Below, in pieces: positions 1 through 64,000 of a stretch of DNA of 64,000 bases. Under the pieces are notes generated by a model. That model did not search any database, had not been told where the DNA came from, and saw only the letters and a program-made list of their open reading frames with translations. Where the stretch lies: assembly GCA_018660415.1 (NCBI GenBank), contig JABJKG010000010.1, positions 2,405 through 66,404 of the forward strand, written 5' to 3'. Each line of letters starts with the position of its first letter. Within the stretch, counting starts at the first letter, position 1. The DNA comes from a bacterium. GTDB lineage: Bacteria > Babelota > Babeliae > Babelales > UBA12409. Made by a program: the position numbers and the translations under genes.

Positions 1-2072
1 TCAACAAGCTTCTTATCATAGTTATCAGGATTGAATAGTTGATCCTTCACCATTTCTAAGTAGTTATCGCAATAATCATGCCAGAATAGATGTTCGATTT
101 GTTGGAGTGCTGCACTATATTCATATTCGGCAAAGCTTTTATTATAACGGTCAAAGCATTGGGAAATATTGTGTAACATCCATTCATTAACGGTTCCGAG
201 TGTTTCGGGCTTAGTATCAAAGTTTTTATCAGCTGTATGCTGATTAACAAAGGCAAACGCGTTCCACAGCTTTGTTACAAGTTTGTTTCCAATCTTGAGT
301 TGGCTTTCTGAGAATGCGACATCGGTTCCCAAGGTTCCACAGGCAGTCCAATATCGAATAGCATCAGCAGGCCATTGAACCAGAAGGTTTTCCGGCGTCA
401 TTGATGAATTATTTTTAGACTTAGATAGTTTTTCTTTATTATTACTGAGTACATGCCCTGAGATAACAATGTCTTTCCATGGGATGGTATCCAAGTGCAT
501 CCACGATTTGACGATCGTGTAGAATGCCCAGGTGCGGATAATATCATGTGCTTGTGGACGCATTCCCATTGGGATGAATTCTTGGAGCGCCTCCTTATCA
601 AATGCTGACTTGGCTTCAGGGTTGAACAAGGAGTATGTAATTTGTGGTGTAAGCGATGAAGTGTTCCAGGTATCCATTACATCAGTATCTGCCTTGAGAT
701 TACTACTCTTACATTCATGGCAATTAGGGGCTTGTTTTTCTTGTGGGTCTACTGGAAGCTCATCAATTTCCGGGAGTACAATCGCAGAGCAGTCGATACA
801 GTGCCAGACAGGGAAGGGGATTCCATAAAAACGTTGTCGCGATAAGCACCAATCCCAACTGATGTTTTCGATCCAGTTGATCAGGCGTGATTTCATGTAG
901 CTTGGATGCCAGTTAATTTTATCAGCTTCCGCTAAAAACTCTTTTTTATATTCTAAAATATTTAAGAACCATTGTGATAACATTGCATATTCAATGTTTT
1001 TCTTACAGCGTTCATGGGTATTGACTGGATGGCTGATCGGTTTGGCTTCAAGGACACAACTGTTTTCTTCAAGCTTTTCAATTACCGCTTTACGAGCTTC
1101 GGGTGCCTTAAGTCCAGCTAAGAATCCTGTGCTTTCAACCCATTTGCCATCAAGACCGATAGAAGGTTTGTGGTCTAATTTATATTTTTTATACCATTCA
1201 ACATCGTTTTTATCTCCAAAGGTGCAGCACATAACCAGCCCGGTACCTTTCTCAGGTTGCACGGTTTCATCAGCAATGATATCTACACTGTTTTCAAACA
1301 ATGGCACGATAGCCTTTTTGTCCTTTAATGATTGATATCGCTTATCATCAGGGTGATACAAGACAGCAACACATGAAGAAAGAAGTTCTGGTCGTGTCGT
1401 TGCGATCTTGAGTTCTTGATTATCATCAGACTTGAAAAGGAGCGTATAGAAGGTAGAGTCTTGTTCGACATCATCCAGTTCAGCTTGTGCTACTGAGGTT
1501 CGGCAGGCTGTACAATAGAGTGCCGGCTCGTACTGTCGATATATATATCCCTTTTTCAATAAACGGATAAATGATTCTTGAGATATTTTTCGGACTTCTG
1601 GAGAGATGGTAGCATAGGTTAGTTCCCAGTCTGCAGACAGGCCAATCGCTTGCCAAAGTTGTTGGAACTGATGCTCAACATCTTGAGTTTCTTTTAAGCA
1701 AAGATCAATAAAGGCCGTTCGTCCTAGCTTGTGGGCGCTTACCTTACATTTTTTTTCTACATATTTTTCTGTAGGAAGACCATTATCATCGAATCCGAAT
1801 GGATAAAATACATTTTTATTACTGAGCCTTTGGTAGCGAGCTATAAAATCGGTATGAGTGTATGAAAAAATATGTCCAATATGTAGCGTTCCCGATACTG
1901 TCGGTGGTGGGGTATCAATATTATATATAGGACGTTCTTGCGCAATATCAGCAGAAAGCCCAAAATAGTTCTTATGTTCTCTGTTTTCGCGTGAGAATTG
2001 ATATATTTTATCATTAAGCCACAGCTGCTCGAGGGCTACTTGCTGCTCTTTAAAATTATATTTTTTTTCCAT
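1..2072 (-). CDS. valS: Valine--tRNA ligase (archaeal/rickettsial-like type), 3' end runs off the window
   Basis: Not in the ORF track because it is open at the edge. Manual translation from ATG 2072 gives MEKKYNFKEQQ...IDTPPPTVSGTLHIGHIFSY (HIGH motif), GFDDNGLPTE, WDWCLSRQRFYGIPFP, RPQAHDIIRTWAFYT and KLSKS (KMSKS variant). Confidence 0.95.
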   Translation of the reverse strand, partial: MEKKYNFKEQQVALEQLWLNDKIYQFSRENREHKNYFGLSADIAQERPIYNIDTPPPTVSGTLHIGHIFSYTHTDFIARYQRLSNKNVFYPFGFDDNGLPTEKYVEKKCKVSAHKLGRTAFIDLCLKETQDVEHQFQQLWQAIGLSADWELTYATISPEVRKISQESFIRLLKKGYIYRQYEPALYCTACRTSVAQAELDDVEQDSTFYTLLFKSDDNQELKIATTRPELLSSCVAVLYHPDDKRYQSLKDKKAIVPLFENSVDIIADETVQPEKGTGLVMCCTFGDKNDVEWYKKYKLDHKPSIGLDGKWVESTGFLAGLKAPEARKAVIEKLEENSCVLEAKPISHPVNTHERCKKNIEYAMLSQWFLNILEYKKEFLAEADKINWHPSYMKSRLINWIENISWDWCLSRQRFYGIPFPVWHCIDCSAIVLPEIDELPVDPQEKQAPNCHECKSSNLKADTDVMDTWNTSSLTPQITYSLFNPEAKSAFDKEALQEFIPMGMRPQAHDIIRTWAFYTIVKSWMHLDTIPWKDIVISGHVLSNNKEKLSKSKNNSSMTPENLLVQWPADAIRYWTACGTLGTDVAFSESQLKIGNKLVTKLWNAFAFVNQHTADKNFDTKPETLGTVNEWMLHNISQCFDRYNKSFAEYEYSAALQQIEHLFWHDYCDNYLEMVKDQLFNPDNYDKKLV

Positions 2073-2153
2073 ACAGGTTTATCCGAAGCCTTTTTTGCTT
2101 ATAAATTCTTTCCTTTAAGTCTACTTTGAAAGGACAAATCGGTCAAAATAGGC

Positions 2154-4361
2154 TTACTTTCCTTCAAACTGCTTTATCATATGCATGGCTTGTCCGATAT
2201 AGTCGCCAGAGGTAGTATTTTGCATAAAATCACGCAAGATTTTAATAGCTAATGGATTATTTCCTAGTAGGTGGTGCGCATGTGCCTTTTGAATCGGCGT
2301 ATCCGGGTACTGTGATGAATGCTGTTCCAACAGTTTAACAAGTTCTAATGCCTGGGTTGGTTGGCTATTTTCTAGAAAGGCTTCACATAAATTGTGTGCA
2401 ACATTGGTATTGTCTGGAGCAGCATTATAGGCCATGGAGTAATATCGCACTGCTTCAGGGAAGTTTTTATTATGGAAGTAGGCATTCCCTAGCTGGAATA
2501 GAACTGAGGCGTGAGGCTCTACTTCTAAGAGTTTACTAAATGCCAGGATGGCATCCTCATACTTATGAAGCTTGATACTTAAATCACCATAAAGCGCATA
2601 CCCTTGAGAAACATTATCAAAGTCGGCCTGAGTACAGCATTGTTTGAAACATTGCCACGCTTCTTCAGGCTCATCGAGCGCTAAGTGTGCCCGTCCTTTG
2701 TTAAAGTAGGCTTTCCCATAATACGGGTACAACTCAATAGCCTGAGCTGCTGCTTTGGTAGCTAAGTAATACTCATTTTTCATGATCAGGAAGGTTGCGA
2801 GGTTATTGTATACTTTAGGTTGATACGGATTAATTTGGATTCCTTGCTTCAATGCCCAGATAGCTTGGTCGATTCTTCCTAAAGCTCCGTATGCATAGGA
2901 GAGATTATTGTATGGATCAAAGTAACCTTGTTCCATGCGGATTGCTCGCTTGAAGTATGGAATAGCTTCACGGAACTTGTCTTTAGATAATAATTGGCAA
3001 CCAAAGTTATTATGAGATCGCGCTTTACCTGGAGCTTGTAAGACAATATCTTCCCAGAAATTATAACTGGATTCCCAAACCTTATTACGGTTGATCGTAA
3101 GGAACATTAATAACGCGGTTAGCAACACAAGAAGGATTGTTCGCGCTGATGTTGTTTTAAGGAAGATAAAGCTGCGTGCTTGTGCTTGATACAAGTAAAG
3201 GAGTCCACTGACCAATACGAATATCCAGCCAACACATGCCAGGTAGGTTTTATAGTCGACAATGAGTTCCCAGCCTGGAATTATAGATGAGCGTGGGCTG
3301 ATACAAATAAAGAACCAGATCAAGCCAAACGAGATTAAGCTTTTTTTGTTTCCGCGGATTAAGTATCCAATAAGGGCGACGATGGTAAGGACTCCTAAAA
3401 ACGGTATGAGAAAACCAAGAGAGTCGATTGATGGTTCAAGCTTCCAGTCATATTCCATACAAATATTGAATGGCCATATAAAGATAGCCAGGTAGTGGAG
3501 TATTACCTTGAATTGTGACATGAAGTACGTCATGGGAAGAATTTTTTGTCCTACTTCTTGAGTGAGGCAGTTGCCGGGGATATTTTCACTTTCAAGTTGC
3601 ATGAAAAGAGCTTGTGAAAGATATTTTTTTCCTAAGAACCAAACATACATCCCCCATACCAACGTAAACATGGCAGCATGAATCCACCAGCGTTTTTTAA
3701 GAGACTCCCATGATCCTTGTGCAACCAAGAACCAATCGGTAAGTAGGACTAATAGGGGAGTAATTATAGCAATTTCTTTGGTGCCGCAAGAAAGAAATGC
3801 GCATATGTACATAAGAAAGAATAGAACATATGAGATTATATTTTCTTTTGCTTGATTAAAAAGGAGAAAACATAAGAGTGTGGCCATGACAAATAGGCCA
3901 GCAAGACCTTCCATTTGTCCTTGCACAATGTACGATACGGTTTGCGTTTGTGCTGGATGAAGAAGAAAAACGCCAGAGACTAAGAGCGCTAACGTGCGTG
4001 CGTTCTCACTGAAAAAAGAGTTTTCTTTAAGATTTTTCAAGCCTATAAAAAAGAAGTAATAAATAATGAGGCCGGTAATGATATGGAATGAAACATTGGC
4101 GCAACGGTAGAAGAACGGTTCGAACTTGCCGAAGTGATAACTCCAGACACTAATCCATTTACTTATCCACCGCGAGTTTGATAGAAAAATATCATTAAGA
4201 GTAAGGAATCGAATCTCATATGCTTTAAGAATATTGGGTTCATCATCAAACTGAAATGCATAATGTAAGGATGGTATATAGGTAAGGATTGTAAGTCCTA
4301 CAAGTATGATTGGTGTTGCAATGTACCAAAACAATGAATTCAACCTTTTTTGCTGCAGCAT
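2154..4361 (-). CDS. TMTC-like membrane glycosyltransferase (GT-C) with C-terminal TPR repeats
   Basis: FQFDD motif after the first TM helix, many TM segments, HPxQT motif, then multiple TPRs. Start moved to ATG 4361, which has an AGGAG RBS. Confidence 0.8.
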   Translation of the reverse strand: MLQQKRLNSLFWYIATPIILVGLTILTYIPSLHYAFQFDDEPNILKAYEIRFLTLNDIFLSNSRWISKWISVWSYHFGKFEPFFYRCANVSFHIITGLIIYYFFFIGLKNLKENSFFSENARTLALLVSGVFLLHPAQTQTVSYIVQGQMEGLAGLFVMATLLCFLLFNQAKENIISYVLFFLMYICAFLSCGTKEIAIITPLLVLLTDWFLVAQGSWESLKKRWWIHAAMFTLVWGMYVWFLGKKYLSQALFMQLESENIPGNCLTQEVGQKILPMTYFMSQFKVILHYLAIFIWPFNICMEYDWKLEPSIDSLGFLIPFLGVLTIVALIGYLIRGNKKSLISFGLIWFFICISPRSSIIPGWELIVDYKTYLACVGWIFVLVSGLLYLYQAQARSFIFLKTTSARTILLVLLTALLMFLTINRNKVWESSYNFWEDIVLQAPGKARSHNNFGCQLLSKDKFREAIPYFKRAIRMEQGYFDPYNNLSYAYGALGRIDQAIWALKQGIQINPYQPKVYNNLATFLIMKNEYYLATKAAAQAIELYPYYGKAYFNKGRAHLALDEPEEAWQCFKQCCTQADFDNVSQGYALYGDLSIKLHKYEDAILAFSKLLEVEPHASVLFQLGNAYFHNKNFPEAVRYYSMAYNAAPDNTNVAHNLCEAFLENSQPTQALELVKLLEQHSSQYPDTPIQKAHAHHLLGNNPLAIKILRDFMQNTTSGDYIGQAMHMIKQFEGK

Positions 4362-4501
4362 TAGACTCCTTAATGGGTAGACGACTTTTTTTAAAGTGTA
4401 CCTTTTTGAGGTTGTTTGTCGAGGTAGTAGTGGTTTGACCCATGTTGGTAATTCTTTTAGACTAGGTATGATAAATGGTGGTTTTTCTTTAACTTTAAAC
4501 A

Positions 4502-5200
4502 TTGAAGAGTGTATACGTGACTAATTTTAGTACATTACAGATTGGAATGGGCTTAATTACAATATTAATGGCCTATTTTCCTACAGTAACTATCAGTGGC
4601 TATTTTCAAGCATGGCTGGCTGCCAAGCTTGGTGATGACACTGCTCAAAAACTTGGTTTTCAAACATTTGATCCATTAGTGCATGTGAGTTTTATCGGAT
4701 TGGCATTATTGGTTTATTCGCAATTAGTTTCCGGTCTAGGTGTTGGTTGGGGAAGAAGAATTCCTTTAAATCCAAGTAACATTATCGGTTCTTTGCGTGA
4801 TATTAGACTTATTTTATTGTTTTTTTCCGGAGCAATCATTCATGCGGTTATGATCCTATTGCTCATTTTACTGGGCGGTATGATCGATGCCTTTAACGTG
4901 TTAACATTTTTTTCATCCAGCTTGATGGTTGTGTTACAGTTATACCGTGTTGTCTTACTATTTAATATCTATCTTTTTGTACTGTTTCTCATCTTAGGTG
5001 CTATTGAATTTGTTATGACGGAATTTTTACATAAGTGGCGTCTTTTTGAAAAGTATGGCTTATGGATTCAGTTTGGTGTTTTCTTTGCAGCATTCATTGT
5101 TGTTTCATTAGTATTTCCAGTGTTATTGGAAATTGTTTTTCATTGTGTGGAATATATTGGTTATTACATGCGCGTTGGTTTAAAACTTTTATTTGGGTAA
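4502..5200 (+). CDS. Site-2 protease (M50)-like membrane protein lacking catalytic motifs
   Basis: AAKLGDDTA...TFDPLVHV..IG and GWGRRIPLNP match the M50B scaffold, but the HExxH position reads SGYFQ. Confidence 0.65.
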   Translation: MKSVYVTNFSTLQIGMGLITILMAYFPTVTISGYFQAWLAAKLGDDTAQKLGFQTFDPLVHVSFIGLALLVYSQLVSGLGVGWGRRIPLNPSNIIGSLRDIRLILLFFSGAIIHAVMILLLILLGGMIDAFNVLTFFSSSLMVVLQLYRVVLLFNIYLFVLFLILGAIEFVMTEFLHKWRLFEKYGLWIQFGVFFAAFIVVSLVFPVLLEIVFHCVEYIGYYMRVGLKLLFG

Positions 5201-5206
5201 GGTAGT

Positions 5207-6403
5207 ATGTCAGATATTAAAAAGGATCTTTCTCGGCTTGAAAATGGAACGGCACAATCGTTGCCTTCAGGCGCTTTAGAAAAAAAATTAGAATTAAAGC
5301 GGCCTCTTAAGATCAAGCTTGGCATGGATCCCACATCGCCAGACCTGCACTTGGGACATGCTGTCGTTTTAAAAAAGTTAAGAGATTTTCAGGATCTCGG
5401 TCATGAAGTTATCTTTTTAATTGGTGACTTTACTGCTAGTATCGGCGATCCTACCGGTCGCTCCAAAACTCGACCACCATTGACAACAGAACAAATCGCC
5501 GAGAACACAAAAACATACTTTGACCAGGTTGGTAGAATTTTAGATCCAAGCAAGGTAACCGTTCGTTATAATGCAGAATGGCTTTCTAAGCTTTCAATGT
5601 CGGACTTAATTAAGTTGTGTTCATGTATCACGGTTGCACAACTGACTGAGCGTGATGATTTTTCAAAGCGTCTTAAAGAACGACAACCGATTAGTTTTCA
5701 TGAACTATTATACCCGATCTTTCAGGGTTATGATTCAGTAGCTCTAGAATCAGATGTCGAATTGGGTGGTACCGATCAAACATTTAATATGTTGGTTGGT
5801 CGAAGCTTGCAAGAGCATTATGGTCAACAGCCACAAGTTGTTATGTCACTTCCTATATTGGAAGGGTTGGACGGTGTCCAGAAGATGTCCAAGTCATTAG
5901 GTAACGCTATCGGTCTTACCGAAAAGCCTGAGGATGCATACGGAAAAATCATGTCCGTATCGGATACACTTATGTGGCGCTACTACCTGCTCCTTTTAGG
6001 CTATTCTCAAGAGCAAATTACCAAGATGCAAGCTGAGGTTAAGTCAGGGGCCGTTCATCCTATGGACTTGAAAAAAAGAATGGCTCATGAAGTCATTACA
6101 ACATTCTGGTCAGAAGCTGATGCACAAAAAGCACAAGATACATTTGAAAAACTCTTCCAGAAGAAAGATTTGTCAGCAGGCCAAGAAGTTTCTTTGCCCA
6201 CAGACACACCAAATCCGCTCTGGATTGTCGAGTTATTAAAATTACTTGGCGCGATCAAGTCTTCATCGGAAGCGCGTCGCCTGATCGATTCTGGTGCTGT
6301 TCAGATTAACGGTGAGGCTATTAAAGATTTTAAGGCTGAAATTGAATGGCAATCTGGTATGAGTATCAAGGTTGGCAAGCATAGAATTTACAAGCTGATC
6401 TAA
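5207..6403 (+). CDS. tyrS: Tyrosine--tRNA ligase
   Basis: [28 protein letters not shown] and a C-terminal S4-like domain. Confidence 0.97.
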
Positions 6404-6778
6404 ATTCTACGTATAACTTTACTGAGCGTCTGGCTGCGACATGGAGCCAATATTGACAAAGCTGAGCTCGTTGAAAGGCACTTAGAGGGAGATTTTGTTG
6501 TAGGTAGCTTCGTAGTCTTTGTGAAACCATATGTTCGTTAGGACCAATTGGTCTGTTTTTCAACTCGTTGAACATTTGTTGTAACTGTTTTTGCTGCATT
6601 TCAGTGGCCACTCTTTTGGCCTCAGGAGTTTGTTTGTCCATAGCTTGTATTGAAGATGTTGATATTAATATGAGTATGAGGACGATGAGTTTTTTCATAT
6701 TGATGAATCCTTACTAAAATTGAATGGCAACCTGGATGAGTATCAAGGTTGGCAAGCATAGAACTTACAAGCTGATCT
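6339..6778 (+). repeat. ~62-bp direct repeat: tyrS 3' end (6339-6401) duplicated at 6717-6778
   Basis: aaattgaatggcaatctggtatgagtatcaaggttggcaagcatagaatttacaagctgatct versus aaattgaatggcaacctgg-atgagtatcaaggttggcaagcatagaacttacaagctgatct (2 substitutions, 1 deletion). Confidence 0.95.
6366..6698 (-). CDS. Small secreted protein, array A member 4
   Basis: Signal peptide [19 protein letters not shown]; [13 protein letters not shown] resembles LTDAEQVQLKLYW in 7189-7437. Confidence 0.7.
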
Positions 6779-6780
6779 GG

Positions 6781-7125
6781 TTAACACTTTTCTATTTCTA
6801 TATTAGTTTTTTCTGGTATTGTTTCAGTGTCATCGCGAAAACGTACGGCTTGTCTTGCCCTTTTAGCGATAAGTCTTTGCACTCTTAATTGTTTTTGTGA
6901 GAGAGAAACAGTTTCATGTTTGGGATGGTGATGTCCGGATTTTTTATGGCTAACAGGTTTATTATTCTGTGGCACTAGAGCCATTGTACATACTTGTGCT
7001 GCCAATCGTTCTAATTCTTTTTCTTTTAGAGTGGGAGTCAAGGGACCATTTTTATTTTCATAATCCATGGCGTGTAAATGAGTAAGTGAGGTGAGCATAA
7101 GACTAAAAAGGATGAGTTTTTTCAC
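6781..7125 (-). CDS. Small secreted protein, array A member 3
   Basis: GTG start at 7125 gives VKKLILFSLMLTSLTHLHA-MD, a signal peptide like its neighbours. Confidence 0.65.
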   Translation of the reverse strand: MKKLILFSLMLTSLTHLHAMDYENKNGPLTPTLKEKELERLAAQVCTMALVPQNNKPVSHKKSGHHHPKHETVSLSQKQLRVQRLIAKRARQAVRFRDDTETIPEKTNIEIEKC

Positions 7126-7188
7126 AAGAGGTCTTTCTAAAATAGTTTTTAAGTAATACAATTTTTTAAAACGAAATATTAATAGAGG

Positions 7189-7437
7189 TTATTGGGTTTT
7201 AAGATTTGGCGCATGGTGGGCCTGAGCGATAAGACTTTGCCAATAAAGCTTGAGCTGGACTTGTTCTGCGTCGGTTAGCTTGGCGCCTTTATTTTTACGC
7301 CTACGAAGATTACTTATTTCACGTTCCTGTGCATCTAAGTGCTGTCGGTGGTAGCATGCTTTCTCATAAGTGTCAGTATTAGCTTGTAGGGATGAAGTAA
7401 GCGCGAAAATAAAGAATAGAATGATGAGTCTTTTCAC
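7189..7437 (-). CDS. Small secreted protein, array A member 2
   Basis: GTG start at 7437 gives VKRLIILFFIFALTSSLQA; basic LRRRK patch. Confidence 0.65.
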   Translation of the reverse strand: MKRLIILFFIFALTSSLQANTDTYEKACYHRQHLDAQEREISNLRRRKNKGAKLTDAEQVQLKLYWQSLIAQAHHAPNLKTQ

Positions 7438-7492
7438 TGAGATTCTTTCTTGATCATTAAGATGAATAAATAAATATAGATGAGCTGGTTTT

Positions 7493-7696
7493 TTAATCTT
7501 GTTTTTCTTTAGTACGCTTGCGGCTCCACAGCTCAAACCAAGAAGGATTTTGCTTGTTCTGTCCAGTGTGCTGTCTGCGACGAAGTTCATAAAGTTCTAG
7601 ACCTCTTGCCGCTGTTTTCATTTCTACACGAGCGCTCATAGCTTGTAATTGTAATGTTGAGAGCAGTATAAAGGAAAGTATAATTAGTTTTTTCAT
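7493..7696 (-). CDS. Small secreted protein, array A member 1
   Basis: MKKLIILSFILLSTLQLQA signal peptide; LRRRQ patch shared with member 2. Confidence 0.6.
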   Translation of the reverse strand: MKKLIILSFILLSTLQLQAMSARVEMKTAARGLELYELRRRQHTGQNKQNPSWFELWSRKRTKEKQD

Positions 7697-7767
7697 GCTG
7701 AATCTTTCTATCAAATAATTTTATATATAATACCTTATGGTAAGCTTTTTTTATCTAAATGCAATGA

Positions 7768-9231
7768 TTAATCTTTAATATTTTTAATAATAAAGCTTGC
7801 GATATCTTTTAGGCCGCTTAATGGAAGTGTATGTGGTTTATTTGCAAGAGTTTTTTTGAGCATCATAAACGGAACCGGACTAGTGGTGTGTGATGTTGCT
7901 GGTTGTCTTGATTCGTTATCATACATAACTTCAGCATTACCATGATCGCTGGTTATATACATAGTGCCGTCCATCTTGGTTACAGCTTGCTCAAAGAGTT
8001 TTTCTAGTTCACTGTCAAGACATTCTAGAGCTTTTTTAGTAGCATCAAAATTTCCTGAATGACCTACCATGTCAGCATTAGCGAAGTTGATAATATAAAA
8101 ATCTTTTGGATTGGTTTCTAATGAATCTAAAACAATCTCGGTAATCTCTTTGGCCGACATGCATGGTTCTTTTGTATAGTCTTGGATTTTAATTGAAGGG
8201 ACCAGGACTCGTACTTCATTATCGTACTTATCCTCACGACCGTTATTGAAAAAGTAGGTAACATGTGCATATTTTTCTGTTTCCGCGATGGTGAAGATTG
8301 AAAGATCATCCTTGGTCAGTTGCTCCAAGAGTGTGTTGTCTGCAACAGGTCTTTCAATGAGTGATATGGTTGCTAGATCAGGATGATATTGAACAGGGGT
8401 AACAAAAAATGAAAGATCTACTGTGTCCAGCAATCCTTTTGTTAATTGACGGGCGCGGTCAGCTCTAAAGTTGCAAAATATAACGCCATCACCAGGCCTG
8501 ATAACACCATCAGACGTTAGCAGAGTCGGAACTATAAACTCATCAGTAACCCTCTCTAAGTAACTGTCTTCTACTACAGCTTGTGCATCCTTGTCTTCCG
8601 GATCGACATGGCCAAACAGTACGCTTAGAGATTCTTCAATACGGTCAGAGTTGTTGTCTCGGTCCATTGCATAAAAGCGACCATGTACTGATGCTATCTG
8701 AACGTTTTTAAAGTTGTCGAGTTCTTTTTGTAAGCGATCTAGATATAACAGTGCCGACTGAGGAGGAACATCACGGCCATCCAAGATAACATGAACATAA
8801 ATACGTTTAACTCTGTTAGCGATAGCGCTTTTCACGAACGCGACCATGTGGTCGATATGGGCATGAACACCAGCATCGGATAAGAGTCCAATTATATGTA
8901 AACTATTGTCGGCATTATTGAGTGTGTTATACGCTTCAGTAAGTGTTTGGTCGGTATCTAATGAGTGGGTTTGTACCATTGTGTTTAAGATTGTTAGGGG
9001 TTGTGGTAATATCTCGCCCGCACCGATGGTCATGTGCCCAACTTCAGAGTTGCCCATGACGCCATCCACCAATCCCACAGCTGAGCCAGATGCTTGTAAA
9101 AGTGCGTGTGGATAGTTTTTAAACCAGTTATGCAAGTGTGGAGTGTCAGCTTGCGCAACGGCATTATGCTCGGTGCTTTCAGAGTAGCCATAACCATCTA
9201 AAATAATGAGTAGAGTCGGATTGTTCTTCAT
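7768..9231 (-). CDS. gpmI: 2,3-bisphosphoglycerate-independent phosphoglycerate mutase
   Basis: LIILDGYG, MGNSEVGH, LDGRD, GRFYAMDRD, NFRADRARQ, AETEKYAHVTYF, DMVGH and SDHGN motifs. Confidence 0.97.
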   Translation of the reverse strand: MKNNPTLLIILDGYGYSESTEHNAVAQADTPHLHNWFKNYPHALLQASGSAVGLVDGVMGNSEVGHMTIGAGEILPQPLTILNTMVQTHSLDTDQTLTEAYNTLNNADNSLHIIGLLSDAGVHAHIDHMVAFVKSAIANRVKRIYVHVILDGRDVPPQSALLYLDRLQKELDNFKNVQIASVHGRFYAMDRDNNSDRIEESLSVLFGHVDPEDKDAQAVVEDSYLERVTDEFIVPTLLTSDGVIRPGDGVIFCNFRADRARQLTKGLLDTVDLSFFVTPVQYHPDLATISLIERPVADNTLLEQLTKDDLSIFTIAETEKYAHVTYFFNNGREDKYDNEVRVLVPSIKIQDYTKEPCMSAKEITEIVLDSLETNPKDFYIINFANADMVGHSGNFDATKKALECLDSELEKLFEQAVTKMDGTMYITSDHGNAEVMYDNESRQPATSHTTSPVPFMMLKKTLANKPHTLPLSGLKDIASFIIKNIKD

Positions 9232-9318
9232 AAAAATTATCTTTATTTTTTTTTCTTTAATTGGAGAGTATACTTTGTTCCATAATATCATGGGTTTTAA
9301 ATATTGTGTGAGAAAAAA

Positions 9319-9624
9319 ATGCTAAAAAAATTATTAATACTTGTCTTGCTAATGCAATGTATGCACATTCCTACAGCGATTCCTTATGAAACAGTGTCTT
9401 CGGCAGAGGAAGTCGTGTTTGATGTAAAGGATGACATGGACTTTCAAGATATAGAGGTCCAAGGCATGAGTGATGACTTTCTTGTTGCGGGTAAGCCTTA
9501 TCCTCGAATTGTTTTAACCGGAATGAAAGTTGGCTCATTCTTTCTTTATTGTTACTATAAATTAGAAAAAGGTGTACGTTATTCTTTTAATAAAACATTG
9601 AGGGTTCTTCGTGGCAAGTACTAA
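9319..9624 (+). CDS. Hypothetical protein with signal peptide
   Basis: MLKKLLILVLLMQC N-terminus; overlaps the rsmE start, suggesting an operon. Confidence 0.55.
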   Translation: MLKKLLILVLLMQCMHIPTAIPYETVSSAEEVVFDVKDDMDFQDIEVQGMSDDFLVAGKPYPRIVLTGMKVGSFFLYCYYKLEKGVRYSFNKTLRVLRGKY

Positions 9625-10345
9625 GCACGAGTTTGCTATTTTCTGTCCAGGACTTACCGAGCATACTAAGGCCGGGGGTCTGATCATTAACGATAAAAAT
9701 GTTATTAATCGTATTGCTCACATTTTGCGCTTGGGCGTTGATGATACGCTTATGCTTTTTGATGAACAGTTTCATTCACATGTCAGTATCGAATCAATAT
9801 CGAAAAAGGAAGTTGCTTTTAAGGTATTGAACATGGTCGAGAACATGCGTTTAAAGCCACGTATTCAGGTTGTGCTTCCCTTGTTGAAAAAAGAAGCGTT
9901 TGAGCAGGCTATATATAATATTACCGAACTTGGCGGTTCAGAAATTCAATTATTAGAAACTGAAAAGATGCAACGTAAATGGGGTGGCGATAAAGAGCTT
10001 GACCGGATTAAGCGGATTACGATTGCTGCAGCCGAACAGTCCAAGAACTTTATGATGCCAACTATTCATGCACCGACAGCACTACAAAAACTGTTAGCGC
10101 ATAAAGAAGGGCGATATCTTTTTTGTGATGTCGATGGTGATCCTATCTATAAGGTGTTTGATGAGGGGTCTATTAAAAAAGATGAATTAATTACTGTCTT
10201 TGTTGGCCCTGAGGGTGATTTTTCTCATGAGGAGAAACAGTTGCTCAATAATAGTGGTGTACAGTTTTACCGGCTGACGCCGACAGTCCTGCGCTCCGTA
10301 CAGGCTATTTCATTAGCGCTTGGCTATCTGCGTTGCTTAGATTAA
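9611..10345 (+). CDS. rsmE: 16S rRNA m3U1498 methyltransferase RsmE
   Basis: HILRL, TELG, AAAEQS, VGPEGDFS and LTPTVLRSVQA SPOUT motifs. Confidence 0.9.
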   Translation: MASTKHEFAIFCPGLTEHTKAGGLIINDKNVINRIAHILRLGVDDTLMLFDEQFHSHVSIESISKKEVAFKVLNMVENMRLKPRIQVVLPLLKKEAFEQAIYNITELGGSEIQLLETEKMQRKWGGDKELDRIKRITIAAAEQSKNFMMPTIHAPTALQKLLAHKEGRYLFCDVDGDPIYKVFDEGSIKKDELITVFVGPEGDFSHEEKQLLNNSGVQFYRLTPTVLRSVQAISLALGYLRCLD

Positions 10346-10346
10346 T

Positions 10347-11000
10347 TTAGATTGCTTTCTTAAGATAGAGTGGTGTTATTTGTTCTTCTGTTTGTCCTTG
10401 AGTGAATAATTCTTGGGCCAGAGTATGCAAAAACTCCATTGAAGGAAACTGTGGCAGCGGGCTTGCAATAGTGATATTATCCAAAGTTTTTGTAATGTTG
10501 TCTTGGAAAAAGGTGCAGCCACTACCAATGGCACGTATCGGCTGACCGAACTCTTTTTTTATGCGCTGTAAAAGTTCATCAATATTATTCCATCCTGTTT
10601 CCATAGTATCCTCGGAAGATTTGATACCATAGTATGCATCCGAGCTAAAGGCGTTATATAAACAAAGGGTGATAGGAAAATGTGGATTGCTATGTTCAGC
10701 AAGCATGGCTTCAAGGCCATTTAGGCCAATCAGAGGAATTTTTTCAGCAAAAGCTATCCCATTTATCGTTGTTATGAGGACTCGTAGGGTAGTAAATGGG
10801 GCAGGGCCTTGATTGACGCCAATATATTCAATCGAGTTGATAGTGAGGTTATGATTTTTAAGAAGGGCATCCAGGGTTAATAGGATATTTTTACTTGCTG
10901 TTTTCTTTGATTCGTTAACAGTTTCAAGAAGCGTATCATCTTGAAATAAAGCGATTTGAATTTCGTTATAGGTGCTTTGGACAATGAGCGAATAATTCAT
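10347..11000 (-). CDS. tsaB: tRNA threonylcarbamoyladenosine biosynthesis protein TsaB
   Basis: IGVNQGPAPFTTLRV (GPGSFTGLR variant) and C-terminal PLYLK. Confidence 0.9.
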   Translation of the reverse strand: MNYSLIVQSTYNEIQIALFQDDTLLETVNESKKTASKNILLTLDALLKNHNLTINSIEYIGVNQGPAPFTTLRVLITTINGIAFAEKIPLIGLNGLEAMLAEHSNPHFPITLCLYNAFSSDAYYGIKSSEDTMETGWNNIDELLQRIKKEFGQPIRAIGSGCTFFQDNITKTLDNITIASPLPQFPSMEFLHTLAQELFTQGQTEEQITPLYLKKAI

Positions 11001-11005
11001 GTGGG

Positions 11006-11182
11006 CTATTTTTTCTTACATTTTTGCTGTTGATAAAAAATACTAAATGCATCAAATTCTATTGTTCTTTCTTTTCTAGCAACTACTTTACCACAATTAA
11101 GGCATTTCCACCCGTCAAAATTCAAAAAATTATCAAAGAACGTTTGCTGAACCATGAGGCCTTTACACTTACGGCATTTCAT
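11006..11182 (-). CDS. 58-aa zinc-ribbon protein (not in the ORF track)
   Basis: Manual translation MKCRKCKGLMVQQTFFDNFLNFDGWKCLNCGKVVARKERTIEFDAFSIFYQQQKCKKK; two CxxC pairs; AAGGAG RBS upstream. Confidence 0.85.
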   Translation of the reverse strand: MKCRKCKGLMVQQTFFDNFLNFDGWKCLNCGKVVARKERTIEFDAFSIFYQQQKCKKK

Positions 11183-11367
11183 GGGCGTTCTCTCCTTTTT
11201 TATAACTCCATATTCTTACAACCAAGGTCAATGTCGTGGAAAATCCTTATGAAAAAATAAACTACATTTGTCCAAATATAATTTTAAACAAACATAGTTA
11301 GCACCAGACTACTGAAATTTATTTGGACTCGTCAACCCTTTTTTCTAAAAAATTAGGGTTGCAAGAC

Positions 11368-11790
11368 TCAGAGGGTGTTATGGAATTTTTTATATTCGAG
11401 ATAGGACTCTAAAATAAGTGCCGCGGCAATTGAGTGAATCTTAAGCTTGTCTTTAGGTTTTTTGCTTTTTTTGTTAGTCCTTTGGATGGAGTTGGCTTGT
11501 TTGCTAGTAAGGCGCTCATCCCAAAGCGTCCAGGTACATTGTGGGTATTGTTGTTCAAGCTCTTTGCAATGTTCCACAATTTTTTCGGTTTGCTTGCTTT
11601 CAGTCCCGCGTAAGGTCTTGGGGTATCCTACAACGACCTCTTTAATTTGATGATCCTTGAGTACTTTTGGGAGTTCTTGATCCAAACGGGCGGTCGGGAT
11701 AGTTTCAAGAGGTTGGCATGTGATGCCGAGAGGGTCCGATACGGCGACGCCGGTATGTACATCACCCAGATCGAGTCCCAGAATTTTCAT
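11368..11790 (-). CDS. ruvX: YqgF/RuvX pre-16S rRNA nuclease
   Basis: ILGLDLG..HTGVAVSD, VVGYP, WDERLTS and AAALILESYL; AGGAGG RBS before ATG 11790. Confidence 0.93.
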   Translation of the reverse strand: MKILGLDLGDVHTGVAVSDPLGITCQPLETIPTARLDQELPKVLKDHQIKEVVVGYPKTLRGTESKQTEKIVEHCKELEQQYPQCTWTLWDERLTSKQANSIQRTNKKSKKPKDKLKIHSIAAALILESYLEYKKFHNTL

Positions 11791-11926
11791 AAAATACCTC
11801 CTAGAAATACCCATTACGGGGAAAATTGCCTATAAATAATTAATTTCGTATACTGAGAGTATCATAGTGGCTAGATATATACTAGCTTAGAGTACTTTTA
11901 AATACCATACAATTGAAAGGTTTTTT

Positions 11927-12030
11927 ATGGTGTTACATCATATTTTGTTTACGACCTTTAACCCAGGCTTCTCAGCTTTCTGTACTACTAGTGCCTGTAG
12001 TAGTGCCGCCGGGATCACCGCGTAGGCGGT
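11927..12030 (+). promoter_or_regulatory. Candidate 32-codon leader peptide (11927-12025) with overlapping hairpins, possible attenuator
   Basis: GAAAGG RBS, then MVLHHILFTTFNPGFSAFCTTSACSSAAGITA*; hairpins actacta/tagtagt and accgc/gcggt, with alternative gccgcc/ggcggt pairing. Confidence 0.5.
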
Positions 12031-12100
12031 AAACATTATTTTCACCAAAAAAACTCACAAGTTTTAATTTTATGAAATTTATTTATATGAAAGTACTTTT

Positions 12101-13450
12101 GTGTCTTTAGCAAATCTTAATTTAGCTGTTGTTTCTTGTCGCGATGTCTTATGGGGTTGGCCCCTATTGGCCTCTTTCCTTGCGGTTGGTACAGCTGCGA
12201 CCTTCTTTCTCTATTTTGTTCAGATTAGATATTTTTTTACTTCTTGGAAGATGGTATTTGCTCCCTCCAAGTCAGAAACGACTAAGGGGAAGGGCGATCT
12301 TTCTCCATTCCAAGCGTTTTTAAACGCGCTTGCTACAGGTACCGGTAACGGGAGTGTGGCTGGTATTGGTTGTGCTATCTATGCCGGTGGTCCGGGAGCG
12401 GCATTTTGGATGCTCGTTGCTGGTTTGGTCGGTATGGCTCTCCGTTACGGAGAAGTATTTCTTTCTACCATATTTATTGGCAAGCATACATTTGGGGAAG
12501 CCAAGGGTGGTCCGATTGTTTATTTGAGCCAATTGCCAGGACGCAGCTTTATGCCGTACCTGTTTGCTGTATTTATGCTTTTTTACTGCTTTACTAGTGG
12601 TAACGCAATGCAGGCAAACTCTATTGGTGTTGGCTTGGCCAATGTTTTGGGTGTGGATAAAGTTTATATAGCGTTTGGATTACTGTTTTTTGTTATGTAC
12701 GTTCTCCTTGGTGGTGCACAACGTGTATTAAAAATATCCGATTGGTTGACTCCGATTAAAGTGGGCGTTTTTATTGTTGCAGCCTTCTTTTTACTTATTT
12801 TCCACTATGCAGCTATTATTCCTTCAGTCATTTTGATTTTCACTTCGGCCTTTTCTACTAAAGCAGTTGCTGGTGGTGCAATGGGTGTTTCTATTCAACA
12901 GATGGTACGCATCGGAACAGCCCGTTCAATCAATGCTCATGAAGCTGGCTTGGGTATTGCTGGTATCTTGTTTGGTTCTACTGGTTCCAAAGATCCAGTA
13001 CAAGACTCTATCATGTCTATGTTGAGTGTTTTTATTAGTAACTTCATTGTCTGTTTTGGTGTAGCGCTTAGTATAGTTGCTAGTGGTGTATGGGACAGTG
13101 GTCAAACTAGTATTTTGTTAACCAGTGCCGCATTCGAGACTGTTTATGGGATCTATGGTTCTTGGATTATTACGTTTGTATCAGCAAGTTTCGGGCTTGG
13201 CGTCTTGGTAGCGTTTGTTTTTATTACTGCCGAGATCTGGGAGTTTCTTACCGGTGGCCGTGCAATGTGGCTGTTAGGGATTATCTATTGTGCGATTACC
13301 TTCTTTGGAACCTTGGCTACTATTGAGATTATATGGAACACTAATGACCTTGTTAATGGTACTTTATTACTTATGAACCTATACGCTATTGCTTGGTTCA
13401 TGCCAATGATCAGGCGCGAGCTATTGAAGTATATGATAAAAAGCAAATAA
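12101..13450 (+). CDS. Alanine/glycine:cation symporter family (AGCS/AlsT-like) transporter
   Basis: LSPFQA, GTGNGSVAG, GGPGAAFWM, GGP.VY, GNAMQANSI and HEAGLG motifs; about 11 TM helices. Confidence 0.92.
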   Translation: MSLANLNLAVVSCRDVLWGWPLLASFLAVGTAATFFLYFVQIRYFFTSWKMVFAPSKSETTKGKGDLSPFQAFLNALATGTGNGSVAGIGCAIYAGGPGAAFWMLVAGLVGMALRYGEVFLSTIFIGKHTFGEAKGGPIVYLSQLPGRSFMPYLFAVFMLFYCFTSGNAMQANSIGVGLANVLGVDKVYIAFGLLFFVMYVLLGGAQRVLKISDWLTPIKVGVFIVAAFFLLIFHYAAIIPSVILIFTSAFSTKAVAGGAMGVSIQQMVRIGTARSINAHEAGLGIAGILFGSTGSKDPVQDSIMSMLSVFISNFIVCFGVALSIVASGVWDSGQTSILLTSAAFETVYGIYGSWIITFVSASFGLGVLVAFVFITAEIWEFLTGGRAMWLLGIIYCAITFFGTLATIEIIWNTNDLVNGTLLLMNLYAIAWFMPMIRRELLKYMIKSK

Positions 13451-13471
13451 ACGATTTTATAAAAGACCAAA

Positions 13472-13501
13472 AAAAAGGCCCTATATTTCAAGGGCCTTTT
13501 T
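13472..13501. terminator. Bidirectional intrinsic terminator
   Basis: aaaaaggccct-N8-agggccttttt between convergent genes. Confidence 0.85.
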
Positions 13502-13524
13502 ATAATTTAGGTTAATTGGCTTTT

Positions 13525-14052
13525 TTAATTGCCAAACCATCCGCCAAACATACCTTTTTTCTTTCCTTCTTCTTTTGGAAAGACTTTATCATTTAGTCTA
13601 GTTAATGCGCTATCATATTTTTGTTGTTCCATTTCTGTGTGATCTTTCATTTCTGTAAGTGCACGCTTTATAGTACCAGGAACTGCCAATACGCTCTTCG
13701 CATTATTATCAACTATTCCTTTTAAGAGTTGTGTATTTTTATGTAATTGCTTGGCATCATGAGTCAGTGTCGCTATAGCCTCACCGTTACTGTGTACACT
13801 TGTTCTTACAGCTGCAAAAGTCTTTTCTGTTGATTCTTCATGCTTTTGGAGATGTTCAGCAAAAGTTTCAATTTTTTTGGCATTGCCTTCGATAGCAGTT
13901 TGTAGTTTTTTAAGGTCGTTCCCTATGCCATCTATCGCTGTCGCAAGTTTTGCTACATTAGCTTCGATTTTTCCAGTTCTAGCGTCAGGCTTGACTGTAT
14001 TAAGAGATAAAAGACCTACCAACATGAGTGGTAAAATAATTAATTTTTTCAT
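13525..14052 (-). CDS. Secreted coiled-coil protein
   Basis: Signal peptide, heptad-like pattern, C-terminal KKKGMFGGWFGN. Confidence 0.75.
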   Translation of the reverse strand: MKKLIILPLMLVGLLSLNTVKPDARTGKIEANVAKLATAIDGIGNDLKKLQTAIEGNAKKIETFAEHLQKHEESTEKTFAAVRTSVHSNGEAIATLTHDAKQLHKNTQLLKGIVDNNAKSVLAVPGTIKRALTEMKDHTEMEQQKYDSALTRLNDKVFPKEEGKKKGMFGGWFGN

Positions 14053-14249
14053 TGCAATATTCCTTTTTTAGGGCATTTACCCAGGTTTAATATGTGTGCT
14101 ATCTTATATATCTTATCTATTGGTTTAATTATTGCATATTTGGCAAGTCGATTGCAAGGGTTGTGTTGCAAATAGAAATTGTTTTGCGTGGTTGATTGAT
14201 TGAGTGGGCTGATTGAGCTTGTTTGGCTCTAAAAAAGGGTGCTTTTCTT

Positions 14250-14903
14250 TTAGCGACTGGTTAGCCAGCCTTTAACCCTTGAACCAGGGGAAGGGCGAAC
14301 CCGTTTGCCTTTTTTTATTACCCTTTTTAGAGGAAGAGGGCTAGGAGTGGAGGCATCTATTATAGCTTGTGCTTTCTTTTTCTTTTCTGCTATTTCATCT
14401 TTAGCTTGATGGACCTTTTTTTTAGCTAGATCTGCTAGTTCGTGGGATCTATATAATTCTTGATTAATGCTTTGTATGTTAGCCGTTGCAGCATCACGTT
14501 CTTGCTGAGAAATAGGGATTTCTGGCTTTTCTGCAACCCATCGTCTACCTGGATTTAAAAAGCTTGTACATTTTTCCCATTGGCCGCGCTTTCCCAATAA
14601 TAACAATTGTTCACAAGCATCTCGTTGGGACCTTAGGTGGTGAATTGTAAGCCATACAGTATCTAGTTCTACTTGAGCTTCACGTAAATTTTGGTCGACA
14701 GCCTGCTGTGCTGTTTTCAACCTTTGGTCAGCACTCAAGTGTTGGTATAAATCTGTGCTGTTCCATGGCCTGGAAGCCCTTCGCTCGGCTTTTAACAATC
14801 GGATATAGGCTTGAAGGGGCATAGGTGAGGTGTGGGGATTACTTATTATACGCAACGATATAAAGCCAACTAAAATGAGTAGTGATACGATGAGTTTCTT
14901 CAT
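14250..14903 (-). CDS. Secreted coiled-coil protein, paralog of 15526-16353
   Basis: Signal peptide; GKRGQW...WVA..P motif; basic C-terminus KRVIKKGKR. Confidence 0.7.
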   Translation of the reverse strand: MKKLIVSLLILVGFISLRIISNPHTSPMPLQAYIRLLKAERRASRPWNSTDLYQHLSADQRLKTAQQAVDQNLREAQVELDTVWLTIHHLRSQRDACEQLLLLGKRGQWEKCTSFLNPGRRWVAEKPEIPISQQERDAATANIQSINQELYRSHELADLAKKKVHQAKDEIAEKKKKAQAIIDASTPSPLPLKRVIKKGKRVRPSPGSRVKGWLTSR

Positions 14904-15101
14904 GTAGACATCCTTTTTTAAGTAAGTTATTTAAAGTAAATAATCACTTAATTCAGCATATCTTGTTTGTAGTACAACATCAACAAGTATTGTTTTATGC
15001 TGAGCCAAAACGATTGCATCGGATGAGCAGGAGATGGTTTTGATTTTTAAATTGAATCTTATTAAAAGTATTTGGAGCTGGTTTTTTCTATATACTTATA
15101 G

Positions 15102-15332
15102 TTATAGATCGTCTTTTTCGTCTTCGCTTGCTGTAACAGGTTCACCTTTGAGTTCACGCTCTATTTTTTTATAGTTGAGGAAAAGTTCATGGAGTTCTTT
15201 ATTCATAAAATTGATTTGTGCTGCATGATCTTCATCAAGCCTTTTTGCAAAGGAATCTATACTGGTAAGAACAGTGCGCAATGATGTGTTGAGTGCGCTT
15301 AACTCTTGTATTAATCTTTTATTATCATCCAT
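15102..15332 (-). CDS. Small coiled-coil hypothetical protein
   Basis: 76 aa, amphipathic helix, AGGGG RBS-like sequence upstream. Confidence 0.55.
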   Translation of the reverse strand: MDDNKRLIQELSALNTSLRTVLTSIDSFAKRLDEDHAAQINFMNKELHELFLNYKKIERELKGEPVTASEDEKDDL

Positions 15333-15525
15333 AACGATACCCCTATTAAAATATTTATTTTTTACTCTTATTTCTTACCGTAGCAAAATCACACCCCAAA
15401 CTTCAAGCATTGGTTGTGATCTGTGTTGTTAGTTTTGTATTTTTTTGTGCCGTAATAAGCAATAATTTTGGGGAGCAAACGTTTGTGGATTCTGAACGAC
15501 TCTAAACTCCCGTTGAAACTATTGC

Positions 15526-16353
15526 TTAGAGCTCGGGTGGTGGAGAATATACTCTTGATTTCGTGTCTTCAATCCAGTCAAACAATTTAGCTGCCTCAGA
15601 TGGTTGTGCCCATCGGCCAAGCTCTACTTTTGCCTTTAGAAACTCACGATAAGATTGGTCATTTGTTCCGGATTGATATACTCGGCTAGCATAGTCTGCT
15701 TGAGTTATAACTGCTTCTTCTCGAAGAGAGGCGTTGAATTCATCTTGTTTTGCTTGCCACTCTCCTTGCCTTATGGCGCGTTCAGCTTGGTTAAATTTGC
15801 TTTCAGCTAGAGCTGCCTCCTCCGAGGCTTGCTGTAGTTGAGCTTTAATCTGTATCCTTTGCGCAAGCATTTGACGACTTTCATCCTTTGTTGGAGGGAT
15901 GGGTGAAGCGACCCACTTTAAACCGACCCATTCCCCCTTTTGCCCTGTCATGAAATAGCGCTCTAAAGGATCTAGTTGTTTTTTCAGTTTTTTGATTGTT
16001 TTTCTTGCTCTACTAACCTCTTCCTCAGCTTTGAGTTTTGGATCGACTACAAGTGACCATGCTGCATTTACTCGGTATTTATTGTAAGGGGTGCGGGTTT
16101 CTCTGAATTCCTTTCGTGCTTTTAGAAGTGCTAGGTGTGCGTTTCTGAAGTCAAGATTATCTAAAACTGGATCCTGTGTTATGGACTCGTTTCCCCGGGG
16201 AGGATTATCTGATACAGGCCCACGCTCGTAAGCCAGTTCTTTTTGTCTTTCTAGATAAACTTGCATTTCCTTATATTCTGCTTTCGTACCTGCATTAATA
16301 CAAATCGCGGGTATAATACTGGCGAATATAAAGAGAAATAAAAACTGTTTCAA
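15526..16353 (-). CDS. Secreted coiled-coil protein, paralog of 14250-14903
   Basis: Signal peptide; GQKGEW...WVA.P motif. Confidence 0.7.
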   Translation of the reverse strand: MKQFLFLFIFASIIPAICINAGTKAEYKEMQVYLERQKELAYERGPVSDNPPRGNESITQDPVLDNLDFRNAHLALLKARKEFRETRTPYNKYRVNAAWSLVVDPKLKAEEEVSRARKTIKKLKKQLDPLERYFMTGQKGEWVGLKWVASPIPPTKDESRQMLAQRIQIKAQLQQASEEAALAESKFNQAERAIRQGEWQAKQDEFNASLREEAVITQADYASRVYQSGTNDQSYREFLKAKVELGRWAQPSEAAKLFDWIEDTKSRVYSPPPEL

Positions 16354-16588
16354 TTATTGTTCTTTCATATTTTAACTAAAATTTATTTGTGAATTAATAC
16401 TGCTTTTAGCAATTTTCTATAACTATCTCCCCACAAGAGGGAGCATTGTTAACTTAATTATTATTTACTATTATAACAAAATATCGTTACAATCTTCAAG
16501 TGCTGGGTGTTGTTTATTGTGTGGTTAAGAAAATTAAATAGTTTTGCTAGACTGGGCATATCAGATTGATATCTCAAAGGAGCAGCAG

Positions 16589-18010
16589 ATGAACTTACCA
16601 AAAATATTTAAAGTAGCGTGTCATACGGATAACGTTGGTCAAGGATCTACGTTTGTAGCGGTTTTAGGAGCTACGAGTAATGGCACTTTATATATTAATA
16701 AGGCCCTTGATCGTGGTGCAACAACGGTGGTGGTTGAGCATGATGTTCAGCTGGATCAGGAATTACTCAATCGTTGCTTGAAGGAAGATATCAGTATTAC
16801 TCGTGTTGATAATGCCCGGCTAGCATTGGCGCAACTGAGTGCTAAGGCTTACGACAACCCTGCTGATAAGCTAAAAATTATTGGTATTACTGGCACTAAA
16901 GGAAAAACTACCAGTGTTTACTTACTTCATCATGTTTTAAAGCAGGCTGGTAAAAAGGTTGCTATGTTGACCGGAGTTGAAAACAAAATCGGTGATGAAA
17001 GTTTTTCTGCGCAATTAACAACACCACACCCAGACTATATACACATGTTTTTCGCACAGTGTGTGGGAGAGGGCGTTGAGTATGTTGTCATGGAAGCCTC
17101 GGCTCAGGGATTTAGTCTTCATCGCTTAGAGACCATTTTTTTTGCTGCTATGGTATTTACTAATTTTTCGTTAGAGCATTCGGAATTTTATGCGGATATA
17201 GAGGATTATTTTGAAGCGAAGTGTCAAATTTTTGAGCATTGTCGTGAGAATGCGCCGCGGATTGTCAATGCCGATGATACGTGGGTTAAGAAGATAATGT
17301 CTGCGTACAAAAACCTTATAACTACTGGTATAAGTACAAATGCGGCTATAACGGGGCGATTATGCAGGGCCGATATGGCAGGGTTGAAAATGGATATTAC
17401 GTATGGGTCTCATGTACTCACTCTTGAATCGAATACTGTCGTAGGTTCCTATAATGCTGAAAACATTCTTGGTGTTTTTGCCTGTGCTTTAAAGCTTGGT
17501 ATTGATCCAGAAGTTATTAAAGACGCTTTAGAATCGTTTAGAGTTGTTCCTGGGCGGTTGGAACGGTTTGAGTTAGACAATGAGGTAGTGGTCGTTGTTG
17601 ATTATGCTCATAATCCATCATCGTTTCAGGCATTGTTTTCCATGTTGCACAGTAACACAAAGGATTTATCAGTGGTTTTTGGATGTGGTGGTGGAAGGGA
17701 TACATCCAAGCGTCCCATCATGGGTGAGCTTGCTGCTCGGTACTGTAATAAAGTATATTTAACGACAGATAATCCGCGTAATGAGGATCCTGAAAGTATT
17801 GTACAGGATATTTTGCTTGGTATTCCCAATGAGAAGCAAGGCTCAGTCGTTATTGAGCATGATCGTGCAAAGGCTATTGCCCGTGCTGTTCAGAATGCAC
17901 GGCCCGGAGGAATTGTTGCTATTCTTGGCAAAGGCCCGGATGAATATCAGCTGGTAGGTTCAACCAAAACATTCTTTAGTGATAAACAGCAGGTCCGTAA
18001 GCTTTGCTAA
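16589..18010 (+). CDS. murE: UDP-MurNAc-dipeptide--2,6-diaminopimelate ligase
   Basis: GITGTKGKTT, LTTP, MEASA, VDYAHNP, FGCGGGRD and DNPR (DAP-specificity motif); AAGGAG RBS. Confidence 0.95.
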   Translation: MNLPKIFKVACHTDNVGQGSTFVAVLGATSNGTLYINKALDRGATTVVVEHDVQLDQELLNRCLKEDISITRVDNARLALAQLSAKAYDNPADKLKIIGITGTKGKTTSVYLLHHVLKQAGKKVAMLTGVENKIGDESFSAQLTTPHPDYIHMFFAQCVGEGVEYVVMEASAQGFSLHRLETIFFAAMVFTNFSLEHSEFYADIEDYFEAKCQIFEHCRENAPRIVNADDTWVKKIMSAYKNLITTGISTNAAITGRLCRADMAGLKMDITYGSHVLTLESNTVVGSYNAENILGVFACALKLGIDPEVIKDALESFRVVPGRLERFELDNEVVVVVDYAHNPSSFQALFSMLHSNTKDLSVVFGCGGGRDTSKRPIMGELAARYCNKVYLTTDNPRNEDPESIVQDILLGIPNEKQGSVVIEHDRAKAIARAVQNARPGGIVAILGKGPDEYQLVGSTKTFFSDKQQVRKLC

Positions 18011-18072
18011 CTACGATGACTAGCTGGAGCAAACACTAACGACTTAACAGTCCAAAACTTCTTGTTTAATGC

Positions 18073-18351
18073 TTATTTAAGTAGGTGTTGTAGTTTAGTT
18101 GCCATAGCACACGTTTTTACGTTGTTGGTTGCAGCCTGAACACTGGCACCCTTACTGGCTTCTCCTGCGGTCAAACATTTTTTAAAGAGGCTATTGTTAC
18201 GCAGGTTTGTACAAATAGTTTTAGTAACAGTTACACCATCTCCTGGACGTTCTAAGCATTGAGTTACACAGCTCGCTTCTTTAGCAGTAAGGCTATTTTG
18301 AATTAGCATTAATGTTAATATTCCAAGGAATTTAGTTATTTTCTTTATCAT
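18073..18351 (-). CDS. Small secreted Cys-containing protein
   Basis: Signal peptide ending QNSLT; CVTQC motif. Confidence 0.6.
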   Translation of the reverse strand: MIKKITKFLGILTLMLIQNSLTAKEASCVTQCLERPGDGVTVTKTICTNLRNNSLFKKCLTAGEASKGASVQAATNNVKTCAMATKLQHLLK

Positions 18352-18366
18352 AATATCTCCACAATT

Positions 18367-18717
18367 TTATTTTTTGGATTTTAATGAAACCTGAGGACAG
18401 CACTGTATGTTTTCAATACACTTTTTTAAGTCAGCGGTGTCTGGATTTGCTTTAAATAGGTTGTAAATGCATTTTGGATCCTGCTTACATGCTAACGCAC
18501 AATCGGCTGGTGAGTTGTCAACATCAGTTGGTGCTATACATAAAGCATAACCTTCTTTACAGTAGAGCTCACACTTATTAGCGTTGACAGTTTTATTTGC
18601 TTTACACTGTTTGATACAGGCTAGTTCCTGTTTTTTTTCGAGCTTGGTTTGTTTTGTCCAACTGTTTTGAGCGAAAAACACTGTAAATAAAGCAATCACT
18701 AAGAATGTTTTTTTCAT
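18367..18717 (-). CDS. Small secreted Cys-rich protein
   Basis: Signal peptide ending QNSWT; repeated CxxxC motifs, 11 Cys. Confidence 0.7.
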   Translation of the reverse strand: MKKTFLVIALFTVFFAQNSWTKQTKLEKKQELACIKQCKANKTVNANKCELYCKEGYALCIAPTDVDNSPADCALACKQDPKCIYNLFKANPDTADLKKCIENIQCCPQVSLKSKK

Positions 18718-18801
18718 ACACGTCCCTACTGGAGTAAGAATAATCTATTTTATTCCAGTATATTGGAAGTGTGAGTTAAATCGCAACAGTTTGTTTGGGT
18801 T

Positions 18802-19206
18802 TTACTTCTTTCTTCTGGCTGTAGACGCCTTGCTGGCTGTTAATTCTTTAGGGAGTTGGTTTAGATTTGTTTTGACGGTCTTGACTTCCTGCATGAGAAC
18901 ATATGAAAGAAGGGTACGGAGGATGATTAATACAAGGATGATGCCCAGTTTTTCATAGGTAACATGCATCAGGGTTGAGATTACGTCAGCGGCCACCAGG
19001 AGTTCTAGTCCAGATACGATAGACTGTCCCAGCTCGGTTCTAAACTGCCAAAACCGTTCTACGATGGACTTACCTGTGCAGGTTGCATAAACATAAGCAG
19101 CAATGGATCGTAATCCACCATATGAAATAATAAGAATACCAGCCAGTTCGAAGATTTCCTTACAAACGGTAAGGACCTTCATTTTATACATAAAATAATG
19201 CCACAT
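18802..19206 (-). CDS. DUF1622-like membrane protein
   Basis: R.ELGQSIVSGLELLVAADVISTL...LG...ILRTLLSY pattern. Confidence 0.85.
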   Translation of the reverse strand: MWHYFMYKMKVLTVCKEIFELAGILIISYGGLRSIAAYVYATCTGKSIVERFWQFRTELGQSIVSGLELLVAADVISTLMHVTYEKLGIILVLIILRTLLSYVLMQEVKTVKTNLNQLPKELTASKASTARRKK

Positions 19207-19359
19207 GGGTTTTATTCTCCTTATTATTTTTTATTTTATTTAAAAATAATTCCTTGTTTAATGTCCATCATTACATCGGTTTTAGATTGAAGAGCCTGAA
19301 ATAGAAGCATTGTTTTTGAGAGACAAAACTTGTTATGACCATTAAAAAAGGGGAGAGTA

Positions 19360-19944
19360 ATGCCAAAGTTGAAAAAATATGTTGAACGGCGAGACTTATC
19401 TAAGAGTAAAGAGCCTAAGGCGGTTGTAAAACTCAAGGGCTCAAAACAGATCTTTGTGATCCAGAAACATGAAGCCAGTCACTTGCATTATGATTTTAGG
19501 TTAGAGATTGACGGGGTTTTAGTGTCATGGGCGGTTCCGAAAGGGCCATCGACTAACCCTGCCGATAAGCGGTTAGCTGTTCGTACCGATGATCATCCTA
19601 TGGATTATGCCAAGTTTGAAGGAATTATTCCTGAAGGTAACTATGGCGGCGGCACGGTCATGGTTTGGGATTATGGAATTTATAAAAACATTAAGGTTAA
19701 GGATGGCAAGCTGGTGCCAATGAAACAGTGCCTCAAGAACGGCCAGATTGAAGTCTGGCTTGATGGCCATAAGCTCAAGGGCGGCTATGCTCTCATAAAA
19801 ACTAAGTTTGGTAGTTCTGGCGATAACTGGTTATTGGTTAAGATGCGCGATGATGAGGCTGACGCTCGTAGAAATCCAGTCAGTACTCAAAACAAGTCGG
19901 CATTGACTGATCGTACCATGACAGAGATCAAGAAGGCCCAGTAA
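19360..19944 (+). CDS. Stand-alone LigD 3'-phosphoesterase (PE) domain protein
   Basis: FVIQKHEASHLHYDFRLE, SWAVPKGPS, KRLAVRTDDHP.DY..FEG.IP and YGGGTVMVWD motifs. Confidence 0.93.
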   Translation: MPKLKKYVERRDLSKSKEPKAVVKLKGSKQIFVIQKHEASHLHYDFRLEIDGVLVSWAVPKGPSTNPADKRLAVRTDDHPMDYAKFEGIIPEGNYGGGTVMVWDYGIYKNIKVKDGKLVPMKQCLKNGQIEVWLDGHKLKGGYALIKTKFGSSGDNWLLVKMRDDEADARRNPVSTQNKSALTDRTMTEIKKAQ

Positions 19945-19959
19945 GCCTGGGCCTCAAAG

Positions 19960-20952
19960 TTATTGGGGTAAGCTACCATGTAGTTCATGCGCTTCTTTGG
20001 CACGAGCTGCAAAGAAGTTTCTTTCTTCTCCACCAGAAAATACTTTGGCCATATCAGAATACATTGCAAACTTATTCCAGGCTAATTTACGTCTGGTCAT
20101 AAATTCTTTAGGGAGGGTGTTATCCGGTGGTCGAAAGCTTGTAACTTGGAGTTTGCCATTTTCAGCTACTGCAAGTTGGCCAGGATCCCAAATACCAGCT
20201 TCTACGAGTTTTTGCACTGTGTTTAAATGTGCACCTTCTGTTTGACAGTATTGGACTACTGCCCAATGGTTGGGATTTCTTTTGCTCAGAGGCTGGGTTG
20301 TAAGGAGCCAATCATGGTCACTAAATTGAGGTGGTGCAAACTTTGAAAACTGCCAGGCACTCATATCTGAAGTTATCTCTACAGGCAATTCACCGTCTTC
20401 AATGGCTTTGCGTACTTCTGTCCAATGGATGAGTGATGACAGTAGATGCCATTGACAGGTATAGAGATCCCGTTGATCAGTAGGAGTGACTCTGCTGCCG
20501 CTTCTCAAAAGAGGAATCCACACTTCACATCCAGCAGATGGAACTGATACTTGAGCATAGTCATCCTTGACTTCCATGAGACTTAAATAGCTGCTTCGGT
20601 TTGTAATGTCGAATATTTTTTCTCTACCACGGCTTGGTAAGCATGCGCCTTCGGCATCGTACGCCCGTACTTGTAACAGTAATCTACAAGCAGGGTCCGT
20701 AGCAAACACTGTTGTAAGAGCCTTGTGTCTTGGTGTGGGAATCGAGTGCATACGTTCGATGACAGTGTCAAACGTGTCTTCACCAATACGAAGTTGATCA
20801 GTGTCAGGATCCATGAGGATGCTGCGCAAGTGACGGCTGGGATCTTTCTGTTCTATAAAAGGTGCTTCTACCATCTCCCAGGATTCATCTTCCATCCCAT
20901 GGACAGTAGTGATACTAGAAAGGCTTAATAAGAGTAGTGTTGTTTTATTCAT
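19960..20952 (-). CDS. Secreted kinase-like array member (degenerate)
   Basis: Signal peptide; AGIWD...NGKLQVTSFRPPDNT aligns with its neighbours. Confidence 0.65.
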   Translation of the reverse strand: MNKTTLLLLSLSSITTVHGMEDESWEMVEAPFIEQKDPSRHLRSILMDPDTDQLRIGEDTFDTVIERMHSIPTPRHKALTTVFATDPACRLLLQVRAYDAEGACLPSRGREKIFDITNRSSYLSLMEVKDDYAQVSVPSAGCEVWIPLLRSGSRVTPTDQRDLYTCQWHLLSSLIHWTEVRKAIEDGELPVEITSDMSAWQFSKFAPPQFSDHDWLLTTQPLSKRNPNHWAVVQYCQTEGAHLNTVQKLVEAGIWDPGQLAVAENGKLQVTSFRPPDNTLPKEFMTRRKLAWNKFAMYSDMAKVFSGGEERNFFAARAKEAHELHGSLPQ

Positions 20953-21017
20953 GATGTAATAACCTTAAGTAAAAATTAATGTTGAAAATAGTATACTCTG
21001 GTCTAAAAAGAGAGCAA

Positions 21018-22091
21018 CTACTTTTTCTTTATCTTCTCTTTAACATTGCGCAGTTCGTCTTTCATTTCTTTATAGGCTTCAGTAAGCTCTTTTTGTTCGA
21101 TTTCTTTTGCTTCTCCATAGAGGCTCAATGCTTTTTTAACACGTTCTTGGATACGTTTTTTAGTTGGGCCGTCTGGAAGCACTTTTGCTAGCTTAGTAAA
21201 GCCTACATATCGGTTCCAGCATTGTTTGGCGATTGAGTTGTTATAAAATGCACTTGGAAGGCCCATGTTGGGTGCCGATAATGTGTTGTCTGGTTCTCTG
21301 AACTCGGTTATAACGATGGTACCGTTTTTATCAAAATTGACCGGGGTCATGCGCCAGAGGCCGCCCTTATCGATGAGTATTTCCAGAGCGTTGATCTGGT
21401 CTAGTGAAAGGTTGGCAAGGAGTTTATCTCGTTGTTCTTTATCTGCCTTGGTTTGTAGATCAAGCTGATCGACTGGAGTATAGATTACAAGGAAATCGCG
21501 ATCGGAAAACTGAACTCCTTTCTTATTTGGACGTGCCAGGTTGCTATAATGCCATGCGTACATGTTCTGTGGGATCTTGATGAGTTTCTCGAGGCCTTCC
21601 TGTTCGATGACACGTTTGATTTTCAACCATGCTGGAATACTGCTCACCATTTGTTGTTGAAATGAGATAGGATCAAAGATCCCGGAGCGAGATTCTCGTT
21701 CACTGATTCCACGCAATGGAATAAGGATATGATGATTAGTTGAATCAGCTACCACAGCATGCGTCGGTACACCAATGGTTTTAAGCTTTGATCGTTTGAT
21801 AATGTCGTTTACAATTTTAAGATCTTTTTCGTCCAATACAGGTTTATTGTAAGATCGTATTTGTTCTAATACTCGTTTGCCCGACTTCCCTTTAAATGCT
21901 TGCTCGAGGGAGTTTTGTACAGGCTGTGGGACAAAAAAGGAGCGTTTTACTCCTTCAAGAAAATAAAAGTCGCTACCAAAAAAGTTTTGTAATTCAGTTT
22001 CACCTGGTTGTGGTTGTTGAACAAAGATATTGTTAGGGCTGATAGGGCTACAGAGAGCTAAGAGTGATAATAGTACTAACTGTTTTTTCAT
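21018..22091 (-). CDS. Secreted kinase-like array member (pseudokinase-like)
   Basis: Signal peptide; GGLWRMTPVN...GTIVITEFREPDNT. Confidence 0.7.
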   Translation of the reverse strand: MKKQLVLLSLLALCSPISPNNIFVQQPQPGETELQNFFGSDFYFLEGVKRSFFVPQPVQNSLEQAFKGKSGKRVLEQIRSYNKPVLDEKDLKIVNDIIKRSKLKTIGVPTHAVVADSTNHHILIPLRGISERESRSGIFDPISFQQQMVSSIPAWLKIKRVIEQEGLEKLIKIPQNMYAWHYSNLARPNKKGVQFSDRDFLVIYTPVDQLDLQTKADKEQRDKLLANLSLDQINALEILIDKGGLWRMTPVNFDKNGTIVITEFREPDNTLSAPNMGLPSAFYNNSIAKQCWNRYVGFTKLAKVLPDGPTKKRIQERVKKALSLYGEAKEIEQKELTEAYKEMKDELRNVKEKIKKK

Positions 22092-22151
22092 ACAAAGGCT
22101 TTCTCAGTATTGAAATTTATTTCTTTGTATGAAAACTACCTTAAGTTAATC

Positions 22152-23096
22152 CTATAAACAAGAGTTAAGTTGCAGGATTTTTTCTCTTAGTTTCAAAATG
22201 GTTTCATCATCAGCCTTGGCAAATGGATATCCCAATAACTTATCAAGGTTCATCAGCCCCGCATGGGTATTCCAAAGTTCTTTTGCAGCGTCGGTTGCAT
22301 AGAAGTTTTTAGCTAGGCTGTTATTGGGTTGTTCCATATCAATATAGGCGAATCTACCATCTGCAGTAAAGTTAGTATTACTGGGGCTAACATCCCAGAA
22401 CTTTCCATGGATAATGAGGTATTTAATAGCTAATTTTTGTCGTTCACTCATTTGTTCTATCATCATCGGTTTAAAGCTTGGGTTAGCGAGGGAGACTTTG
22501 CTGGAAAGAACAACATAGTTATCGTCGCTCAACGGTGTGCTTGGGGTTTCACGTTCATGGTTGCGGATATCGCCGATATACCAGAAATATTTTTCATCCG
22601 GCAGAGCAATTTCTTTATGGTATCCCTGCTCGAGAGCATAAGGTGTACTTAATGCTTGCTTGGCGGCAATCCAATTAGGAACGCGGCTGACATTTTGATA
22701 CACGTTTTCTTCGCCTTCGATCATATTATTATCTTTGACAAGAGGGAGCTTTATAAGATACCCCGGTATCTCAGGGTGCTCTAATATAAGGGTATGTCCG
22801 ACGGCTACAGATTTAAATTCACTTTTATCGATCATGGCTTAAAGGAGTTTGGTTTTGCACATTTCTTTAATAGCTGCTCGGGGGAACTTATGGGACAAGC
22901 CTAATACTTTTGCGTTGTCAGCCTTGGATTTAATGAGTAAAAGCTTTGCTTGTAAGTCATTTGGGATACAAAATTGTTTTTCCACCTCGGTGCGCATGGT
23001 TGGATTTGTGAACAGTTGATCGAGATTGTGAGGAGCTGTTGTTTTTGAGTAGGTGTGCATGCCTATAAGGCTGAAGAGTAATAATATTTTTTTCAT
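22152..23096 (-). pseudogene. Secreted kinase-like array member split by one in-frame TAA (22839-22841)
   Basis: ORFs 22839-23096 and 22152-22835 are in the same frame (..KLL*AMIDK..) and together align end to end with 23101-23973. Confidence 0.8.
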
Positions 23097-23100
23097 AAAG

Positions 23101-23973
23101 TTATTCCTGGAGGTATCTATTAATAGTGTTTACTAGTTGGTCCTCGGTAATAAAGTCTTCACCCAGTAAAGCATTGAACTGTTCTAAAGACTTAGAGATA
23201 GATCTAACTCGGGCTTTACGATTTTTTTCAAAGAAGATCTCTGAAGGGTTAGAGTTGGCTTGTTCAGTATCAATGAATGCAACCTTGCCATCGGGTGTAA
23301 ACTGGAGGTTAGTGGTACAGATATCTCGAATGCCTGCACAGATCATAATAACGACTTGTTGTTTTTGTTCAGTGGTGAGTGCGTGAAGATGATGAGCGTG
23401 ATTGTGTAAATCATCCAGTGGTAATACTTGAGCGATAACAATATAATCTTCATCGCACAGTTGTGGCGATGAAGGGTTTTCGCCGATGTAGAAGTAATAT
23501 TTATGTTTCGGGAGCGCGATATTATCCAGGTTGTGCTTATCTTGCATCTGTTTTGCTCGTATCCAATGTGGAATACGGCTAACACACTGGAACGGTCGGC
23601 TTTCCTTCTTGAGTAAAAGTTTAATAAAGTATCCGGAAAGATCTGGGTGTGATAGCACGACGGTAGACTTGATTTTAATAATCGTAAAGCCTTTTGCTTC
23701 GATTTCTTTTATGAGACCAGCCTGATATTCAGGATTTTTTAGATCAGTTCGTGAGTACTGACGAATTTTACGAACCAGGTCCTTGTTTTGTGGTTGTATA
23801 AAGATTTTTTGAAGAGACTTGTAAACCTGTTCAGGCATCACAAAGCATTGCTTAACTGCTGTACACAGCTCAGGATTATTAAAAAACTGGCTTAAATTAT
23901 CAGGAATCGGTTGTTGTACTGCTGCACAATATTGAGAGAGTAATCCCAAAACCAATAGAATTTTTCTTATCAT
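23101..23973 (-). CDS. Secreted atypical protein-kinase-like protein
   Basis: Signal peptide; GYFIKL (beta3 Lys), RDICTTN (DxxxxN) and AFIDTE (Mg-binding Asp). Confidence 0.7.
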   Translation of the reverse strand: MIRKILLVLGLLSQYCAAVQQPIPDNLSQFFNNPELCTAVKQCFVMPEQVYKSLQKIFIQPQNKDLVRKIRQYSRTDLKNPEYQAGLIKEIEAKGFTIIKIKSTVVLSHPDLSGYFIKLLLKKESRPFQCVSRIPHWIRAKQMQDKHNLDNIALPKHKYYFYIGENPSSPQLCDEDYIVIAQVLPLDDLHNHAHHLHALTTEQKQQVVIMICAGIRDICTTNLQFTPDGKVAFIDTEQANSNPSEIFFEKNRKARVRSISKSLEQFNALLGEDFITEDQLVNTINRYLQE

Positions 23974-24119
23974 ACGTAGACACCCCACTGTTAATAATTC
24001 TAATTGTAATAACTTTTGATGTTTTGATTCAATGGTTCGTACAAAAAGAGGAATTAAGGTTTCTGATGCTATAGTTGTTTAGTACCATGAGGATACCAGA
24101 ACTAATATTAATAGGAAGG

Positions 24120-25412
24120 CTAGAATTCCCAGTTAATATGGATTCCAAGGCCGGCGCCATAGAGTGGGGTGTTGAAAATCCGTTGACCTGAGATTGGGAT
24201 ATCAGTGAGCAGTTCGATTTGGGGAACTATTTTTTCAAAGTATGCGAGTTTGTATACGGCTTTAAAGTGTAGGATATCCATAACAAAAGATCCAGCAAGT
24301 TGGGCGTTAACGATCTCAGAGGGGAAGGCATACGTGTCTTGGGGGCACCAGGTACGATGGGCTCGATGTTGATGTCCGTATGCGGCAAGCAGGGTTAGGT
24401 TGTCTATAAACGGAGGCATGAAGGTCATAAAGCCTACGATGGAGCGATGGTCCCCTAGTTTTTCTAGGGTTTTTCCGGTGGCTAGATGGATAAATCCGGC
24501 CTGGTTTTGCATAGCGGTGGGCATTCGTCGAGTTCCGGTTTTATTTAAAAACTTCATGTAGGAAGCCAGAACACCTATACGTAGTGAGGAGGTAAATCCG
24601 ATCATGAGATTAATACCAGCCATAAAGCCCCAGTGTTTAAAGTGGCCACCTTGAACCTGAAAAGCTTCATTAGGGTTGCCGCCTCCTCCTGTTGGCCAGG
24701 AAACGCCAGCTTCAAACCTAGCGCTTAAAAGATCAATCGAGGCACGATCAATATCTTTGTAAACGCCTTGCCAGCCGACCTGTATTAGTGCATCTCCTAA
24801 ATAGTTCCCTTTAAAAGGTGTGGCGTATGAATCAAGATTATAGGCTTGTAAGATAGTATCGATGTTGTCTTTAAGAGAGATCCAGTCGGGGTTTTGTTGA
24901 GAAAAAGTTCCGAGTGGGGGTGATAAATCCTGTAGAACGATATCGTCAATAGTGATATCCCGTATTGGCAGGTGTCCTTTGACAAAGAATCCTTTTTTTA
25001 GATTTTGCCGTAGAAATACGTAGGTTTCATTAATGGTAAACTTACTTTTAAAGGACAGTTTTCCAAATTGAGATGAAGCACCACTGTTTTGGGTTTCTGC
25101 AATAAGGCGATCAGCGGTGGCTTTGAGATCAGCAATCTGTGCGTTGGCAGTAACGCCTTGCATAGCATAAAGCCAGTTTTGTGGCCCGTATATATCCAAT
25201 AGAGGTGTACATAAACCGTCACTATCACGACCGGTAGTTGTGCTTCCATGAGCCATGTAAAACTTTATATTGGTATGCCAATCATGAGTATCGATAGAAT
25301 AGATGTTAGGTAAGAAAAAAGCCTTATAAAAATGGCCCAAACCACAATAGAGGGTTTGACTGGAGAGTCCTATCAAACACAAAATTAAAAGTTTTTTAGT
25401 ATTTTTTAACAT
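24120..25412 (-). CDS. Secreted protein, probable outer-membrane beta-barrel
   Basis: Signal peptide, alternating hydrophobic beta-strand pattern, C-terminal GIHINWEF ending in Phe. Confidence 0.6.
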   Translation of the reverse strand: MLKNTKKLLILCLIGLSSQTLYCGLGHFYKAFFLPNIYSIDTHDWHTNIKFYMAHGSTTTGRDSDGLCTPLLDIYGPQNWLYAMQGVTANAQIADLKATADRLIAETQNSGASSQFGKLSFKSKFTINETYVFLRQNLKKGFFVKGHLPIRDITIDDIVLQDLSPPLGTFSQQNPDWISLKDNIDTILQAYNLDSYATPFKGNYLGDALIQVGWQGVYKDIDRASIDLLSARFEAGVSWPTGGGGNPNEAFQVQGGHFKHWGFMAGINLMIGFTSSLRIGVLASYMKFLNKTGTRRMPTAMQNQAGFIHLATGKTLEKLGDHRSIVGFMTFMPPFIDNLTLLAAYGHQHRAHRTWCPQDTYAFPSEIVNAQLAGSFVMDILHFKAVYKLAYFEKIVPQIELLTDIPISGQRIFNTPLYGAGLGIHINWEF

Positions 25413-25627
25413 ACTTTAAGTCTCTTTGGTTTAAGATTCACTTTTATATATTTTGGGTACGTTGGATTTATTCTTACCATAATTTAATAATTAATTTATA
25501 GACATTAATATTATTTTTATTGCATAACTTGAGAAATTCTTTACAAAACAGGACGTTTCAGTAGAATTAAAGGGATTAATAAGTACAAATTTTTCATTTC
25601 AATTTTATACGTATTGGGAGTGTTTTT

Positions 25628-27634
25628 ATGCAAATCGCGCATTATTTTGCTGCGTTCTCCGGGATCGCATTGTTTGGATTAGCAATTGTTTGGTTTCTTT
25701 TTTCAAAAATTCAAAGCATTGTTGTTGATGATGGTAAAGCTGGATCGATAGCGTCTTCTATTCGGGAAGGGGCAATGACATTTCTCGCAGAAGAGTACAA
25801 AATAATTTCTTATGTTCTTGGTATTGTTGTTGCATTAGAATTAGTGCTTGTTTATTATGGTGCTTCATTATGGATTCCTGCTTTCTTTGTGTTTGGGGCA
25901 TTGCTTTCAATGTTGACCGGATTTATCGGTATGCGTGCTGCTACTGATGCTAATGTAAGAACTACCTTGGCCGCAAAAAACTCAGGTGAACATCAATCAT
26001 TCTTGATCGCTTTTTTTGGTGGCGGTGTTATGGGGTTTGCAGTAGCAAGTTTCGGTCTTATTGGAACCGCTGTTGTATTCTGTGCATTCTATAATCATCC
26101 TGACTTTATACAAATTTTAACGAGCTTCAGTTTTGGAGGAAGCTTGGTTGCTTTCTTTGCTCGTGTTGGTGGTGGTATCTTTACTAAATCAGCTGATGTT
26201 GGTGCTGACCTTGTAGGTAAGGTTGAAGCTGGTATCCCTGAAGATGATCCTCGTAACCCTGCAGTTATTGCGGATAATGTTGGTGACTGTGTTGGTGATA
26301 CTGCTGGTATGGGTGCTGATATTTATGAATCATATGTTGGTGCGATGGTATCTTCTATCATCCTTGCATTCAATCATTATGGTGCTTCTACATTGACCTA
26401 TATTACATTGCCATTAGTATTGGCGACTGTTGGACTCCTTGGATCAGTTGTTGGTTTAGTGTCGAACTTATTGTTACGTTTTGAACCGGCGGCTATGTTG
26501 CGTAATGCAACTTATGTAGCGATTGGTTTTTTCTTAATCGTTATGTATTTTTATGTTAACGCGGCACATTTACCATTCGCATTCTTTTACTCAATCATCT
26601 TGGGTTGTTTTTCTGGAATTACTATTGGTTTGATTACCGAATATTATACTGACTCTGAAAGAAAGCCTGTTAAAAACTTGGCTGACAGTTGTCGTTCTGG
26701 TGCAGCAACCAATATCATTTACGGTCTTTCCTTAGGAATGGAATCTACAGCATTGCCAGTTATTATTCTTGCGTTTGTTGTACTTCTAGCGTTCCATTTT
26801 GGTGGCGGCTTGTTTGGTGTTTCTCTTGCAGCGGTTTCCATGCTTGCAACAGTTGGTATTACTATGACTGTTGATGCATACGGACCGATTGCTGATAACG
26901 CTGGCGGTATTGCTGAGATGGCTGGATTTGATCCAAAGGTTCGTCAAATTACTGATAAATTAGATTCACTCGGTAACACGACAGCAGCAATTGGAAAAGG
27001 CTTTGCAATTGGGTCTGCTATGTTAACTGCTCTTGCTTTATTTTCTGCATACTCAGAAGAGGCTGGTCTTAAAGTATTGAACTTGTTAAGCCCGACTGTA
27101 TTGGTTGGTGTGTTTATTGGTGCTACATTACCGTTTATTGTATCTGCATTAACAATGCGTTCAGTAAGTAAAGCAGCATTACAGATGGTACTCGAGGTTC
27201 GTCGTCAGTTTAAAGAGATTGCTGGGATAATGGATGGTACTGGAAAACCTGACTATAAGCGTTGTATCTCTATTAGTACTCAAGCAGCATTACGAGAAAT
27301 GATCCTTCCTGGGATTATCACTGTTGCGTCTCCGATCTGTGTACTCTACTTCTTTGGTTCCAATGGTGTTGAAGCCCTTGGTGGCTTGCTTGTTGGAGCA
27401 ACCGTTGTTGGTGTTCTCTTGGCACTCATGATGGCCAATGGTGGTGGTGCATGGGATAACGCAAAAAAATATATTGAATCAGGTGCGCTTGGTGGAAAAG
27501 GTTCTGATGCTCATAAAGCGGCAGTTGTTGGTGATACTGTAGGAGATCCATTTAAGGATACTTCTGGTCCAGCACTTAATATTTTAATTAAGTTAATGTC
27601 CATTGTGGCATTGTTACTTGTTTCACTCAAGTAA
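25628..27634 (+). CDS. hppA: Membrane-bound cation-translocating pyrophosphatase, K+-dependent type
   Basis: GGGIFTKSADVGADLVGKVEAGIPEDDPRNPAVIADNVGDCVGD, GNTTAA (Ala marks K+ dependence) and GDTVGDPFKDTSGP. Confidence 0.97.
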   Translation: MQIAHYFAAFSGIALFGLAIVWFLFSKIQSIVVDDGKAGSIASSIREGAMTFLAEEYKIISYVLGIVVALELVLVYYGASLWIPAFFVFGALLSMLTGFIGMRAATDANVRTTLAAKNSGEHQSFLIAFFGGGVMGFAVASFGLIGTAVVFCAFYNHPDFIQILTSFSFGGSLVAFFARVGGGIFTKSADVGADLVGKVEAGIPEDDPRNPAVIADNVGDCVGDTAGMGADIYESYVGAMVSSIILAFNHYGASTLTYITLPLVLATVGLLGSVVGLVSNLLLRFEPAAMLRNATYVAIGFFLIVMYFYVNAAHLPFAFFYSIILGCFSGITIGLITEYYTDSERKPVKNLADSCRSGAATNIIYGLSLGMESTALPVIILAFVVLLAFHFGGGLFGVSLAAVSMLATVGITMTVDAYGPIADNAGGIAEMAGFDPKVRQITDKLDSLGNTTAAIGKGFAIGSAMLTALALFSAYSEEAGLKVLNLLSPTVLVGVFIGATLPFIVSALTMRSVSKAALQMVLEVRRQFKEIAGIMDGTGKPDYKRCISISTQAALREMILPGIITVASPICVLYFFGSNGVEALGGLLVGATVVGVLLALMMANGGGAWDNAKKYIESGALGGKGSDAHKAAVVGDTVGDPFKDTSGPALNILIKLMSIVALLLVSLK

Positions 27635-27652
27635 AGATTGAAAAAAAAATAA

Positions 27653-27693
27653 TATAGAAAAAGCGAGTTGTAAAAAGACTCGCTTTTTCTATA
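27653..27693 (+). terminator. Intrinsic terminator after hppA
   Basis: 16-bp inverted repeat tatagaaaaagcgagt / actcgctttttctata. Confidence 0.85.
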
Positions 27694-27712
27694 AAGTATT
27701 TTAAGGTTAAAC

Positions 27713-28057
27713 GTGAATATAAAACAATTTATATGGTTAACCTTATTGATAGGTTATAGCCATGCTGGATGCATGGCAACATCGAGCTTTAAGGCTTCTT
27801 TATCTGAACAGCTGGAAGATGTGCGATTGGGTTTGGCTGCCTTAGTGCTCATTAGTAAAAATAATCCAGATAAGTATGACTCTGTTGAAGTGGAGAATTG
27901 GATAAGCCAAATAGAACAAACCAAAAGAATATATGCAAAAGCTGTATCTCAAGGATCTGAAAGTAAAAAAAACGTAGAAAAACTTTTGCCTGCAGTGTTG
28001 GCTCGTGCGGGTGAGGTACGATTAGTTTTAAAAAAGAAAAATTGTGGTAGAGGTTAA
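27713..28057 (+). CDS. Secreted helical protein, array C member 1
   Basis: Signal peptide; SLSEQLEDVRLGLAAL...DKY...W...IEQ. Confidence 0.75.
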   Translation: MNIKQFIWLTLLIGYSHAGCMATSSFKASLSEQLEDVRLGLAALVLISKNNPDKYDSVEVENWISQIEQTKRIYAKAVSQGSESKKNVEKLLPAVLARAGEVRLVLKKKNCGRG

Positions 28058-28064
28058 GCAATAA

Positions 28065-28565
28065 ATGGAAAAAGTATTTTTGTTAATGCTATTAAGTTCA
28101 GTAACGTTTTATAGCCACGGTGCCCCTTATATGCAAAAAATACTGGAAGAGAAAGCCGTAGGTGATGGCAGGGAGGTTTCTAAAAAAGGTTCTTTTTCTG
28201 AACAGATAGAAGAGGTTAGGTTACACCTAGCTGCATTGGATGCCATTGGAAGAGCCAATGACAAATATAATAGAACTTACGTTGGAACCTGGTTGGAGCG
28301 AATGGAACAAGTTCAACGAGTTTATATTAATGCGTTGGGTGGTAGGGGGAGTGTGTCTCTCTCTGAAGCAGAAAGGTTCTTGCCTGATATACTTACTAAT
28401 GCTCGTAATGCACGTTTGGTTTTAGCTCTAAAAGAAGAAAAGTCGGATGAAGGATCTGAGAGAGAGGTGTCGGAAGAAGGTACAACCATTGTGGTTCCGC
28501 CTTTACAGTCGAGACACCATCGAAGTGGGAACTCTTATTCACCTGATGATTATACACGAGGTTAA
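28065..28565 (+). CDS. Secreted helical protein, array C member 2
   Basis: Signal peptide; SFSEQIEEVRLHLAAL...DKY...W...MEQ. Confidence 0.75.
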   Translation: MEKVFLLMLLSSVTFYSHGAPYMQKILEEKAVGDGREVSKKGSFSEQIEEVRLHLAALDAIGRANDKYNRTYVGTWLERMEQVQRVYINALGGRGSVSLSEAERFLPDILTNARNARLVLALKEEKSDEGSEREVSEEGTTIVVPPLQSRHHRSGNSYSPDDYTRG

Positions 28566-28574
28566 AAAATTTAC

Positions 28575-29072
28575 ATGAAAAGAATATTATTATTGATACT
28601 GTTGAGCTCATTCGTGGGATTGAGTCAGGCGGGGTGTTATATGGCCACGTTTGAAGAAGATGATGTGCCTGAAGAGGGCGAGTATTTTGAGATTAAACGT
28701 CCTAAACAACCCAGACGCCCCATACTAACTCATGCCCAACGTCTTAGTAGGCAGCTAGGAGAAGTTAGTACAGGGGATGGAGAAAAGGGTGTTTTAGTAC
28801 CAAATTCATCGGAGTTGTATTTTGTTCGAGTGCGGCGTGCTAAAGCTGTTCTTAATGATTTAACACGTATAGCTTATAAATCTGGTGGAACACGATATGA
28901 TGTTTCTTCAATTTTGGAATTAGAGAAAGCTTTAAATGAGGCGAGCTGTGAAATTGGGAGGTGTAAAGTCTTAGGAGGTCCAACAGGAATAGCTGCTGCA
29001 GAAGAGAAATTACAACTATTAATAGTACAAGCTTATAACAAGACGCTACCATTAAAGTCTCAGTCTAAATAA
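28575..29072 (+). CDS. Secreted protein, probable divergent array C member 3
   Basis: Signal peptide ending SQAGC (compare SHAGC in member 1); AEEKL matches VEKLL/AERFL. Confidence 0.65.
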   Translation: MKRILLLILLSSFVGLSQAGCYMATFEEDDVPEEGEYFEIKRPKQPRRPILTHAQRLSRQLGEVSTGDGEKGVLVPNSSELYFVRVRRAKAVLNDLTRIAYKSGGTRYDVSSILELEKALNEASCEIGRCKVLGGPTGIAAAEEKLQLLIVQAYNKTLPLKSQSK

Positions 29073-29121
29073 TAATGAGATATTGTATCAGTTCGAATCG
29101 CCTTGAAAAGGATGATGAATT

Positions 29122-29328
29122 ATGAATAAAATGACTAAAGTTTTTTATGGGATTGTAGGATTTGGCGTGGCCGGTTTTTATTTGTTGAACAGTGCCATTT
29201 GTGTTAGTCGAATGAAATATGGTTATCGAGCTTTTACCGCTGGAGAATGGGCAACAAGTTCTATTCTGACATTATTAGTGGCCATCATTCTTACTTGGTG
29301 GACGTTTATTATTCTTATGAAAAAGTAA
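29122..29328 (+). CDS. Small two-TM membrane protein
   Basis: Two hydrophobic segments; AAGGA RBS. Confidence 0.55.
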   Translation: MNKMTKVFYGIVGFGVAGFYLLNSAICVSRMKYGYRAFTAGEWATSSILTLLVAIILTWWTFIILMKK

Positions 29329-29339
29329 TGGTTCTTTTG

Positions 29340-29600
29340 TTATACTAGCTCGAACCGCTTTGAAAAGGGCGGCTTATCAATAGTTTCTATAAACATTGTT
29401 AATGGTCTGACCCACAAAGTATTACTTCCAAAATCGGAATCATACTCCGCTCGATAGACAACCATTAACTCTAATGTTTCGCTATGGCGAGCAAGTTCGA
29501 TAACTGTGTACATCTTGCCTTTATAATGACGGTAAGATCCATCTAGAACGATTTGGTTGATAGCTTCTTGTTCTTGTGGTGAGGTCGGTTTTATGGCCAT
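29340..29600 (-). CDS. DUF1653 family protein
   Basis: G.YRHYKG..Y.V...ARHSET.E.MVVYRA...LWVRP..MF...RF signature. Confidence 0.9.
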   Translation of the reverse strand: MAIKPTSPQEQEAINQIVLDGSYRHYKGKMYTVIELARHSETLELMVVYRAEYDSDFGSNTLWVRPLTMFIETIDKPPFSKRFELV

Positions 29601-29606
29601 ATTATC

Positions 29607-30143
29607 CTATTTTTTTGTAGATTTTACTTCTACCACTCTAAAGGGTAAATTTGGTTTGGTTTCGAAAGTCCATGGCTTAACTGTTTGGGTTCTATCTAAA
29701 ATTTGGTGCATGCATAGATCATTGGTAGCAAGTACACAATACAACATTTCTGCAGGAATACTGATGGGTGTTGTAGGGTTCGCTACTAGTAAACTCCATC
29801 TTTTGTTTCCACGCACGGAACTCTGAGTCCAAATTTTACAGCCTCCATTTACAACAGTAAAGTTTTCTACTGATTCATGGGTATGGGGGCGTACATATTC
29901 TCTTTCTCCTAAGAACATTAAACGATGTTTTGTGCCAGTTGCACTATCGTCTGTAAAGCCTTGCCAGAACCCAGCTCCAGACAAACCACTTCCACATCGA
30001 TTGATGGCAACCTGCTTGGTGTGGTAATGTGCTTCAAATGCGGTATAAGCTTCATTATATCTTGATGCACCTCGTTTAGTTATATCCCCTTGCCCTTGTA
30101 TAACGATTGGCAAACCAAAAAGAATGAAAAGGTATTTTAACAT
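29607..30143 (-). CDS. Secreted cupin-fold protein
   Basis: Signal peptide; PHTHESVE.F.V..G and IPA cupin motifs; the second His position reads Tyr. Confidence 0.55.
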   Translation of the reverse strand: MLKYLFILFGLPIVIQGQGDITKRGASRYNEAYTAFEAHYHTKQVAINRCGSGLSGAGFWQGFTDDSATGTKHRLMFLGEREYVRPHTHESVENFTVVNGGCKIWTQSSVRGNKRWSLLVANPTTPISIPAEMLYCVLATNDLCMHQILDRTQTVKPWTFETKPNLPFRVVEVKSTKK

Positions 30144-30284
30144 TGTGTGCTTTCTACATGTATTATATTGTTTAAAATACTAAGGGTATATTACACTGCC
30201 ATATAAGTGAAGGGGGACACACTCTTGGAGTATGACAACTAATATAAAAAACTGCTTTATTTATATGTTTAAAAAGGATTTTCT

Positions 30285-30971
30285 ATGGGGTTTAAAATAC
30301 TTTTACTTATAGGGCTTAGTTGTATTACGCAGATCTCTTCATACCAATTTCATTTTGCTTGCCAAGAGCTTTCAGCTGATATTATTCAACGGATGTCCTA
30401 TACATGGCGTGATGATTCTCCGGTTCCTTGTAAGGATTTGTGCTATATACAACTATCACATTTTGATTTTAATGGTGAAGTACAGCAAGGGGAGCTTATT
30501 GTGCATAGGTTGGCCGTAGATGATATAGAGTTTATTTTTGAACAACTTTTTATAGCAACATTTCCATTAACCTCCATGAAGTTTATTGACGAATTTGAAG
30601 GATCTGATGATGCGTCAATGAAGGCAAACAACACCAGTGCTTTTTATGCGCGTAAGGTGGCGGGTAAGAGCTATTGGTCTAATCATTCTTATGGGTTGGC
30701 CATAGATATTAACCCACTGATTAATCCTTATTGTAAGGGAGATTTTTGTTGTCCTGAGCAAGGGAAAGTTAACTTGAAAAATAGATCTTATAGTAAAGCG
30801 GGAATGATTACTTCTGATTCTGATATATACGATCTTTTTTTGTCTCGTGGGTGGGAATGGGGAGGAGAATGTTTTTACGATTATGATGGTGTTATTGACT
30901 TACATCATTTTCAAAAAGCTATTCCGGGAATTAATAAAAGTACAAACAGATTGTTTTTTTCTAGTAGGTAG
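30285..30971 (+). CDS. M15 family Zn metallopeptidase (D-Ala-D-Ala carboxypeptidase-like)
   Basis: NNTSAF.AR, SNHSYGLAIDINP, WGG and DLHHFQK motifs. Confidence 0.88.
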   Translation: MGFKILLLIGLSCITQISSYQFHFACQELSADIIQRMSYTWRDDSPVPCKDLCYIQLSHFDFNGEVQQGELIVHRLAVDDIEFIFEQLFIATFPLTSMKFIDEFEGSDDASMKANNTSAFYARKVAGKSYWSNHSYGLAIDINPLINPYCKGDFCCPEQGKVNLKNRSYSKAGMITSDSDIYDLFLSRGWEWGGECFYDYDGVIDLHHFQKAIPGINKSTNRLFFSSR

Positions 30972-31003
30972 GCCACTCTAAGAAAAACAAAAAAGGGAAT
31001 GGA

Positions 31004-31981
31004 ATGATATACAGTGATATTGTATTATTAGTAGTTGGCTTGGGGCTGTTATGGTGGGCTGGTGAATTAACAGTTAAGTATGCTTTAGAGATGGCTCACA
31101 TGTTTGGTTTTTCCATGCTGTTCATGGGGTTTATTGTTATTTCGGTATCGACAGGTCTTCCTGAGTTGGCGATTGCTATTGCTTCAATTTATACAGGCGT
31201 GCATTCACTATCAGTAGGTGCAATTTTAGGGTCAAACTTTTCCGATATAGCACTCGTTTTAGGAGCGCCAGCTTTTTTTATACAAACATTGTGTATTGGG
31301 GCGGAAGAGTATAAAGAATCGGTTTTTATATTGGGATTATCGGCAGCGGTTATGGCGTTTGTTTTTTTATGGGGCGAATTGCATTGGTGGTCAGGAATCT
31401 TGTTGATTTTAGTTTATATAGGAGCATTGATAACGGTTTGGCAGTTACGACGGATTCGTGATGCTGCTCATTCTTATGTAGAAAAAGAATTAAAACCTGA
31501 GTATGAACCGCATGAAGCTGGTTGGTCATATAAGTTGTGGATAATAATAAAACTATTACTGAGTGCGTTAGTAGTTTGGCTCGGATCTCATTTATCGGTA
31601 TCCTCTACGGTTAGACTTGCTGAGTTTTTACCGTGGTCAATTGAGACTTTAGGAGAAACTATCATGGCAATAGGGACCAGTTTGCCTGAGCTTGCGATTG
31701 CGATCATTGCTGCGCGTCGCAAACAGTACTCTCTAGCCATTGGAACATCGTTTGGTTCGGTACTTGAGCAAGGGACTTTAATTTTAGGAATTTTGGCATT
31801 ATTTTCAGGAAACACTATTGTGATTGCAAACTTTAGACACATTGCACCATTTATGTTTATTGCTTTTGCCATTGTCGGGTATGGCATTATTCGTCGTGAA
31901 AAAATCAATAGAAAAGAGGGTGGCGCATTGCTCACCCTCTATATAGTATTTCTAGCGTATGAATTTTTTTATAAAGTATAA
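31004..31981 (+). CDS. Ca2+/Na+ antiporter (YrbG/CaCA family)
   Basis: Two alpha repeats STGLPEL and GTSLPEL, GSN motif, about 10 TM helices. Confidence 0.9.
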   Translation: MIYSDIVLLVVGLGLLWWAGELTVKYALEMAHMFGFSMLFMGFIVISVSTGLPELAIAIASIYTGVHSLSVGAILGSNFSDIALVLGAPAFFIQTLCIGAEEYKESVFILGLSAAVMAFVFLWGELHWWSGILLILVYIGALITVWQLRRIRDAAHSYVEKELKPEYEPHEAGWSYKLWIIIKLLLSALVVWLGSHLSVSSTVRLAEFLPWSIETLGETIMAIGTSLPELAIAIIAARRKQYSLAIGTSFGSVLEQGTLILGILALFSGNTIVIANFRHIAPFMFIAFAIVGYGIIRREKINRKEGGALLTLYIVFLAYEFFYKV

Positions 31982-31985
31982 AAAA

Positions 31986-32633
31986 TTATCGACTTTCATC
32001 ACCAAAATCTTTAACCCAGGTTTCCCATTCAACATCATCCTCTTCCTCGTACGGAATTTCTGGGCTTGCTTGACCGAGTCTCATGGCCTCGTGGACTTCA
32101 TCTGGAGCATGTGTTATTGAAAACTCCAGTCTTTGAGCATCGCTGACATCAGGCCTTAAAAACCCACGGTTAAGGGTTAATACACCGGTAACAGCGTGTC
32201 TTGTTAGGTCTAAATAAGGAGTAAGTTTAACTTCTGTTATACCAGAAGCGGCTGTAAGACTACTACTTTCATCACTGCCAAACCGTCGTCGCAAGTAAAG
32301 TCGGATAAAGTGGACTAGGGGGGGCTGTTGTAAGTACATTTTCATTCCCGTATTAACAGGAGGAACTTCAAACAGTTTCAGGGTTTCCCGGTCTTGATTA
32401 AATTCGCGAGGAACTATGATTGGAAAATCAGAGGTAGGGAGTATGGTGCGCGCTCCAGGGTAGGGGATGTCCATTTCTCGGGAAGCGGGAGTATCTGACC
32501 ATCGCTCTAAGGCTAGCCCTGTTTGGTTTATAATACGGCTTATATAGACCCCAGGTTTGGTTTCAGGCTCTTGAGCCAGAGAGAGCATTGGGATACTTAA
32601 TATTGTAAAGAGAATGACTATTAATTTTTGCAT
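31986..32633 (-). CDS. Secreted protein, array D member 6
   Basis: Signal peptide then PGVYISRIINQTG; YPGA...LPT also seen in member 1. Confidence 0.75.
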   Translation of the reverse strand: MQKLIVILFTILSIPMLSLAQEPETKPGVYISRIINQTGLALERWSDTPASREMDIPYPGARTILPTSDFPIIVPREFNQDRETLKLFEVPPVNTGMKMYLQQPPLVHFIRLYLRRRFGSDESSSLTAASGITEVKLTPYLDLTRHAVTGVLTLNRGFLRPDVSDAQRLEFSITHAPDEVHEAMRLGQASPEIPYEEEDDVEWETWVKDFGDESR

Positions 32634-32644
32634 TGATTTTTCCT

Positions 32645-33232
32645 TTATTGTAAGAGCGTTTCATCATCATCGCTGCCATCGTCATAATCTGGTTCTATTT
32701 CAGCGTAAATAGGTGCGCCTACTAGGTCATTAGGCCCTTGAGTTATTTGGAACTCACACTTGGGTATTCTATTTCCTGGAGTTCCTTCTTTATAAAATTT
32801 TAAAATCCCTTGAACAATGTCTCTTTTTGGATCAACCATCGGAGTTAGATATTCCGGTAAAGAACCGGAAGAGCATGCTGCCGTTAGGCAGGCATGCCTT
32901 TTTGTATGGGGGGATTGAGCTGATTGTAGGGATAGAAAAATAGTATACCTAGCGAGTAGAAGGTGTTGGTTGAAATTAGTGCGTCTCTCTGTTAATTGAA
33001 AAGTCTGGCATCCTTTCGATAAAGCATTGGATACTAGAAGAGGGTAGGCTTCAATGTCGGTTGGTTCTAGGCAATGGTTAGTGCCTTGCTTGCCTGTCTC
33101 ACTATCAACTAAGTGCCGAATATCCATATTGGTTCTGTTGGTAATACCCAGTATATAAACACCGGGTGCTTGAACCGTATAAGTAATATGTACACTCAGG
33201 ATGGCGCAGAGAATCAGATTTAATTTTTTCAT
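32645..33232 (-). CDS. Secreted protein, array D member 5
   Basis: Signal peptide then PGVYILGITNRTN; YLTP..D..R..V.G.L shared with member 6. Confidence 0.75.
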   Translation of the reverse strand: MKKLNLILCAILSVHITYTVQAPGVYILGITNRTNMDIRHLVDSETGKQGTNHCLEPTDIEAYPLLVSNALSKGCQTFQLTERRTNFNQHLLLARYTIFLSLQSAQSPHTKRHACLTAACSSGSLPEYLTPMVDPKRDIVQGILKFYKEGTPGNRIPKCEFQITQGPNDLVGAPIYAEIEPDYDDGSDDDETLLQ

Positions 33233-33344
33233 AAGATGACCTTTGATATGATAAGAAAGCTCCATTTTTAATTTCATTATTAGTATATAATGCCTTTGCT
33301 TAGGTGTAAATTGCCCCCGTGTAATGGCGGTATTAGGACTTTAG

Positions 33345-33803
33345 TTACTGTCTTTCGGTACCTTCGTTGGGTAGAACCGTAAATCGAGTCCTAGGTATTG
33401 AGTGTCGAGAAAAAACTCCGGGATAAAAGGTGAGTTTTCCTTTTATTCCCTGCCCGCTGTAGCGTGGGATATTGGTGGAATACCGAAGAGTTTTATTTGA
33501 ACGAGATACACCTTGAAGAACTATTCGTTCTGATCTATAGGTGGTTTGTACATCAATCTTGAAAAATTGTTGTCCTACTTTAAGCACCATTTGTGTGTTA
33601 TCAAAAAAGGTCGGTATTTTTAAAGGAGAACCTTCAGTTATGGCGATTGGATGAAGAGAGAGATCGGCTGTCATGCTCATAACATAGGGAACGATACTTT
33701 GAGAGGTGTTATTTTCAATAGCCGCAATGTAAACACCTTCATTGGATTTTCCGGAAGCAGATATGGGTATAAGAAAAATGAGTATAATGAAAAAAGGTTT
33801 CAT
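33345..33803 (-). CDS. Secreted protein, array D member 4
   Basis: Signal peptide then EGVYIAAIENNTS; PLKIP, LKVG and KGKLTFY. Confidence 0.75.
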   Translation of the reverse strand: MKPFFIILIFLIPISASGKSNEGVYIAAIENNTSQSIVPYVMSMTADLSLHPIAITEGSPLKIPTFFDNTQMVLKVGQQFFKIDVQTTYRSERIVLQGVSRSNKTLRYSTNIPRYSGQGIKGKLTFYPGVFSRHSIPRTRFTVLPNEGTERQ

Positions 33804-33816
33804 ATATTTAGTCTCT

Positions 33817-34281
33817 CTAAGGATATTCTATAGGTTGGTGTAGGGTGAACACTGCTTTTAATGCTCGCCTTCGGCTAACCAATAGTCCTTGATAAAGAGT
33901 AAGGGCTCCTTTAGTCCGCTGGTACGGGCTAGTGTACACTCTGCTTATTTCCTGTCCCTCTTGGTATAAGGTAGAGTGTTGTAGATACAGCATTATTTGT
34001 TGAGATTCTTGCTCATGTACCTGTACATTCAAATGGAATAATGCAGATCCGACCTTAATTATTAATTCTTCAGTATCTGTAGATAAAGGAATTTTAAGGG
34101 GAAACTTGAATGTGGGTTCTAGGAGTTGTAATGATGTCATACTAAATTTTTCTTTTTTATATAAGGAAACTTCTTCTTCTGTTTGATTAAGAAGGGTATC
34201 AATATAAATACCACCTTCCCTACTTATTCCTGAAATAGAGAAACAACTGAAAATGAGGATGAACAAACAATAGTATTTCAC
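33817..34281 (-). CDS. Secreted protein, array D member 3
   Basis: Signal peptide then GGIYIDTLLNQTE; PLKIP, IKVG and KGALTLY. Confidence 0.75.
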   Translation of the reverse strand: MKYYCLFILIFSCFSISGISREGGIYIDTLLNQTEEEVSLYKKEKFSMTSLQLLEPTFKFPLKIPLSTDTEELIIKVGSALFHLNVQVHEQESQQIMLYLQHSTLYQEGQEISRVYTSPYQRTKGALTLYQGLLVSRRRALKAVFTLHQPIEYP

Positions 34282-34295
34282 AGGGTACTCTTTTG

Positions 34296-34772
34296 TTAAT
34301 AAAGTGGTGAAGGTGTCTGAAAAAAGAGAGCCACATCTTGATTTGTTGGCAACGGGGTTTCAAGTAGATTTGCATAAAGGTATAGAGTTCCTGTAACAAT
34401 GTTTCCACTAGTTCTTTGCAGAATGCTTGAGCAGGCCATTTCACGAACTATTCTTTCTATCCGCATTGGACGTAAAATAACCTTTTCAGTACCATATTTG
34501 TCTTTTATATATAAGTTGAACCACTTTTCTGAAACCTTAAATAGTAGCTGTTCGCTATGTTCCTCAGGAATACGGATAGGAGAGCCTACGGTTACCTCTA
34601 CTGGTGGGACATCATCATTACTAGGACGAGCTCTTTTGTACAATCTTACCTCTTTACCTGTTCTATTTATAAGTTGGGAGATATAAACTCCTTTCAGGCT
34701 TTCACCGCAAATGGATGAATATGCGAAAGTTGTGAGTGTGATCAAATAAAAATATTTCATTGGAGCTTTCAT
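34296..34772 (-). CDS. Secreted protein, array D member 2
   Basis: Signal peptide then KGVYISQLINRTG; PIRIP and VTGTLYLY. Confidence 0.75.
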   Translation of the reverse strand: MKAPMKYFYLITLTTFAYSSICGESLKGVYISQLINRTGKEVRLYKRARPSNDDVPPVEVTVGSPIRIPEEHSEQLLFKVSEKWFNLYIKDKYGTEKVILRPMRIERIVREMACSSILQRTSGNIVTGTLYLYANLLETPLPTNQDVALFFQTPSPLY

Positions 34773-34810
34773 TTAAAAGTAAGATGACTTTTATCGGGTA
34801 TATTTACTAT

Positions 34811-35314
34811 TTATTCAACACTATTTAACTTCAAGGTCGCCCGGTCTTCGTTTGGAACATTTATATAAGGCAACTTGGTCCTAAGGTATAAAGTGGCAGT
34901 TACGACTCTATTAGAAGGAAATTGTTGTATGTCAATTGAACAGTTAGACAATAGGTTTGTGATGCAAAACATATTATTGCTTTCTGATGTGTCACCTTTG
35001 ACCACAAGGCTGAACCTATAGGCTTGTTTTTGGAGTAGAGGGTTAGATATTACGCGAATAATTTCTTCCCTATTTAGTTGAAAATTTGTTGGGACTCTGA
35101 TTGGTTTAGTCGGTGTTGGGAGGTCTCTTTTGGCTCCTGGATATTTAGGGCCAGCTGATCCTGGTTCGTTATGGTAGCTCAAGAGCTCTATAAGAAGTCC
35201 ACTTTCGTTAACGATTTGCTCTATATACAGGCCTGGCTCTTTAGCTGGGAATATAGAGCCGACGATTCCGAACATACCAAGACTCATGAGTGAATACTTA
35301 ATGACTTTATTCAT
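34811..35314 (-). CDS. Secreted protein, array D member 1
   Basis: Signal peptide then PGLYIEQIVNESG; PIRVP and VTATLYL. Confidence 0.75.
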   Translation of the reverse strand: MNKVIKYSLMSLGMFGIVGSIFPAKEPGLYIEQIVNESGLLIELLSYHNEPGSAGPKYPGAKRDLPTPTKPIRVPTNFQLNREEIIRVISNPLLQKQAYRFSLVVKGDTSESNNMFCITNLLSNCSIDIQQFPSNRVVTATLYLRTKLPYINVPNEDRATLKLNSVE

Positions 35315-35423
35315 AAAAACCTTATTTAGATGTTTGTTTTTATAATTAGTTGTTGGCAAAAATAATTATCATCATGATAAGCTATTTATGTTTTTTTGCA
35401 AAAGGTTTTTAGGGGATAAATAG

Positions 35424-36062
35424 TTATTGTTTTTTTGTTCGTTGTAAAATATTGATAGCTTCCTGATCACTTACCTGAGGGAATTCTTCATAGAATTGTC
35501 CAACAGCTTTAAAGTCAGTTGGTGTTATCAGGCTAATGACTTTATCGGCGAATCGTTCGAGGTATGGAAGGGTATCGGCTGGGATGACAGGAACCGCAGC
35601 AATAATTTCTTGAGGTTTTTGCTTACGGACATGCTTGATGGTTTCAATAAAGGTGCGCCCCGTGGCTATACCATCATCGACAATGATGACAATTTTATTC
35701 TTAAAAGGAGTTTTGCTTGGATCATAGTCGGTATTATGATACTCGCGATATCGCTCTTGGAGCAGTTTTTGAATGCGAGGGACCTCAGTGGCTATATATT
35801 CATCTGAGATCAAAGGGGCATAGGCTGCATGGATCGAGATGCTGTCCAGGCTGATAGCACCGATGGCTAGCTCCTTATTGTTAGGAGCGCCAATTTTCTT
35901 TGATAAGACGACGTCTAACGGTAAATGAAGCTCGGTTGCCAATAGCTCACCCATAGGCAACGCGCCGCGTGGGATGGCGACAATGACAGCATTCTTCATA
36001 TCCTTGTATGCACTGAGCTGTTCCAAGAGACCTTCAGCAGCACTAATCCGACTTTTGAACAT
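35424..36062 (-). CDS. Phosphoribosyltransferase family protein
   Basis: AIPRG, KKIGAP.N.ELAIGA, IIVDDGIATG (PRPP loop) and AVGQFYEEFPQVSD. Confidence 0.92.
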   Translation of the reverse strand: MFKSRISAAEGLLEQLSAYKDMKNAVIVAIPRGALPMGELLATELHLPLDVVLSKKIGAPNNKELAIGAISLDSISIHAAYAPLISDEYIATEVPRIQKLLQERYREYHNTDYDPSKTPFKNKIVIIVDDGIATGRTFIETIKHVRKQKPQEIIAAVPVIPADTLPYLERFADKVISLITPTDFKAVGQFYEEFPQVSDQEAINILQRTKKQ

Positions 36063-36197
36063 AAAAAACCCTTCTTTTTAATCAATGTTATCGGTTTGCA
36101 CTTGTCAAAGTAAAGGATCATTAATGAGGGGGCTTTTTAGTTCTATTTGAAACCATGGTATAATTGATGTTAAATGGTTTTCAAATGGAGGTTTTAC

Positions 36198-38807
36198 ATG
36201 ATTTTTCAAAGAATTTTAATAAGTTTATTCTTACTGCCTATTATTGTTAGTCCTGGTGAGTTTGGATTGCACCAATGGGTCAAAGAGGGTGATGTTAGAG
36301 GTGTGACTCGTGCGTTAGCGCTTTCTCCACCCCATGATTACAATGTTAACTTAGCCAATCCAGATGGTGATCGGCCGTTACATTGTCTTCCAGATAATAA
36401 AAATGCTGGATCCATAGCGTTGGCTTTATTGAGGAAGGGTGCTGATGCAGGTTTATATAATCGTGCTGGGTTTACTCCATTGACTAATGCTATCAGTAAC
36501 CAGTGGTTACAGCCTTTTATGGCTTTAGCTGAGCAGGGTGAATGGGGAGGTGTTAATGTGCCCGATAGGCTTAAAGGGCGTAGTCCATTAAATTGGTTAA
36601 TGCGTAAACATCATCGTTCGGTACAAAAGAAATTAGGCATGATGTATGATGCAACCGAAACAGCAGATGCCTTACAGGTATTATTAGCCAATGGTGCAGA
36701 TCCATATATTCCCGATAAAAAAGAAAGTTTGCCATTGCATTGGGCCGTACGACGTGGTTGTCCTTTGACGACTCAGATACTAGGGGCTAAAATGTCTGAT
36801 TTTTCCATAGGCGATGATGAAGGGTTAACACCATTACACTGGGGAATTTATAATTATGCTGCCGTGAGTGGTATTTCTCCAAGAAATGGGGATCCTTTTT
36901 TAAATAATGCACATGATTTTTGTGATCATACTCCAGGCTTTACAGAAGCTGAAGCTATACAGGTGTGTCGAACGTTATTACCTAAAACTGATGTGAATCG
37001 GCAAGACGATCGTGGAGCTTCGGCAACCAATCTTTTATTTGGATTGTTTGGAGTATCTAGAGCCGCTGAAATGATTAATAAATTTACTGAACCGGTTGAT
37101 CGTGCTCCAATAATGGATATTTCTGACGCAGTTTTACAGTTAAGTACTGCTGATTGTGCAAAACAGGCAGGTTTCCCTTTTGAGAGACTTGGGCGGGTTG
37201 CTAACTTTTTTGAACAAGATATAAATAGTCAATCCTTACGCATGGCATTACTAGGATGTATTGATTCTACTTACCTTTTACAGTGTAGAGATCTACCAGG
37301 TCTTACCCAAAAAGGGATGACGCCATTGATGTGGCATTGCCTTCTAGATTCAATGGTAAAGGGTGGTATTCCTGGTTTTGCTCGGCAGGCTGCTATATAT
37401 TTACATAAGGGTATAGATCCTACTCAAGGTGATAGAGATGATAGTTTTAGTCCTATCCTTATGTTATTTGCTAAATCCTCAGAAGATCCAACGGTAAAGC
37501 CATTATTTCAATCTTTATTAACGAAAATAAAGGCACTTTCGGCTCCTGATGGAGGAGAGGTAGTAACTGTTAATATTATGGGAAATCCTTTACCGATTAA
37601 CGTATTTGAACAAATGGGTGATATGCAAAAACCATCGACATTGCCTTTTACTAATAATCCTGTGACTTTGACACCAGATCAAATGAGAGGGAATTTGGAT
37701 TCTGTTGATGATGAAGAAAAAAAGAAACAACTCGTTGCGTCATATTTTTCATTAGCGGTTGGATTTTGCAATGTTTCTCAGTTTAAATTTCTTGCTAATG
37801 AATTTGGGGCCTATCAATCAGAGATGGCCGGGAGTACTCCACTGAATATAATCGTAGGGCGTTTGACCACCGAGAGAATGTTAAAGGAAAAATCTGCGTT
37901 GAGAAATGTTGAAGCGATTATGGATTTTCCTATGCCAGATAATATAGGTTCGGGTGGAAGCATGGGATTTGATGATGATGAATATTTAAAATCCAATCCA
38001 GGCTTGAGAATGTCTCACATTGCTTTAGCACTTCGACGATTTCAAGCAGAAGTTGTTAAGTTTACAACGGAATATCCTGGAGCTATTGGCGGTTTTTTGC
38101 TACAGCATAGTATGGGTGAGGGCGTTAAGAAGTTCATGCCTGAAGTTGATCCAAAGGATACAGAGGCGATGTTTGAATTATTGTTAGAACGAACAGATCT
38201 TACGTTTCCATATGATTTACAAGGCTATTCGGTTTTTGATTATTGTGCAATCGGTAATTATCATCAAGGACTGGATAGATTAGTCGGCTATAATGAAAAG
38301 AATAAGGCACTGTCTGCTGTGGATATGCAAGAGCGTATTGATAAGGCGTTAATGAATGCAGCTGAGCATAAACAGGGTGTTATGCAAGAACACCTTATCT
38401 TGAATCATGGAGCCAATACAACTGATTTATCTCCTCAGCAGTTAGCATCTTTATATCGACGAGGCGTTGATGACAGAATTAATGATCCGCGTTGTTTAGC
38501 TCATTTACTTGAACAAGGCCGAGATCCTAACGTGCTTATTAATGCTAACAAAAAGTGGACAGTGTTACATAAGGCTGCAAGCGTCGGTAACCTGCTAGTA
38601 GTGAAATTACTTCTGGCTCAAGATGCTACCGATATTGATGCTACAGACAAGCAAGGACGAACGGCGTTGAAACTTGCAGAAAATTATCCTGAAGTTCAAG
38701 CTTATATAAATAGAAAAACACTAGAGAAACGACTAGCTAATTCTGTACCATTTGTTCCATTTGCATTTGATCCTAGTGCCGTAGAGTTTAATCCTTCAGG
38801 TCAGTAA
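36198..38807 (+). CDS. Large ankyrin-repeat protein with signal peptide
   Basis: GDRPLH, GFTPL, LPLHWA and GLTPLHW at the N-terminus; WTVLHKAA and GRTAL at the C-terminus; GGAGG RBS. Confidence 0.88.
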   Translation: MIFQRILISLFLLPIIVSPGEFGLHQWVKEGDVRGVTRALALSPPHDYNVNLANPDGDRPLHCLPDNKNAGSIALALLRKGADAGLYNRAGFTPLTNAISNQWLQPFMALAEQGEWGGVNVPDRLKGRSPLNWLMRKHHRSVQKKLGMMYDATETADALQVLLANGADPYIPDKKESLPLHWAVRRGCPLTTQILGAKMSDFSIGDDEGLTPLHWGIYNYAAVSGISPRNGDPFLNNAHDFCDHTPGFTEAEAIQVCRTLLPKTDVNRQDDRGASATNLLFGLFGVSRAAEMINKFTEPVDRAPIMDISDAVLQLSTADCAKQAGFPFERLGRVANFFEQDINSQSLRMALLGCIDSTYLLQCRDLPGLTQKGMTPLMWHCLLDSMVKGGIPGFARQAAIYLHKGIDPTQGDRDDSFSPILMLFAKSSEDPTVKPLFQSLLTKIKALSAPDGGEVVTVNIMGNPLPINVFEQMGDMQKPSTLPFTNNPVTLTPDQMRGNLDSVDDEEKKKQLVASYFSLAVGFCNVSQFKFLANEFGAYQSEMAGSTPLNIIVGRLTTERMLKEKSALRNVEAIMDFPMPDNIGSGGSMGFDDDEYLKSNPGLRMSHIALALRRFQAEVVKFTTEYPGAIGGFLLQHSMGEGVKKFMPEVDPKDTEAMFELLLERTDLTFPYDLQGYSVFDYCAIGNYHQGLDRLVGYNEKNKALSAVDMQERIDKALMNAAEHKQGVMQEHLILNHGANTTDLSPQQLASLYRRGVDDRINDPRCLAHLLEQGRDPNVLINANKKWTVLHKAASVGNLLVVKLLLAQDATDIDATDKQGRTALKLAENYPEVQAYINRKTLEKRLANSVPFVPFAFDPSAVEFNPSGQ

Positions 38808-38808
38808 C

Positions 38809-39447
38809 TTAGTCTTTATTTTGTCTAATGATCATGAAGATGAGTATACTTACCAGTGCGCCAAAGAAACACCACACGGAGATGAAAAAACCTGAATAGA
38901 AGAATGCTGCAGCAAAGAGTGAAGTAAGAATAGTAAGTCCAAACAGTTTCATATATCGGATGGTGGATATGAATAATGGAGCGATCGTCGCTAACACATA
39001 AAAGAGTAGTACAAAATCACCTGATATATACGTAGCTGGAATTTTATATTGGATATGACACGAGAGAACTTGTGACGTAGCGCCATGAAAAACTATCCAT
39101 AAAATCGATAATATTGACATAGCAATACCGAGCACGAGAAATATTAAAATGCCTAAGCGGGCATTTTTTTTTGGCTCCATGACATAGGTCGACAGTGGGA
39201 TCCACGTGGGCCAAAAGGGGATAGCAAAGAATAAAAATCCATACATTCCTATAGCCTGGAGTACTGGACTTAAATTATAGCCGATACTCGTCCATAAAAA
39301 CCCTTCAAATAATTGTTGTATTGCAAAGATGCATGGTATAGCTGCAAACAGTGCCTGTTTTTTATCTTTAATTTGCGATAAGATGAAAATACCGCCTAGC
39401 CCTAACATGGCTGCGGCAGAATAACTTGCGCCAGCAGAAAAACACAT
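38809..39447 (-). CDS. Multi-pass membrane protein (DUF6629-like)
   Basis: MCFSAGAS N-terminus, FAIQQLFEGFLW and SVWCFF motifs. Confidence 0.75.
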   Translation of the reverse strand: MCFSAGASYSAAAMLGLGGIFILSQIKDKKQALFAAIPCIFAIQQLFEGFLWTSIGYNLSPVLQAIGMYGFLFFAIPFWPTWIPLSTYVMEPKKNARLGILIFLVLGIAMSILSILWIVFHGATSQVLSCHIQYKIPATYISGDFVLLFYVLATIAPLFISTIRYMKLFGLTILTSLFAAAFFYSGFFISVWCFFGALVSILIFMIIRQNKD

Positions 39448-39517
39448 ACCATTTTCTCCTAAATTGTTGGCTTGTTAAAATTTATGATTTTATAAATACC
39501 ACGATTGAGGAAAAGTT

Positions 39518-40603
39518 ATGAAGAAAATTATAGTAATTATGGGAATTGTAATGGGTACATGTGGTTTTTTTCAGTACGGATACGGTCAAGAAGGGAACCT
39601 AGTTTCTTTTTTTAGAAAAGAAAAACTGGAGCGAGCATCTTGTATTTGTTGCATCGATGGTGGCGGTACTAAGACTGAAATGAAGATCATTGATAAGAAT
39701 GGAATTCCTTTATCGTTTTATAAAGATGGAATCCAAATGGATGCAGTGTGTTCTGAGGGCTCTAACATCAATACTATAGGTCTTGATGGCGTTAAGGCTG
39801 CATTTGAAAAACTCTTTGATGGAATCCAGTTTGGAGACAAAATGATTTCTGTTGACTCATTAAAACATAACATGGTTATTGTTGCAGGCCTTGCTGGACT
39901 GGGTGCTCCTGAGAAAGTTAAGCAGGTTAAATCTATGTTAGTTGGCCTTGGTTTTGCCAAAGAAAATCTATTGATATATTCCGATGCAGGACTTTTACTC
40001 GAATCATTTGAGCCGGGAGAGATTTTGTTGATCGGTGGAACCGGATCGAACTGTATGGGCAAGAATAGCGATGGTAAGACGGTAAAGTGCGGTGGTCTTG
40101 GCTGGATGTTGGGCGATGAAGGAAGTGGTTATTCTATGGGCCTGCAGGCTATTAAGCAGGTATTAGAGATTGATCAGGGATGGGGTGAACCTACGACATT
40201 AACCCAAATTGTTAAGGATCATTTTCAAGTAGAACATGTCAAAGAAATAATCCTTCCTTTACAGCACGGGACCATTACTCCAACACAGGTAGCGGCACTC
40301 ACACCACAGATTTTTCAGGAAGCCAAGGAAGAGGATATTTGTGCAATGCAGATTGTCTATGATGCAGCACAGGAGTTTGGCACAATGCTAGACAAGGTGG
40401 TACGCAAGATTGACTGTGAGCAACAGACTATTTACTTTGTTGGTGGCTTATTTAAAGGTGAAGAACAAGAATGGTTTGTTCGTACAGTTTTACAAGCCAA
40501 GCCGTTTTTTGAAACGTTTGAACAAAAAGAACCGACTATTAAACTACTCTCAGATCGTAATCCGGCAGTAGTTGCGGCACTTAAGTTCTTATCGCTTGCA
40601 TAG
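39518..40603 (+). CDS. BadF/BadG/BcrA/BcrD-type sugar kinase (GlcNAc/MurNAc kinase-like) with N-terminal hydrophobic extension
   Basis: IDGGGTKT, GLAG, GGTGS and GGLGWMLGDEGSGY motifs. Confidence 0.88.
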   Translation: MKKIIVIMGIVMGTCGFFQYGYGQEGNLVSFFRKEKLERASCICCIDGGGTKTEMKIIDKNGIPLSFYKDGIQMDAVCSEGSNINTIGLDGVKAAFEKLFDGIQFGDKMISVDSLKHNMVIVAGLAGLGAPEKVKQVKSMLVGLGFAKENLLIYSDAGLLLESFEPGEILLIGGTGSNCMGKNSDGKTVKCGGLGWMLGDEGSGYSMGLQAIKQVLEIDQGWGEPTTLTQIVKDHFQVEHVKEIILPLQHGTITPTQVAALTPQIFQEAKEEDICAMQIVYDAAQEFGTMLDKVVRKIDCEQQTIYFVGGLFKGEEQEWFVRTVLQAKPFFETFEQKEPTIKLLSDRNPAVVAALKFLSLA

Positions 40604-42254
40604 CTTTGTATTTTTCACTTGCTGACACGGGCAACAGTCCAATAGCTTTTTGTTTTCCGGTAATGACATCAGCCGTTGCTATCTGTGCGTCAGGGTCATC
40701 CTCGTAGGCTACCAGGACGGTATCATAATCATCAAAGAATTTCAGACTATACGGAGAACCAAACAAGGCGACAACAAGTTTTTTTTGTTTCTTTTTTAGT
40801 TCATCAAGGAAAGTGCGTGTATCGGGCGCGATTCCAAAGTCCTTACCGGTAAACTTGTTCATCTCAAAGATTCCTACGACAATAGTGTCATCATTTTCTA
40901 GAAAGGTTCCAGCTTCAGTAATGTCGACTCCGGTGGGGATAGCATTAATGTATTCCGATTCTATTTGTGGCATTCTTTCCTCTAATTGTTGCTGGAATAC
41001 ACTTTCGCGTGGCCCGCCAACTTGTAGATAAGCCACACGAGGTTGTTTTTCTGCTACTGGAACCAGGTTTCTGGTATCGCTGGCAAGTGTAATTGCACTT
41101 GCATATAATCTTCGTTTTAGTTTTTGGGCATGTGAACTAAAAAGGGTATCATCTAGGTGGTCAAGCGATTGTGGCTTGCGTTGAAAAACTCCGGTTTGTT
41201 CTTTGGCTTTTAATACTCGCATGACATGTTCATCAAGTTCTGATTCTGATAAAGAACCATTAGCAAGAGCTTGTTTGATTTTAGTTATGGCTGCCGGTAC
41301 GTTTTGAGCCATGACCAGCAGGTCATGTCCAGCCTGGAGCGCCTTAAGCTCAATGTCACCATCTTCAGACTTGATGCCTTCATTTTCAAAATATTTATGT
41401 AATGCTTTCATGTTCAGACCATCAGATACAATGAGTCCTTGAAATCCTAGTTGTGATCGAAGGTGGGCAACGGCTTGTGGTGAAAAGGTAATAGGACATT
41501 GTTGTTCACCAGTGAGTGCGGGGACGGACATGTGTGCGGTCATGATCGCTACAACTCCTGCATCAACTTGCGTTTGAAATGGTTGTAATTCTATTTGTTG
41601 GAGTCGTGATAAGGTATGTCGAATGACAGGAAGCCCTAGATGTGAATCGGTAGCTGTATCCCCGTGTCCAGAGTAATGTTTAGAGCAGGCTGCAATACCG
41701 GCATCTTGAAGTCCTTGCATAAAGAGGCAACTTTTTGTGATAACGTTTGCAGGGTTTTCCCCAAAAGAGCGGTCATTGATAACCGGGTTGGCTGGATTAA
41801 CATTGATATCCACTACCGGAGCACAATTGAGATCAACTCCTAAGCGTTTTAATTGAAGTCCAATCTCTTTACCCAGCTCATAGATAAGGTGATCATCTTG
41901 GATAGCACCGAGTGTCATATTACGTGGAAACCGTAACGCATTAGGCAAACGCATGGATAGTCCCCACTCAGCATCAAAGAGAACCAAAAGGTCTGGAGCC
42001 TGGCGTGTCAAAGTATTAACGGTAGTTATAACGCGTTCGGCAGAGCCATGTCTATTTAAAATAATACTGCCAATGTGATATTTCTTAATCAATTCTAATG
42101 TTCGCTCAAGACGTTCAGGGCTCGACTTAACGGGCACGTTAATACAAAAAACTTGTCCAATTTTTTCATCTAACGAAAGGTCATTAAAATCTTTGGGAGA
42201 CAAAGCCGTTACCCCAAGAAACAATAAGATAAGAATGCCAACACGTATTTTCAC
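40581..42254 (-). CDS. nagZ: GH3 beta-N-acetylglucosaminidase, two-domain, secreted
   Basis: DAEWG, APVVD, RSFGE, KHYSGHGD, DSH dyad, IMTAH and SDGLNM nucleophile. Confidence 0.92.
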   Translation of the reverse strand: MKIRVGILILLFLGVTALSPKDFNDLSLDEKIGQVFCINVPVKSSPERLERTLELIKKYHIGSIILNRHGSAERVITTVNTLTRQAPDLLVLFDAEWGLSMRLPNALRFPRNMTLGAIQDDHLIYELGKEIGLQLKRLGVDLNCAPVVDINVNPANPVINDRSFGENPANVITKSCLFMQGLQDAGIAACSKHYSGHGDTATDSHLGLPVIRHTLSRLQQIELQPFQTQVDAGVVAIMTAHMSVPALTGEQQCPITFSPQAVAHLRSQLGFQGLIVSDGLNMKALHKYFENEGIKSEDGDIELKALQAGHDLLVMAQNVPAAITKIKQALANGSLSESELDEHVMRVLKAKEQTGVFQRKPQSLDHLDDTLFSSHAQKLKRRLYASAITLASDTRNLVPVAEKQPRVAYLQVGGPRESVFQQQLEERMPQIESEYINAIPTGVDITEAGTFLENDDTIVVGIFEMNKFTGKDFGIAPDTRTFLDELKKKQKKLVVALFGSPYSLKFFDDYDTVLVAYEDDPDAQIATADVITGKQKAIGLLPVSASEKYKAMQAIRT

Positions 42255-42492
42255 AACGACCTCCCTTTGAAAAATTTAATGCTTCATTGTACTAAAACCA
42301 CCAAGAAGATTGTAAGATTTTAGAGTCAAAGAGAGAAAAGATAGCTTTGAACAGACAAAATTAAATTTTTCAAATAATGATTGCTATAGTTTTTTGTATA
42401 TTGCTACAATATTATAAAAGATGAAAAATATTACATATAAGAATAAATTTGCGGAGTGGTTTTTACTTGTATACACCCTATAGGAGAGGGAT

Positions 42493-43806
42493 GTGAACCT
42501 AATTTGGACGGTTGTTAACAAATTTTTGGCTGGATCGCGGGTAATAATCATAGTATTACTCGTTTTTATTGTGCCAAAGTTTTATATTGCGATTGCAGAA
42601 AATTCGCAACCGATTCCTATTGTTGAGACTGAGTTCAAGTTGGGGATTGAAAATATCACACCACAGTTTTTATATCATTTTGTTGATGGTCCTAAGCCGA
42701 TACGGGTTGGATTGGTTTCTAATCATACGGGCGTTACACAAACGGGTAAGCGGAATATCGAAGTCTTTCTTGGCCATGGAATTCATCTTAAAAAACTTTA
42801 TGCACCTGAGCATGGTTTTTCTGGTAAGACCGGAGCAGAAAAGAAAATATATAATGAAGTGGACACAGCTTCTCGATTGCCGGTAGTGAGTCTTTATGAA
42901 GGAAATAGTCAGTTTAAGAAGTTCAGTCCTGAAGAGTTAAAAGACATTGATGCATTCTTCTTTGAGATGCAGGATTGTGGAATGCGACATTATACGTATT
43001 TCCCTGTTTTATATAAATGTATGGAGTTGGCTGCCGAGCATGGCAAAAAGATTGTCGTCTTTGATCGGCCTAATCCATTGGGTGGTGTTATGGAAGGACC
43101 ATTGGTCGATCCTGGCAATAACTCATTTATATCTATTGCTAACTATCCGTTGCGGCACGGTATGACCATGGGTGAGCTAGCTTTGTATTGTAATGATAAG
43201 CTGCTCAAAAAAAAGGCCAAGCTGTATGTGGTTCCTATGAAAAACTATGATCGTAGTAAAGATTCAATGCCATTGTTAACAGCCTTATCTCCAAATATTC
43301 CTACACTTGATGCGTGTAAGGGGTATGGATTTTTGGGTATCATGGGAGAAATTGGACCATTTACAACTGGTGTTGGGACTAAAAAGTCATTCCAGTTTAT
43401 AGGGCTACCAAAAGATCTTAATGTCCCTATGTCCAAGTGGTATGCGTTAAAAGAGAAGCTCAAGCGACATGGTATTCAAAGTAAGGGCGCGACTTTCTAT
43501 GACGCCAAGAAAAAAGCTTATGTCCGTGGTTTGAATATTGTTATTGAAGATCCTAACGGCCTATCATCATTTAATGCGTTGATTGAAATTATGAGGCATT
43601 TTAAAGATTCAGGTCTCAAGTATTCTTTTGGGCCAGCATTTAATAAGGCTGTCGGGATTGATGATTTTAAAGCATGTATCCAAGGCAGTGGCGATTATGG
43701 AAAGCTTGCAAGCAAGGTTAATGTTCAATTGAAAAAGTTCCATACACAGGCTGAACCGTACTTTATTTATAAAGCACATCCAACTATTTGTGCCTGCCAG
43801 GCCTAA
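42493..43806 (+). CDS. namZ: Exo-beta-N-acetylmuramidase NamZ (DUF1343) family
   Basis: VGLVSNHTG, APEHG, SLY, QDCG.R.YTY, DRPNP, RHGMTMGELA and SPNIP motifs. Confidence 0.88.
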   Translation: MNLIWTVVNKFLAGSRVIIIVLLVFIVPKFYIAIAENSQPIPIVETEFKLGIENITPQFLYHFVDGPKPIRVGLVSNHTGVTQTGKRNIEVFLGHGIHLKKLYAPEHGFSGKTGAEKKIYNEVDTASRLPVVSLYEGNSQFKKFSPEELKDIDAFFFEMQDCGMRHYTYFPVLYKCMELAAEHGKKIVVFDRPNPLGGVMEGPLVDPGNNSFISIANYPLRHGMTMGELALYCNDKLLKKKAKLYVVPMKNYDRSKDSMPLLTALSPNIPTLDACKGYGFLGIMGEIGPFTTGVGTKKSFQFIGLPKDLNVPMSKWYALKEKLKRHGIQSKGATFYDAKKKAYVRGLNIVIEDPNGLSSFNALIEIMRHFKDSGLKYSFGPAFNKAVGIDDFKACIQGSGDYGKLASKVNVQLKKFHTQAEPYFIYKAHPTICACQA

Positions 43807-44195
43807 CCTTGTTTTATCGGTAGTGCATACTTTCTTACTCGGTAGTACAACTCTTTAGGATTGAGGCCAATAATTCTGTATAAGATTCTTCCTTCTTTAA
43901 AAAATACAATGAATGGAAGATAATAGACCTTTAAATATTCTTTAAGCTCATCGGTAACATCGTCCACATTAATCGAAGCAAAGTGCATTCTATCAGGTCC
44001 AAATGTTTGTTCTAATTGTTCAAACACTGGCTGTATAGACTTGCAAGCTCCACACCAGCTTGCATAAAACTTAATGGCTGTTGGCTTATCATGAAAAAGA
44101 TGGGTCTCGAGTTCAGCTTGATCAAATGTTGGTTGCATGGCTATTGTTTGTGTTGAAACAATAGCCATACAGGTTAATACAAATCTGTTATTCAT
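43803..44195 (-). CDS. Thioredoxin-like protein with signal peptide
   Basis: KFYASWCGAC active site and cis-Pro loop YYLP. Confidence 0.88.
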   Translation of the reverse strand: MNNRFVLTCMAIVSTQTIAMQPTFDQAELETHLFHDKPTAIKFYASWCGACKSIQPVFEQLEQTFGPDRMHFASINVDDVTDELKEYLKVYYLPFIVFFKEGRILYRIIGLNPKELYYRVRKYALPIKQG

Positions 44196-44214
44196 AGTGT
44201 AGGTAGTGAAATGT

Positions 44215-44595
44215 TTATCTTCCGCTGTAACGGGTAATGAGTTTAGTTAAATCTGCCGGGCTGTTACCAAGAACACGGTGAATGATCTGTCCGTTCTTAA
44301 AGAAGAGCACGAGTGGAATACGATGTGCGCCATACTTTTTTTTCAGAGCGGATGCATTATCGATATTAACAGCGATAAAATTAATAGCTTCTCCTCCAAA
44401 CTTATTTTCCAGTTGGATATAGGTTTTATTGAGGGTCTTGCATGGGCCACACCAATTGGCATAGAACTTTACCACTGTAACCTTACCTTGATTAATATAA
44501 GAGTTAAGTTGTGCCTGTGTGCTTACTTCAATAGCACTAAATAACTGTAATGAGATAAATGAAGATGCTAACAATAACGCTAATTTTTTCATCAT
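44215..44595 (-). CDS. Thioredoxin with signal peptide
   Basis: KFYANWCGPC; MMKKLALLLASSFISLQLFSA N-terminus. Confidence 0.9.
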   Translation of the reverse strand: MMKKLALLLASSFISLQLFSAIEVSTQAQLNSYINQGKVTVVKFYANWCGPCKTLNKTYIQLENKFGGEAINFIAVNIDNASALKKKYGAHRIPLVLFFKNGQIIHRVLGNSPADLTKLITRYSGR

Positions 44596-44608
44596 ACAAC
44601 CTTTTTGG

Positions 44609-45874
44609 TTATTTAATATGGCGCTTGATCTGTTTTTCAAAAGTATCAGTACTGACGCCTGTTATTTTATCTACTTCTTTGCCGCCTTTGAAGATTTTGA
44701 TATGAGGAATAGAATGAACCCCGTATTGTTGCGCGATGTCGCGTGCATCATCAATATTGATGGATATAAAGTTCATATCATCACTATATTCTTTTGAGAG
44801 TGACTCAAAGATAGGTTTGACTACTTGGCATGGTCCGCACCAGCTAGCATAGAACTTAACCGCTGTTGGTTTTCCTTGGCCGGTATATTTATTTAATTCT
44901 TCAATAGTTGTTACTTCGATATGTGTAGGTTTTTTAGGAGCCGGCTTTGGAGCTGGTTTCTTTTTTTCCTTAACAGGGATCTTGATTTTCTTAGTAGCCT
45001 TTTTTTCTGCGGGCTTAGGTGCTGGAGCTTCTACCTTTTTTTTAGGAGCTGGCTTTGGCGCTGGTTTTTTGACAGCCTTCACAGGTTTTTTCAATGTTGA
45101 TTCATGGAGTTCTTGTGTATGGCTCTCAAGTTGTGGTTTATCAGCACCAGAGATTTCTTTGACTTGCTTGCCTTTGTTAAATGAGATAAAGGTTGGGAAT
45201 CCTTGAACTTGGAACTTATCGGCAAGTTCTGCAGCTTTATCACCATCGACTTCGATAAACGTTACGCTTTCTTCAAAATCTGAAGCGAGCTTATCAAATG
45301 CTGGCTTAATTTTTTTACAATAACCACACCAGTTAGTATAAAATTTAACAATAACCGGTTTTCCACTCTTAATATGTTTGTTTAGTTCGTCATGTGAAGT
45401 TACTGTCTTAACTGGCCCTTCAGCAGTAGCTTCCATGGTTATTGTTGTAGGCTGTTCTGGCTCAGGTGCTTTAACTTCAGCAGCTTTTTTAGCCTTAGGC
45501 GCCACTACAGCAACCTGGCTTTTCAAGGCTGGATAATCACCAACAACACGCTTGGTTTCTTGTTCATAGTCATGGAATGCAAAGGTAGGAACTCCACCAA
45601 CCTTATATTTTTTTGCAATCTTGGCACCCTCACCCTTAGAGATATCAACGATAATAAAAGTTATGTCAGCATTATCTTTAGCTAGTTCATTGAATATAGG
45701 GCTTTTGCAAGCACCACACCAAGGCGCTGTGAACTTAATAACCGAGTAGGGAGATTTTTTTAATGTTTCATCGAGTACACTTTGAGTCGTAATGAGTTCA
45801 GGACCATCCATTTGCTTGCTGTGTAAGCTAATCGATAAAATCAAGGGCAAGAATAATAAGCGAGAAAATTTCAT
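44609..45874 (-). CDS. Secreted triple-thioredoxin-domain protein
   Basis: Signal peptide; WCGAC, WCGYC and WCGPC domains joined by Pro/Ala/Lys-rich linkers. Confidence 0.92.
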   Translation of the reverse strand: MKFSRLLFLPLILSISLHSKQMDGPELITTQSVLDETLKKSPYSVIKFTAPWCGACKSPIFNELAKDNADITFIIVDISKGEGAKIAKKYKVGGVPTFAFHDYEQETKRVVGDYPALKSQVAVVAPKAKKAAEVKAPEPEQPTTITMEATAEGPVKTVTSHDELNKHIKSGKPVIVKFYTNWCGYCKKIKPAFDKLASDFEESVTFIEVDGDKAAELADKFQVQGFPTFISFNKGKQVKEISGADKPQLESHTQELHESTLKKPVKAVKKPAPKPAPKKKVEAPAPKPAEKKATKKIKIPVKEKKKPAPKPAPKKPTHIEVTTIEELNKYTGQGKPTAVKFYASWCGPCQVVKPIFESLSKEYSDDMNFISINIDDARDIAQQYGVHSIPHIKIFKGGKEVDKITGVSTDTFEKQIKRHIK

Positions 45875-46254
45875 AAAAATAACTCCTATATAGGGATTCG
45901 TTTTTTAACTTTCGTACCCAGTCTACAAAAAAAAACTATAATGGTACATTACTGCTGGTTTGCTGGACTATATGCAACAAAAGAAGGTTGAAAGAGTTGT
46001 TTTAATGCTTCCAGAAAAGTTATAAGCTTCTCGATTTTGAGTGATGAGGTACAGAAAAGAAAGAGAGTGAGCATGTTACGTCTTGCTTTGAAGGCTTTTG
46101 TTACGTAGGACTAGGAGCCATGATATACTAGTGGGGTTATGAAGGCAAGAATCGATTGCCCGCTTTGTATTTTTAAACCCCTGTCATGATTAATTTTAAA
46201 CCCATGTATTCAATCATAACTGACAAAGTGGAAACTCGATAAGAAAGGAGAACT

Positions 46255-47235
46255 ATGCCGATAATCAATAGTAAGAGCGACCAGAACAAAATACTTCCAA
46301 TGTCTTATCTTTGGGCCCATAAATATTTTAGACACAGCATGACGCGTCAATGGATGCCAGAAGATATTTCCATGCAATTGGATGTTGAGCAGTGGCGATC
46401 TATGAATATTTTGACAGATGATGAACGTACAATGGTCTTACGTAATATTGGTTACTTTTCTACGGCAAGTTCGTTTATGGCGGATAATATTGTATTAACA
46501 GCTTATAAACATATAACTAATCCGGAATGTAGACAGTATTTGTTAAGGCAGGCATATGAAACGTCTATTCATACTGACGCCTTTATTCAATGTTGTGACA
46601 CGCTTGGTCTTGACCCTGATGAGATATATTCAATGCATCAGAATATTGAGACGATTAAGGCAAAGGATGATTTTGTAGCCAAGTTTGCAGTCCCTTTAAA
46701 AGATCCTAAGTTTTCTATTACGAGTACCAAGGGTATTCAGCAGTTTGTATTGAATTTAGTAGGGAACTACGTTGTCATGGAAGGATTATTTTTCTATACC
46801 AGTTTTGCCATGATGTTGATGTTACGGCGACGAGATAAAATGGCTGGTGTTGGTCAGTTGTTTGAAAATATCATGCAAGATGCAACGGTACACCTTGCTT
46901 TTGGGTGTGACATCATTAAAGAAATTTGTATTGAAAACCCTAAGGTTTGGACTCCAGCATTCAAGAGTGAGATCATTGACATGATCAAAGAAGCTGTCGA
47001 CTTAGAAAAAGAATATGTGTCGGAAGCATGTCCGCATGGGCTTATGGGTATTGATGCTGTTTTGTTTAGTCAGTACATAGACTATATAGCTGACACTCGA
47101 TTAGAACAGATCGGTTTACCGAAACTATTCCAACAGGTGAACCCATTCAAGTGGTTATCGCAATCAGTGAGCATGAAAGACAAGGGCGTATTCAATAGCT
47201 CGCATGAATATCACACCAGTGATGTAAAATGGTAA
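46255..47235 (+). CDS. Ribonucleotide reductase beta subunit homolog (class Ic-like) lacking most metal ligands
   Basis: W.P.DISM..D...W, ITNPECRQYLLRQA, MEGLFFY, YIADTRL..IGL and NPF.W identify the R2 family. Ligand positions read S72/T103/H106/E176/A210/H213. AAGGAG RBS. Confidence 0.9.
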   Translation: MPIINSKSDQNKILPMSYLWAHKYFRHSMTRQWMPEDISMQLDVEQWRSMNILTDDERTMVLRNIGYFSTASSFMADNIVLTAYKHITNPECRQYLLRQAYETSIHTDAFIQCCDTLGLDPDEIYSMHQNIETIKAKDDFVAKFAVPLKDPKFSITSTKGIQQFVLNLVGNYVVMEGLFFYTSFAMMLMLRRRDKMAGVGQLFENIMQDATVHLAFGCDIIKEICIENPKVWTPAFKSEIIDMIKEAVDLEKEYVSEACPHGLMGIDAVLFSQYIDYIADTRLEQIGLPKLFQQVNPFKWLSQSVSMKDKGVFNSSHEYHTSDVKW

Positions 47236-47240
47236 AATAA

Positions 47241-47265
47241 AAAGGCCTCTTTTAAAGAGGCCTTT
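47241..47265. terminator. Bidirectional intrinsic terminator
   Basis: aaaggcctctt / aagaggccttt inverted repeat between convergent genes. Confidence 0.8.
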
Positions 47266-47318
47266 CTATTTATAAAAGTAATCTAAATGTTACTCTGCTC
47301 TAGAAGTTTTTCTGCTTC

Positions 47319-47717
47319 TTATGCTGCTTCTTCGTGAGCAGGTTCCAGTACGCCGTCAAGAACAGCAGCTTGAATTTTCATAATTTCAAGTTTAGCACAC
47401 GCTGATACTTCATCTTCGTTACCAGCAGCTTTTTTACACTCAGCAACTAATGCAAGAAGGCGAGCACTAAGAGTGTTAAGGTCTTCGCTGAGGGCTTCTT
47501 CTACTTCAGCGGCAAGTTTTTGACGTTCATCTGCACATGCTTGTGCTTCAGCAAGAATTTCAGCATATTCACGAGGAGTTGTAGCTTCTACAACTGCAGC
47601 AACATCTTCAGCAGTTATTTCTGTTGGAGCTGGAACTTCAGTAGTTTCTGAGTTTTCAGCATAAGCACCGGAAACAAGTGTTAATAGAGCTAATGGTAGG
47701 AGTAATTGCTTTTTCAT
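47319..47717 (-). CDS. Secreted acidic, Ala/Glu-rich helical protein
   Basis: MKKQLLLPLALLTLVSGAYA signal peptide; strongly biased codons (GCT, GAA). Confidence 0.8.
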   Translation of the reverse strand: MKKQLLLPLALLTLVSGAYAENSETTEVPAPTEITAEDVAAVVEATTPREYAEILAEAQACADERQKLAAEVEEALSEDLNTLSARLLALVAECKKAAGNEDEVSACAKLEIMKIQAAVLDGVLEPAHEEAA

Positions 47718-47928
47718 AGAAAAGCCTTTCTTGTGTAAATAAAAAAAGTGTTTCACTGCTATTTTAAAAAGCACTGTTATTAAAGGATTGTAAAATGAAA
47801 GCAAGAGGAAATAAGCGAGTTATAAACCACGGGCTTTGATGTTATTATTCCTGAAGTAAAAAATGCTGTTATTAAAATATGGTTTTTATTGTAAGTTTAT
47901 TTTTTCATAAGTCAAATATAAAACAAAG

Positions 47929-47960
47929 TAAAAAGCTCCGATTTTACTCGAAGCTTTTTA
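47929..47960 (-). terminator. Probable intrinsic terminator
   Basis: taaaaagct...agcttttta just downstream of 47979-48461. Confidence 0.55.
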
Positions 47961-47978
47961 TTATTTTATATTTAGGTC

Positions 47979-48461
47979 TTACTGTAGGGATACCCTTATG
48001 TAGCGAACTAATTCGGATAGTTCCATAGTTCCGTGATATACGGAGCCGGGGATTCTGCGGCCCTTATTGTAGACTGCTAGCATTGGGGTTCGCGTTACAA
48101 TAAATAGTTTTGCAATGCCGGGATATTTTGCTGCGTTAACTTTAATGATTCTTACTTTCAAATTAATTTGTTGGGCATGGGCGTGTAGTTCTTTAAATAC
48201 GGAGTGCATCTGGTCACACGCTGAGCAACTTGGTTGATAAAATTCGATAACGGTTGGTTTTGTTCTAATTACTTCATGCAGTAAGGTGGACGGTTTCATG
48301 CCAGGAAACTGCTTCAACAGTTCATCAAATTCTATAACCCCATGAACACGGTCAATACGTTGTTGTAATAAGGTTACATTTCTGTCGACCTGGCGTGCTT
48401 GTGGTAGTAGTGAGTTGCTTATTAAACAGAGGCCGGCAAGGGTTATTATTTTCAATTTCAT
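47979..48461 (-). CDS. Secreted thioredoxin-fold protein (CSAC)
   Basis: Signal peptide; IEFYQPSCSAC, IIKVN and cis-Pro RTP. Confidence 0.8.
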   Translation of the reverse strand: MKLKIITLAGLCLISNSLLPQARQVDRNVTLLQQRIDRVHGVIEFDELLKQFPGMKPSTLLHEVIRTKPTVIEFYQPSCSACDQMHSVFKELHAHAQQINLKVRIIKVNAAKYPGIAKLFIVTRTPMLAVYNKGRRIPGSVYHGTMELSELVRYIRVSLQ

Positions 48462-48591
48462 TTATTCTCCTTTTTAATTATACATTACTTTAGAACTAGT
48501 AAAATTTGCAAAGATATGACAAGCTTTGAGTTAAAGAATTCAGTATTGCATGTATAGTGCGATATATTATAAAAATTTTTAATTAAGGTTA

Positions 48592-49581
48592 TTGATGAAA
48601 ACAGTACAACGGAATCTGTTATTGCTTTTGGGATTGGGTCTTGTGTCATTGAATGTATTACCCATATCTTCTTTGGAAGAATTGTTTACAAGCCAGCATT
48701 CAATTTGGGTGTATTTAATTACATCTTTTTTGGCGGGATTGGCTGTTAGTTTTACCCCGTGTATTTACCCTATGATTCCTATTACAGCGGGTGTGTTGCA
48801 AGCGCACCAACGTAAGAGTCACTGGTATAATTTTTTATTAGCATTATCATATGTGCTTGGTATTGCTACTATTTATTCCGCTCTAGGTTACTTTGTTGCT
48901 ATGAGTGGAGATTATTTTGGTTATTGGCTTGGTAACCCTTGGTTTGTTGCGTTCATGTTCTGTTTTTTCTTGTATTTAGCAGGATCGATGTTTGGTTTTT
49001 ATGATCTTTCATTGCCGAGTTTTTTGACGCGTAAGCGTGCGTCAGTCAAGGGTGGCGGTTCATTTATATATACATTTGTTGTTGGGATGGTAAGTGGAAC
49101 GGTTGCTTCACCATGCGTATCACCAGCGCTGATTGCTATCTTAGGGTTTGTAGCACAGAGTGAACGTCCAATCGTGGGTATTGTATCATTATTCTTCTTT
49201 ACGCTCGGGATGAGTACAATTTTATTATTAGTGGGTACTTTTTCTTCAATTTTATCTAAACTTCCACGTGCTGGTGTTTGGATGTTGGAAATCAATCGTG
49301 CGCTTGGTTTTTTAATTCTTTTTATTGGTGTTAACTTTATTTTACCGTTTGTTCCTGATAATGCAGAACCCGTGTTATACGGTTGTATTTTATTGGGTGC
49401 AGCAGCTTATTATTGGTTTTCTGATAACGTGCAACATACGGCATCTCGTTTTATTAAAAAGTTGGTTGGACTAATTTTGTTTTTACTAGGTCTTGCATTT
49501 GTTCTTGATCCAATTCTATCATCATATAATGTATCAGTAGTGAACCATATTTTTGTAATAGCATCGTCCGTTAAAGGATAA
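48592..49581 (+). CDS. DsbD/CcdA-type transmembrane electron transporter
   Basis: SFTPCIYPMIP and ASPCVSP redox-Cys motifs; LPRAGVWM; transmembrane domain only. Confidence 0.9.
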   Translation: MMKTVQRNLLLLLGLGLVSLNVLPISSLEELFTSQHSIWVYLITSFLAGLAVSFTPCIYPMIPITAGVLQAHQRKSHWYNFLLALSYVLGIATIYSALGYFVAMSGDYFGYWLGNPWFVAFMFCFFLYLAGSMFGFYDLSLPSFLTRKRASVKGGGSFIYTFVVGMVSGTVASPCVSPALIAILGFVAQSERPIVGIVSLFFFTLGMSTILLLVGTFSSILSKLPRAGVWMLEINRALGFLILFIGVNFILPFVPDNAEPVLYGCILLGAAAYYWFSDNVQHTASRFIKKLVGLILFLLGLAFVLDPILSSYNVSVVNHIFVIASSVKG

Positions 49582-49585
49582 GTAT

Positions 49586-50860
49586 ATGATAGAGTTTAAC
49601 TATCAAAAAACCGGCCTTATCTCCACACAGGTGATTAAGGCTGGGTTGAGCCAATTGGAGCCAGAGATCGCACAAATGCGTTCCGCGTTGAAAGATCAAT
49701 ATGACTCTTCCTATGCGAGTTTGTACTGTCCTTTTGATGAAAAACTTATTATGCAAATTAAACAGCTCGTGACTGTTAAGCGTAAATTAAAACCATCATT
49801 ATTAGTAGTCGTGGGTATTGGTGGTTCTAATCTTGGGACACAGGCTGTTTTGCATGCGCTCGGTCTTCGAGCAATTGAAGTTGTTTTTATTGATACCGTT
49901 GATCCTGATAAGTTGCATGTCATTATGATGAAGATTGATAAGTTACTTGATTCAGGCAAAGAGATTCTTATCAATGCGGTATCCAAGTCTGGAACTACGA
50001 CTGAAACGGTAGCTAATTTTAAAATTTTATATTCGTTAATTAAGGCGTATCGCCCTAAAACATTTCGTGATTTTATTATAGTCACCACAGGAAAAGACTC
50101 TAAGTTGGCACAAATCGCTACTGAAGAAAAGTTTGATATGTTAGCAGTTCCTGAGAATGTTGGCGGTCGGTATTCAGTTTTTTCTGCTATTGGGTTATTT
50201 CCGCTCGTATTAGCAGGTGTTGATGTTGACCGATTACTTTTTGGAGCACGAAGTGCGGTGGAAAAGAGTTTAAATGATAATGGATCGACTGCAGCAAGTA
50301 GCGCGGTTTTAATCTATGAAAATTGGAAGAAGGGCTCAGTTATTCATAGCTTTTTTTTCTTTGCAACACGATTAGAGTTTGTAGGAAAGTGGTATCGTCA
50401 GCTCATGGGTGAGAGTATTGGAAAACAAAATCAACAGGGTGATGCTGTTGGTATAATACCGATGACATCAGTTGGTAGTGTCGACTTACATTCAGTGGCG
50501 CAATTGTATTTAGCTGGTCCACATAATATTTATACAAGCTTTGTTATAGTCAAAGAGTTTGAGCATCATATCAAGGTTCCCAAGGTGTTTCCCAAGCTAG
50601 ATTTTGTGATTGATGGCAAGTATCTTACTGATATTATGCATGCTATTAGTGAAGGGACACAACAAGCATACTCAGAGCGTTCCAACCCTTATGGTACGTA
50701 TACTATTCCATCACTCAATGCTGAAAGTATTGGTTCTTTCATGCAGATTCAAATGATTCAAATGATGTTTCTAGGAAAACTTCTCCAAGTAAATCCGTTT
50801 AATCAACCAGATGTAGAACTTTATAAAACACGGACACGAAAAATATTAAAGAATTCCTAA
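49586..50860 (+). CDS. pgi: Glucose-6-phosphate isomerase
   Basis: GIGGSNLG, SKSGTT.ET, VGGRYSV, QLMGESIGK, DLHS and NPFNQPDVE.YK motifs. Confidence 0.94.
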   Translation: MIEFNYQKTGLISTQVIKAGLSQLEPEIAQMRSALKDQYDSSYASLYCPFDEKLIMQIKQLVTVKRKLKPSLLVVVGIGGSNLGTQAVLHALGLRAIEVVFIDTVDPDKLHVIMMKIDKLLDSGKEILINAVSKSGTTTETVANFKILYSLIKAYRPKTFRDFIIVTTGKDSKLAQIATEEKFDMLAVPENVGGRYSVFSAIGLFPLVLAGVDVDRLLFGARSAVEKSLNDNGSTAASSAVLIYENWKKGSVIHSFFFFATRLEFVGKWYRQLMGESIGKQNQQGDAVGIIPMTSVGSVDLHSVAQLYLAGPHNIYTSFVIVKEFEHHIKVPKVFPKLDFVIDGKYLTDIMHAISEGTQQAYSERSNPYGTYTIPSLNAESIGSFMQIQMIQMMFLGKLLQVNPFNQPDVELYKTRTRKILKNS

Positions 50861-50879
50861 TTTAAAGAGGAGTTGAAGC

Positions 50880-52256
50880 GTGAACCCGTCCGATTGTACG
50901 ATAATCTTGTTTGGAGCTACTGGTGACCTTGCGCGTCGTAAGTTAATTCCGGCAATATATAAACTGATTAAGTCTGGATATCTAAAAAAGTTCTTATTTG
51001 TTGGTGTTGCTTTAGAAGAGAGTTCATTAGTACAAATATTTGAAGGTGCCCGTGAATTCATTGATGATTACGATCAATCCGTTATCGATCAGTGTATCTC
51101 GTGTGGTTGTTATGAACAGCTAGATATAACAAATCAAGAAAATTTTGTTCGTCTTTCCAAGCGGGTAATTGAGCTTGAAACAACGTTGGGACTATCAGGC
51201 AATCGATTAGTTTATTGTGCTGTTCCATCACAATTTTTCGTTCCAATAGCACAGCATGCTACGGCTGCTGGAATTTTAACGTGTAGAAAAAATAAAAATG
51301 AAAAATCAGAGTCATGGCAGCGCATTGTTTTTGAAAAACCGTTTGGACATGATCTTGATTCTGCCGAGTCAATGCATCAGCAACTGACAAAATGTTTGAG
51401 TGATAAGCAGATATATATTATTGATCATTATTTGGCTAAAGAAATTGTGGGTAATATAGCCTTGGTACGGTTTACTAACCGTATTTTCGAGCCATTGTGG
51501 AATAAGGAAAATATTGAATCGGTGACGATTACATTAAATGAAAAATTAGATGTAAGTATGCGTGTTGGTTTTTTTGAAAAGTTTGGTGTGCTTAAGGATG
51601 TGGTCCAGAATCATATGTTTCAATTGCTTGCTTTAGTTGGAATGGAAGAGCCGGAAAGTTTAACGAGTGACGCGATTGGTATTGCAAAGGCCGAGTTGTT
51701 AGAGAAAGTTGCATTCAAAACAGGCTATTTAGGGCAGTACGAAGGATACTTACAGCATCAAGGGGTAGAGCAAGGTTCGAAGGTGGCCACGTACGCGAAC
51801 TTAGAGTTTGAAATAGATAATGAGCGCTGGCACGGTGTTCCGTTTAGGTTGATTACGGGTAAATGTTTAAAAGAAAAAGAAACGGTTATTAAAATTAAGT
51901 TTAAGCCGGTTAAATGTTTGTTGACTAAGTCGTGTCCTTCAGATCAAAATGAGTTACGAATTTCTATTGTCCCGCGTGCGGGATTTGCATTGGAATTGAA
52001 TGCTAAGAAATTGGGTAATGGTAACGAGGTAATGCCGGTGGAAATGGAATATTGTCATGAATGTATTTATGGCTTATATACGCCGTTAGCGTACGAAACT
52101 ATTTTACAAGAAGTGATTGAAGGTATGCGTTCAATTTCAGTAAGTTTTGATGAGTTGATTACTAGTTGGAAACTTATTTCACAGGTTGAACAAGTGGGAT
52201 TGGCGATGTATCCTTACCCATGTGGTGGCGATGGTCCTTTAAAGGAGAATAAATAA
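50880..52256 (+). CDS. zwf: Glucose-6-phosphate 1-dehydrogenase
   Basis: GATGDLA.RKL.P, EKPFG, IDHYLAKE, DVVQNH and RW.GVPF motifs. Confidence 0.95.
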   Translation: MNPSDCTIILFGATGDLARRKLIPAIYKLIKSGYLKKFLFVGVALEESSLVQIFEGAREFIDDYDQSVIDQCISCGCYEQLDITNQENFVRLSKRVIELETTLGLSGNRLVYCAVPSQFFVPIAQHATAAGILTCRKNKNEKSESWQRIVFEKPFGHDLDSAESMHQQLTKCLSDKQIYIIDHYLAKEIVGNIALVRFTNRIFEPLWNKENIESVTITLNEKLDVSMRVGFFEKFGVLKDVVQNHMFQLLALVGMEEPESLTSDAIGIAKAELLEKVAFKTGYLGQYEGYLQHQGVEQGSKVATYANLEFEIDNERWHGVPFRLITGKCLKEKETVIKIKFKPVKCLLTKSCPSDQNELRISIVPRAGFALELNAKKLGNGNEVMPVEMEYCHECIYGLYTPLAYETILQEVIEGMRSISVSFDELITSWKLISQVEQVGLAMYPYPCGGDGPLKENK

Positions 52257-53149
52257 TGAATGTTGGTGTTATTGGCCTTGGGAAGATGGGCATGATTATC
52301 GCACAACGATTACTAGATAAAGATCATACGGTGTATGGCTTTGATATTGATACTGCAGCACTGGCAGACTTGAACAAGTTAGGCGGGAAGGGTGAAGCAG
52401 AATTAATCGAGTTGGTTAATAATGTTGATGTTATTTGGATCATGGTTCCATCGGGGGCGATCATCGATGCTATGTTTGAGTCTCTTAAGCCTTTAATGCG
52501 GCCAGAACAAATTATTATTGATGGTGGGAATAGTAAGTATACCGAATCGATGCGTCGTGCTGCTGACTTGAAAAAAGGTGGTATTACCTTGTTAGATTGT
52601 GGAACCTCGGGTGGTCTTACAGGGCTTGCCAATGGTTTTTGTTTAATGGTTGGTGGTGATAAACAAGCATTTGAAAAAGTACGTCCAGTGTTTGAAGCTA
52701 TTGCTGCGCCTGATGGGTATGCTTATATTGGACCTTCCGGTTCAGGTCATTATGTAAAGATGATTCATAATGGAATCGAGTACGCGTTACTTGAGAGTTA
52801 TGCAGAAGGCTTTGATTTATTAAAAAATGGCGAGTTTAAAGATCTTGATCTTGCACAGATTGCTGGCTTATGGGAGCATGGTTCTATTGTTCGCTCATTG
52901 ATCTTAGAGTTATTGCATGGTGTCCTTGAGAAAGATCAGACACTGGATACTATATCGGGTAAGGTTGCAGAGAGTGGCATGGGGCGGTGGACCGTTGAGT
53001 TAGCGGAGAAAGAGAAAATTAAGGTGCCTTTAATAAAAAAGGCATTGGAAATACGAAAAGAATCTCAGGAAACAGGTGGAAATTATACAACCAAGCTTGT
53101 TGCGTTGTTGCGGAATGCGTTTGGTGGGCATAACGTGGAGAAATTATGA
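52256..53149 (+). CDS. gnd: 6-phosphogluconate dehydrogenase, decarboxylating (short form)
   Basis: GLGKMG, IDGGNS, CGTSGG, GHYVKMIHNGIEY, SGMGRWTV and LRNAFGGH motifs. Confidence 0.95.
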   Translation: MNVGVIGLGKMGMIIAQRLLDKDHTVYGFDIDTAALADLNKLGGKGEAELIELVNNVDVIWIMVPSGAIIDAMFESLKPLMRPEQIIIDGGNSKYTESMRRAADLKKGGITLLDCGTSGGLTGLANGFCLMVGGDKQAFEKVRPVFEAIAAPDGYAYIGPSGSGHYVKMIHNGIEYALLESYAEGFDLLKNGEFKDLDLAQIAGLWEHGSIVRSLILELLHGVLEKDQTLDTISGKVAESGMGRWTVELAEKEKIKVPLIKKALEIRKESQETGGNYTTKLVALLRNAFGGHNVEKL

Positions 53150-53763
53150 AATATATCGATATTAGTTGGCCGATTACTCCCAAGATGACTGCATATAAGA
53201 ATCGTGGGGATAATGTTTTTTTTGAAGAGACAAAGACATGGGATGGCGATCAAGCGCGCGAAACTTCTATTTGTATGGGCTTGCATACGGGGACACATAT
53301 TGATGCTCCGTCACACATGCTCGCACAGGGTAATTCATTGACCTTAGATTCTGCAGTGATTGGTCCGTGCCAGGTATTAGACCTGACTGATGTTCAAGAT
53401 GCTATTACTGTTGATGATTTATTAAAGCATGAATTAAAGGCTGACAATATTTTATTAAAAACAAGCAATAGTGCATTGGATGATACTGCACAATTTGATT
53501 ATAACTTTGTATATCTAAGTCATAGCGCAGCTAATTACTTGGTAGAACAGAATATTAAGGCGGTTGGCATTGATTATCTTGGGATAGAGCGGAATCAGCC
53601 TAACCATGAAACGCATATTACCTTGCTCAATAGCGGCGTTCGTGTGATTGAAGGGTTACGGTTAGGTCACGTTAAAGCTGGTACATACGAGCTATTTTGC
53701 TTGCCTTTGGCTATCATTGGCTTTGAGGCGGCACCAGCACGTGCATTATTGCTACCAGTTTAA
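53146..53763 (+). CDS. Cyclase family (kynurenine formamidase-like) metal hydrolase
   Basis: HTGTHIDAPSH, VGIDYLGIE, IEGL and APARA motifs; ATGA overlap with gnd. Confidence 0.9.
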   Translation: MKYIDISWPITPKMTAYKNRGDNVFFEETKTWDGDQARETSICMGLHTGTHIDAPSHMLAQGNSLTLDSAVIGPCQVLDLTDVQDAITVDDLLKHELKADNILLKTSNSALDDTAQFDYNFVYLSHSAANYLVEQNIKAVGIDYLGIERNQPNHETHITLLNSGVRVIEGLRLGHVKAGTYELFCLPLAIIGFEAAPARALLLPV

Positions 53764-53774
53764 AGTATTTTTGC

Positions 53775-54986
53775 TCATATAACTTCTTCCCATTGGATGA
53801 ACATGTTAGTGCGTACATTTCCCTCTAGCTTCCTGCCTGTAACAGTGAGACTTTCTCCTGGTTGTAACTCTATAGACCAAAGGTTGCGTTTAAAAAAGAT
53901 ATTTTTTAAGGATGCTCGTATTACCGGGGTTGCATAAACCACGGTTCCCCCCGATACTGCGGATGCTGAGGTATCTACTTCGACTACAGATTCGGTTGAA
54001 TTGACATCACTATAGACAGCTCCAGTTAGGGTTGCATTTTTTTTATACTGACAAAGCATTGTTCTATTTTGTTCAACACCAAACAACCCTAAGATGATTC
54101 GTACTGCGGTTTTATTAGCTTGTGGGTCTGCAGGAGGGAAGGTAGTTTTGTTTCTTATTGTGAAGATTGGTAAATCACTCGTCGAGTCTATCAATACGTT
54201 TTCTGTGCCCGCTATGAATTGCCGTAAAAATGTATCTTCTCCAACAATGGATGCATTCCAGCACACTGTTCTTAATTGTAAGTCAGACGTGTTGCCTGAG
54301 TTGGTTACAAAGGCTCGTATTGGTAAGGTTGGATTTTCTATGTGAGGTGTAGTTTCGCTATTGGGGTATTCAATACGGTGGAAAACAATCCACGTGCCGT
54401 CGGGTTTCAATACTTGAAAGGTAACGGGTGCAACGCCGAGCCAACCATAAGAAATACGAAAGACGTTTATCTTTGTTTGATCGATGGTAAAGCCACTAGG
54501 TCCGGTTCCATTTAATGGGTCTACATTAAAATTTGCTTGATTTATATAGGTATTAGACCCGCTAAAACGTCGAAATAAAATTGCAAAATTTACTCCATTG
54601 TATCCTACAGCCCAACCATCATTATCATCAATAAGTCCTATGAACTGTTGAGAATCGGCAACGCCTGTTGTATAGGCAGCCGTGAAAAAAACAGATCCTT
54701 CGTGCCCAGGACTATAGTGTAAGGATGTTTTACTCGTTGCTGTCATAGAACCATTAGAATCAGTGCCGGTATTAATCTGAAGATGTCCTTGGGTCTGGTT
54801 AATAGTGCCAGATCCAGCAGCAAGGATGTTCAGGAGGTCGGTGGGTACATTGTATTGAAACATGAGTGACACTTGATCGTTTCTGGTTGCTACTATTTGA
54901 TCTCCAAAAGTGCTAACAAAGGCCGCTGTTTTTATGGTTGGCAAATACTGTATTAAAAATAACAGTAAAATTAGTTTTCTTTTCAT
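53775..54986 (-). CDS. Secreted beta-rich protein, stand-alone paralog of the C-terminal domain of 54998-59533
   Basis: FVSTFGDQIV...FQYNVPTDL...HY.PGHE...DPLNG.GPSGFTIDQTKINVFRI.YGWLG shared with the upstream gene. Confidence 0.85.
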   Translation of the reverse strand: MKRKLILLLFLIQYLPTIKTAAFVSTFGDQIVATRNDQVSLMFQYNVPTDLLNILAAGSGTINQTQGHLQINTGTDSNGSMTATSKTSLHYSPGHEGSVFFTAAYTTGVADSQQFIGLIDDNDGWAVGYNGVNFAILFRRFSGSNTYINQANFNVDPLNGTGPSGFTIDQTKINVFRISYGWLGVAPVTFQVLKPDGTWIVFHRIEYPNSETTPHIENPTLPIRAFVTNSGNTSDLQLRTVCWNASIVGEDTFLRQFIAGTENVLIDSTSDLPIFTIRNKTTFPPADPQANKTAVRIILGLFGVEQNRTMLCQYKKNATLTGAVYSDVNSTESVVEVDTSASAVSGGTVVYATPVIRASLKNIFFKRNLWSIELQPGESLTVTGRKLEGNVRTNMFIQWEEVI

Positions 54987-54997
54987 CCTATACTCCT

Positions 54998-57900
54998 TTA
55001 CTGTATTTCATCCCAGCCAAACACTACATTATTTTCACTGGATCCCGCAGCTAGGTTTCTAGCTGTTATAGTTAACGTTTCTCCTGGCCGTAAAAAGATA
55101 TCTAAATCATTGGCTGTAAAGAAAATATTGGAATTTCCAGCATCTCGCGTTGTCATGGTAGTATATACTTGGGTTCCACCGCTAACAGCTGTTGCTGATC
55201 TATCAACCTCTGCTACTGAAAAAGAAGCATCTACATCAGTATAAGCAGCTCCAGTTAGGGTTGCATTTTTTACAAAATTAAAGGCTATAAGGTCGGTGTT
55301 TTCTACCCCAAAATTAGCATAAATCGAACGAATTGTTGTTTTATTAATTTGTGCAGCAAAAGTGGTTTTGTTTCGTATTGTCATTATAGGAATTTCTGTA
55401 GATGAGATACTTTTATTTAAGGTGAATTCAGTATAATTACGCATTCCGACGAGTTGCCCTTGAGAGGTACCATTCCAGCAAACTGTTCTTAATTCTAGAT
55501 CACTAGTGTTATCTGTATTAACAGTCTCAGCCCGCATTGGAAGTGTTGGATTAATAACTGATGGCTCATTGGAAGCGTTGGGTTGCTCAATTCTATGAAA
55601 TGCTATCCACTCACCTTGAGGAGTTACAACATAGAAGGTGATAGGAGCTGATCCAAGCCAGCCATAGGCAATCCTGAAAACATTTATTTTTGTTTGATCG
55701 ATAGTAAAACCACTCGGACCAGAGCCGTTTAATGGGTCGAGGTTAAATGATGCTTGGTTAATAAAAACATCAGTTCCACCATCACGCCTAAATAGTACGC
55801 CAAAGTTAGTTTCGTTATATCCAATTGCCCAACCATCATTATCGTCATACAAACCAATATATTGGTATGAATCTGCTACACCGGTAGTCCATGCTGCTGT
55901 GAAGAAAACAGCAGATTCGTGACCCGGAGTATAGTGTAAAACATCTTTACTTGTTACTTGTGCAAATCCTGCAGCATTTAACCCTGTATTAAGTTTTAAT
56001 AGACCTTGTGTTTGTTCAACTGTACCTGTATTTAACGTTGAAACTGTTACCAAGTCTGTAGGAACGTTATATTGGAATAAAAGGGCGATTTGGTTGACAC
56101 GGTTTGTAACGATCTGATCGCCAAACGTACTTACAAATCCACTACCAGCAGCATTGGAAAATGCAAGCTGACCGCTACCGTTAGTTGAAATTACTTGTCC
56201 CGATGCTCCATCAGCAGTTGGCCAATTCAGCCCATCTAAAACAACCTCGCCACTGCCATCAGGTGTAATGTTAATGTCACCATTAGGATCGGTTGAAGTG
56301 ATTGAATTTCCATCGATTCTAACATTATCTACATCGAGTTGTGTTATGCCGCTCGCTGCATCACTATCACTGATAAGAACTGAAGAATCTTCTAGAGAGC
56401 TTCCACTCGTACCGTTATACCGGGCGATAGCATTATCAGTTGAAGTTCCAGGGCCAGCTACTCGGCTAGCAAAACTAAGGTTGTTTGATCCGTCGGTTAC
56501 AATAGCTTGTCCCAAAGATCCTGTAGTTGCTGGTAGGTTTAATGTATAGGAAGTCACCCCTGTAGGTGCTTTAATTCCTACATATTCTCCGCCAGAGTCA
56601 TCTTGGAATCGAATCTCGTTTTGGGTATTCATATTAATTGTTGCATCCATATTAAGGTTACCAGTCATTGTATCACCAGCCTTTAATACATTAAGTGATG
56701 CTGCACCGGTCACACTGCCAGTTAAATCGGCTGTTATAGTTCCCGCGCTAAAATCACCTGACCCATCACGCTGTACTAATGTGCTGGCTGTGTTTGAATC
56801 AGTGTATTCCAGTGATGTTAGATTTTTTGATCCATCGGTAACAACTGCTTGTGAAGCAGTTAGGGCTTCAACATTAATTACGTCTGCATCAATATCAAGA
56901 GTGGCTCCATCCAGTAAGATGGTACCAGCTGCATCTCTACCAATAGTCGTATTGCCTGCTGTTGTATTGATATTTACAATAGTGCTTCCATTAATTCCCA
57001 GCGTAGTGCCAGCTAGGGCTGTAGCAGTAATAGTCCCTGTACTAAAATCACCTGATCCATCTCGAGCTACAATTGTACTGGATGTATTAGCACTTGCCGC
57101 ATCAGTAGAAAGACTTATGTCATTAGCATTATTTGTTACCACCATGTGTGTGCCGGCAGCAATGGTTTTAAAGTTCAAGGTTGAACCTGTTTTATCTCTA
57201 AATACATCACCGTCTCCAGAGCCAACATTGGCACCTACGATATTTTCAGAAGCACTAAATTGAGCAAACTCTAAGTTATTTGTATCAATAACATCACTAC
57301 CAGCAGTATTGGTACAAACATATGAGCTGTTTGCATATAACGTTCCTTCTTCAATAAATGTGTAAGCGCCTGCTGCTGAGCCCCCATTAGGAAAGTCTGT
57401 TGGACGAACCCAGTCACCTGCTGGTGAAGTTCCTGCTTTAACTAACCAGATACCATTTTCTGTGGCATCCGTTTGATTGGTTAGCAGTACTCGATCATCA
57501 GCAACCAGTACAACACCATCTATGGTTTGTGTATTAACTAGGGTTACATTAGAGGCTCCTCGGACTCGTGATGGGTCTTTAATATCCAGTCCTGAAGCAA
57601 CACTGTCAACGTAAGCTTTAGTTGCAACATCAGTATCATTTGTTACTGTTCCACCTACTGTAATCATATTAACATTAAAGTCACCAGATCCATCTCGAGC
57701 TACAATTGTACTTGGTGTATTAGCAGCAGTATATTCCAGTGATGTTAGATTTTTTGATCCATCAGTAACAACAGCTTGTGAAGCGGTTAGGGCTTCAACA
57801 TTAATTACGTCTGCATCAATATCTAAAGTGGCCCCATCAAGTAAAACGGTACCATCGGCATTTCTTCCAATAGAGGTGTTACCTGTAGATCTGCTAATAT

Positions 57901-59533
57901 CAACTGAACTACTTCCATCTATTGTCAGTGCTGTACCACCAATAGCGCTAAAAGTTTTAGTTCCTGCAAACGTTTGTGTTCCGGTTGTAACTACTCCAGG
58001 AAAGCTAGCACTTGCAGGTTGTAGTGTTAGAGTATTAGAAGAGATTGAACCGGCATTAGCATTTGGAGTTGAGCCAACAGCTGCCATTGTTGTTACCGCT
58101 GAAGCTCCTGTATTGGTGGTCCATTCTAATGTTCCTGTACCATTGGATGCTGCGAGTATTTGGCCTGTGGATCCTACAGCGGTCGGGAGTGTTAAGGTAT
58201 AGCTGGTGCTTACGGCACCGGGAGCATGAACACCTACATATTGACCACCAGTAGTATCTTGGAATCTTACTTCATTTGTTGCTGCCATATTAAGGTTGCC
58301 AGTCATTGTATCACCAGCTTTTAAGACATTAAGTGAGGCAGATCCTGTCATGATGCCAGCACTAAAATCTCCCGAAGAATCACGTGCAATGATTGCATTT
58401 GCTGTATCGTTTGGCGTAGCAGTAGTGGCAGAGTTAGCAACTTTACCAGCAGTTGATATTGTCGCTAATTTGGTATCAACAATTCCTGCATTGGTTGCTA
58501 CGTCATTATTAACTATTAAGGAAGAAGAAAGCAGGCCAGATGCGTCATTATGAATAACTCCTGCTGTGGAAAATGGGGTGACTGTTACCGATCCAGTACT
58601 TACTGTTAGTCCGTTTTCAGCCGTGACCAGTCCACCAGCTTGAAATGCATCATCCGTCTTGAGGGTATTGGAGGCAGACCTATATAAATTAGTATCGGAA
58701 TTGAACATTAATACTGTATCAGCTTCTAGAGTTACTGTTTTATCAAAACCGCTGTGTGAAACTAGGGAAAAAGTATTAACCAAAGGCTTGCCGTCTCCCG
58801 TATCGCTGTTAAAGAAATTAAATTGTAGGTCACCATTAGTAGCTGACTTAGTTAAGGTCCAACCGCGAAGATCATCGGTAGATCCGGCCCCGACGTTTTC
58901 ATCAGAATAAACAGCTAATATCGCAGTCTTAGTTCTGTCGCCTGTAACGGCAACAAGCTTGCTTTCTTCATCTTGAGATTGAACACCAAGAATGGTCCCT
59001 TCACCGGCATTTGGGTTGATATATAGAATTCCTTTATCGCTATAGTATTCTTTTTTGTAACTTAGGGTAGGGTTGGTGGCATTTGTTCGCACTTGTAAAA
59101 GATTCTGATTGGTGTCTGTAGAGGCTCCGATTTTAATTACAGTTTGATTGATGCTAACATCTCCTACATTAATTTGTGTAGCCCCATTAAGAGTGGTATT
59201 ACTATCAATAGTAACACCAGAGTTTTTAATTCTTTTCCCGTCACTGCCATTAAATATAGCAATTGCGTTATTGGTGGAAAAAGCTGGTCCTTCAACATCG
59301 CCATCTCCTCCGCTGCCAATTTGTGTGCTATTACCTGTAGGGTCGAGGATCCAGTCTACACCTGCAATGATTTCTTGAGAGATTGCGGGCGGTCTTCCTC
59401 CTCCAATAGGAACTCGTGGAGCACGTATAGCAGTTTTTTTATCAAGGACTTTCTGAGTTGTTCCAAAAGATTCTGAATTAAATACTAGTAAGCACATTAA
59501 TAGACTTATTAGTATTTTATAGGATAGTTTCAT
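54998..59533 (-). CDS. Large secreted phage-tail-fibre-like adhesin
   Basis: Signal peptide; GP..STDNAIA, VLKAGDTMTG (x2), IVARDGSGDF repeats, ATKAYVD and TIDGV.L...DRVLL.NQT...ENGIW modules typical of fibre proteins. Confidence 0.75.
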   Translation of the reverse strand: MKLSYKILISLLMCLLVFNSESFGTTQKVLDKKTAIRAPRVPIGGGRPPAISQEIIAGVDWILDPTGNSTQIGSGGDGDVEGPAFSTNNAIAIFNGSDGKRIKNSGVTIDSNTTLNGATQINVGDVSINQTVIKIGASTDTNQNLLQVRTNATNPTLSYKKEYYSDKGILYINPNAGEGTILGVQSQDEESKLVAVTGDRTKTAILAVYSDENVGAGSTDDLRGWTLTKSATNGDLQFNFFNSDTGDGKPLVNTFSLVSHSGFDKTVTLEADTVLMFNSDTNLYRSASNTLKTDDAFQAGGLVTAENGLTVSTGSVTVTPFSTAGVIHNDASGLLSSSLIVNNDVATNAGIVDTKLATISTAGKVANSATTATPNDTANAIIARDSSGDFSAGIMTGSASLNVLKAGDTMTGNLNMAATNEVRFQDTTGGQYVGVHAPGAVSTSYTLTLPTAVGSTGQILAASNGTGTLEWTTNTGASAVTTMAAVGSTPNANAGSISSNTLTLQPASASFPGVVTTGTQTFAGTKTFSAIGGTALTIDGSSSVDISRSTGNTSIGRNADGTVLLDGATLDIDADVINVEALTASQAVVTDGSKNLTSLEYTAANTPSTIVARDGSGDFNVNMITVGGTVTNDTDVATKAYVDSVASGLDIKDPSRVRGASNVTLVNTQTIDGVVLVADDRVLLTNQTDATENGIWLVKAGTSPAGDWVRPTDFPNGGSAAGAYTFIEEGTLYANSSYVCTNTAGSDVIDTNNLEFAQFSASENIVGANVGSGDGDVFRDKTGSTLNFKTIAAGTHMVVTNNANDISLSTDAASANTSSTIVARDGSGDFSTGTITATALAGTTLGINGSTIVNINTTAGNTTIGRDAAGTILLDGATLDIDADVINVEALTASQAVVTDGSKNLTSLEYTDSNTASTLVQRDGSGDFSAGTITADLTGSVTGAASLNVLKAGDTMTGNLNMDATINMNTQNEIRFQDDSGGEYVGIKAPTGVTSYTLNLPATTGSLGQAIVTDGSNNLSFASRVAGPGTSTDNAIARYNGTSGSSLEDSSVLISDSDAASGITQLDVDNVRIDGNSITSTDPNGDINITPDGSGEVVLDGLNWPTADGASGQVISTNGSGQLAFSNAAGSGFVSTFGDQIVTNRVNQIALLFQYNVPTDLVTVSTLNTGTVEQTQGLLKLNTGLNAAGFAQVTSKDVLHYTPGHESAVFFTAAWTTGVADSYQYIGLYDDNDGWAIGYNETNFGVLFRRDGGTDVFINQASFNLDPLNGSGPSGFTIDQTKINVFRIAYGWLGSAPITFYVVTPQGEWIAFHRIEQPNASNEPSVINPTLPMRAETVNTDNTSDLELRTVCWNGTSQGQLVGMRNYTEFTLNKSISSTEIPIMTIRNKTTFAAQINKTTIRSIYANFGVENTDLIAFNFVKNATLTGAAYTDVDASFSVAEVDRSATAVSGGTQVYTTMTTRDAGNSNIFFTANDLDIFLRPGETLTITARNLAAGSSENNVVFGWDEIQ
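56805..57823. repeat. Intragenic 92-bp direct repeat (56805-56896 and 57732-57823)
   Basis: Three mismatches; encodes DIDADVINVEALTASQAVVTDGSKNLTSLEY twice. A second ~32-bp pair lies at 57048 and 57681. Confidence 0.9.
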
Positions 59534-59647
59534 TACTTTTAACCTAATAGTAAGTATCAAATTAATCATACTTAACTACTAACTCAAAATAAGACAGAAT
59601 GCAACTCTGTAGGTTCGATGTGGATTGGAAATTATATCAAGTTTCGT

Positions 59648-60688
59648 TTATTGGCAGCCCATATCGGTTGCATGCTTTGGTTTAACGCCACTTCGAACAA
59701 AGGGATCATCTTTAAAGACTTTTTTGCTTCCTCCTTTGGAGGTGACGGTAAATTTATAATCTTTTCCAAATGAACAGTTACACCATGAACCACCAGCAAA
59801 TGAGTCTTTAAGGGATACGACTATATTCTTGCCTGGTCGCCCTTGAATAGGGAGTAAGGTGGCACAAAATACTGCTGAAGGCCAGTTGTTGGTAGATTCT
59901 TGAAATAATGCTGGCGTGTAAATTAGTTCTGGAAACCCTTGGGCTGACAGTCTGACGGAAATCCCTTTGACGTTTGCCATATTGGTGAGGCTGAACATTG
60001 CAAACTGTATTGCTGTGTTCTTGAATATAGCACCTTGTAAGTCAGAGTTTTTGGTATATTTTCCTGGACTTTCGTCATAAAAAAGCATTCTGCTGAGATT
60101 GGCGTCAGTAAAGTTAGCCTTTTTAAATTCACTGTTAGCCGCATAGACGTTATTAAGAGCTGTTCCTACAAATGAGGTGTTATTACATTTAACGCCACCC
60201 ATAGAGCAACCGTTCATGAGTGAATAGTCAAAATTGGCGCCGCTAAAATCACCGTCAGTCATGACCATCCCACGAAGATCAGCAAACCGTAGAGATGCTC
60301 CTTTGAAGTTAGCCTTTGGCTTGAGTTGAATGTTTTGTAGATCAATACCATCCAAGAAACAACCGGGGCACTCGCCAGTATTTAAAAGCTTAGTAAAATC
60401 TTTTTTCCACCGAGCAGCCTTTTTAGGATCAGACATCCCTCCTTTTTTACTACAAACCAACTGTGGCTTTACAAGTCGACACGCATCTTGAGTGCCGAGA
60501 GGTGTATCGGTTGGACATGGCTTTAGTTGTGCCTGCAGATCTGCACACGGTTGTGCTGGATCTAAGAGTATCTTGTTAACAGGAGCAGCCTGTAGTTGCA
60601 GCTTAGCTTCCGGTGTTTCGATTTTAACAGCACCATACACATATTCCGATATAAGGAGAAAGAATAGTATAAATAATATTTTCTTCAT
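59648..60688 (-). CDS. Secreted pentapeptide-repeat protein
   Basis: Signal peptide; ECPGC.L cap, then ANFKG-ASLRF-ADLRG, ANFTD-ANLSR repeats. Confidence 0.9.
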   Translation of the reverse strand: MKKILFILFFLLISEYVYGAVKIETPEAKLQLQAAPVNKILLDPAQPCADLQAQLKPCPTDTPLGTQDACRLVKPQLVCSKKGGMSDPKKAARWKKDFTKLLNTGECPGCFLDGIDLQNIQLKPKANFKGASLRFADLRGMVMTDGDFSGANFDYSLMNGCSMGGVKCNNTSFVGTALNNVYAANSEFKKANFTDANLSRMLFYDESPGKYTKNSDLQGAIFKNTAIQFAMFSLTNMANVKGISVRLSAQGFPELIYTPALFQESTNNWPSAVFCATLLPIQGRPGKNIVVSLKDSFAGGSWCNCSFGKDYKFTVTSKGGSKKVFKDDPFVRSGVKPKHATDMGCQ

Positions 60689-60789
60689 AATAACACAACC
60701 CTATTTTTAAACCCTATTTGTTTTAAGTTATAGCAAATAAGGGCTCCTTTTTTCAAGGAACGGGTTTACTTTAAAAAGATGGTGCTGTA

Positions 60790-61488
60790 CTAGATAGGGT
60801 TATATTGGTTTGCTGAGTTTAGATAACTCAATATTTGAAGTATGTCGGCATGTTTAGTTTTTTTATGTCGTCTAAGGCATGATGGATCGGCAAAGGGTTG
60901 ATGATTACAGTGAGGACATGGGTAGGTTACACCTTGATGCTTAGCTTTTTGATGTCGCCAAAGGCCTGATTGATCGGCAAAGGGTTGATGATTACAGTCG
61001 GGACATGGGTAGGTTACGCCTTCATGCTTTCTTTTTTTATGCTGTCTAAGGCCTGTTTGAGTGGCATATGGACGTTGAGTACAATGGGTGCACTGGAAAG
61101 ATGGTTGGTTGTTAGTAGAAAGGTTACGCGGGATGGGTCTTTCTGGAGATAGTAGAGGATCAGGGGAGTTGTTTGTCAATTCATCCCAGTTCAAATTGAT
61201 ATCATAGATGTCACCTTCGGGTTGTTCAGGAAGATTTGGACTTTCACTTTGATATATTTGACCATCTGAACCAAAGGGGGGGGCATATTGAGCTGTACTA
61301 CTATGCCACTGCCCATCGATAAGTGATCTTGATTGGGGTTTAGAGCTAGGAGAATCTTCTCCCAACCGATGATCCCAATCTAAATCGCTACCATAGGTGT
61401 TACCTTCAAATGATCCTGCAGGTGCATTACCTAGATAAAGGACACTTCCCAGAATGATAAATAGGAGTTTGATATATACTCTACTCAT
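60790..61488 (-). CDS. Secreted protein with three tandem C2H2 zinc fingers
   Basis: Signal peptide; 3x Cx2C-x13-Hx4H at 29-aa period; 87-bp DNA repeat at 60885 and 60972. Confidence 0.85.
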   Translation of the reverse strand: MSRVYIKLLFIILGSVLYLGNAPAGSFEGNTYGSDLDWDHRLGEDSPSSKPQSRSLIDGQWHSSTAQYAPPFGSDGQIYQSESPNLPEQPEGDIYDINLNWDELTNNSPDPLLSPERPIPRNLSTNNQPSFQCTHCTQRPYATQTGLRQHKKRKHEGVTYPCPDCNHQPFADQSGLWRHQKAKHQGVTYPCPHCNHQPFADPSCLRRHKKTKHADILQILSYLNSANQYNPI

Positions 61489-61616
61489 TACAACCTCTTT
61501 TTTTAATACATATGCTTCTTGTTAAAATAAATAATATCACAAACGTTAAGGTTTGTGTAAGTATTTATGTGTTTATTGTTTTATATATGGGGTGTTGAGA
61601 GGTTTTGTTGATGTCT

Positions 61617-62240
61617 TTATCGACCTTTTTCTAGATCCAGGGAAGAGGGACTGCTTCCACTGCTGTCAGATTCAGGAGCCTCATATGTGAGTTGAGTTAG
61701 TCGTCGGTATTCCGGGGAGTCAAGCCTCATTTCAAGGTCATGATCCCTTCTTAGGTGTTTTACAAGGCTTGACCTACAGCCATAAGTGCCTTTTTTTTGA
61801 CATCCAGCAATAGTGCACAAATACCTAAGTTTCTTGCTATCGTGAACCTGGAGTTTATGCTCTTTGAGAGTGTCTAGACGAGGGAATGACTTTGTACAGT
61901 CTAGCCGATCACACCAAAACTGTGATTTGTTATGAGCAGTTTCGACATGGCGGTTGCGATGACTTCTATTGGAAAACCTTTTTATACACCCAGGGTGAGT
62001 GCACCCTATTTTGTTATAAGAGCTTTTTTCCCTTATACAAAAGACTATCTTTTTTCGAGCACGTGGTGTGTCTCTAATAACATGAGATAGAGGAGAGCGT
62101 TCATCAAAAAAACCTTCTCCTTGTTGTCTTTCTATAGCCTGAAATAGAGCTTTAGATTCTGGCGAGAAACCATCCATTGTTTTTGTTGCAGTAATATTGA
62201 GTAGTCCTACGAGCAGTATCAGGTATTTATACAGTTTCAT
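61617..62240 (-). CDS. Secreted protein with three C2H2 zinc fingers (Cx4C type)
   Basis: Signal peptide; CTHPGC..F.....RNRHVETAH, CDRLDC..SF.....LKEHKLQVH and CTIAGC...LVKHLRRDH. Confidence 0.85.
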   Translation of the reverse strand: MKLYKYLILLVGLLNITATKTMDGFSPESKALFQAIERQQGEGFFDERSPLSHVIRDTPRARKKIVFCIREKSSYNKIGCTHPGCIKRFSNRSHRNRHVETAHNKSQFWCDRLDCTKSFPRLDTLKEHKLQVHDSKKLRYLCTIAGCQKKGTYGCRSSLVKHLRRDHDLEMRLDSPEYRRLTQLTYEAPESDSSGSSPSSLDLEKGR

Positions 62241-62475
62241 GTGTCTTTGTATCCATTTTATTACAAAAATTCAAAAAATATTTAGTTTATATATGAATTA
62301 TACCATAAAGTATGCTTATTTGAATACTAGTTTTATAGGATAAAGAGGTAAAGGTGATAATTGTATGGATTCCATTTGGATTTTTTGAGGTGGATGGTTG
62401 GGCTGGCCTGGAAGGATGTGGTCTCAGATTGCGAGTCATGTGTTTTTAATGGCCGAACGTAGGAACCTATTAGTG

Positions 62476-62952
62476 TTATCGTTGAGGTTGTTCCATTTTA
62501 CGAACTTCTGTCAAAGAAAATTCTTTTAAAATATCCTTATACCGGACTCGTAATTCAGCTGCTTTATTTTTCAAATCATTTTCTTCTAAGAGATCTATTA
62601 ATTTTCTACGATTTTGGTGTTGCTGTTGATAATAATGGAAAAGCTGTTGGCGTCCTTCGCTGTTTTGCAAAAGAAGTTCTGTATTTTCTATTTTTAGTTC
62701 GGCATCTTTGATCTTGTTGTTTAGATGAATTTTTTCTTTATGCCATGCTTGACCTGACTCCATAAGAAGCTCAACTATAATAACAGCAGCTCCCAGAGAA
62801 ACAGCTGTTGTTGCTAGGATACCAATAGTTAGACCACTTCCAAAAGATAATACTTGTTCTGTAGTACTTCCTCCCGCCAGTAAAAAAGTAGTTTCTTTGT
62901 CTATGGGTTAGACTTCTTGCTCATTTCTATTTAATTTTTAATTAGTTTTCAT
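62476..62952 (-). pseudogene. Probable degraded gene for a TM plus coiled-coil protein
   Basis: The frame of ORF 62476-62763 extends upstream through a hydrophobic segment (GLTIGILATTAVSLGAAVIIVELL) to ATG 62952 with two in-frame TAA codons. Confidence 0.4.
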
Positions 62953-63224
62953 AATTATAAAAAACCAATGAATTATTGTTGGTTTTTCAAATTCTTTTGG
63001 TAGCACATGCTAAGGAAATTCTGATCTGTTGTTTTATTAAAATCTAAAGAATTGCTATAGTTAAAACTGCTATGCTTTGATAGTTTTGCTTTATATTTAA
63101 CCAAACCAGGAGCCTCATGATTAGCAGTATTATTTTCTATTGTTTTAACAAGAAAAACCGTTTTGTTTTTTTTGACTTTATAAAAACACATGTTGGAAAT
63201 AAAAAATATATACTATTAAATACA

Positions 63225-64000
63225 ATGTTTATTTTACTTTCTACATTTAAAATTCATGGAATAGAAGAAGACTTGATGAAGCATATAGCTGAACAACTTC
63301 AAGAAAGTGTCTATGAAGCAGCCAGAAATGGAAATGATGAATGGTATAAAAATAATGACTCGGTTACTTTAATATTAGCCTGTAAGGATGGTAATAAAGA
63401 GATTGTACAACTTCTGATTAAGGCGGGAGTAGATATAAATAAAAAAGTAAGATATGCATCTTTTGAATCGACTGCTTTAATAGAAGCATGTAAGAATGGT
63501 CATGAAGAAATTGTAAGGCTGCTGATTGAAGCAGGTGCAGATCTTGATATAAAAGAAAATGAGGGCTTTACAGCACTAATGTTAGCAAGTGAGAATGGTC
63601 ATGAAGATGTTGTAAGGCTGCTGATTGAAGCAGGTGCAGATTTAAATGAAAAAGATATTGTGATGGGCTTTACAGCACTAATGTTAGCAAGTCAGAACGG
63701 CCATGAAGAAGTTGTAAAGCAGCTGATTGAGGTTGGAGCAGATTTAAATTTACAAACAAAAAATGGTTTTACTTCCTTACTTATAGCAACTCAGAATGGT
63801 CATGGAGATGTTGTAAAGCAGCTGATTAAGGCTGGAGCAGATTTAAATTTACAAACAAAAAATGGTGCCACTCCCTTATATATAGCAAGTTATCAGGGTC
63901 ATGGAGATGTTGTAAAACAGCTGATTAAGGTTGGAGCAGATTTAAATTTACAAACAATAAATGGTTTTACTCACTTATATATAGCAAGTTATCAGGGTCA
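63225..64000 (+). CDS. Ankyrin-repeat protein, 3' end runs off the window
   Basis: Not in the ORF track. Manual translation shows TALIEACKNGHEEIVRLLIEAGAD and GFTALMLASENGHEDVVRLLIEAGAD; 99-bp DNA period at 63738, 63837 and 63936. Start uncertain. Confidence 0.9.
   Translation, partial: MFILLSTFKIHGIEEDLMKHIAEQLQESVYEAARNGNDEWYKNNDSVTLILACKDGNKEIVQLLIKAGVDINKKVRYASFESTALIEACKNGHEEIVRLLIEAGADLDIKENEGFTALMLASENGHEDVVRLLIEAGADLNEKDIVMGFTALMLASQNGHEEVVKQLIEVGADLNLQTKNGFTSLLIATQNGHGDVVKQLIKAGADLNLQTKNGATPLYIASYQGHGDVVKQLIKVGADLNLQTINGFTHLYIASYQG

Follow-up and report, generated by a model that had tools for sequence, protein, structure and literature searches.

The gene at positions 46255..47235 of the window (the whole 64,000-nucleotide stretch of DNA analysed here) encodes an intact homolog of the class Ic ribonucleotide reductase (RNR) beta subunit, R2 or NrdB, in which three of the four metal-binding glutamates are replaced, and it lies in a genome in which no class I alpha subunit (NrdA) was found. 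We infer that this R2-like protein is unable to assemble the dimetal cofactor or to deliver a radical, there being no class I alpha to act as recipient. The reading that it is the beta subunit left behind when a class II enzyme replaced the class Ic RNR, and that selection keeps it as a non-radical protein, has in our estimate an even chance of being right. The case would then be a natural experiment in enzyme replacement, in which class II came in, alpha was lost and beta stayed under selection after the loss of its cofactor site, and it would suggest that R2 proteins can serve, or come to serve, in a capacity unconnected with radical generation. A literature search returned no description of a ligand-deficient class Ic R2 or of RNR evolution in Dependentiae.

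The gene, its family and its locus

A preliminary description of this DNA, made from the letters alone, had reported an intact 326-aa open reading frame with a strong ribosome-binding site and its own terminator, and both signals were located, together with the codons and neighbours referred to below:

46255..47235, + strand: intact coding sequence (326 codons and a stop) for the class Ic-type R2 (NrdB) homolog with missing ligands
46468-46470, + strand: S72 codon
46561-46563, + strand: T103 codon
46570-46572, + strand: H106 codon
46582-46584, + strand: F110 codon
46780-46782, + strand: E176 codon
46882-46884, + strand: A210 codon
46891-46893, + strand: H213 codon
47209-47211, + strand: codon of the tail Tyr, Y319
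46245..46250, + strand: Shine-Dalgarno AAGGAG, 4 nt before the ATG of the R2-like gene, read from the sequence
47241..47265, no strand assigned: intrinsic-terminator-like hairpin, 11 bp, G+C-rich (AAAGGCCTCTT/AAGAGGCCTTT), then a T-rich run
45875..46254, no strand assigned: 380-bp spacer 5' of the R2-like gene, the nrdA position in relatives
44609..45874, − strand: secreted three-domain thioredoxin, divergent neighbour of the R2-like gene
42493..43806, + strand: NamZ-family gene, synteny anchor
47979..49581, no strand assigned: downstream syntenic neighbours of the R2-like gene
47979-48461, − strand: downstream thioredoxin
48592-49581, + strand: DsbD_TM/CcdA-like membrane protein

The hairpin begins 6 nt 3' of the stop codon, between the R2-like gene and the convergent ORF 47319-47804, and in the spacer TGATATACT (46121-46129) is, by eye, a possible extended −10 element.

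The protein matches PF00268 (3e-73; 247 bits, cut-off 33.6 bits) in an alignment that spans profile positions 2-281 of 281, and scores 411.8 bits against the 309-bit cut-off of NCBIfam NF005550, an RNR-beta equivalog model that serves as an annotation criterion only. It does not reach the cut-off of the NrdF model TIGR04171 (64.7 vs 355) or of the R2lox model NF006200 (40.3 vs 194), and other R2lox models score lower still. An AF2 model (pLDDT 89.4) superimposes on C. trachomatis NrdB (4m1i) with a TM of 0.93 and an rmsd of 0.9 Å over 308 columns, and the modelled protein probably retains the four-helix-bundle dimer of R2. Identity to canonical Dependentiae R2c is about 55%, and the N-terminus is nearly canonical (MPIINSKSDQNKILPMSYLW vs MPIINNSxxDPNKILPMSYLW), with no signal peptide or new extension. 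Since the NF005550 score is above the cut-off, automatic pipelines will call the protein RNR beta; one member of its clade is deposited as "ribonucleotide-diphosphate reductase subunit beta" and another as "hypothetical". Annotators and those who reconstruct metabolism should take note, as the score passes an RNR-beta cut-off and yet the genome has no class I RNR (see below).

The locus retains the order seen around canonical genes. Three relatives (L040, L041 and L042) have thioredoxin(s), nrdA and nrdB in that order, extended in L041 to NamZ, thioredoxins, nrdA and nrdB; here the order is NamZ, thioredoxins, a 380-bp gap and the R2-like gene. The thioredoxin gene at 44609..45874, whose counterpart flanks nrdA in the canonical relatives, is syntenic in a congener (G001), where the thioredoxin and DsbD_TM/CcdA-like neighbours beside the R2-like gene are likewise conserved. 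The downstream thioredoxin and the DsbD_TM/CcdA-like protein look periplasmic, and we do not regard them as functional partners of the R2-like protein. A search of the 380-bp spacer for an nrdA remnant with the NrdA of five relatives gave noise only (best E 1.6). The R2-like gene is the positional ortholog of class Ic nrdB, not an extra paralog, and in its genus nrdA has been deleted at this locus.

Ribonucleotide reductases of the genome and its relatives

The window belongs to a 1.08-Mb, 98% complete genome (G000) of candidate division TM6 (Dependentiae), a small-genome intracellular group. The R2-like gene is the sole R2 match in this genome, and no class I alpha was found either there or in the congener, whose genome is 94% complete. 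The preliminary description had seen no nrdA in the window, and by profile search and by tblastn of the NrdA of five relatives (best E 0.91) it is absent from the whole of G000 as well; the absence of alpha rests on these two genomes, both of them multi-contig assemblies, so a missing gene could be an assembly gap. No NrdD was found in G000, and PF07972 (NrdI) was without a match. The sole PF02867 match is a 754-aa ATP-cone-bearing, RTPR-like class II protein (TIGR02505, 3.6e-87) that also contains the RNR_Alpha and RNR-II insertion domains; its homologs in Patescibacteria, at about 65% identity, carry RTPR or ATP-cone names. Class II enzymes take their radical from adenosylcobalamin; G000 also encodes a PduO-type cobalamin adenosyltransferase, and its class II route looks self-sufficient. 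A second ATP-cone match, in a 283-aa ORF, is by eye not NrdR-like.

The congener has the same set, an R2-like and an RTPR-like gene without NrdA. In another genome, G019, the RTPR-like gene is present (66% identity) without any R2 match. The six family genomes other than G000 and G001 have neither R2 nor NrdA. Under the replacement reading, the class Ic RNR would have given way to a horizontally acquired class II enzyme, RTPR-like and ATP-cone-bearing; nrdA has been deleted, and the leftover beta has lost three carboxylate ligands and the NFFE part of its tail.

This inventory bears on the main inference of the preliminary description, that the protein is a beta-prime subunit akin to yeast Rnr4, which would chaperone, regulate or inhibit a canonical class Ic RNR. 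Rnr4 lacks part of the metal-ligand set, and the R2-like protein likewise has an R2 fold without the full set and matches 1jk0_B at 3.8e-18; the draft state of both genomes would also leave a canonical RNR somewhere to be encoded. A search for canonical nrdAB outside the window, however, turned up neither a second R2 nor a class I alpha in either genome, the gene is itself the nrdB ortholog at a locus that has lost nrdA, and the six other family genomes offer no canonical RNR either. An Rnr4-like role is accordingly very improbable and, as there is no alpha, any RNR role of the R2-like protein is very unlikely.

Another possibility is that the R2-like protein binds the acquired RTPR-like enzyme or its ATP-cone and tunes its activity, stability or localisation. 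Both genes co-occur in the two genomes that have a ligand-less R2 (2/2), and the extreme C-terminus, the alpha-binding element of a real R2, is better kept than the linker. Yet RTPR-like enzymes of this family are common in Patescibacteria, which are not known to carry R2 alongside them, and G019 has the RTPR-like gene without an R2 match; moreover, the two genes are unlinked in G000 (contigs C1 and C12), and we know of no need of a class II RNR for a beta subunit. A complex prediction of RTPR-like residues 106-754 (ATP-cone excluded) with the R2-like protein gave ipSAE values of 0.00 and 0.00, which carry no weight either way. The prospect of an accessory role for the class II enzyme is slim.

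Ligand loss, constraint and RNA evidence

The ligand sites were compared with those of C. trachomatis R2c (1syy), the best solved relative (5.6e-100), in an alignment without gaps around the ligand helices. E89 of the C. trachomatis protein is replaced by S72 (FSTAES over FSTASS), E120 by T103, with H106 kept (FEEAVH over YETSIH), and E227 by A210, with H213 kept (RDETIH over QDATVH); E193 is kept as E176 (MEG), and F127 aligns with F110, the class Ic Phe at the radical-Tyr site. The pattern is thus S/T/H/E/A/H against the E/E/H/E/E/H of class Ic, and each of the substitutions listed in the preliminary description, at a constant 17-residue offset, is seen in the alignment. Of the radical path, W47, D209 and Y319 (HEYH) are retained, as had also been noted, and the tail is degenerate, with DKGVFNSSH for the canonical KEKNFFETR and NFFE gone; the Tyr or Phe at the position of C. 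trachomatis Y222 is lost. The full set is kept by all 225 canonical comparators: 20/20 full-length R2 genes from genomes of the same order, the 115 next-best database homologs (P0007-P0121; E/E/H/F/E/E/H in 115/115) and 90/90 further R2 ORFs (10 Dependentiae loci and 80 metagenome loci). On this sequence comparison, the substitutions are not due to chance.

The loss is common to a tiny clade: it comprises four distinct full-length proteins, each of which comes from candidate division TM6 (Dependentiae). A scan of 261 species genomes of Dependentiae gave matches to the R2-like protein above 60% identity in G000 and G001 alone, and the G001 ortholog, which is syntenic, intact and about 71-72% identical, has S/M/Q in place of the three glutamates. 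A scan of metagenome contigs with the clade alignment added no member, the best 80 of 588 relatives being at most 58% identical and all canonical. A quick tree places the clade within R2c as a monophyletic group (SH-aLRT 100) whose stem measures 1.27 changes per site. A second ligand-poor protein, P0124, joins it at SH-aLRT 91, a sister position that is unsure because long branches meet there; a scan of genome contigs with P0124 found nothing closer than 47%. Across the four members the first carboxylate site reads S/S/C/S, the second T/M/M/L and the fourth A/Q/Q/A, whereas the two His, E176 and F110 are retained in all four. The tail Tyr is kept in three of the four and a terminal aromatic in two; a C-terminal motif, (E/Q)YHT(S/T)(D/E)(V/I)x(W/Y/I), is still recognisable in the clade but is missing from P0271, which ends in GHFTNFDLEV.

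No compensating Asp, Glu or His was found among the 18 uniformly clade-changed sites near the ligand helices, and the new His residues of the clade lie at positions 22 and 128. With three of six ligands gone and none replaced, the Mn/Fe oxidant of class Ic is impossible. The class Ie mode is equally so, because Phe stands in place of the Tyr and the search for NrdI was negative; the preliminary description had argued that a DOPA radical cannot form here, and the Phe in all four members bears this out.

Codon analysis used the one species pair for which DNA was at hand, the other two members being represented by proteins only. Between G000 and G001 the R2-like gene has a dN of 0.212, next to 0.205 for zwf and 0.239 for pgi. 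As dS is saturated (and, by NG86, undefined for three neighbouring genes), the NG86 omega of about 0.08 is approximate, and weight was therefore placed on codon-position counts and on a placement simulation. Differences at codon positions 1, 2 and 3 amount to 20.9, 13.4 and 51.4%. When the same differences were placed at random (2000 runs), no simulated gene was free of stops (0/2000), and the mean amino acid identity was 46%, with a maximum of 53%, against the 72% observed. The R2-like gene is clearly under purifying selection, which agrees with the earlier argument that selective loss of ligands in a well-kept scaffold is not random decay.

The constraint is relaxed but real. Canonical congeners have R2c proteins that are 95.5% identical where pgi is 70-75% identical, whereas in the R2-like genus pair the figures are 71% and 67%; by this measure the R2-like protein outpaces canonical R2c about sixfold and evolves roughly as fast as a housekeeping gene. 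In 114 canonical proteins 189 sites are conserved to at least 95%; all four members of the clade retain 98 of these unchanged, and 61% of canonical-conserved sites are invariant within the clade; 19 of the 189 are changed in all members and variable among them, including E72, E103, E210, S211 and the tail at 306-317. The segments LLRQAYE and MEGxFFY around the former metal site are strongly kept, and between the two species the extreme C-terminus (YHTSDVKW vs YHTTEVKY) is better kept than the linker before it.

The gene was also found in RNA libraries as a unit of its own. Assembled contigs from four marine RNA libraries (three studies), 100% identical to the window, cover 46149-47293, one of them (X11) ending at 47293; they begin at 46149-46170, and 45905-46147 is bare in 4/4 runs, while in DNA runs all words sampled from 45900-47400 are present. 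Strand, level and exact ends are not shown by such contigs.

A non-functional relic in slow decay since the loss of nrdA could account for the losses specific to RNR function (the ligands and the tail linker), for the faster rate and long stem branch, and for the complete disappearance of the gene from other family genomes. It does not fit four full-length intact ORFs in diverged lineages, the concentration of differences at third positions, simulations that never stayed open or came near 72% identity, a dN equal to that of zwf and pgi, or a Shine-Dalgarno sequence and terminator kept in a gene found in RNA libraries; we give decay scarcely any credence.

The same data can be read as signs of a remodelled core with a new ligand-binding or catalytic function, which would bind one metal ion or some small molecule. 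The analogy is with R2lox, in which the R2 scaffold serves other chemistry; Geobacillus R2lox is reported to be an R2 scaffold turned alkane oxygenase. H106, E176 and H213 are invariant in 4/4 members, unlike the three lost positions; conservation is strong in the residues around the site, and selection is as strong as on housekeeping enzymes. Against this, the small or hydrophobic residues gained at the substituted positions (S/C, T/M/L and A/Q) are not the same in every member, as a finely tuned site would require, and no new Asp, Glu or His lies near it. The invariance of the triad is not significant, because 61% of canonical-conserved sites are invariant anyway, and three such sites would be expected by chance about once in four. 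R2lox models, moreover, score far below their cut-offs. A remodelled core may exist by this analogy, but we consider it distinctly unlikely.

Possible roles and known systems

With no cofactor, no radical delivery and no alpha, the R2-like protein is best described as an exapted pseudoenzyme, and the loss of both ligands and partner enzyme implies a role other than starting DNA-precursor synthesis. By elimination, its action probably involves no redox chemistry and consists in the binding of a putative partner, for which the conserved surface and the C-terminal motif would be the likely contact elements. Of the preliminary interpretation as a whole, the exclusion of an Mn/Fe oxidant and of a class Ie mode and the selective nature of the loss have held, the Rnr4-like role has not, and what remains is the fallback then offered, that of a ferritin-like protein put to another use.

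One candidate partner lies outside the cell: an exported R2-like protein might bind, through its tail, the class Ia alpha of a protist host as a dominant-negative beta and so alter host dNTP pools. The lineage is intracellular and nucleotide-parasitic, with four TLC (nucleotide) transporters in G000, and remodelling of the protein is greatest in its tail. There is also a viral precedent: according to PMC2900304, most chordopoxviruses encode R2 only, which assembles with the R1 of the host into hybrid complexes, and an F4 R2 deprived of catalytic activity acts as a dominant negative by way of its C-terminal R1-binding domain. The nearly canonical N-terminus, with neither signal peptide nor new extension, speaks against export, and the likeness of the tails to those of eukaryotic R2 appears weak. 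A host-directed mimic is, in our view, quite improbable.

More broadly, the R2 scaffold may have been given a new job, either through a His-Glu-His cofactor or ligand site or as a dead-beta decoy bound by its tail to the RNR of the host or of another class; we think this somewhat unlikely. If true, bacteria would have their first pseudoenzyme derived from R2 whose function, outside RNR or across its classes, is defined, and the case would show the fate of a radical-generating subunit after horizontal replacement of its catalytic partner.

Among known systems, the closest are the class Ic R2c of C. trachomatis (1SYY, 4M1I) and of other Dependentiae, which share with the R2-like protein the fold, the Phe site, W47, D209, the tail Tyr and the position of nrdB; the R2-like protein differs in lacking three carboxylates, NFFE and a genomic NrdA, and in its roughly sixfold faster evolution. 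Yeast Rnr4 (Y4) also combines an R2 fold with a partial ligand set and is selected as a non-radical protein, but it is an additional paralog, dependent on canonical Rnr2 and on alpha, whereas the R2-like gene is a sole ortholog; Y4 is described in PMC3824934 as missing key radical-producing residues and playing a complementary role. The apicomplexan R2_e2 (PfR4) is, like the present clade, a divergent, long-branched R2 group with intact ORFs in a parasite lineage, and is thought unable to form a radical (Munro et al., 2013, PMC3824934). According to that paper, R2_e2 keeps the iron-coordinating residues and a conserved C-terminus, co-exists with a canonical R2 and binds R1 and R2; the R2-like protein, in contrast, has lost ligands and has no RNR partners in its genome.

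The orphan R2 of chordopoxviruses (vaccinia F4-like) is likewise a beta without a cognate alpha (PMC2900304), but is catalytically competent with host R1, whereas the R2-like protein has no cofactor site. R2lox shares the use of an R2 scaffold outside ribonucleotide reduction, but is a separate family with an Mn/Fe site, whose models the R2-like protein scores far below.

The metal-free class Ie NrdF of Mesoplasma florum (6GP2) has, as here, three of four carboxylates replaced and one carboxylate and two His kept; there, Asp88 and the two His are kept and three Glu replaced, one of them by Lys (Srinivas et al., 10.1101/348268). Asp88 would correspond to the first ligand position, which in the R2-like protein is lost while a Glu is kept; there is no Lys, and Phe occupies the Tyr site, in agreement with the earlier claim that class Ie has lost a different ligand set. 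Class Ie also differs in its descent from NrdF (class Ib), in the conversion of its Tyr to DOPA and in its need for NrdI and NrdE. Because the ligand-less R2 of class Ie hid new chemistry, a second and different pattern of ligand loss deserves attention.

An R2 protein that has lost its metal ligands

The R2-like gene, which encodes a ligand-deficient homolog of class Ic NrdB (R2), has the intact frame, ribosome-binding site and terminator attributed to it in the preliminary description:

46255-47235, + strand, R2-like coding sequence, an open frame of 326 codons
46245-46250, + strand, Shine-Dalgarno sequence AAGGAG, the ATG starting 4 nt further on
47241-47265, 11-bp hairpin followed by a T-rich run, beginning 6 nt past the R2-like stop

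The product matches Pfam Ribonuc_red_sm over its full length (3e-73) and scores 411.8 bits against the NCBIfam equivalog NF005550 (cut-off 309 bits). The nearest solved structure is the class Ic R2 of Chlamydia trachomatis (1syy; 5.6e-100), and the alignment to it, gap-free across the ligand helices, recovered each substitution listed in the preliminary description: E89 is replaced by S72, E120 by T103 and E227 by A210, and H123, F127, E193 and H230 are retained as H106, F110, E176 and H213. An AF2 model (pLDDT 89.4; tail 306-326 disordered) superimposes on C. trachomatis NrdB with a TM score of 0.93 and an rmsd of 0.9 A. The complete E/E/H/F/E/E/H set occurs in 20/20 full-length R2 genes of same-order genomes, in all 115 next-best database homologs (P0007-P0121) and in all 90 additional R2 ORFs (Dependentiae and metagenome loci); against these sets, the substitutions are exceptional.

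In a collection of 5.8 billion proteins, the ligand-less clade comprises the window's own protein, a 92% fragment, P0004, P0005/P0271 and P0006 (the latter three at 71-68% identity); beyond it, identity falls to 58% and the homologs are canonical. By its source names, 'candidate division TM6 bacterium' for P0004 and 'Candidatus Babeliales bacterium' for P0271, the clade belongs to the Dependentiae. Its stem measures 1.27 changes per site in a quick tree (SH-aLRT 100), against a median of 0.12 for the terminal branches of the surrounding radiation. In the four distinct full-length members the first, second and fourth carboxylate sites read S/S/C/S, T/M/M/L and A/Q/Q/A, and H, E, H and F are retained in all four. 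No new carboxylate or His was seen near the former metal site of the clade; that the remaining His-Glu-His triad holds a new ligand or metal is an unlikely reading.

The four members were compared at 189 positions at least 95% conserved among 114 canonical proteins. Of these, 98 are unchanged in all four, 18 have switched to one new residue, 54 are kept in part and 19 are changed and variable, including E72, E103, E210, S211 and the greater part of the linker at 306-317 (KEKNFFETR in canonical R2c). The position of C. trachomatis Y222, which we take to be an electron relay in cofactor activation, is Y (63) or F (27) among 90 canonical ORFs and N/N/N/H in the clade. The clade retains its fold, its N-terminal arm and W47/D209, and the final eight residues are alike in three members (EYHTSDVKW, QYHTTEVKY, EYHTTDIDI), P0271 ending differently (GHFTNFDLEV). 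Constraint was thus released on exactly the RNR-specific machinery.

A second ligand-poor R2c-like protein, P0124 (333 aa, on a 1816-nt metagenome contig; pattern S/G/H/I/E/V/Q), lacks the same three carboxylates and additionally has the last His replaced by Gln and the Phe by Ile; its tail is canonical (FFDTRVGEY...EWE). With 43% identity to the window's protein, it attaches to the clade by a long branch (SH-aLRT 91, placement unsure); a search for a close relative or genomic context of P0124 found none. Many of the 50%-cluster R2-family representatives P0146-P0252 also have degenerate ligand sets in a profile alignment, in which misalignment is possible at 30-36% identity, for example P0175 (SAHCQLQ; Rhodocyclaceae MAGs, labelled 'hypothetical protein'), P0170 (SAHCLLH), P0163 (SERFKNH) and P0172 (AERFEQH). 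Judging from these sequences, R2 homologs poor in ligands may be more frequent than published work implies.

An orphaned nrdB, transcribed and under purifying selection

The window's genome, G000 (1.08 Mb, 14 contigs, 98% complete), has a single R2 match, the R2-like gene itself. No NrdA was found in the whole genome by tblastn with the NrdA of five relatives (best E 0.91), nor were NrdD or NrdI found there; the class I alpha model NF009029, which recovers full-length NrdA adjoining nrdB in relatives with canonical R2c, matched only the ATP-cone of a class II protein in G000 and its congener G001. The gene had been proposed to encode a non-catalytic beta-prime subunit of a canonical class Ic RNR. 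The non-catalytic part of that proposal stands, the cofactor site being lost; the partner does not, as no canonical nrdAB was found elsewhere in G000, and an Rnr4-like role is thus extremely improbable.

Three relatives' loci (L040, L041 and L042) have the order thioredoxin gene(s) - nrdA - nrdB, with NamZ alongside in L041. In the window, NamZ (42493-43806) is followed by three thioredoxin genes, a 380-bp spacer and the R2-like gene, with no detectable nrdA remnant in front of it. The shared order identifies the R2-like gene as an nrdB ortholog from whose front nrdA was removed.

In G001 the order thioredoxin - R2-like - thioredoxin - DsbD - pgi - zwf is the same, and the ortholog is intact, 72% identical, with S, M and Q in place of the three lost ligands. 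Between the two genomes dN is 0.212 (zwf, 0.205; pgi, 0.239; DsbD, 0.164), NG86 omega is about 0.08 with dS saturated, and differences by codon position are 20.9, 13.4 and 51.4%. When differences matching the observed ones in number and kind were placed randomly in 2000 runs, mean amino-acid identity was 46% (maximum 53%) against the observed 72%; stop codons averaged 12, and no run was stop-free. The codon-position bias and the simulation exclude neutral decay since the G000/G001 split, bearing out the earlier argument for selective loss; we give decay of the gene almost no credence. Within-genus identities of R2c in two canonical genera are 95.5-95.6%, against 70-75% for pgi and 77% for zwf; the corresponding values in the G000/G001 genus are 71% for the R2-like protein, 67% for pgi and 71% for zwf. 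Relative to pgi and zwf, the R2-like protein therefore evolves at about six times the rate of a functional R2c.

The window stretch is present in many seawater and marine metagenome runs, and contigs from four RNA libraries (three studies) match the R2-like region at 100%: X11 covers 46149-47293, X13 covers 46170-47196, and X17 and X18 cover parts. These contigs start at 46149, 46151, 46151 and 46170, and 45905-46147 is uncovered in all four runs; DNA runs contain all sampled words of 45900-47400. We read the gene as a monocistronic transcription unit starting about 105 nt upstream of the ATG, the contigs giving a weak hint of its exact end. One promoter element was picked by eye:

46121-46129, candidate extended -10, TGATATACT

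The RNA contigs also cover a 161-aa ORF (47319-47804, - strand) whose internal start resembles a signal peptide (MKKQLLLPLALLTLVSGAYA) and whose body is rich in Ala and Glu; no Pfam match, and no BLAST match in the syntenic region of G001, was found for it. The region 43803-49581 holds four signal-peptide-bearing thioredoxin-family genes (130 aa, 141 aa, 421 aa with three domains and Lys/Pro/Ala-rich linkers, and 160 aa) and a DsbD_TM/CcdA-like membrane protein, which together look like a periplasmic disulfide-reduction module; in canonical relatives nrdA is likewise flanked by thioredoxin genes.

A class II enzyme and nucleotide supply

The only RNR catalytic subunit found in G000 lies outside the window:

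G000 contig C12, 7042-9303 (locus L002, 649-2913), - strand, RTPR-like class II RNR of 754 aa, sole RNR barrel-domain match in G000

It has an N-terminal ATP-cone, RNR_Alpha and a class II insertion domain, and its best match is TIGR02505 (adenosylcobalamin-dependent ribonucleoside-triphosphate reductase; 3.6e-87, under the 340-bit cut-off of that model). Among 41 sampled Dependentiae genomes the gene occurs in three: G000, G001 (83% identity) and G019, of another family (66%). The nearest homologs outside the phylum are from Patescibacteria (about 65% identity; annotated ribonucleoside-triphosphate reductase or ATP-cone protein), which suggests, on sequence similarity, horizontal acquisition. 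G000 also encodes a PduO-type cobalamin adenosyltransferase (2.3e-42) and four TLC-type nucleotide transporters; with the reductase and the adenosyltransferase present, the route from imported NTP to dNTP looks, from gene content, complete without any beta subunit. That the R2-like protein is an accessory of this class II enzyme is improbable, as G019 has the RTPR-like gene and no R2, and the Patescibacteria homologs weaken the idea further. A second ATP-cone protein of G000 (283 aa; contig C5:215157-215366, locus L004:1489-2340, + strand), which has a further domain at its C-terminus, looks unlike NrdR by eye.

Elsewhere in the same family, G002-G007 (91-94% complete) have no R2, class I alpha or RTPR-like gene, and 84 of 261 Dependentiae species genomes (62/189 among those at least 90% complete) have no R2c match at E <= 1e-20. 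Many Dependentiae may make no dNTPs themselves, to judge by these absences of R2, class I alpha and RTPR-like genes in G002-G007 and of R2c across the phylum. In two other relatives the class Ic genes look damaged: nrdA of G033 is split across two overlapping frames (G033:C4:40793-43235), and G031 has only a short stretch of NrdA containing an in-frame TGA and a partial R2 of 222 aa (G031:C32:51979-52759), which could reflect intermediate steps in losing class Ic, or faulty assembly.

Possible function and relation to known R2 proteins

The R2-like gene is thus an orphaned nrdB ortholog, its cofactor site lost and class I alpha missing from the genomes, which is transcribed and kept intact by purifying selection. 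Its product would no longer generate or transfer a radical and presumably has another purpose. Proceeding by elimination, we favour a non-redox binding or scaffold role that would use the conserved dimeric fold and the C-terminal motif, a mechanism to which we give roughly even chances; our confidence in the evolutionary account is much higher. A host-directed dead-beta decoy, by analogy with the orphan R2 of poxviruses and its dominant-negative F4 mutant (PMC2900304), seems very unlikely for a protein with no secretion signal. The clade is tiny, yet it presents a radical-generating subunit that has outlived its enzyme. Literature searches turned up no relevant account of RNR in Dependentiae, of a class Ic R2 without its ligands or of an orphan NrdB, and the case is apparently undescribed.

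Neither the class Ic nor the class Ie mechanism fits the R2-like protein; class Ie, according to 10.1101/348268, keeps Asp88 and two His, has three Glu replaced (one by Lys) and requires Tyr, NrdI and NrdE. Yeast Rnr4 and apicomplexan R2_e2/PfR4 are likewise non-radical R2 proteins under selection but are additional paralogs and bind to canonical beta and alpha (PMC3824934). The poxvirus orphan R2 also lacks a cognate alpha and, unlike the R2-like protein, is catalytic (PMC2900304). We place the R2-like protein among the R2-derived pseudo-subunits, as a further variant.
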